Shown here in pieces: positions 1-32,000 of a stretch of DNA of 32,000 nt. The stretch's first letter is position 1. The number at the start of each line of letters is the position of its first letter. A program made the position numbers and the translations under genes. Below the pieces are notes generated by a model. It searched no databases and had not been told where the DNA came from. It was given only the letters and a program-made list of their open reading frames with translations. The stretch comes from Acaryochloris marina S15 (GTDB lineage Bacteria > Cyanobacteriota > Cyanobacteriia > Thermosynechococcales > Thermosynechococcaceae), in assembly GCF_018336915.1 (NCBI RefSeq), contig NZ_CP064921.1:112268-144267 (forward strand). The letters are read 5' to 3'.

Positions 1-122
1 CTGCTCTGAATAACTCATATTGATCAGCGCTATCTCACCACAACACTAACAGCTAACTATTGAGGGTAAAAAATCCTTATCAAGGCCATCACAAACGATT
101 TAATAATCTCGGAGAATATTTG

Positions 123-581
123 ATGACAGCTTCTTCGTCTCAAGTGATATTGCCTATCATTGGCTGGCGCGAGTGGGTATCATTTCCAGAACTAGAAATC
201 CCCCAAGTTAAAGCCAAAATTGATACAGGGGCTCGTTCTTCCGCGCTACATGCATTTGACATAGAGCGATTCCAAGACAATGGCAAATCAATGCTTCGGT
301 TCAAAACTCATCCTATTCAAAAGGATAAAACTACGATTGTTACAGCTATTGCCGAGCTGTTAGAAGTCAAACAAGTTCGAGATTCAGGAGGACATACTGA
401 AATGCGTCCCGTCATCCTCACGGAGATCGCCCTCTCCAATTACTCCTGGAAGATAGAGGTGACCCTGACTGATCGCAGTTCTATGGGATTTCGGATGTTG
501 TTGGGACGGCAGGCTGTTCGTCAGCGCTTTGTCATTGATGTAGGTCAATCCTATATCCACAATTCAGATCCTCAAAATTAA
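123..581 (+). CDS. RimK-associated retropepsin-like protein ('ATP-dependent zinc protease' / DUF785 family)
   Basis: ORF 60..581 opens with TTG, and the in-frame ATG at 123 (MTASSSQ) is the more plausible start. It carries an Asp-protease-like motif, [15 protein letters not shown]. It lies directly upstream of rimK, as in the conserved rimK gene trio. Confidence 0.7.
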
Positions 582-597
582 TGTAATCGGAATAACT

Positions 598-1502
598 ATG
601 AAAATCGCCATCCTCTCCCAGCAGCAATCTCTCTATTCAACTCGGCGACTCTTAGAAGCGGGTGAAGAGAGAGGGCATGAAATACATGTCATCAATTATT
701 TGCGATGCTACATGAATATCACGGCCCATAAGCCCAAGGTTCTCTATCAAGGAGATTCGCTGGAAGGCTACGATGCGATTATTCCTCGAATTGGGGCTTC
801 TAAAACTTTTTACGGTACGGCTGTAGTCAGACAATTTGAAGTTATGGGGGTTTTCTCGGCCAATGAATCCCAGGCAATCTCGCGATCTAGAGATAAACTT
901 CGCTGTCTGCAAATTTTGTCACAAAAAGGGATTGGTCTACCAGTGACAGGATTTGCCAATTCCTCAAAAGATATTGACGGATTGATTGAAAGTGTCGGTG
1001 GGGCTCCATTAGTAATCAAGCTACTAGAAGGTACTCAGGGAATTGGAGTGGTTTTGACAGAGACACATCAAGCGGCAAAGTCTGTCATTGAAGCGTTTCG
1101 GGGTCTGGATGCCAATATCTTGGTACAGGAATTTATCAAAGAAGCGGGGGTATGGACATACGGTGTTTTGTCGTGGGAGATCGGATCATCGCTGCTATGA
1201 AACGGCAAGGTGCTCCTGGTGAGTTCCGCTCCAATATCCATCGAGGCGGTAGTGCTACTCAAATCAAGCTAACACCAGAAGAACGAAGCACTGCAATTCG
1301 TGCTTCAAAAGCAATGGGTTTGCGGGTTGCTGGGGTTGATTTACTGCGTTCCAATCACGGCCCAGTCATCATGGAAGTTAATTCTTCTCCTGGTTTAGAA
1401 GGAATTGAAACGGCAACAGAGATCGATGTTGCAGGTAAGGTCATCGAATTTTTAGAAAAGAATGCGGGACCAGGTAAGACCCGCGATCGCATTAAATATT
1501 AA
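598..1502 (+). CDS. rimK: Ribosomal protein S6--L-glutamate ligase RimK (ATP-grasp), split by one frameshift in a G5 run
   Basis: ORFs 598..1200 and 1152..1502 together give a colinear RimK. The first ends ...QEFIKEAG; the second starts [33 protein letters not shown]...[13 protein letters not shown]. Adding one G to the run at 1146-1150 gives [14 protein letters not shown] in frame. Confidence 0.9.
1483..1490. repeat. HIP1 octamer GCGATCGC
   Basis: Exact match. A second copy lies at 15685-15692. It supports a cyanobacterial origin. Confidence 0.7.
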
Positions 1503-1532
1503 CCTTCACAAATAGTACAAAAATAAAACTAT

Positions 1533-2483
1533 ATGACCCCCATCACCGTCGGTGGTATTACAGTGGCCCCTGGCACTGAGCAACGCATCGAGTTGCCAAT
1601 CGCTCGCCTTCCCACTCAGACCATGTTGTCCTTACCCGTTCATGCGATCAATGGTCATAGTGATGGTCCACACCTATGGCTCAGTGCAGCAATTCATGGG
1701 GATGAACTGAATGGCGTGGAAATTATTCGCCAAGTCTTGGAGCAGGTTAAGCCTAACAAGTTACAGGGAGCCTTGTTAGCTGTCCCCATTGTCAATATAT
1801 TTGGCTTTATTGAGCAATCCCGGTACCTTCCCGATCGCCGGGATCTCAATCGGTCATTTCCAGGCTCTGCTAAAGGATCATTAGCTGGCCGGATAGCCCA
1901 CCTATTTATGAAAGAAATAGTAAGCCATTGTAGCCATGGCATTGATCTTCATACTGCATCCAATCATCGGGTTAATTTGCCCCAAATTCGGGCCAATCTA
2001 GATGATTCAGAAACTTATCGATGTGCTCAGGCTTTTGGTGCACCTGCCATCATCCACGCCAACACTCGGGATGGGTCTTTACGGCAAGCTGCTGCAAAGC
2101 AAGGTATTTCCGTTTTGCTATATGAGTCAGGAGAAGCCCTTCGATTTGACCAAGAGGCTATCAAGGTCGGTGTTGAAGGAGTATTACAGGTGATGACTGC
2201 ATTGAAAATGATGGACTCTGACTTCAAATCAGATCAGGGCAAAACACCACCAAAAGAGTCCAGAGAGACAAAATGGGTCAGAGCCTCTCAAAGCGGCATT
2301 CTACATTTGCAAATAGAATTGGGACAAACAGTTAACAAGCGCCAAAAAATTGGCTACATTGCCGATGCATTAGGTGATACCAATAAAAGGGTTCAGTCTC
2401 CCTGTGATGGGATAGTTATTGGTTTTACAAAAAATCCTTTAGTCAATCAAGGAGACGGTATCGTTCATGTTGCCATGCTCTAA
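1533..2483 (+). CDS. Succinylglutamate desuccinylase/aspartoacylase (AstE/AspA, M14-like) family protein
   Basis: 316-aa ORF with the HGDELNG zinc-ligand motif and a later DLH motif. It occupies the third position of the rimK-associated trio. Confidence 0.8.
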   Translation: MTPITVGGITVAPGTEQRIELPIARLPTQTMLSLPVHAINGHSDGPHLWLSAAIHGDELNGVEIIRQVLEQVKPNKLQGALLAVPIVNIFGFIEQSRYLPDRRDLNRSFPGSAKGSLAGRIAHLFMKEIVSHCSHGIDLHTASNHRVNLPQIRANLDDSETYRCAQAFGAPAIIHANTRDGSLRQAAAKQGISVLLYESGEALRFDQEAIKVGVEGVLQVMTALKMMDSDFKSDQGKTPPKESRETKWVRASQSGILHLQIELGQTVNKRQKIGYIADALGDTNKRVQSPCDGIVIGFTKNPLVNQGDGIVHVAML

Positions 2484-3077
2484 GTTTTTTGATATTGAAG
2501 TTTCTGCAATTTCAGTATCGTAATACAAACACTAAGCCAAAGAAATCCAATCCCATAGCCACCGGTAATATCCGTGGGCCAATGGACACCTAAGTAGAGC
2601 CGGCTGAATCCAATCGCACTAATTAAGAGGCTAGCTAGCCCATAGATGGTCACAGTTCTCCTCCTTCTCGAATGAAGGCTGGCTAACAAGTAAGCTAGAA
2701 AGCCATAGAAAACTATCGACCCTAGTGCATGGCCACTGGGATAGCTAAAGGTGGTCTCAGTAATCAATTGTGGCCATAGCTGGGGACGGGTTTTGTTGAA
2801 TACTAGCTTCAGTCCAGTCGCCAAAACAGCACCACCGAAGCAGTTTACAGCAAGGATATAGGCTTCTTGTCGATAGCATCGCCACTCAAAAAGGATAAAA
2901 CTGATGACTACGAGAGAAACGACAATACTTGGATCTTCTAACCGAGTAATTGCCAACATCACAGAATCCAGTGTGAGATTAGCAAACTGGTGGATTCAGA
3001 GCAGTGCGACTTTATCAAATGCAAAGGCTTCCCGCTCTAGGACTTCATTGGAGAGCTTTGCTGTCCCAAACCAGAAC
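2480..3077 (-). pseudogene. PAP2-family phosphatase, disrupted by an in-frame TGA and an IS4 insertion
   Basis: ORF 2480..2962 carries the three PAP2 motifs: KLVFNKTRP, PSGH and SRLYLGVHWPTD. The same frame continues upstream as GTAKLSNEVLEREAFAFDKVALL*IHQFANLTLDSV, with a TGA at 2996-2998. It is then cut by the IS at 3078. Confidence 0.75.
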
Positions 3078-4584
3078 CTGACTTTTCCTGCTAAGTCTCC
3101 TGGGTAGCTAACAGCCAGCCTTCAATCAGGTCATTGAGCTTCGCCCACCCTTTCCACAGGACTTGAATTCCAATCGGTGTGTTTCGACGATGCTCCAGAT
3201 ATCCCCCGAGTCGTGCAACTGCTTGAACAGCCCATGCCACCGTTAATGTTTTAGGTACCTTCGGGGTCTTGGCAATGAGAACTTTGATCTGTAAAGGCGT
3301 GAGGACATCTTGTGCAGGTAATTGAGGTTGTGTTCGTTCTAAATAAGTCACACGCAACAGCTCTACAGCAGTGACACACAGGAATCCCAATAAGGTTTTC
3401 ATTCCCTCAGATGCCAACCGATATCGCTCCACCTGAGTGCCCGATTTTAGAACTTTGTGATACTCCTCAACTCGCCAACGGTAGGTGTACCAACGCAAAA
3501 TGGTTTGGGCCATTTCTACTGTTGTCACGACTTCACTAGTGAGCAACATCCATGACACTGGTTCTTCCCCTTCAGGTGGGGCTACTTCTGTTGCATAGAC
3601 AGCGTAAACCTGAAGGGGTTGACTGGCAGCTAGTCGGGCTGGTCTTTGAAGTTCAACAAGACAACATCTCACAGCTAACTTAGCCGTGCGCGCACTCCGG
3701 CCTTTCGTTTTAGGTAAGTCAATCTCATACTCGAACTGAACACTCTGGGCTTCCAGCTTTTCCCACAGGCGATTAGGATCGTGTTCTAGACAACGATTAT
3801 GAGAGGCTCTAACCACGAGTCCCGTATTGTCTAGGGTATTGAGTCGTTCAAAGACTTCAGCAATGTCTCCTTCTCGGTCAAAGACATGAATGATACGAGT
3901 TGAAGGACCCACAGCTTTCTCCACTGCGTGCAGTGCTTCCACCCAACGATAGGATTCTTTTTCCTCAAATAGACGCTCCCGAGCAGTTTTACGCGCTTTG
4001 GTCTGACGTTTCTTCTTTTGTCGGGACGTTTCATTCTTCGGGGGCTTGGGACGATGCTGACGATTCCACACTTTTTGCCATAACAAACCCAAGGGTTGGC
4101 CCTGCTCAGGGTCAACGGCTAAGGCACTATGGAGTAATAATCCATTCCCCCCTCTGCCTTGGGGACCATAGCCTTGGCGCTTCTGCTTGATACCTTCATA
4201 GTCGAGGAAGGTGGTGTCGCCAACACTCAAGGTCATCTCTTGCGACGATACGCTACAAGCGGTCATAGAACAATGAGGAGAAATAATCTTAGCGAAGCTG
4301 GTTTTCACATTTGCGAAAACTCGTAAGACCGTTTGAGGGCTTTCCCAGTCTCAAATACGGTCGATAGGGCTTGACCAAATTTCTCGCTCAGAGAACGACC
4401 GATACTGAATGCACGGTGATTCAATCGTTGATCACCCAACTCACAGGTTCCAAAATTTTGCTCATAACGCTCTGGACTCATTAGATGCTCTCTGGGTATC
4501 ACTGCACTTACTTTAACCAAGGCTGAGACTAAGGGCTACAAATACCACCCACTAAGCACTGGAAGACTTAGCAGGAAAAGTCAG
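3078..4584 (-). mobile_element. IS4-family (IS50/Tn5-like) insertion sequence, 1507 bp
   Basis: Perfect 21-bp terminal inverted repeats CTGACTTTTCCTGCTAAGTCT at 3078-3098 and 4564-4584. They begin CTGACT, like the Tn5 outside end. A 10-bp direct repeat AAACCAGAAC flanks the element at 3068-3077 and 4585-4594. Confidence 0.92.
3091..4520 (-). CDS. IS4/Tn5-like DDE transposase, frameshifted in a homopolymer run
   Basis: ORFs 4305..4520 and 3091..4308. The N-terminus (LGDQRLNHRAFSIGRSL...YEF) parallels Tn5 Tnp. The C-terminus has YTYRWRVEEYHKVLKSG (YREK signature) and WAVQAVARLGGYL. One extra T in the minus-strand T4 run (plus-strand A-run 4316-4319) gives YEFFANVKTSFAKII. The stop codon lies inside the TIR. 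Confidence 0.88.
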
Positions 4585-4752
4585 AAACCAGAACCAGCAC
4601 ACAAACTCCAAGCCCCACCGTTCCTAGGGTCATAATCAGACTATTGATCTGAGTATGAAACTTCCGGCCCCAAAGACTGGCTAAATGATGATGTGGTGGT
4701 TTAGACATGGGCTAACTACTATTCTCATTTTGGCACTCCCTCCCACAAGGCT

Positions 4753-5205
4753 TTATTGATCTAACTGAACAATCGGCTGCTGAGAAGAATAGTTGTTAAT
4801 ATTTGCTCCAATAGTGTCATAGTTACCCTCTTTCTTCGCTTGAGGAATGTGGTTAATAGCACGCTCAAGTAATAGATTGAGCAAGGTCCTCAAACCAATA
4901 ATCAGAATTAACCGTCCAATATCTTCCAACTGTTTGGAGAACATAGTGTTGAGGATTGTAGCCCCGATCAAGAAACTAAGTCCCAAAGAAAAAGCGTATC
5001 CCATTTCGAGGCGACTTCTCTGAAATGCGATCGGAGTATGAGGTTGAAGGAGTGAATTCTTTAAGAATATGAATAAGCCCTTGCAAATTCCCACAAAAAC
5101 TACAAACAGGGCCAATAGCTGGCATAAGCTAATTAGTATCGTATTCAGAAGCAATACTAAAACTGCTAAACCATCGGCAAAAGAATTAACAGATTCCATA
5201 GTCAT
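4753..5205 (-). CDS. Small integral membrane protein (DUF1622-like)
   Basis: 150-aa ORF with three or four hydrophobic helices. The family assignment is from memory of the sequence style only. Confidence 0.45.
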   Translation of the reverse strand: MTMESVNSFADGLAVLVLLLNTILISLCQLLALFVVFVGICKGLFIFLKNSLLQPHTPIAFQRSRLEMGYAFSLGLSFLIGATILNTMFSKQLEDIGRLILIIGLRTLLNLLLERAINHIPQAKKEGNYDTIGANINNYSSQQPIVQLDQ

Positions 5206-5208
5206 TTG

Positions 5209-6679
5209 TTATTGACAACTTGCCGATAGTTCTTGGGTGGGATTACTTGTTGCTAAGCGATCATGAAAAATTTTATTTGGTTCGCTCACTAGGATTGTTG
5301 ACACCTTGAGTCGCTCTAGAAGAGGAGTTGTATGGGTCCCAAGATTTAGACCATTCCCTAAACGACGATATAGCAATCTCAATATCACAAGGTCATAATC
5401 TTTCGATATCTGAGCAATAGCTGATATGGGTAATTCAGCTTCCAGTAGTAAAGTTTTTATCCTACATTCTACTGCTGGCAATTGATCAATAAGCCTCTCC
5501 ATCTGCATTTTGATCCGGGCGCGTTCCTTTTCCGGGGATCGAGGGCTACAAATATGCAACAGTGTAATTTGGCCTTGGTTTGCCGATGCCAATATCTGCG
5601 CAAACCGCAGAGTTCTAAGAATGACAGGGTTTGGATCCTTGATGGGCACCAAAATATTTTGCAGATACAAGGGTGAGACTAGCAGCTGAGCAACTACGAC
5701 TGGGCAATGAGCAGCACACATGACTGCATATTGGATGCTATTGAACCAGCGATCATTTAATCGAGTCCGTTTGCCCATGCCTAAGACAATTAAATTGGCA
5801 TTTTCTTCCCGACCCACATGGCTAATCGCTTGGGCAACATTGCCGTCAATGCGAAGTTTGGGCTGCATATGTGCCCCAATGGATTTATTGAAACTTACAG
5901 CGGCAGTTAGTCGATGCTGACAGTATGACAAAGCCTTCTCTAGCTGAGGCGCATTCATCTGAGGTTGTGCTAATGCGATGGCTAAGGGAATGATTCGGCC
6001 ATTTTCATAGCAGGAGATCAATGCTGCCAACTCAATTAAAAATTGTTCAGTTTTTGGGTTGTATACAGGAACCACAACTGAGAAGAGTTCGGGACTATTG
6101 CTGGGAAGTGGCAACCAATCAAAGGAAAGGTTCGGGTCAAAGGTCTTTTGTACTGCTAACTGGCGAGCAAACCGAGAAGTCACCAGCGGTCCTAAGATCG
6201 ACGTGAGCAGCATCATGAGAATGACGCTGTTAAACACCTGAATATTGATGATATTGGCTTCGTAGCTCACCAACGCTGCAGCCAAAGTTGCAGCCACTTG
6301 AGGAATGGACAGTGACCACATGGCCCAAAACTGAGGCCAGCTATAACTAAAAAGATATTTGGTACAGAGGGATGCCAACATTTTAGTCGTGAGCAAAGTG
6401 CTTACAACTACCAACGGCAACTGTATCGAGGCAAAAATACTGCTGAAGGCTTTCAGGTCTAACAATAACCCCATGTTGATGAAAAACATGGGAATAAAGA
6501 GGACACTACCCAAAAATTCTGTTTTTTCTTTAACGGGGCCATCTCCAATGATGCTGTTAATGGCTAGCCCAGCTAGAAAGGCCCCAATAATATTTTCTAC
6601 TCCAATCAATTGGGCTACTACAGCACTCAAAAAGACCGAGAGCATGACAAATAAGAACTGATTACCTTCATCCTTACCT
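5209..6679 (-). pseudogene. Cation:proton antiporter (CPA2), C-terminal fragment with tandem USP-like domains (piece 3 of 3)
   Basis: Translates as ...KDEGNQFLFVMLSVFLSAVVAQLIGVENIIGAFLAGLAIN, then further TM helices and two alpha/beta USP-like repeats. The first 23 codons of ORF 5209..6750 are IS-derived, not antiporter sequence. Confidence 0.85.
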
Positions 6680-8192
6680 TTGGAGTTTAGACTAATAGCT
6701 CCTTTTAAGAAAAAGAAAAGACAGTCAGTTTGAAGCAACCGACTGCCCAATGATTAAAGCTGAAGATTGAACCTCTCAACAGCTTTATCATGACTAGTCT
6801 GGACAAACTAAAGAACTTTCGCCAGTCAATCTACTACCGATTAGGGAATGCGAAGGATGCTTTATTCGACTTGATGGATGCAGTACTTACCACTCGCAGC
6901 ATCAGTTCATTTGTAGAGCTGTCCCTCAGTCCCCTGTTTCGCCGCAAATGGCCGAGTATTTATAAAGCCCTTCAAGATGCCGATCCTTCTCGTCAACTCT
7001 TGATGGAGGCATATGCCAAGGAGATTCCCCCATCAGAGCTGATCGTCTTGGCGGGAGACCATACGGCCTGGCCACGGATTTATGCTAAGACTCTGCGTGA
7101 ACGCACATATGAACACCAACCTCAACCGCTAAGTGGTGTGAAACCCATCACCCTTGGCCAAGGGTACAGCAGCATTGCCTGGATTCCTGAAGCCCAAGGG
7201 AGTTGGGCATTACCTTTAGTGCATGAACGCATCACCAGTTTTGAAACGCCACTGGAGAAAGCCGCTACTCAACTGCGGCAAGTGTGTCTCCAACTGACGG
7301 GTCTGATTCTCTTTTTGGCAGATAGTGAGTATGGGTGTGCCCCCTTTCTCAAACAGAGTGCAGATATACTCTGTGACCAACTCTTGCGATTACGTCCCAA
7401 CCGAGTCCTCTATCAGGACCCTCCTCCATATCAGGGCAAAGGTCGACCCCGAAAACATGGTGCTAAATTCGCCCTCAAAGCTCCAGATACGTGGCATGAA
7501 CCTCAAGAGCAGCTGATGTTCGAGGACAATGAGCTGGGACGAGTGCGAGTGAGGTGCTGGACATCTCTGCATTTCAAGCAGGCAGCAGAACATCCGTTTT
7601 CAGTCATTTTAATAGAGCGATTGGATGCTCCATCCTCAAAACCGTTGTGGCTCGTTTGGATTTCCAAACAGCATCTGAGCGTGACTCAATTGTGGCGTCA
7701 GTATCTCCGTCGATTTGCCCTGGAGCATTGGTATCGGTTTGTTCGTCAACGTCTACATTGGACCGTCCCGCAACTGTCCACAGCGGAGCAAATGGAAGCC
7801 TGGTCTGACCTGATGCCAGTGCTTACCTGGCAACTATGGCTGGCTCGTACCCTCGTTAAAGATACGCCACTACCCTGGCAAAAACAGATGGCCTCATTGT
7901 CTCCAGGACGGGTTGCTGACTCTATTACTGCTCTTTTAGCTAGGATTGGTTCCCCTGCAACTGACCCCAAACCTCGTGGAAAGTCGCCGGGGTGGACGAC
8001 AGGTAGAAAAAGAACTCAGCGACCTCGCTATCCAACTGTAAGGAAAAGAGCATCTAAGCCCAAAAAGAAGGAGAAGGTAGCAGCCTAATCTACCGATTTA
8101 ACTCCCACCAACTGCATTCACGTCAGTACTTCTCTTGCGTGATAATTTCTGCTGAAGGTACTTTTTTTAGTCTAAATTCCAATTACCTGTCT
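6680..8192 (+). mobile_element. IS element, 1513 bp (IS4-superfamily, IS701-like; exact family uncertain)
   Basis: 16-bp TIRs TTGGAGTTTAGACTAA (6680-6695) and TTAGTCTAAATTCCAA (8177-8192), with one mismatch. A 6-bp direct repeat TTACCT lies at 6674-6679 and 8193-8198. Removing the element joins ...YKTG and KDEGNQ in frame. Confidence 0.88.
6790..8088 (+). CDS. DDE transposase (IS701/IS4-like)
   Basis: 432-aa ORF. Candidate DDE residues lie in LAGDHTAWP, FLADSEYG and RFALEHWYRF. The C-terminal tail is basic. Confidence 0.8.
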   Translation: MTSLDKLKNFRQSIYYRLGNAKDALFDLMDAVLTTRSISSFVELSLSPLFRRKWPSIYKALQDADPSRQLLMEAYAKEIPPSELIVLAGDHTAWPRIYAKTLRERTYEHQPQPLSGVKPITLGQGYSSIAWIPEAQGSWALPLVHERITSFETPLEKAATQLRQVCLQLTGLILFLADSEYGCAPFLKQSADILCDQLLRLRPNRVLYQDPPPYQGKGRPRKHGAKFALKAPDTWHEPQEQLMFEDNELGRVRVRCWTSLHFKQAAEHPFSVILIERLDAPSSKPLWLVWISKQHLSVTQLWRQYLRRFALEHWYRFVRQRLHWTVPQLSTAEQMEAWSDLMPVLTWQLWLARTLVKDTPLPWQKQMASLSPGRVADSITALLARIGSPATDPKPRGKSPGWTTGRKRTQRPRYPTVRKRASKPKKKEKVAA

Positions 8193-8324
8193 TATAAAAA
8201 AAGAATCTCCCAAATCGTTTGAGTCCCACTAGAATTGCAAAGGTATATAACGTCAACGCTCCTAAGAGGGTTAACAGTTTTATCGCTGTAAAGTTTCCCT
8301 GGTTGATGCCTAGGCAAATCGCTA
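8193..8324 (-). pseudogene. Cation:proton antiporter, middle fragment (piece 2 of 3)
   Basis: The minus strand reads LAICLGINQGNFTAIKLLTLLGALTLYTFAILVGLKRFGRFFFYKTG with no stop. It is in frame with both neighbouring fragments once the two IS elements are removed. Confidence 0.8.
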
Positions 8325-9558
8325 TAGATCTACAGATAAAGATCCGTGATTAGCTAGGCAGCTTGTGTACCCAAGGTTTTGCAATATTTGCCCATTAAGA
8401 CAGTAATTTCATTGGGAGTCTGACTAAAGTACAGTAGCCCCTCATCGACCTGCTGAACTAAGTCATCAAATTGCTTGAAGAACCGTAGGTGTGTGCTGCG
8501 TTTTTTGAGTTTCTTCCACAAGAATTCAATTGGGTTGAAGTCAGGAGAATATGTGGGTAATTGGAAAGGAGTAAGGCGAGCGGATTGCTGGTCAAAGAAC
8601 TGCTTAGTTGCTTTACTGGTGTGATATCTAGCCCCGTCCTGAATGAGAATAATATGCTTGTGAGTCTGCTGGAGTACTTGAGTTAGAAAAGCAGTATACC
8701 CTTCAGAATTGAAGCGTCCCGTCTGACCTTGATAGAAGAACTGACCAGAATGATAATCAATTAATCCAAACACCTTGTAAGCCTTCCGTTTACCACTGGT
8801 GGGCAATGTTGGCTGGTCTCCACGAAGACTCCAGGTGTAGCTTAACGACCCCCACTGCGCAAAACTGGCCTCATCCCCAAATAAAATTAGGGCATCTTTG
8901 GCTGCTGATAAACGCAAAATCTCAGGCCATTTGTGTGTCATCCATTCTTGTCGCTTGGCTTCATTGAGATGAGCTGCAACAAACCGTGCTCTTTGAAATG
9001 AAAAGCCTAAGTTCCTCAGTAGAGTACTCACATAATGGGGATGATAGGAAACATTGAAGCGTTTCGCAATCAGGTCTTGAACCATTAATGCACTCCAACA
9101 ACCACACTCGTATCCAGCTTTGAGCGGACCTGCTTTAATCCATGACTTGAGCTGTTGTCGTTGCCGTGGAGTGAGTTTGCTGCGACGTCCTTGAGACGCT
9201 TTGTATCTAAAGCTAGCGATACCTCGTTTTAGAAATGCATGCAGATAATCCCTGATCGTTTGTTCGCCTAGTGCCAATGTTTCAGCTACCTGTGCCACTG
9301 AACCACCTTGACCAAGCTGCAATAAAGCACTAATACGTTTGACCAGACGTAAATTCTGACTCCCGTATGCCTGGCGCAGTTTAGCTTCAATCTTTTTGCG
9401 TGTTGATTGGGTAAAGCGCAGTTTGAATTGTGCGAGCATACTGGATGACCTCTGATAATCTTGAAATCCTTGCCAGAGCTAAGAGTATCAGGAGCTAGTT
9501 ACTATATTTAATGAAGATGTAGTGTCGCTAAAACCACGGATGCTTTTCTGAAGATCTA
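8325..9558 (-). mobile_element. IS630-family insertion sequence, 1234 bp
   Basis: Imperfect TIRs: TAGATCTACAGATAAAGATCCGTG at the left end, and TAGATCTTCAGAAAAGCATCCGTGG as the reverse complement of the right end. A TA dinucleotide flanks each end (8323-8324 and 9559-9560), which is typical of IS630/Tc1. Confidence 0.9.
8354..9439 (-). CDS. IS630-family transposase (N-terminal HTH plus DDE domain)
   Basis: 361-aa intact ORF with an N-terminal HTH region, then LILFGDEASF ... IILIQDGARYH ... YSPDFNPIEFLW. Confidence 0.88.
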   Translation of the reverse strand: MLAQFKLRFTQSTRKKIEAKLRQAYGSQNLRLVKRISALLQLGQGGSVAQVAETLALGEQTIRDYLHAFLKRGIASFRYKASQGRRSKLTPRQRQQLKSWIKAGPLKAGYECGCWSALMVQDLIAKRFNVSYHPHYVSTLLRNLGFSFQRARFVAAHLNEAKRQEWMTHKWPEILRLSAAKDALILFGDEASFAQWGSLSYTWSLRGDQPTLPTSGKRKAYKVFGLIDYHSGQFFYQGQTGRFNSEGYTAFLTQVLQQTHKHIILIQDGARYHTSKATKQFFDQQSARLTPFQLPTYSPDFNPIEFLWKKLKKRSTHLRFFKQFDDLVQQVDEGLLYFSQTPNEITVLMGKYCKTLGTQAA

Positions 9559-10080
9559 TAGTACCAAAAGCGACCCAATATCCGTAAAAATAGTAGCCCC
9601 CACAGTTATTGTGATAGCTTCATCTCCGACTACCCCAAATTTCTGAATAATGGGATATGCCAGCAGAGTATGTGATGCCAAAAGCGACCCAATCAGAACG
9701 GCTGCTAGCCAGCCAAGTTGAAACAGTAGACCCACTGCAATACCACCTATCATTGGGATTGCAAAGGTCAGAAATCCAAAACTAAGAGAACGATTACGGG
9801 TCTTATGAAACTGAGCCAAATCAATCTCTAGGCCAGCGACGAACATGAGATAGATTTTGCCGATTTCTGACAGCAACTTCATAGTTTCAGTATCAGACCG
9901 CAACCAACCCAGACCACTTCCACCAAAAATTATCCCGGCAAAGAGTAACCCTACTAAACCAGGGAGTTTCAATCGTTCAAAAATAGGTGGCGTAATTAAG
10001 ACAATTCCTAGCAGTAGGACAAACGTAGCTATAGGACTGCGTAGGGTTTGATCTGCAGACTCTACAAGTAACAAATACAT
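9559..10080 (-). pseudogene. Cation:proton antiporter, N-terminal fragment (piece 1 of 3)
   Basis: Starts MYLLLVESADQ...FVLLLGIVLITPPIFERLKLPGLVGLLFAGIIFGGSGLG and runs through four or five TM helices. The stop codon of ORF 9556..10080 is supplied by the IS630 end. Confidence 0.85.
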
Positions 10081-10174
10081 AGAAAGTCTTTCCTAAAGAG
10101 TCAGATTCTCACCAAGTTTCAACTCAGATTGGCTATTGGAGGCTACTGAGTCAAGATCCTTGATTTTTTGCTAC

Positions 10175-11173
10175 TCAGCCAGCGAGAAAGTCTTGCATAC
10201 TCTCTTTATGCTTCTGTAAATTTTTAATCGCTTGCTTCTGTATCTGGCGTACTCGCTCTCGACTAACACCCATCTGACGACTGATGGCTGCGAGTGTATG
10301 TCCCTGCCCATCAATCAATCCATATCGAAGGATTACCACCTCACGCTGTTGGTTTGGGAGTGAATCTAATAATTGATTGATTGATTGATGAAACAATTTC
10401 TGTGTTACAAATTGCTCAGGTAATGGTTCCTCAGATTCTATAAAATCACCCACTGTCTGTTCCTGATCATCACCCACTTTGTGATCGAGAGAAAGCGTAT
10501 GTTGAGCAAGACGTAGGGACTCTATAACCTGCTCGGGAGAAATAGATAACTCTTTCCCAATTTCTGACATTGTTGGGCTTCGTCCTAAAGATTGTGAAAG
10601 TTCTCGCTGAGCACGCTTGATCTTATTGAGCCTTTCAGTACAGTGGACGGGGAGTCGGACAGTACGACCTTGTTCTGCTATCGCACGAGTAATCCCTTGC
10701 CTAATCCACCAGTAGGCATAGGTAGAGAAACGATACCCCCGCTGAGGATCAAACTTTTCAACAGCTTTTGCCAGCCCCAAAGTACCCTCTTGTATGAGAT
10801 CGAGAAACTCCAAATTACGATCTTTGTATTTTTTAGCTATGACAACCACCAGGCGTAAGTTGGCTGCAATCATTCTTTGTTTAGCCTTTTGGCCCTGTTC
10901 AAGTTGTTCCAATAGAGAAGCTACCACACACTGAGCTTCCTCAGCCCAAGCTTGCAGAGAAAGCTCACCCCCATCTCGCTGAATCAACTGTTCTTTGAAA
11001 ACTTGTAACGTCACCATGGCCTGGACTTGCTTACTCAATTGCAACTCTTGGGCAGGAGTGAGTAGAGGAACCCGCCCTATATCACGCAAATAAAGACGAA
11101 CATTATCCGTAACAACTTTTTGTTGTCTAGAAGGAGATTGATGCGGTCTGAGACGCTTGATGGTATTGGTCAT
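10175..11173 (-). CDS. Group-2 RpoD-type sigma-70 factor
   Basis: Has YLRDIGRVPLLTPAQE (region 1.2), ANLRLVVVIAKKYKDRNLEFLDLIQEGTLGLAKAVEKFDPQRGYRFSTYAYWWIRQ (region 2), and regions 3 and 4. There is no region 1.1. The likely start is the ATG at 11173 (MTNTIKRL), not the ORF-track start at 11242. Confidence 0.9.
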   Translation of the reverse strand: MTNTIKRLRPHQSPSRQQKVVTDNVRLYLRDIGRVPLLTPAQELQLSKQVQAMVTLQVFKEQLIQRDGGELSLQAWAEEAQCVVASLLEQLEQGQKAKQRMIAANLRLVVVIAKKYKDRNLEFLDLIQEGTLGLAKAVEKFDPQRGYRFSTYAYWWIRQGITRAIAEQGRTVRLPVHCTERLNKIKRAQRELSQSLGRSPTMSEIGKELSISPEQVIESLRLAQHTLSLDHKVGDDQEQTVGDFIESEEPLPEQFVTQKLFHQSINQLLDSLPNQQREVVILRYGLIDGQGHTLAAISRQMGVSRERVRQIQKQAIKNLQKHKESMQDFLAG

Positions 11174-11309
11174 GAAGGTTTTCTCTCTATAGACTGAAAT
11201 AGAAATAGAGTAGGTGATTTTTATGGTGTTGTATTCACGCAATTACTCTATTTAATTCCAAATTCTGTGAGATGAGATCCACCGCATGTCTAAAATGATT
11301 AGGTTCAAC

Positions 11310-12443
11310 TCATCCATTTGGACTAGTCCGCATGGGTAGTCGAACAGTCACATTCGTCCCTTGATCCACTGAACTGCTAACTTCGATGTGTCCGTTGTGA
11401 AGTTCCACACATTGTTGGACAATTGCAAGTCCTAGTCCGCTCCCCGGCAATCGTCCAACATTTGCTGCTCGATAAAATGGTTCAAATAAATGTTCTTGAT
11501 CGTCCGAGGGAATCCCGATTCCAGAATCCTGGATTTGAAATTCAATTTGGTTTTCAATGTAGGCAAGTCCTAACTGGACTTCCCCACCATCAGGAGAGTA
11601 TTTAATTGCATTCGCCAGCAAGTTCCCGAGAATGTAGCGTAATAATTTTTGATCCACAAAAAGAGGTTGTGCTGGATAGCAGGCATTTTTCACCTCAAAC
11701 TGTAAGCGGCAAGGCTGAGTCGAGCTATATCTCACTTCTTCAATCAAGCGACGGCAGAATTCCTCTAAGTCCAGAGCCTCGGGTTCAAAGGTGAGCTTAC
11801 CTACTCCAACTCGCCCCATCACTAACACATCATCCACTAGTGAAGTTAGACGCTTAAGAGAGTCTCGTATATGTTGGAAGAAATCTTGCTTCTTCTCTGT
11901 TGAGAGAGTGTTACCCCGACCTTCCAATAGCTGGATATATCCAGAAATAGCTCCTAAGGGATTACGAAATTCATGAGAAACCATAGAAACAAACTGAGAC
12001 TTGAGCCGATTCATTTCTTGTAAATCTTCATTCGCCTGCTGTAATTTAGAATTAGCCTGTTGTAGCTCTAAAGAGATCTGGCGAGTCCGTAAAAGCACCT
12101 CTACCCTAGCTTGCAATTCAGCCATCTCAATAGGAGCAGTGATAATTTCTTCAATCACCTGCCAATACTGGGGTTTAATCGTGCTCATTTTTCCTTGGCC
12201 TACTATCAACAGCACGGGTAAAAGGACAGGTTTTTGGGCTGACCTGCAATCTGTGATGGACTGCCAAAGCTGTTCAAGCATTTGACCATCAATAATACAT
12301 AAATCAAATGGTGTTTGAAGTAATTCCTGGGTCGAGTTTTTTTGCTCAGATTCTTCAGAGATAACCTCATGGTACTCAGACAACTTGCCTGTGATAAACG
12401 CACTGTTTGCAGATCTAGCAAATAATAATAAGATTCGAGCCAT
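11310..12443 (-). CDS. Histidine kinase with an N-terminal pseudo-receiver domain
   Basis: The N-terminal roughly 120 aa is receiver-like but lacks the acidic pair (ILLLFARSAN). A coiled coil follows, then HisKA (SHEFRNPL) and HATPase (NAIKYS, DSGIGIP, GSGLGLAIV). Confidence 0.85.
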   Translation of the reverse strand: MARILLLFARSANSAFITGKLSEYHEVISEESEQKNSTQELLQTPFDLCIIDGQMLEQLWQSITDCRSAQKPVLLPVLLIVGQGKMSTIKPQYWQVIEEIITAPIEMAELQARVEVLLRTRQISLELQQANSKLQQANEDLQEMNRLKSQFVSMVSHEFRNPLGAISGYIQLLEGRGNTLSTEKKQDFFQHIRDSLKRLTSLVDDVLVMGRVGVGKLTFEPEALDLEEFCRRLIEEVRYSSTQPCRLQFEVKNACYPAQPLFVDQKLLRYILGNLLANAIKYSPDGGEVQLGLAYIENQIEFQIQDSGIGIPSDDQEHLFEPFYRAANVGRLPGSGLGLAIVQQCVELHNGHIEVSSSVDQGTNVTVRLPMRTSPNG

Positions 12444-12539
12444 TTATTTATTGAGTATGAGTCCTAGACGTTCTAAACGCGATCATGGGTCTTTCAATCG
12501 TTATACTGCTCTAGTGCCATCATCTCGCAAATACACATT

Positions 12540-14039
12540 TTGGTTAGTAATGTGGGCAAAAACCCTAAAAAGACTAAGACCAATAAAGTTCGGATATCAA
12601 CAGGAATATCTGGCCTTGATGAAATCCTTCAAGGGGGACTCATTGCTAATCGAGCTTACTTAGTACGAGGAGGGCCAGGAACAGGCAAAACTACCTTAGG
12701 GCTTCATTACTTAACTACTCAATTGCCTAAGGGGAAATCGTCCCTGCTCATCTGCTTTGGTGAACCAGGCAACCAAATTCTAGAATCTGGATCTGACATG
12801 GAGTTAGATCTAGATTGTCTGCACTGTCTTGATTTAAGTCCTGACTCAGCTTTTTTCACTGAGTCACAAACCTACGATTTTTTTAGCCCTGCTGAGGTAG
12901 AGAAAGATCCCATTACTCAGAAAATCGTGGATCAAGTGACTAAGCTAAACCCGGATCGAATCTTTGTAGATTCGATGACGCAATTTCGCTACATCACTGC
13001 AGATGCATTTCAGTTTCGCAAGCAGGTATTGGCGTTTATCCGCTTTATTCTTGGCCAAGGTGCAACGGTTGTTTTCACATCGGAAAGCAGTCCAGAAGAG
13101 CCCGACTATGATCTACAGTTCATGAGTGATGGGGTGATTAATCTGGAACTTACGCCCACACGGCGTACCGTGAGTATTTCAAAGTTCCGTAACTCAGGGT
13201 TTCAGCCAGGACAACATTCTCTACGATTAGGTCCCCAAGGCATGATTGTTTTTCCCAAATTATTACCTGAAGCTTACAAACGTAATTTTCAACCTGAACC
13301 ATTACCATCTGGCATCCCTAGTCTCGACAAAATGCTAAAAGGGGGCATTGAAAGAGGAATGGTGACGCTATTTAGAGGAGCGAGTGGGGTAGGCAAAACC
13401 ACCATTGGTCTTCAGTTCATGAAGGAAGCGGCAAGTCGTATGGAGCGTTCAGTCGTATTTACCTTCGAAGAAGATGTAGAAGTCATCTTACGACGTTCGG
13501 AGAATCTGAAAATTCCGGCACGGGTGATGACAGAGCAAGGCTCATTAGCCATTGTTAAAATCGAACCCTTGCAATATACCCCTGACGAGTTCTCTAGTAT
13601 TGTTCGCCATGAGGTTGAGGAAAATAATGTCCGTATTGTCATGCTTGATAGTATCTCTGGCTATAACCTTTCCATGCAAGGAGAAGATTTTCTATCCCAC
13701 CTTCATGCGTTATGTAAGTATCTGGCAAATATGGGGGTTGCGGTGATTCTTATCAATGAAACAGCATTATTAGATGAAGATGACAAGGCTACGGATGATA
13801 GTTTTACTTATCTAGCTGACAATCTAATTTTGTTGAGATATATTGATCGCCATGAAGATGGCAAGGTTGAGCTACGAAAGAGCATCGGTGTGATCAAAAA
13901 GCGGTTGAGCGATTTTGAGAAAACTTTAAGAGAGCTGAAAATAACGCGGTACGGTGTGGAAGTGGGTCCACCCCTGACTGGACTTCAAGGGATTTTGGAT
14001 GGCGATGTTATCAAGTCTGAAGATGACGATGATGATTGA
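12540..14039 (+). CDS. KaiC-like double RecA-domain ATPase
   Basis: Has two Walker A motifs (GGPGTGKTT and GASGVGKTT) in duplicated KaiC/RecA-like halves, and an acidic tail EDDDDD. The start is TTG at 12540 or GTG at 12552. No kaiA or kaiB is adjacent. Confidence 0.85.
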   Translation: MVSNVGKNPKKTKTNKVRISTGISGLDEILQGGLIANRAYLVRGGPGTGKTTLGLHYLTTQLPKGKSSLLICFGEPGNQILESGSDMELDLDCLHCLDLSPDSAFFTESQTYDFFSPAEVEKDPITQKIVDQVTKLNPDRIFVDSMTQFRYITADAFQFRKQVLAFIRFILGQGATVVFTSESSPEEPDYDLQFMSDGVINLELTPTRRTVSISKFRNSGFQPGQHSLRLGPQGMIVFPKLLPEAYKRNFQPEPLPSGIPSLDKMLKGGIERGMVTLFRGASGVGKTTIGLQFMKEAASRMERSVVFTFEEDVEVILRRSENLKIPARVMTEQGSLAIVKIEPLQYTPDEFSSIVRHEVEENNVRIVMLDSISGYNLSMQGEDFLSHLHALCKYLANMGVAVILINETALLDEDDKATDDSFTYLADNLILLRYIDRHEDGKVELRKSIGVIKKRLSDFEKTLRELKITRYGVEVGPPLTGLQGILDGDVIKSEDDDDD

Positions 14040-15146
14040 TCAAGTAGGTATGCGGACCTTAAAACTACTGCCTTTCCCTACTTGTGACTTTACTTCAACC
14101 ATACCTTGGTGGGCCTCGATGATTTGGCGGACTAGGTTCAGCCCTAAACCATTACCAGAGCAGCGGTGATTGCCTTGGAATTCTCGCTCAAACACGATGG
14201 GCTGCTCCTCATCTGAAATTCCACACCCAGTATCATCAACCTTAATTGTTAGATAATTACTTTGCCTATCAAGTTGAATCTGGATGGAACCATTATCTGT
14301 AAATTTAATCGCATTACCCACGAGATTCGTAATGACTCTTCTCAACTCCAACCGAGCACCGGACAGTTGGAAATCATGTATTGAATTGGAATTAGACTTC
14401 ACTACTATTGTTAGTTCAAGTTCCTTCTCCTCAGCTAACGGCCTGAGTTCTTCAATCACTGACTCCGCTAGTTGTTTTACATCGAAAGTCGTATAGGGTA
14501 GTGCTTTTTGACCTGCTTCATATTTATAAATTTCAAGTAATGTATTGGTCATTTGCAGCAGATCATGGTTGCTATCTTTCATAGTGGCGATCACTGTTTG
14601 GCACTGATCAGGGATTGCCCCATACTTACCTCGCTCTAGTAATACAAACATCCGATCTGCTGCAACGAGAGGAATTCGTAAATCATGGGTGAGGCGATAG
14701 ACAAATTCTTCCCGCATGACCGTCATTTGTTCCCGTTCGTCAATACTATGCTTTAGGCGCAATAGAGAACGGACGCGAGCTAACAACTCCGTAACCTCAA
14801 CAGGTTTTCTGATGAAATCATCGGCCCCAGCATCAAGTCCCTCTACTACATCCGATTGTTCTTGGGCCGTAATCAGCAATATCGGGATGAAAGGCAACTC
14901 TTTTTGCTTACGAATGTGCCGGGTTAACTCTATTCCATCCATACCTGGCATCATCACATCCGATAGTACTAAATGTGGAACTGATATTTGAACTTGTTCG
15001 AGAGCAACTTTCCCATTCTCGGCTAAGCTGACCTGGTACCCTTCCGTCTCTAGAACGGCTTGAATAAAGCAGAGGTTTTCATAAGCATCATCAACAACTA
15101 AGATCTGGTCTTGTTGATCAACTGGAAAAGTGTAGTCGATATTCAT
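14040..15146 (-). CDS. Hybrid receiver-histidine kinase (REC-HisKA-HATPase)
   Basis: The receiver has LVVDDAYEN ... LVLSDVMMPGMDG ... K. The kinase part has THDLRIPL (H-box), NAIKFT, DTGCGIS and GNGLGLNL. Confidence 0.88.
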   Translation of the reverse strand: MNIDYTFPVDQQDQILVVDDAYENLCFIQAVLETEGYQVSLAENGKVALEQVQISVPHLVLSDVMMPGMDGIELTRHIRKQKELPFIPILLITAQEQSDVVEGLDAGADDFIRKPVEVTELLARVRSLLRLKHSIDEREQMTVMREEFVYRLTHDLRIPLVAADRMFVLLERGKYGAIPDQCQTVIATMKDSNHDLLQMTNTLLEIYKYEAGQKALPYTTFDVKQLAESVIEELRPLAEEKELELTIVVKSNSNSIHDFQLSGARLELRRVITNLVGNAIKFTDNGSIQIQLDRQSNYLTIKVDDTGCGISDEEQPIVFEREFQGNHRCSGNGLGLNLVRQIIEAHQGMVEVKSQVGKGSSFKVRIPT

Positions 15147-15282
15147 AGAGGGACCTCAGAAACCTATAATCATTATTCTGTAAGGGATGTGGCATACTAA
15201 ATTGAAGTTCCACTAGTTTATCCGACAACCTTCGGTATCCGCGTCAGCCTATTGGACTAAGCCCTATAGACATGATTGGTCT

Positions 15283-16026
15283 ATGAATATCATCCGCATC
15301 GTAATTGTTGAAGACCATACCCTTACCCGCATGGGATTATTGGGGGCGTTAGAGGAGCAAGACAATTTTGAAGTTGTTGGAGAAGCAGCCACAGGTAATG
15401 ATGGATTAGGGCTTCTGAAAGACCTTCAGCCTGATGTTGCGATAATCGATATTGGGTTGCCTGATTTTGATGGTATTGAGCTAGTCCAACAGTTCAGAAA
15501 ACTGCAGTCGGATAGTAATGACACAGCAACCAAAATTCTCATTTTGACAATGCATCATCAGGAAGTTGAAGTCCTCGCAGCGTTTGCGGCGGGTGCGGAT
15601 TCCTACTGTGTCAAAGATACTGATATTGAGCTATTGGTTGAGGCTGTGAATACAACAGCTGAAGGGCATTCTTGGATTGATCCTGCGATCGCAAGTATTG
15701 TGCTTGAACAGGCTCGCAAAGGTCAATTGGAAAATACAGCAACTGCTACCAGTGATAAAGGTGGAGTGGGTGAGGGGGAAGCTGTAACCATTCAGGGTAT
15801 AGATCCTGAACAAGCTCAGCTATTGCAAGCTTCTCCCTTAACAGAACGAGAGTTAGAAGTTCTAGAGCTAATTGTAGGTGGCCATAGCAATACTGAGATC
15901 GCAGAGTCACTATTTTTGAGTATGGGAACGGTGAAAACTCACGTTCGGAACATCTTAAGCAAGCTTTGCGCGAGTGATCGGACGGAGGCAGCGGTCAGAG
16001 CCCTAAGATCTGGCTTGGTCAAATAG
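15283..16026 (+). CDS. NarL/LuxR-family response regulator
   Basis: REC domain (IVEDHTL ... AIIDIGLPDFDG ... K) and a C-terminal LuxR HTH (LTERELEVLELIVGGHSNTEIAESLFLSMGTVKTHVRNILSKL). The linker of roughly 50 aa is unusually long. Confidence 0.9.
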   Translation: MNIIRIVIVEDHTLTRMGLLGALEEQDNFEVVGEAATGNDGLGLLKDLQPDVAIIDIGLPDFDGIELVQQFRKLQSDSNDTATKILILTMHHQEVEVLAAFAAGADSYCVKDTDIELLVEAVNTTAEGHSWIDPAIASIVLEQARKGQLENTATATSDKGGVGEGEAVTIQGIDPEQAQLLQASPLTERELEVLELIVGGHSNTEIAESLFLSMGTVKTHVRNILSKLCASDRTEAAVRALRSGLVK

Positions 16027-16266
16027 CCTCTAAGGAAATTAAGTATTAACTGGGGTCAGACGGAAGCGGTGGCAGCCTAAGCATTGAGCTTTTTGTAACA
16101 TCTGCTCTGCTTGGTCCAACATCCCCTGACTGTTGGCTGAGGCATGTGGCTGGGTAATTTAATTACTCCCCCGATTTTGAGTGACACTGAAATCTCTGAT
16201 CCATTGTTAAGACGGACTGGTTCGTCAAATCTAGTGCAGAGATCGCTACCATATTCAACGGCTGTA

Positions 16267-16606
16267 TCCCTAGTGGTCATAAGTCGGTGTAAAGATCGGT
16301 ACGTTGGATGGATTCTCGAAACAACTCTCGCTTAATTTGCTGGCCAGCAGTCTCAATGTGAGCTTCCAAAAGCTGGGGGAGATCACCATCCTGATTGGGC
16401 ATTTTGTAACGGACTTCTATGGTTGCTCTCACCGTGAGTACGCCATTATGAATCTCAACGGCTTGAGTGTCGAACTGGGTCTCGGGGTTTTCACTTCCCA
16501 TTACCTGTATCCTGCTGCCAGTGCAGAGCAACGCTAACACGAAGCTCCTAATTTATCGTTCGCTTGAGATAGGCCAATCTTTACACCAACTTATGACCAC
16601 TAGGGA
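16267..16606. repeat. 340-bp segment bounded by 33-bp inverted repeats (MITE, decayed IS, or invertible segment)
   Basis: 16267-16299 reads TCCCTAGTGGTCATAAGTCGGTGTAAAGATCGG. The reverse complement of 16574-16606 reads TCCCTAGTGGTCATAAGTTGGTGTAAAGATTGG. The two differ by two C/T mismatches, and the spacer is 274 bp. Confidence 0.8.
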
Positions 16607-16816
16607 CTGCTCACCACGAGCTAGATGTAGGTAATGACATACCCCAAGATCAACCGATCGGACTAGTCCAAAAGGAGGATGGGGATGTAAAAAAATTCAT
16701 CCTCTCTGCTGATGGTGAGTTTAAGTAATTTTGCTTCAATGAAGATACGGTTTCAACAATCTTGTGGGTTGCCAGATTACAGCTTTACTCAAGCCATTAT
16801 TATAAGAGATTGAACC

Positions 16817-17341
16817 ATGTTTTCTAGCCGTCCCACTCAATGGATTCTTAGCACTACTTTCCTCGTAAGCAGCCTGGCCCTAGTTGGTTGCCAATCTATT
16901 CAGGCTAGACCTAATAGTGATTCTTCTCAAACAAATCCTGCGGCAATCCTTCAGCCTGGGAAAAACCAATCCCAAGATTACCTGATGACAGGGATTCAAA
17001 AAGCCTTTACCGAAGACTATGTGGGTGCGATTGAAGCCTATGATCTAGCGATTCAATTAACAACCTCGAATTCGGAAGTTTATTACAATCGTGGTGTTGC
17101 GTATTTCTCAATTGGTCAGACTGACAATGCGATCAAGGATTTTAACCGTGCCATCGAACTAACTCCCACTATGGCTGAAGCTTATGGCAATCGCGGTACG
17201 ATTCGTCTGCTGATGAATGATCGTCAAGGTGCCTTATCTGATTTCCAGACAGCTGCTCAGTTATTTGACGCACAAGAAGATCATACCTCTGCAAACATGA
17301 TGCGTGGGTTGATTGAGCAAAACAAGACTCAGCCCTTATAG
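16817..17341 (+). CDS. TPR-repeat lipoprotein
   Basis: Signal peptide with lipobox LALVGC, followed by three TPR units (AYDLAIQL.., YYNRGVAYFSIGQTDNAIKDFNRAIEL, AYGNRGTIRL). Confidence 0.8.
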   Translation: MFSSRPTQWILSTTFLVSSLALVGCQSIQARPNSDSSQTNPAAILQPGKNQSQDYLMTGIQKAFTEDYVGAIEAYDLAIQLTTSNSEVYYNRGVAYFSIGQTDNAIKDFNRAIELTPTMAEAYGNRGTIRLLMNDRQGALSDFQTAAQLFDAQEDHTSANMMRGLIEQNKTQPL

Positions 17342-17421
17342 AATTTTGAAACTCCCTTCAGTATTGGCCCACCAGGCGAAATAACATTCATCTCCCTTCT
17401 ATCTGTAATCACCTTTAGATC

Positions 17422-17631
17422 ATGACTCATACACTCTCTCAGGCAGTAGGGTGTTCCTCATCTACCCCAAAAATCACAAAACTCTCATGGTGGAAATCTG
17501 TTAGACCCCTGAGATACCTATCCTATGATTTGGGCATTGACTTGGGTACTTCCAATACTTTGATGCACAGTTCTCATCAAGGAATCGTGTTGTAAGAATC
17601 CTCTGTTATTGCGATCAATTCAACAACTTAA
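17422..17631 (+). pseudogene. MreB-like actin-fold protein, N-terminal remnant
   Basis: Frame from ATG 17422 reads ...LSYDLGIDLGTSNTLMHSSHQGIVL*ESSVIAINSTT*. Compare the MreB N-terminus DLGIDLGTANTL...GIVLNEPSVVAI. There is an in-frame TAA at 17593-17595, and homology is lost after about 17620. Confidence 0.6.
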
Positions 17632-17827
17632 ATGAAAATATCAGTGCTGAGTGTCTTAGATTATCATTCTCAATATTATTGACTATTGAATGCAGTTTTT
17701 CTGACATTGACACGAGGAATTAACTTTTTCAAGAACTGAATTTTTCTAAAATTCTCAATCAAAATTCTGGATACTTCAGTACTAACACTTTTCTGATTTG
17801 AACAGTATCCCCAATTATTAGAGGTAA

Positions 17828-19467
<1,640 letters not shown>

Positions 19468-19531
19468 TCCTCGTCCACGATGGACTTGACGCATGCTGGG
19501 AGTGTCAAGAATTTTGTGTAAGCTCAATCAT

Positions 19532-19813
19532 CTAGTCAATAGGGAATCGTTCAGGGAACTCAATAGCAAATCTTGCTAAAGCTGCTTTCCAATCTCGAAT
19601 GGGCATCGTCCATTTTTTAGAAATGTTATTGAGTGCAAGATACAGCAGTTTGAAGACAGAGGTTTCATCTGGGAATGCTCCTTTAGTTTTCAAAACCTTT
19701 CTGAGACTACGATTGACTGATTCAATGGCATTGGTGGTGTAAATGGCCTTGCGAATGTCAGGCGGATAATCAAACAAAGGAATCACCCTTTCCCAATGGC
19801 GCAGCCAAATTTG
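19532..19813 (-). pseudogene. IS256-family transposase, C-terminal fragment
   Basis: Reads [50 protein letters not shown], the Transposase_mut C-terminal signature. It is separated from the rest of the gene by the nested IS. Confidence 0.85.
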
Positions 19814-21188
19814 GTTAGTGTCCCTATTTATTCGCCACGGTTTTTGAGGCGATCATGCTTGGCATGATCCCTACGAGAGACGAGAAAGAAAATCGCTAAA
19901 CAGCTCTCCTCATTTGGGAAAGCACCAATTTCGTCAGCCTTGGTTCGGAATTTCCGGAACAGCCTTTCTAGCGCATTGGAAGTACGAATCAGCGAATGAA
20001 GGGATTCATCAAAATCATAGAAACTCAAGGTCAGGGCAAAATCTTTGATGAAGGTTCTAACAGCATCGGGTTCAAGGTCTGTCCATTTCTGTGCAAACAC
20101 GAGCAACGTCACAATCGCTTCTTCCCAGTCTGGCGCTTTATAGATAGCATAGGCATCGTGTTTAATTTGTGAATATCGCAGCTTCTTTGCTTCAGAGTGG
20201 GAGAGTTCTTGTCCTTGAGCATCCAGGTGTGGCAATTGCTCATAGCCCAAATGCCGGAGCATCGCTCGAACCTTGTGGGTAATGCATCGTTGATGTTGTG
20301 CGAGGGGAAACAGAGCGCGAATTACCTTAGGTAGTCCAGTGGTGCCATCACTGACAATCAGCTTCACCAAATGGGTTTGCAATCCTCGGTGCCGCAGGTG
20401 CTCAAAGAACAGTAGCCAGGCTGCCTCAGATTCTTGGACAGCCATTTCGTAATGAAGAACGGTTTGTGTCCCATCTGGCCATATCGCCATGGCCACTAAG
20501 ATGACTCGGTCTTCCGCACGACGTAGCTTCCGGATATGTCCAGCTTGGTCTTCCCAAAAGTCTTCGGAGGCGCATTGAACACTCGCCCACACTCCATCAA
20601 CAATCAGAATAAAAGGGGTTTTCTCAAGACGAGTTTGACGACTTTGGAGCATTTGCTTCTGAGCTTTGAGAGTAATCCGGTTAATGGCATTCACGGATAA
20701 AACTGCTCCCAGGATCTCATAGAGAGCTTCTTGCAAGTCTCGAAGCGATAAACCCATGACATACAAGCCCAGGCAAAACTCTAGAAGGCTACCGAGGGCT
20801 CGTTGGTAACGCTCTAGAATCTTCCACTCTCGGTCTGCATTCCCTTTCCGTAGTTTCGGGACAGATAGTTGAGCAATCCTGCCGTACTGGGTATCAAGAA
20901 CCCGCTGATAATAGCCTGAACGTCGAGGGCGAGTCCCTTGAAGCTCTGATAGATAAGCTTGGACTTCTTCGTCTAGTGCTGACTCTACTGCTATCTGGGT
21001 AACTCGGTTAGCCTCAAGGCGCAGGGTTGCTTCTAAAGCTTTGTTAATAGAGGCATATGAACTTTGAGACTGGATACGGATAATCTGCTGCTCACGTTGG
21101 GAAATGTTCATCAAGGAGTGCTCCGAATTCTCTATTATCAGAGCATTTCAGCTATTCCAGCTCATGGCGAATAAATCAAGACACTAAC
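19814..21188 (-). mobile_element. IS256-family (mutator-type) IS, 1375 bp, nested in the outer IS256 transposase gene
   Basis: The ends are GTTAGTGTCCCTATTTATTCGCCA and, as reverse complement, GTTAGTGTCTTGATTTATTCGCCA. An 8-bp direct repeat CAAATTTG lies at 19806-19813 and 21189-21196. Removing the element restores [19 protein letters not shown] in frame. Confidence 0.88.
19828..21114 (-). CDS. IS256/mutator-family transposase (intact)
   Basis: 428-aa ORF with [38 protein letters not shown] and [29 protein letters not shown]. Confidence 0.85.
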
Positions 21189-22176
21189 CAAATTTGACTG
21201 ATGGTGGGATAAACCTGATCATACTTATCGGCAAAGTGAGTCAGAGCATCTTCCGCCTCACAGACCGTTGCCGCTTGATAAATCGGCTTGAGATCAGCTG
21301 CAACTTCCTTGCGGTGTTTCCAACTGACATATTTGAGAGAATTGCGGATCAAGTGGACGATACACAGTTGCACACGAGTCTGGGGATAGAGGGTTTCAAT
21401 GGCTTCTGGAAAACCTGTTAATCCGTCTACACAAGCGATAAAAACATCTTGCAATCCCCGATTTTTGAGATCCGTCAAGACCTTGAGCCAGAATTTAGCC
21501 CCCTCCCGTTCTTGAGGTCCGATCCATAAGCCTAAGACTTCTTTGTGGCCATCGAGGTTTATCCCTAGTACTACATATACTGCCCGACTTTTAACCCGTC
21601 CTTCTTGGCGGATTTTGACGTACAATGCATCCAAAAACAGGATGGGATACAGCGCATCCACGGGGCGAGTTTGCCACTGACGGACTTCTTCCGTAATCGC
21701 ATCGGTGACTTGAGAAATCAGGGTTGGGGATAGCTCAATTCCATACAACTCTTCCAGCTGGCCTTGAATATCTCGGGTACTGCTCCCTCGTGCATACAGT
21801 GCCAAAATCTTCTCATCAAGACCGGCCAATCGACGCTGGCCTTTAGGCACAATAATCGGCTCAAACTCGCTGAGGCGATCTCGAGGGATCTGAAGGTCGA
21901 AAGCCCTTGTTCGGTATTGATCGTTTTAGCGGAATACCCATTACGACTATTGCCCGATTTTGAAGGCGATGGAGACTCTCCTGTGGGTGTGCTTTGCAGA
22001 TGATGGCTCAGTTCTGCTTGTAAGGCTTTCTCAATCAGGCGTTTTGATAATTGCTTGATTAATCCCTCCTCCCCCAATATCTGCTCAGGACTGCTGTAGT
22101 CCTGCATCAGTTCATCAAGAAGTTGCTCAACTTTTGGATCACAGTGGCGTTGTTTTTTCAAAGCGGTCTCCTTCAA
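21189..22176 (-). pseudogene. IS256-family transposase, N-terminal and central part, also frameshifted
   Basis: ORFs 21718..22176 and 21176..21850. One extra G in the minus-strand G3 run (plus-strand C-run 21904-21906) gives KTINTEQGAFDLQIPRDRLSEFEPIIVPKGQRRLAG. The gene is truncated at 21189 by the nested IS. Confidence 0.85.
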
Positions 22177-22251
22177 TCTGGATGTACTTTAAACCGCTTA
22201 CACAAAATAATTTACAGTCTCGCATGCTTGAGATATGGAAGGTTGGATATT

Positions 22252-22960
22252 CTACTGTACCTTCATTTCCTGGCCTGCTGACATCTCTAACAGTTGAGGG
22301 ATAGTGACGAGTTGATATCCTTGCTGCCTCAATTGGGTGATGATTTGAGGAAGGGCTTTAATGGTCAACTCCCGATCACCACCGCCGTCATGCATCAATA
22401 TGATCCCACCTGATGTAGCATTCTGGAGTATATTTTGCACGGCTTCATCAACCGTCCCATGATAGATATCATCTACACTCCACAAAATAGTGACTTGCTG
22501 TTGAGCCTGAGCTTCGGCTACTAAACCGTTGTTGGGGTTTTTTGCACGTCCCCTCGAAATGGTATATTTCAACTCGAAATGCGTGTATCTCAATTCGGAA
22601 TATACTTTTTCGCAGCTTGATTAGAATAGAAACTGCCAATCGTTCAAATATCGATATATCATAGGTTCTAGCGTCTCATAAATCTTTAGACTGAATGAGA
22701 AATGCATTATGAGACATGCTTTGAGACACAGAATTTCAGCATCTCAAAAAGTTCACTTTTTGAGACAGGCTTTCAGCACCCACACTAATTTTCTAGAAAT
22801 GGCTAAAACCCGCACTATAAAAGCTTCTTAGACATAATCTACTCGGTTATACTTACACCTCAAAAGCCTGGAATGTACCTTTTCGAGGGGACGTGCAAAA
22901 AACCCCGTAGTGGAGCGCTGGCGGCATGGAGATGCACTGATACCTACAGAATGGATAGCT
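22252..22960 (-). pseudogene. Polysaccharide deacetylase (NodB-domain) remnant interrupted by a MITE
   Basis: The C-terminus VTILWSVDDIYHG...GGIILMHDGGGDRELTIKALPQIITQLRQQGYQLVTIPQLL is typical NodB-family. Sequence upstream of the MITE is only weakly NodB-like, and the N-terminus is missing. Confidence 0.6.
22534..22906. mobile_element. MITE-like element, 373 bp, with perfect 26-bp TIRs
   Basis: GGGGTTTTTTGCACGTCCCCTCGAAA at 22534-22559 is the exact reverse complement of 22881-22906. There is no ORF inside. The interior has three TGAGACA motifs and a 9-bp hairpin. Confidence 0.8.
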
Positions 22961-23087
22961 AGTGAAATAGAAAGTTCAAATTAGCTTACTCATACTAATC
23001 TCTACCAACTCACCCGCCGCATAGGTGACGTTCCCTCAAAGTTGCAATCTCAGATCCAATCCCTCTCCCTCGACCAACTTGAAGCCC

Positions 23088-23510
23088 CTACGGTGTACAC
23101 ATAAGTCGGTTTTGAGCTATTTCCCATGCAAAGAACATCGTCTCAAACCGTTTTAGGCCATGGGTTAGCGTTGCTGTGCCTGGAGGTCTTTGAGACTGAT
23201 ACCCCTTCCATCCACCCAGGCGGGCAACAATCCAAGTTGCCCAGGCCAAGGAGTTAATCGGATAAGGATTTTGTAGCTTTGTAGTTTTACCTTGGACTGT
23301 GGGGGCAATTTGTTTCAGGTATTGCTGCTGTTCATCGGTAAAAGTGATAGATGCAGGCCATTGTGGCTCGTCTCGTCCTTCCACCATTTGCAATGTCGCA
23401 ATCGCAACCGATAAGGCTAAGACGGTGAGGCGCTGAATTGCTTCACCCGATTCGAGTTGCGTCGATTCAAGATCTAACCCCGTCTTCTTGAGTTGCGCGA
23501 AAAGCCGCTC
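23088..23510 (-). pseudogene. IS4/Tn5-like transposase, C-terminal fragment
   Basis: The minus strand reads ERLFAQLKKTGLDLESTQLESGEAIQRLTVLALSVAIATLQMVEG...WATWIVARLGGWKGYQSQRPPG...*. Compare Tn5 EEFHKAWKTG...ARLGGF. Confidence 0.88.
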
Positions 23511-23590
23511 AGTCTGCCAGCCATAAAACCCCTATACAAACACACCGTATCGCCTGCCCAATTATCGGAATAAAGGGGTTACTGCAATTA

Positions 23591-23797
23591 GTGAAGCTAG
23601 TTGCCAGAATGAAAGCAAATCACTTATCAGCTCAACAAGAAGGTTGCGAATGTCAGAGCGAAACGAGTCCCCCCGTCAAATTTTCTAAAACAGAGAATCT
23701 GTGGCTAAGCTTGCCTCATCCCAAACGCCAGCGATTAGTCTGTATCCTCAGTCAGATGTTAAAGAGCCAGATGGTGGCCCAAAACAGAGGGAGGTGA
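23591..23797 (+). CDS. Hypothetical small protein upstream of the recombinase (possible accessory or directionality factor)
   Basis: 68-codon ORF with a GTG start; an alternative ATG is at 23609. It ends 3 nt before the recombinase ATG, and its last codons supply the GGGAGG ribosome-binding site. No recognisable family. Confidence 0.3.
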   Translation: MKLVARMKANHLSAQQEGCECQSETSPPVKFSKTENLWLSLPHPKRQRLVCILSQMLKSQMVAQNRGR

Positions 23798-23800
23798 GCA

Positions 23801-25960
23801 ATGAACTCCAAGATTGAGCTAGGAATATGGACATCAGAAAAACTTCAGCCCCATCATCTAGAACGGTTAGCCATCGTGTATGTACGTCAATCAACCTTAC
23901 AGCAAGTGGTGAATCATCAAGAATCGACTCGACTTCAATATGGTTTGGTCCATCGTGCTGAGACTTTGGGCTGGAACCGCAAGAGAGTGCTGACCATTGA
24001 TGATGATTTAGGCAAATCTGGTAGTAGTGCTGAAGGTCGTGTCGGTTTTCAACGCTTGGTTACTGAAGTTGGCCTCAATCATGTTGGCTTAATCTTAGGT
24101 ATAGAGATGTCGCGTCTTGCTCGCTCATCTAAGGACTGGCATCAACTATTAGAAATTTGTGCCTTGTTCGGAACGCTGATTGCAGACCTTGATGGCATCT
24201 ATGATCCCAGTCAGTATAATGACCGTCTCCTGTTGGGGTTAAAAGGAACCATGAGTGAAGCAGAGCTCCACATTCTCAAACAGCGATTGGTTCAAGGCAA
24301 ACACGCAAAAGCTCAACGGGGAGAATTAGGCTTTAGCGTGCCTATTGGTTATGTCCGTCATCCTTCTGGAGTCGTTCAATTTGACCCAGACGAACAGGCT
24401 CAGCAAATTGTAAAACTCATCTTCCGAAAATTTGAAGACCTCGGTACACTCCACGGTGTTCTTCGCTATTTAGTAACCCATCAAATTCAAATTGGAGTCC
24501 GGGTACTATCTGGTGCACATAAAGGTGATCTAGAGTGGCGACGACCCACTCGAGCAACATTACAGTGCTTACTGAAAAACCCTGCTTATGCTGGGGCATA
24601 CGCTTATGGTCGCAAACAAATTGATCCTCGAAAAAAGAAAGCAGGACGTCCCCGTACGGGATCAGTCGTTCAACCCCCTGAGAATTGGTTGGTATTAATT
24701 AAAGACCATCATCCTGCTTACATTGGTTGGGAGCAATACCAGCGGAATGTCTCTCAACTACAATCTAATCGAAACCGTGCGAAGGAAGTTGGGGTAGCAC
24801 GCCCAGGAACAGCGCTGCTATCTGGCCTCCTCAGATGTGGCAAATGTGGTAGCTATATGATGATCCACTATCCACAAAAGGGGCATCATCAGTATGTCTG
24901 CCGCCAAGAGGCTGTCAATTATGGCGGTGTTCTCTGTCAAAGTTTGTCAGGACCTTGTTTAGATATATACGTCTCCAAACAAGTGTTGCAGGCATTAAAA
25001 CCTGCGGCCTTAGAATTAGCACTTGCTGCGACGATGCATTTAGAGCAGGACCATTTAGAGCTTAATCAGCTTTGGCAACACCGCTTGGAGCGAGCTACAT
25101 TTGAAGCGGAACGAGCAGGCCGACATTATCGTTTGGTCGAACCTGAAAATCGATTAGTCGCTCGACAATTAGCTCAAGACTGGGAAGCCAAATTACAAGC
25201 ACATCAAGATCTTCAACAAGAGTATAACCGCTTCTGTTCCCAGCAATCTCAATCACTATCCGCTGATGAGAAACAGGCCATTCGGCAACTGGCTGAAGAT
25301 TTACCTGCACTTTGGAAAGCAGAAACCACTACACAAATTCAACGCAAAGAAATTATTCGGCAAGTGATTCAAAACATCAGCGTGAATATCATTGGCAAAA
25401 GTGAACACGCTCAAGTGGTGATTGAGTGGGTAGGAGGGGACTCCACCCATGATCAAATTACCCGTCCGGTTGCCCATTGGACTCAGCTAAGTTTCTATCC
25501 CCAACTATGTGAAAAACTAGAACAGTGTGCTGAAGAAAACTTGAGTACAGATGAAATTATTGATTGCCTACACCAAGCTGGATTCCATCCCCCCAAACGT
25601 CGCCAAACGTTCAACCGACAAATTGTCCAGACGTTGATGCGGCGCTTAAGCATAGGTTCTCATCCTGTTATGCATAAACGAGCTGCTCTTGGAGAGAATG
25701 AGTGGTGGCTGCCTGATTTAGCAAAACATTTAGAGATGCCAAGGGTCACACTTTACCACTGGCTCAGACGGGGATGGGTCAAAGCACGACAGCAGTCTGA
25801 ACACTCTAGATGTTGGATTGTCTGGGCTGATCAGGCAGAAGTAGACCGATTGAAACGTTATCGACAATCCCCTGTAGGTGAGACTCTAAGGCAACGATGG
25901 AAAGGCGAAGTTCCCGATATAGCTATCTGTCCTGATGGAACCGAAATTCCCAAACTGTAA
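23801..25960 (+). CDS. Large serine recombinase (resolvase domain, recombinase domain, zinc ribbon, coiled coil, C-terminal HTH-like extension)
   Basis: Has LAIVYVRQSTLQQ (catalytic Ser), GIEMSRLARS, LLRCGKCGSYM...YVCRQ...LCQS (Cys-rich ribbon), a long Q/E-rich helix, and a C-terminal LAKHLEMPRVTLYHWLRRGWVKARQ. Confidence 0.9.
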   Translation: MNSKIELGIWTSEKLQPHHLERLAIVYVRQSTLQQVVNHQESTRLQYGLVHRAETLGWNRKRVLTIDDDLGKSGSSAEGRVGFQRLVTEVGLNHVGLILGIEMSRLARSSKDWHQLLEICALFGTLIADLDGIYDPSQYNDRLLLGLKGTMSEAELHILKQRLVQGKHAKAQRGELGFSVPIGYVRHPSGVVQFDPDEQAQQIVKLIFRKFEDLGTLHGVLRYLVTHQIQIGVRVLSGAHKGDLEWRRPTRATLQCLLKNPAYAGAYAYGRKQIDPRKKKAGRPRTGSVVQPPENWLVLIKDHHPAYIGWEQYQRNVSQLQSNRNRAKEVGVARPGTALLSGLLRCGKCGSYMMIHYPQKGHHQYVCRQEAVNYGGVLCQSLSGPCLDIYVSKQVLQALKPAALELALAATMHLEQDHLELNQLWQHRLERATFEAERAGRHYRLVEPENRLVARQLAQDWEAKLQAHQDLQQEYNRFCSQQSQSLSADEKQAIRQLAEDLPALWKAETTTQIQRKEIIRQVIQNISVNIIGKSEHAQVVIEWVGGDSTHDQITRPVAHWTQLSFYPQLCEKLEQCAEENLSTDEIIDCLHQAGFHPPKRRQTFNRQIVQTLMRRLSIGSHPVMHKRAALGENEWWLPDLAKHLEMPRVTLYHWLRRGWVKARQQSEHSRCWIVWADQAEVDRLKRYRQSPVGETLRQRWKGEVPDIAICPDGTEIPKL

Positions 25961-26060
25961 AATTCTTAAGGTAAAGGTCTTATGTCACAAAATTATTCTT
26001 CGTCTATGCGACCTCAACGGAAAAACTCTGATGTCTATAGGGGCATCAAGGCTGGCACAT

Positions 26061-27067
26061 CTCAATTCTCCACCTGAATTTGTACCATTCCAGAATTTGT
26101 AGCGCTTGCTCAAGGGATTCCACCGTGTGAGTGGTCAATAAGCGCCAATGAATCGGGTTCTGACCTTTGGGCGTTGTCTGTTCTACCGCTTCGATGGCAT
26201 ACAGTTGAATACTCGGTGGATAGTCCAATTCCTTCAAATGTTCAGGTCGTTGAATTTTGACTGGAGCACAGCGGATCAGTAGCTTTGCATCTCTAGCCAT
26301 CCGCTGAGTACGGGATTCGTACTCAATCGTAATCGTGGTAAATCCAATCCCCCACCGTGATTTGAGATATCCATAGAGTGATTTGGATTGACCTAGCAGA
26401 CGACGGTCTTGACGAACCCTGACTAGGAGATGATTGAATGCATCGGGAACCGTTGCCCACTCTTCATATAAGTCCGATTCTCGGTCACCGATATGAGTGA
26501 CCAGGCTAGCCCCTCCTGTCTTCAGACAGTGTTGACTTCGCTCAGCAGATGCTAACCATTTGAAGGATTCTTTCTCCTCAATCGGCAGGTTTTGATATCC
26601 TCCTCTATCTTTGACGGTTGGACGATTCGGGTCCCGAGTCCACAGTTGAAGTGCACTCAATCCTAACGGGAAACCAGTCCCTGCATCTAAGGCGAGGGTC
26701 GGGTGAATAAAAAAGCCCACATCGCGATCATTGCCGACAACACCCAACTCTTCTAGCTTTAAGCGTCCTGAATGAGATTGTAAGTTGACCTCACTTGTAT
26801 CACTGACGGCTAAAACGTGTCGTCCTTTGACTTGTTGCTGGCAGTGGTCACAGAGGCTTTTGACCAACTCAGATATGGACACGTTTTCATTCTCTAAGAA
26901 GCGATAGAAGCCCACTTGCTCTGCGCGACCTTGGCTGATTTGACGGATGCTTACGCTCTGATGGTGATGAATGGCATCGAATAATGAAGCCCCCTTTTGA
27001 GCAAACGAAGGTCGCCAAAGGTAGTTCCATTAATCAGTTCTTCGTGCACCAAAATAGGATTTTCCAT
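26061..27067 (-). pseudogene. IS4/Tn5-like transposase, N-terminal fragment, also frameshifted
   Basis: Starts at ATG 27067 (MENPILVHEELINGTTFGDLRLLKRG). One extra G in the minus-strand G5 run (plus-strand C-run 26990-26994) links it to ASLFDAIHHHQSVSIRQISQGRAEQVGFYRFLENENVS... It ends ...EWYKFRWRIE at the insert. Confidence 0.88.
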
Positions 27068-27375
27068 ATCTATGAGGATGCTCTATACGACTTCACTACA
27101 GTCTAATTCAGACTTGTGTGTACACCGTAGCTTGAAGCCCTCGGTGAAGCCTTGCTCGACTTTACGGAATCTACTGACCTAATAAATTGGCTGGAGCAAC
27201 ACCACACCAATTAACAAGTTTTCAGCTCAGTCAGACGCACAGTGGACACGTCGGCATGTTGAGCTAAATACGAAATAATTTGTACCACAGAGAACGAACT
27301 TCAAGATCACACTATTAGATCTGAGGTTTTAATTCCAGATTTTTGACTAAAATCTGTATTACACGAAAAATTACA

Positions 27376-28551
27376 CTAAAAAATGACTGTCTTAGGCTCG
27401 TTTCTAGAATTCTTTCCCCGATTGACTTTGGAGATTCCAGTGTTCGCTGGTGGTCCTGGCCGATCAATCCATAACTCAAGATACTGATCCACCTTTATCA
27501 AAAGCTTCCGAAGGTTCTGATAGGGAATGTCGCCTTCACGCTGAAGGCGACCCACAACAATCCCTGGATGTCGTTGTTGAATTCCGGCAAATGCCTGAAC
27601 CTTCTTCGCGGAGAAGTAAGGTGAAGTTTGCTCTACAAAATGCTCTAATGCGACCGGATCAAGTAGCCAGTCAGCAGCTAACTGATTCGCTTCAGTCTCT
27701 TCCTGATTCACTGCCAGATTATCTAAATTATCTAAATAGCTACCCTTGTGCTGGGCAACAATGTGGCCTAATTCATGCAACAGCGTAAACCAAAAGCTAT
27801 CGATGCGATTGTGGCGTAGTGTTAGGGCAACAACAGGCTTGTTCTCTAGATAGAACGCTGCACCATCAAGATAAGTTTTCTTCAAATGAGGCACAATTGC
27901 AAAATGAACACCAAGACTTAGAAGCTTTTTAGGAACAAGAGCTAGAGCCTCGGCCTCAGAAGTATAAGTCAAGATTTCTGGCAGGGCTGCTTTCAATTTT
28001 TTGGGTTCAAAAGTTGCCACCTCTTGCTGAGTGACAAGATTTTCAACTCGCTTAACCCATGCTATTTGAGCTTGTACTTCTGGATCACGGTCTTCGGACT
28101 GACGACAACTTACGGCGAGTTTCGGGGGTTCATCAATATCCTCAATTCCAAAAAATTGGCAAAGCTGTCTTTCGAGTTCGATCACTGAATCAGTTGCAAC
28201 AATCCACCCCTGCTTAATCATCTCTGTAATAGGTGCGAGACTATAAAGATAGCTTTTACGGGCAATCTCGCTATCAAATGAAGGACCATTTGCATCTTTC
28301 TTCGCTACAAACAAACGATATTTAGCCTCTAAGTTGGTCCAAAGCTCAGCAGATGTTCCTAATGCCTCTGCTAACTCGATTGCAGTTTCTGGAGTGATTT
28401 GCTTATTCCCCTTTACGATTCCGCTAATCGTTTGAGCTGGTCGCCCCATGATTTCGGCTAAATCTTTTTGTGTCCATCCCCTAGCCTCCAATTCACGATG
28501 CAAAATACGCCCAGGCGGTGACACTCTTGCAGGTATCAATGTCTGGCTCAT
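27376..28551 (-). CDS. HigA-type XRE-HTH antitoxin fused to an ImmA/IrrE (COG2856) metallopeptidase domain
   Basis: The N-terminus is LHRELEARGWTQKDLAEIMGRPAQTISGIVKGNKQITPETAIELAEALGTSAELWTNLEAKYRL. The C-terminal domain carries the HELGH zinc motif (FTLLHELGHI). It lies 26 nt downstream of the higB stop. Confidence 0.85.
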   Translation of the reverse strand: MSQTLIPARVSPPGRILHRELEARGWTQKDLAEIMGRPAQTISGIVKGNKQITPETAIELAEALGTSAELWTNLEAKYRLFVAKKDANGPSFDSEIARKSYLYSLAPITEMIKQGWIVATDSVIELERQLCQFFGIEDIDEPPKLAVSCRQSEDRDPEVQAQIAWVKRVENLVTQQEVATFEPKKLKAALPEILTYTSEAEALALVPKKLLSLGVHFAIVPHLKKTYLDGAAFYLENKPVVALTLRHNRIDSFWFTLLHELGHIVAQHKGSYLDNLDNLAVNQEETEANQLAADWLLDPVALEHFVEQTSPYFSAKKVQAFAGIQQRHPGIVVGRLQREGDIPYQNLRKLLIKVDQYLELWIDRPGPPANTGISKVNRGKNSRNEPKTVIF

Positions 28552-28669
28552 GCGTCTCCCTCTTAGTTCGTTTTAAGTTAGTGATAGTCTTCAATATCAA
28601 TGATCAATAGAAAATTACCGTCTTTATCCTTCACTATTGAGACAATTAATCGCCATTGCTTGTTTAATC

Positions 28670-30055
28670 GGCTCTCCGGTAATTAGCGTGGTGACACCCT
28701 ACATATAGTGTTTATTCCTTAGTCATCTCCTATGGAATGATCTGAGGAGGTACTTCAGAACGAGAGTGTCATGGATAACTCAATTCGCATTCCCCTCAAC
28801 CTTCCCGATGTTCAAGTTCTAGAGCTATCGAAGACGGAACGAGGGATTGGCTGATCAAAATTGAGAGTACTCTGCAAGGAACAACCTGCCACAAATGTGG
28901 ACATGAGATTACTGACCTTCACTGCCATGATCAGGCTCTTCGAATTCGTCACTTGCCATTGTTCGAAGTACCAGTGTATTTAGAAATTCGGCCCAAGCGC
29001 TATCGATGCGGGTATTGCGATGACCATCCCACAACAACTCAACGCTTAGAATGGCATGAACCTCGCAGTCCCAATACAAAAGCTTATGAGCATTGGCTTC
29101 TGCGTATCCTGATCAACTCAACGGTCTCAGATGTTGCTAGAAAACTAGGCGTTAGTGAGGATGTCGTCAGTGGCACCATTGATCGCTGGATTGCCTGTCA
29201 AGTTGACTGGAGCGAATATTTAGACCTCAAGGTTATCGGGATTGACGAGATTTCGCTGAAAAGAGGCCACCGTGATTTTGTAGTTTTGATCACGATTCCT
29301 ACCACAGGCGGAGTAGACATATTGGCAGTTCTGGCCGACCGCAAACAACAGACCGTTGCAAATTTTCTTCAATCGATTCCCCTTCATTTACGCCAAACCA
29401 TTGAGCGGGTTTGTACTGATATGTATCAAGGATTTGTCAGTGCAGTCCGTGAACAACTCCCTCAAACAAAAATTGTCATTGACCGCTTTCATGTGGCCAA
29501 AGCCTATCGTAATTGTGCCGATACAGTTCGTAAACGGGAGGTCAAACGTCTACGCCAAGAACTCCCTAAGCAAGACTATGACAGTATCAAAGGTGCGATG
29601 TGGGCCTTTCGAAAACGGCCTGAGAATCTCCAGGAGTCAGAACAACAGTTGCTTGAGCGAGTGTTTGCTTATTCTCCTGAGATGAAGCAGGCCTACAAAC
29701 TCCGAGAGGAATTGACACAGATATTTGAGGGTAGGTACACCAAAAACGGAGCTAAATGTGCCATCCGGGCTTGGTGTAAACGAGTCCTCAAAAGTGACAT
29801 CAAGGATTTTGAGAGTTTCCTGACCACTGTCAACAATTGGATGGATGAGATGACCAACTATTTTCTGGAGGGATGGACCAGTGGCTTTGTCGAAGGATTT
29901 AACAACCGAGTTAAGGTCCTAAAAAGACGATGCTACGGTATTTTCGATATTGAAAGGCTCTTCCAAAGGATTTCGCTTGACCTCAATGGGTATCAGACTT
30001 TTGCCTTGACCTAAACACTATATCTAGCGGCTACCACGCTAATTCCCAGAGAGCC
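28670..30055 (+). mobile_element. ISL3-family insertion sequence, 1386 bp
   Basis: The TIRs begin GGCTCT, as is typical for ISL3: GGCTCTCCGGTAATTAGCGTGGT and, as reverse complement, GGCTCTCTGGGAATTAGCGTGGT. An 8-bp direct repeat GTTTAATC lies at 28662-28669 and 30056-30063. Confidence 0.92.
28771..30014 (+). CDS. ISL3-family transposase, frameshifted in a G3 run
   Basis: ATG 28771 opens MDNSIRIPLNLPDVQVLELSKTERG. One extra G at 28843-28845 gives DWLIKIESTLQGTTCHKCGHEITDLHCHDQALRIRHLPLFEVPVYLEIRPKRYRC, running into ORF 28953..30014. Confidence 0.88.
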
Positions 30056-30323
30056 GTTTAATCTAAGAGAACGTTCCCCCTTCTTGCCTCGTTGTCCTTT
30101 TAGTTTTTCAAAGTGAAAGCCCTTCAAGGAGTACAAATCGCGTTCATCTTTAGCAGCATCGATAGCACTCATTACCTCAAAGAAGTCATCTACAACGTTT
30201 GGATACTTATGGGCATTCTTTTCCTGGGTATAGAGTTCTTCTATCTTCTTCTTCTTGAATTTGAATCTCAAAGCGATGTCTCCCAGACCGCAGAGTTAAA
30301 TTCTCAATCCATTTTATTAAAGC

Positions 30324-30356
30324 GAATTCAGCGATAGGGTGAATCACTGAATTCAG
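30324..30356. promoter_or_regulatory. Paired GAATTCAG sites upstream of higB (candidate HigA operator)
   Basis: GAATTCAG occurs at 30324-30331 and 30349-30356. The second copy is part of the perfect 10-bp palindrome CTGAATTCAG (30347-30356). The sites are 25 bp apart, 53-85 bp upstream of the higB TTG start. Confidence 0.35.
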
Positions 30357-30501
30357 TATATCCTAAGATAGATGACTTGCCCCCATATATAGATCTTTGC
30401 AAGGCGGCTTTAACCTTTAGATGTTTCCGTATGACTGAGAATAGAAGTTAAAGTCAAGGAAGATTTAGATTATACATAGATAAAAATCAATTATAGACTT
30501 C

Positions 30502-30530
30502 TTGAAGATATATATAAATCTATCTATAAT
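30502..30530 (+). promoter_or_regulatory. Sigma-70-type promoter candidate
   Basis: TTGAAG (30502-30507), a 17-nt spacer, then a perfect TATAAT (30525-30530). The predicted transcription start is near A30537. Confidence 0.4.
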
Positions 30531-30536
30531 AGATTT

Positions 30537-30606
30537 ACTCACACCAATCACAACACATCTCTTACGTGAACTCCATTCAGCACACTTGTAGGTAAGTGTG
30601 CTTTTT
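30537..30606 (+). ncRNA. Candidate small RNA of about 70 nt (promoter to intrinsic terminator)
   Basis: The predicted start is followed by a C/A-rich single-stranded stretch, CACACCAATCACAACACATCTC. The transcript would end at the hairpin and T-run below. There is no ORF. Confidence 0.3.
30579..30606 (+). terminator. Rho-independent terminator candidate
   Basis: 9-bp stem AGCACACTT / AAGTGTGCT (30579-30587 and 30594-30602), 6-nt loop GTAGGT, followed by TTTT. The opposite strand has no T-tail. Confidence 0.5.
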
Positions 30607-31089
30607 CATATCTAGACAATGATTGACTCAATAATGCTTGGAATCCTCGTAACAGAATATGACGTTCTCTAGTATTTCTACTAGTTCAGCATTCAAGGTT
30701 CTTTATCTGTTTGAACGCTCTTTGATCTAACAGATTCTTTTCAAAAGATCTATATCTGTATAACAAGTAAATTGCTCATATAACGGCTCACTGAAACTTA
30801 TGAATTTTAGACTAAAAAAGAAGAATTAACATAATAGCTTTGGAGTGAAGCGGATCATGTATGTATACTCAGAACGAGTTGAAAGTTTACTTTCTTCATG
30901 AGCTTCAAATCCCTTGTTAGAGAGAGTTGTAGCTCAATCTAAAATGTTAAGCCCTCAGCCGTTGGCAGTATAAAGATGCCATTATTCTTTATTAAGTGGC
31001 ACTCATCCTATTTTTGCTGTAATTTTGTTCAAAGTGCTAATCCTAATTTCTGCTCCGTAGACGCTTACAAGAGACGAAGTTGAGATTAT

Positions 31090-32000
31090 ATGACAGAACA
31101 ATTTGAGCCTTTCTCTCCCCAACTCACCCAGTCCTGGCAACAAACTATTCTTGATAATGCTGATTTCATTATTGTTTCAACGGATACCAATGGGGTCATT
31201 CAAACCCTCAATGCTGGAGCATTAAAAAAATTAGGTTATACCTCTACAGAAATCATTGGCAAAGCGATTCCTTCCCTCTTTCGTGACTCAGAAGAAATAG
31301 AACAACGGACAAAAGTACTCTCTCAGGAATTAGGTAACGTCATCGAACCAGGCATAGAAACTTTTTTGGCTAAGGCTCGATTAGGCATTACCGATGAGAA
31401 TGTCTGGACCTTTATTCGCAAAGATCAGAGTCGGTTTCCCGTTTGTCTTTCCGTGACAGCGCTGTGGGATAACTCAGGCCAGTTGACGGGGTTTTTAGGA
31501 ATTGGCAAAGATGTCACTGCTCAACAAGAAGCTAAGGCATCTCTAGTTAAAAGCGAAGCCCGATTCTCAGCCGCGTTCCAAGATGCTCCCATTGGTATGG
31601 CATTAATTTCCCCAGAGGGGCTGTGGATCAAAGTCAATGACGCCCTGGCTAATCTACTAGGATACGCCCCAGCAGAATTGATGGATCTTACCCTACCAGA
31701 GATTTTTCATCCAGGTGATAGAACTGTTGAAGAAGCTGAAAGACAGCGGCTGATCAACGGGATAATCGACAACTACTGCTTAGAAATTCGCTGTCTTCAT
31801 CAACAAGGGCATGAGGTATGGGTTTTACTGAATGCATCTCAGGTTCAGAGTCAGCGGGGTGTCCCTCCAGACTGTATTGTTCAGGTCCAAGATATCCACA
31901 AACGTAAACAAGCTGAAGAAGCACTCCAGCGCCTCAACACCAATCTAGAACAACTTGTTGATGAGCGTACTAGCCAACTTAATGAAGCGATTGAAACGGC
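31090..32000 (+). CDS. Multi-PAS sensor protein, N-terminal part (continues beyond the window)
   Basis: ATG 31090 opens a frame that stays open to the window end. It contains two PAS units (IIVSTDTNGVIQTLNAGALKKLGYTSTEIIGK...; GMALISPEGLWIKVNDALANLLGYAPAELMD...HQQGHEVWV) and then a coiled-coil linker. Confidence 0.8.
   Translation, partial: MTEQFEPFSPQLTQSWQQTILDNADFIIVSTDTNGVIQTLNAGALKKLGYTSTEIIGKAIPSLFRDSEEIEQRTKVLSQELGNVIEPGIETFLAKARLGITDENVWTFIRKDQSRFPVCLSVTALWDNSGQLTGFLGIGKDVTAQQEAKASLVKSEARFSAAFQDAPIGMALISPEGLWIKVNDALANLLGYAPAELMDLTLPEIFHPGDRTVEEAERQRLINGIIDNYCLEIRCLHQQGHEVWVLLNASQVQSQRGVPPDCIVQVQDIHKRKQAEEALQRLNTNLEQLVDERTSQLNEAIET

Follow-up and report, generated by a model that had tools for sequence, protein, structure and literature searches.

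TndX of Tn5397 suffices for integration as well as excision, acting at a GA core in target DNA that encodes a Fic domain (PMC4430133); for Tn4451, the listing gives 'Numerous sites (GA)' and no requirement for an RDF (PMC5704250). Members of the TndX clade usually carry DUF4368 (PMC10083194). The 2.55-kb element that interrupts a transposase gene in the window, meaning the whole 32,000-nucleotide stretch of Acaryochloris marina S15 DNA analysed here, resembles Tn5397 (TndX) and Tn4451/Tn4453 (TnpX) in that it is apparently moved by a large serine recombinase (LSR), excised as a circle and then reinserted, with a GA crossover; as with TndX, its target DNA encodes a conserved protein motif. Tn5397 and Tn4451/Tn4453 are 6–21 kb Firmicutes elements with cargo and transfer functions, whereas the present element comprises two genes and targets transposases, and the low target specificity of TnpX sets that enzyme apart from it. 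According to work attributed to Lyras and Rood in 2000, the circular form of Tn4451 reportedly creates the tnpX promoter. Where Tn4451 forms a promoter only, the present element carries a reading frame across its junction.

The XisF-type interruption elements of cyanobacteria also encode serine recombinases and interrupt a gene that is restored on excision, and XisF is the nearest curated family of the present LSR, which nevertheless falls below the XisF equivalog cut-off. These elements have been described gene by gene, mostly in heterocyst formers and linked to differentiation; the interrupted genes in a cyanobacterial survey include two transposase genes, but the survey describes neither family-wide targeting of the DDE catalytic codon nor cross-phylum spread nor a junction-spanning ORF (PMC4874684). 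Serine-integrase IMEs reside inside genes of other mobile elements, as in Tn6104 and the IMEs in traG of Tn5252-like ICEs (PMC5704250); their specific integration site is likewise a conserved gene belonging to another mobile element. Their hosts are ICEs, their target is the coupling-protein gene and mobilisation modules are present, whereas the element described here occupies IS transposases at the catalytic codon and carries recombination genes only.

Inteins and homing introns are selfish insertions at the most highly conserved codons, those essential for catalysis, leaving the target unable to mutate away. Conceptually, the element settles in the same kind of codon, but inteins and homing introns leave the host gene functional because their removal takes place in the protein or the RNA, whereas the element acts at the DNA level and inactivates the gene of a parasite. 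In mycobacteriophage integration-dependent immunity, attP lies inside a phage gene that integration splits. The 'suicidal' archaeal integrases of the SSV type offer a further parallel, with attP inside an element gene that is split by integration and expression altered in the integrated form, and self-disrupting integrases are stated to be exclusively archaeal (PMC8371274). Both the SSV-type and the mycobacteriophage cases involve tyrosine recombinases, the split gene being the integrase itself or a repressor, whereas the present element is bacterial, encodes a serine recombinase and has as its split gene a small accessory ORF that precedes the LSR gene.

The insert is best read as a compact, autonomous site-specific element built on an LSR, with the DNA encoding R-W-x-I/V-E of DDE transposases, a motif that includes their third catalytic residue, as its natural att site (probability roughly 85%). 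The host IS and the recombinase gene comprise the following features.

23088–27130, minus strand: host IS, IS4 family, ISSysp3-like (TIRs, uninterrupted copies, DDE_Tnp_1 match)
23078–23087, unstranded: left copy of the host IS TSD, CTTGAAGCCC (direct sequence reading)
27131–27140, unstranded: right copy of the TSD (direct sequence reading)
26061–27067, minus strand: transposase N-terminal part, ending ...EWYKFRWRIE, with a frame break near 26990–26998
23088–23510, minus strand: transposase C-terminal part, from (E)RLFAQLKKTG... (ORF reading)
23801–25960, plus strand: LSR, 719 aa, with resolvase, recombinase and zinc-ribbon domains

The TIRs (23088–23107 and 27111–27130) are identical at 19 of 20 positions, and CTTGAAGCCC stands on both sides as a 10-bp direct repeat, as an initial sequence-only reading had described. 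That reading had also judged the IS too long against a relative at 3078–4584; the excess is real, with 4,043 bp including a 2,553-bp insert and 1,490 bp once the insert and one CTCA are removed, but the IS at 3078–4584 is a different IS4-family IS without nucleotide similarity to the host IS, whose closest named relative is ISSysp3. The insert splits the transposase exactly at the catalytic-glutamate codon, the N-terminal part ending at 26061 and the C-terminal part resuming at 23510, in line with the split already proposed.

Deleting the insert together with one CTCA leaves the transposase frame open through ...LEWYKFRWRIERLFAQLKKTG..., and the rejoined product has a DDE_Tnp_1 match spanning the join, in line with the prediction that excision would restore the gene. 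Uninterrupted copies of the host IS occur on plasmids pMB01 and pMB03 of Acaryochloris sp. 'Moss Beach' at 99.7–99.8% identity, and their junctions (loci L085 and L086) hold the exact empty site, reading the predicted GGTGGAGAATTGAGCGGCTTTTCGCGCAACTC verbatim. Because this exact sequence is present in uninterrupted IS copies, the repaired-site match is not attributable to chance. The frame break near 26990–26998 is common to the host IS and these copies, and disruption of a lineage with other frame breaks may therefore be inconsequential here.

The ends of the insert are organized around a short core flanked by inverted arms.

23509–23510, plus strand: putative attL crossover dinucleotide TC (arm symmetry; L001 junctions; target alignment)
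26062–26063, plus strand: putative attR crossover dinucleotide TC (same evidence)
23511–23538, plus strand: left arm, P' half-site, AGTCTG-CCAGCC-ATAAAA-CCCCTATA (inverted repeat; family position matrix)
26034–26061, plus strand: right arm, P half-site, TATAGGGG-CATCAA-GGCTGG-CACATC (inverted repeat; family position matrix)

The CTCA at both boundaries (23508–23511 and 26061–26064) and the subterminal inverted arms (23515–23536 and 26036–26057) agree with the sequence-only reading of the ends as recombination sites, but its assignment of the whole CTCA as core does not hold. The crossover core is the central 2 bp TC, since L001, an element of 99.8% identity residing in a diverged copy of the IS, has only TC in common between its two junctions; the arms of the window element are likewise symmetric around TC. 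Read on the transposase strand, this dinucleotide supplies the GA of the Glu codon and is present in duplicate, once at each junction; in all 29 reconstructed targets the core is GA. Together, the ends form a near-palindrome, GGGG-N6-GGCTGG-N6 | TC | N6-CCAGCC-N6-CCCC. The predicted joined-end site is GGCTGGCACATC-TC-AGTCTGCCAGCC, and its predicted IS partner sequence is GGTGGAGAATTGAGCGGCTTTTC.

The 719-aa ORF matches the Resolvase (1.4e-18), Recombinase (7.7e-11) and Zn_ribbon_recom (2.5e-8) domains, as expected of the LSR it had been taken for, and additionally carries a long coiled coil and, at its C terminus, an extension of ~160 aa kept across the family. All 15 aligned proteins share the catalytic-motif residues YVRQS31T without variation, and a domain search of the LSR does not detect DUF4368. 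A weak test of the region upstream of the LSR gene finds no consensus promoter. At least 592 relatives are counted in species-representative genomes, spanning cyanobacteria, Actinobacteria, Deinococcus, Chloroflexi and Proteobacteria; they measure ~2.4–2.7 kb and are often multicopy. Of the 120 best protein homologues, about 74 are on contigs of 2.3–3.5 kb, as expected because repeats break assemblies.

The same codon is occupied in IS4, IS5, IS701, Tn5-like and IS6 transposases in at least five phyla. Specifically, R-[WFH]-x-[IVC]-E with K/R at +7 is present in 25 of 29 distinct reconstructed targets, and all ten targets scanned for domains are DDE transposases (DDE_Tnp_1, DDE_5, Tn5 dimerisation domain, IS240, DUF4096). 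Two of the four motif exceptions are also transposases, one an IS6 transposase at its catalytic Glu and the other IS21/Mu-like, one sub-lineage having shifted to a conserved motif of the IS21/Mu-like transposase; two of the 29 (L016 and L059) are not recognisable transposases. In a scan independent of junction placement, 46 of the 62 loci that could be evaluated bear the half-site motif immediately beyond the element end. At G, TGG, AT and GA, the position matrix of the attP arm agrees with that of attB, and the element arms, GGCTGG-N6-GA, mimic the R-W-x-I-E codons. The inner arm consensus, G-N-TGG-N3-AT-N-GA, is that of the R-W-x-I-E codons in the targets, and one attB half therefore resembles a P-type half-site. 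Ends are homologous and targets alike in kind among the other copies and the relatives, and the proposal that the catalytic-Glu codon of another transposon serves as attB, making the element a parasite of a parasite, extends across the family: the data support a transposon-targeting hyperparasite as a general phenomenon, not a one-off. Neither a mismatched junction, nor unrelated ends or random targets, nor missing LSR domains was encountered, each named beforehand as counting against this proposal.

The element is not integrase-only, as had been supposed, for a conserved small ORF, OrfJ, spans its joined ends.

25982–26063, plus strand: OrfJ 5' part, SD-like AAGG and ATG, 27 codons running outward over the right junction
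23510–23797, plus strand: OrfJ 3' part, 95 codons and stop (coding signature; homologues)
23669–23674, plus strand: C6 tract in OrfJ, reading SPP (C6–C8 tract kept in the family)

The OrfJ ATG lies 21 nt downstream of the LSR stop codon, and the OrfJ stop 4 nt upstream of the LSR ATG. Among 13 distinct cyanobacterial elements, the distance from the ATG to the core is 27 codons in 11 and 29 in the other two, with GGAG/AAGG upstream of the ATG in most. The 3' part has the conserved stretches IIGIKGLLQLV..ARMKA, CQSETSPP and LWLSLPHPKRQRLVCILSQML, and its codon-position signature is pos3 > pos1 > pos2; past the C6–C8 tract, module 2 is in the +1 frame in most relatives. The representative library holds 26 OrfJ homologues, domain and family searches detect no family for the protein, and a structural model predicts two helices. 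No frame other than that of OrfJ is open across the joined ends, and no in-frame start lies between the crossover and the conserved motif in the clade of the window element. Starting in the right end and continuing in the left, it is therefore complete in this clade only once the two ends have been brought together; internal starts occur in about half of the relatives outside the cyanobacteria, so this circle-specificity is not universal. OrfJ may constitute a module for circle-specific expression and accessory function.

Joined ends, ...GGCTGGAGTATC-TC-AATGCACCAGCC..., are present in metagenome contigs L088 and L091, with full-length OrfJ open across the junction; they belong to a relative of the window element and may represent tandem copies instead of circles. 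An exact-pattern scan of metagenome contigs gave no match with the first pattern, a scan of viral contigs gave none, and no circle or excision product of the window's own copy was observed. The family is represented by identical copies in unrelated contexts, which point to recent mobility: in Leptolyngbya PCC 7375, with at least 17 copies, copies agree at 2,562 of 2,562 bases in three unrelated flanks of one genome, and the window element and L001 share 2,551 of 2,557 bases, with flanks matching at only 47 of 53 and 19 of 28. Among the alternatives, the one that survives best holds that the family was once mobile and the window copy is a dead relic no longer able to move. It is in keeping with the single copy in the window, the lack of element copies on Acaryochloris plasmids and an unoccupied candidate site 20 kb away.

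3467–3480, minus strand: empty candidate attB half-site CGTTGGCGAGTTGA (RWRVE) in the second IS4-family IS, 3078–4584 (pattern match)

This is the window's only match to [AC]G.TGG...[AG]T.GA besides the occupied site, and the IS type homologous to this second IS is occupied in PCC 7375; the empty site implies either that the 14-nt half-site is insufficient or that activity is low. The intact 719-aa ORF, both intact arms, in-frame OrfJ and the 99.8%-identical copy in a diverged IS variant from another sample make a relic unlikely.

It is improbable that the element is a host-beneficial anti-transposon device, kept by host selection for knocking out the catalytic residue, perhaps leaving truncated transposases that still bind IS ends, and so damping IS activity. 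In every case, insertion takes away the catalytic Glu with all that follows it, and the family is abundant in the IS-rich genomes of PCC 7375, Ktedonobacter and Acaryochloris; yet many IS copies stand uninterrupted alongside the element, and selfish choice of a safe site accounts for the whole pattern. A domesticated switch under host or IS control, comparable to the XisF fdxN element and keeping the IS off until excision, is very improbable. Exact restoration of the reading frame, the proximity to XisF and the heterocyst-former interruption elements with serine recombinases, two of them within transposase genes (PMC4874684), are compatible with it, but the LSR scores 118.7 with the XisF model, for which the cut-off is 375, identical copies occupy unrelated targets, and the host IS lineage has further frame breaks even without the insert. 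Occurrence in many unrelated IS families of five or more phyla, together with multiplication to at least 17 copies in one genome, indicates selfish-element behaviour, not a single-gene regulator, and the on/off switch suggested by the sequence-only reading finds no specific support. That the recombinase gene is an IS passenger or prophage/ICE fragment is barely conceivable: it lies wholly within an IS with intact ends, but uninterrupted copies lack precisely the insert and retain the exact attB, the insert has its own inverted arms and duplicated core, and its 2.4–2.7 kb size and two-gene content are kept in ~30 resolved relatives in unrelated IS elements.

For the autonomous LSR element, analogy with known serine integrases suggests the following cycle. 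The LSR would synapse attP of the 2,553-bp, nearly all-coding circle with attB and introduce 2-bp staggered cuts at TC/GA, after which its subunits would rotate and religate, inserting the element and cutting off the transposase just before the catalytic Glu. Orientation would be set by the asymmetric dinucleotide, with lineages whose attP core is GA, not TC, apparently sitting in reverse, and excision would restore the transposase gene exactly. OrfJ may promote or steer integration, which would in turn shut it off, in a manner reminiscent of the Tn4451 junction promoter.

No earlier description of an LSR family targeting a transposase codon was found in the literature, and a widespread family inserting at the catalytic-Glu codon is thus apparently undescribed so far. 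Transposase genes would offer such a family targets that are dispensable to the host, multicopy and moved between cells, and the catalytic motif would be unable to drift out of the element's reach.

The IS4-family insertion sequence (IS) of the window is split within its transposase gene by a 2,553-bp element, which interrupts the codon for the catalytic glutamate and carries the gene for a large serine recombinase (LSR). The DDE signature, the terminal inverted repeats (TIRs) and the target duplication all place the host IS in the IS4 family, and the nearest named relative of its transposase is the IS4-like transposase of ISSysp3. The features of the nested arrangement are as follows.

Features of the host IS and of the inserted element
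23088-27130: host IS, IS4 family, with 20-nt TIRs matching at 19 of 20 positions
Both flanks of the host IS: 10-bp direct repeat CTTGAAGCCC, the target duplication
23508-23511 and 26061-26064: CTCA, the bounds of the element
Both ends of the element: subterminal inverted arms, TGCCAGCC-N6-CCCCTATA and TATAGGGG-N6-GGCTGGCA
23801-25960 (plus strand): LSR, 719 aa
25982, continuing from 23510 to 23797: OrfJ, a small open reading frame across the joined element ends; its ATG (25982) lies 21 nt past the LSR stop, the frame resumes at 23510, and its stop (23797) lies 4 nt before the LSR ATG

Deletion of the insert and one CTCA in silico yields a repaired IS of 1,490 bp, whose predicted junction at this locus is GGAGAATTGAGCGGCTT and whose transposase frame runs uninterrupted through LEWYKFRWRIERLFAQLKKTG. 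The repaired protein contains the Y-x2-R-x3-E-x6-K signature (YKFRWRIERLFAQLK), and a DDE_Tnp_1 match spans the join (1.6e-7), in agreement with the claim of the sequence-only reading that excision restores the host gene. A search of public plasmids identifies uninterrupted copies of the IS on pMB01 and pMB03 of Acaryochloris sp. 'Moss Beach', with 99.7-99.8% identity over all 1,490 bases. Both contain GGTGGAGAATTGAGCGGCTTTTCGCGCAACTC, so that the empty site predicted for the repaired IS occurs exactly, over 32 nt, in natural copies. These exact empty sites contradict the idea that the LSR gene is a passenger of the IS. Conservative recombination, in which excision would leave an exact attB (the empty target), is likewise indicated, though only indirectly, by these paralogous copies. 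The target repeat, 10 bp in the window, measures 9-11 bp at three other copies, within the IS4 expectation of about 9-12 bp. The third 'Moss Beach' copy (L087, on pMB02, 301-2746) is interrupted by an IS630-family element instead, so mobile elements of more than one kind have settled in the host IS.

The host transposase also carries an N-terminal frame break at about 26990-26998 (C5T4 on the plus strand, AAAAGGGGG on the transposase strand), which separates MENPILVHEELINGTTFGDLRL from KGASLFDAIHHH. The break is common to the copies on pMB01 and pMB03, which carry further breaks; in this IS4 subgroup it is either a programmed -1 shift or a defect that has been inherited. The same N-terminal break appears to occur in a Gloeobacterales metagenome-assembled genome (MAG), in a relative of 68% identity. 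At its insertion site, the host IS splits a short reading frame (23030-23087 joined to 27141-27215) that ends SLSLDQLEALGEALLDFTESTDLINWLEQHH. Adjoining it, 27376-28551 (minus strand) encodes a 391-aa protein with an N-terminal helix-turn-helix (HTH) and a HELGH metallopeptidase-like motif, ImmA/IrrE-like in appearance.

The crossover is narrower than the CTCA repeat implies. The exact LSR of the window is present in three short-read assemblies, and in one of them (contig L001) the same element lies in a diverged variant of the IS: 2,551 of 2,557 element bases are equal to those of the window, as against only 47/53 and 19/28 in the flanks. The L001 junctions read CCGT-TC-AGTCTGCC and GGCACATC-TC-GATTTTCC, sharing TC alone. 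This dinucleotide is also the exact centre of the dyad, followed on each side by 6 nt and then by CCAGCC/GGCTGG. On the transposase strand it becomes GA, the first two bases of the glutamate codon (GAG in the window, GAA in L001). Thus, of the crossover core proposed from the sequence, the overlap with the glutamate codon stands and the four-base extent gives way to TC. The predicted circle junction is GGCTGGCACATC-TC-AGTCTGCCAGCC, and the ends show the features of a serine-integrase attP, namely an imperfect dyad of about 50 bp and a 2-bp non-palindromic crossover duplicated at attL and attR (23509-23510 and 26062-26063). The other two contigs with the exact LSR end 26 nt beyond the CTCA on either side, at a distance of 30 nt from the first base specific to the element. 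Such ends are expected at k-1, with k = 31 assumed rather than known, if the assembly graph branches where interrupted and uninterrupted copies of the IS coexist.

The recombinase itself has the domains of an LSR and a C-terminal extension. The 719-aa frame, put forward as a serine recombinase from its sequence, matches PF00239 Resolvase (1.4e-18, residues 24-175), PF07508 Recombinase (7.7e-11) and PF13408 Zn_ribbon_recom (2.5e-8), and is identical to an NCBI Acaryochloris marina protein. The nucleophilic-serine context Y-x-R-x-S-T, here YVRQS31T, is conserved without exception (15 of 15 family members). The nearest curated family is XisF; equivalog status is rejected by a score of 118.7 bits against the NF041201 cut-off of 375. 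A distant match connects the LSR to the SPbeta integrase SprA/YokA structure 9dxh. The AlphaFold model of the full-length protein is of low overall confidence (mean pLDDT 59.6), with long helices predicted at residues 384-481, in keeping with the embedded coiled coil of LSRs. Residues ~560-719 form a family-specific, W-rich C-terminal extension (EWWLPDLA..L.MP..TLY.W..RGWV.ARQ...W..WAD..E..RL), which the model folds into a pair of small modules resembling HTHs (local pLDDT around 80). To our knowledge, typical phage integrases have no such extension. Additional DNA contacts, or a part in directionality, are possible roles for it.

Insertion at the transposase glutamate codon extends well beyond the window. 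LSR homologues number in the thousands; the best 120 are 60-77% identical over the full length, C-terminal extension included, and about 74 of these lie on contigs of 2.3-3.5 kb, as is characteristic of repeats at which assemblies break. With one genome scanned for each species, at least 592 relatives were found, and 80 of the loci were retrieved. Hosts include cyanobacteria, Rubrobacter, Chloroflexi, Ktedonobacter, Deinococcus, Streptomyces, Nonomuraea, Chromatiaceae, Competibacter, myxobacteria and others, with at least 17 family copies in Leptolyngbya sp. PCC 7375 alone. Element ends were located by a gap-free search for arms symmetric about a dinucleotide common to both ends, which replaced an earlier local flank-to-flank alignment that had given spurious ends at most non-cyanobacterial loci. 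About 30 elements of 2.38-2.67 kb were resolved in this way, most with TC as the attP core and four (L020, L021, L032 and L047) with GA.

For target reconstruction, the two flanks were joined and GA was taken as the first two bases of a codon. Of 29 distinct targets, 25 have the motif R-[W/F/H]-x-[I/V/C]-E followed by K or R at +7, and domain scans of ten long reconstructed proteins identified a DDE transposase in every case. The target families comprise DDE_Tnp_1, DDE_5 (IS701-like), the Tn5 dimerisation domain, DUF4096/IS5-like and IS240/IS6. A junction-independent scan finds the 14-nt R-W/F-x-I/V-E pattern immediately outside the element at 46 of 62 evaluable loci, 15-222 nt past the LSR stop or, in the co-oriented type, ~290-340 nt before the start codon; by our estimate, chance would give ~0.09 matches per locus. 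Other copies therefore have like ends and like targets, as the sequence-only reading required, and insertion at the transposase catalytic glutamate is a family trait rather than a single event.

The four exceptions among the 29 targets are L033, L021, L016 and L059; the last two are not recognisable transposases. In L033 (cyanobacterial MAG P01_F01_bin.53), the element sits at the catalytic glutamate of an IS6/IS240-type transposase (NNRAE/NSHRPTR, slash at the junction), and the flanking DNA falls outside the TGG half-site consensus. In L021, it lies inside an IS21/Mu-like transposase (HTH + rve + Mu-transpos_C_2) at NRHYY/SVPYW. The sub-lineage of L021, which also includes L024, L027 and L049 (all in PCC 7375), has ~69% nucleotide identity and the attP core GA, and its target is switched to a different conserved transposase motif. 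At a further locus, L011, near 2671-2707, the left flank of an element of the type at locus L010 is the terminal arm of an L021-type element, which suggests that one element inserted beside another or that the ends of two elements recombined.

The family has moved recently. PCC 7375 contains copies equal at 2,562 of 2,562 bases in three unrelated flanking contexts, together with several further copies in one IS type. These identical copies, along with the pair formed by the window and L001, show site-specific insertion on a recent time scale.

When targets and element arms are both placed in transposase orientation, their position matrices agree over the half-site encoding R-W-x-I-E: targets read [A/C]-G-N-T-G-G-N3-[A/G]-T-N-GA and arms G-G-C-T-G-G-C-A-C-A-T-T-GA. 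The other attB half (E-x-x-F...K) is conserved as the protein predicts and bears no likeness to the arm. The arms thus resemble R-W-x-I-E coding sequence, and one attB half-site would be effectively P-like. In serine integrases, polarity is set by the central dinucleotide. In the GA-core lineages, the LSR gene is co-oriented with the transposase, as expected if that dinucleotide alone sets polarity.

Scanned on both strands, the 32-kb window contains only two matches to the strict half-site pattern. One is the occupied site; the other, at 3467-3480 (minus strand), falls in the RWRVE codons (CGTTGGCGAGTTGA) of the IS at 3078-4584 and is empty. This second IS is IS4/Tn5-like, with its own TIRs and a 9-bp duplication (AACCAGAAC), and had been regarded as a relative of the host IS. 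A BLAST comparison of the window with the repaired IS and with the element reveals no nucleotide-level kinship between the two ISs and no second copy of either query. A homologous IS type carries a family element in Leptolyngbya PCC 7375 (L010). An N-terminal frame break also seems to be present in the transposase of the second IS.

Contrary to its earlier description, the element is not integrase-only, since the ~290 nt that separate its left end from the LSR start are coding as well. Two conserved modules of OrfJ lie here, P-I-I-G-x-x-G-L-L-x-L-V-x-x-V-A-K-I-K-A...C-Q-S-E-x-S-P-P and L-W-x-x-L-P-x-x-x-R-Q-R-L-I-x-x-L-S-Q-M-L-E. Variation in both is biased to third codon positions, with mean pairwise differences at positions 1/2/3 of 0.42/0.23/0.63 (module 1) and 0.31/0.17/0.51 (module 2). 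The module 1 frame is already open at the first base of the element, and in the clade of the window essentially no canonical start precedes its motif, the exception being one GTG directly before it in L021. At the right end, a conserved Shine-Dalgarno-like sequence is followed by an ATG. Among 13 distinct cyanobacterial elements, 11 have this ATG 27 codons before the crossover and two have it at a distance of 29 codons. Other clades have an ATG in frame ~5, 10 or 19 codons before the crossover, or in some cases only a GTG. The OrfJ frame is the only one open across the joined ends, from which it reaches its full length of 122 aa. Through this layout, the circle would be almost entirely coding: LSR, OrfJ across attP, and LSR again. 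Internal starts such as MIGxxGLL occur in about half of the non-cyanobacterial relatives, and dependence of OrfJ on joined ends is consequently a property of the clade of the window, not of the whole family.

With module 1 as the reference, module 2 occupies the +1 frame in 19 of 22 elements; three elements, that of the window among them, have both modules in one frame, and +2 never occurs. A C6-C8 tract, read as S-P-P, is conserved within OrfJ (23669-23674 in the window, at the same position in L004-L047). Lineages that lack the tract have a separate ATG for module 2, and several that possess it have no module 2 start codon. These missing starts make a +1 ribosomal frameshift on the proline codons, joining the two modules, possible.

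OrfJ has no match in Pfam or NCBIfam, and a word-indexed protein search returned no homologues. An exhaustive HMMER search yields 26, all short proteins of the same kind; P0124 was discarded as a repetitive false match. The OrfJ model has two confident helices and a flexible linker (pLDDT up to 97, pTM 0.35), which suggests a protein that folds onto a partner. OrfJ is the sole candidate partner for directionality control of the LSR.

Joined ends were sought in metagenome and viral contigs. The specific pattern gives zero matches in metagenome contigs, and viral contigs contain none. A looser palindromic pattern gives nine loci, of which seven are chance GC-rich palindromes and two, both JGI metagenome contigs that read GGGGTATTGAGGCTGGAGTATC-TC-AATGCACCAGCCATAATGCCCC, are real.

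Metagenome contigs with joined element ends
L091: IS flank (E-Q-F-F-K-D-C-K type), attL, complete element, joined ends at 3136-3181, then part of a second left end (146 nt)
L088: last 370 nt of an element, joined ends at 1455-1500, then a new element

In L088, the upstream copy is cut off at LSR residue 628 by unrelated DNA with a 310-aa reading frame. Both contigs contain a full-length OrfJ, MAKHTPSIPTPYHQPADDYGGIEAGVS/QCTSHNAPI..., open across the junction (slash). They prove that the ends of family elements join precisely at TC, as predicted. Joined ends of the kind anticipated from the window occur here in contigs of a relative, and may represent either a circle merged into the assembly or a genomic tandem.

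Sequence comparison establishes how the element is built, where it inserts, that its exact empty site exists, that the specificity holds across the family and that movement has been recent. By analogy with serine-integrase biochemistry, the LSR would pair attP with the site encoding R-W-x-I-E, make 2-bp-staggered cuts at TC/GA, and complete the reaction by rotation and religation. The transposase would lose its catalytic glutamate and C-terminal part by insertion and regain them by excision. With lower confidence, OrfJ would be fully expressed only from joined ends, and perhaps LSR translation likewise, through the overlap of OrfJ with the LSR ribosome-binding site. Such expression would produce, also with lower confidence, a burst of integration activity, shut off in turn by the integration event. 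A consensus promoter scan, a weak test, shows no excess over shuffled sequence and no promoter upstream of the LSR gene. Tn4451 reportedly has a junction promoter, described by Lyras and Rood in 2000, which parallels the proposed joined-end-dependent expression of OrfJ. Systems with attP within a gene (PMC8371274) are parallel in logic to OrfJ across attP.

Among known systems, membership of the IS607 family is contradicted by the 719-aa length of the LSR, its N-terminal catalytic and C-terminal DNA-binding domains and the inverted arms, which depart from the IS607 features given in PMC6188088. TndX/TnpX-like LSR transposons share the GA crossover, the TC of the element being GA on the target strand (PMC4430133, PMC5704250), and TndX alone performs both excision and insertion (PMC4430133). 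DUF4368, typical of the multi-targeting TndX/TnpX clade (PMC10083194), is absent from the Pfam scan of this LSR, which detects three domains only. LSR-driven elements, GA cores, motif-coding targets (TndX and Fic) and serine-integrase IMEs in traG are already known, as are single cases of recombinase elements within cyanobacterial transposase genes. A full-text literature search returned no description of a cross-phylum family specialised on the DDE catalytic-glutamate codon, nor of arms mimicking transposase coding sequence, retargeting to other transposase motifs (IS6, IS21), or a two-gene circular layout with a reading frame across attP; earlier reports of these elsewhere are possible.

Our joint reading is tentative, at a probability of roughly 0.3: the elements may be cross-phylum obligate hyperparasites of DDE transposons, with arms evolved to mimic R-W-x-I-E and a minimal circular operon that places a two-helix protein across attP. 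Integration would split that gene and end a circle-specific integration program, which would be the counterpart, in bacteria and with a serine recombinase, of the 'suicidal integrase' logic of archaea. In this reading, a +1 frameshift at the C6-C8 tract may also link the two modules of the protein, and at the population level such elements could measurably restrain IS expansion.

The family represents an unrecognised layer of mobile DNA, in which a small element has the catalytic codon of other transposons as its niche, a pattern kept from cyanobacteria to Actinobacteria and Proteobacteria. It accounts for an annotation artefact, 'recombinase family protein' genes between transposase pseudogene halves, and for recurrent 2.5-kb assembly fragments. 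It is also a natural experiment in LSR recognition, with the coding motif G-N-TGG-N3-AT-N-GA read in hundreds of contexts, of direct use for work on integrase specificity and retargeting, and its attP-spanning frame is a simple example of a possible integration-state genetic switch.
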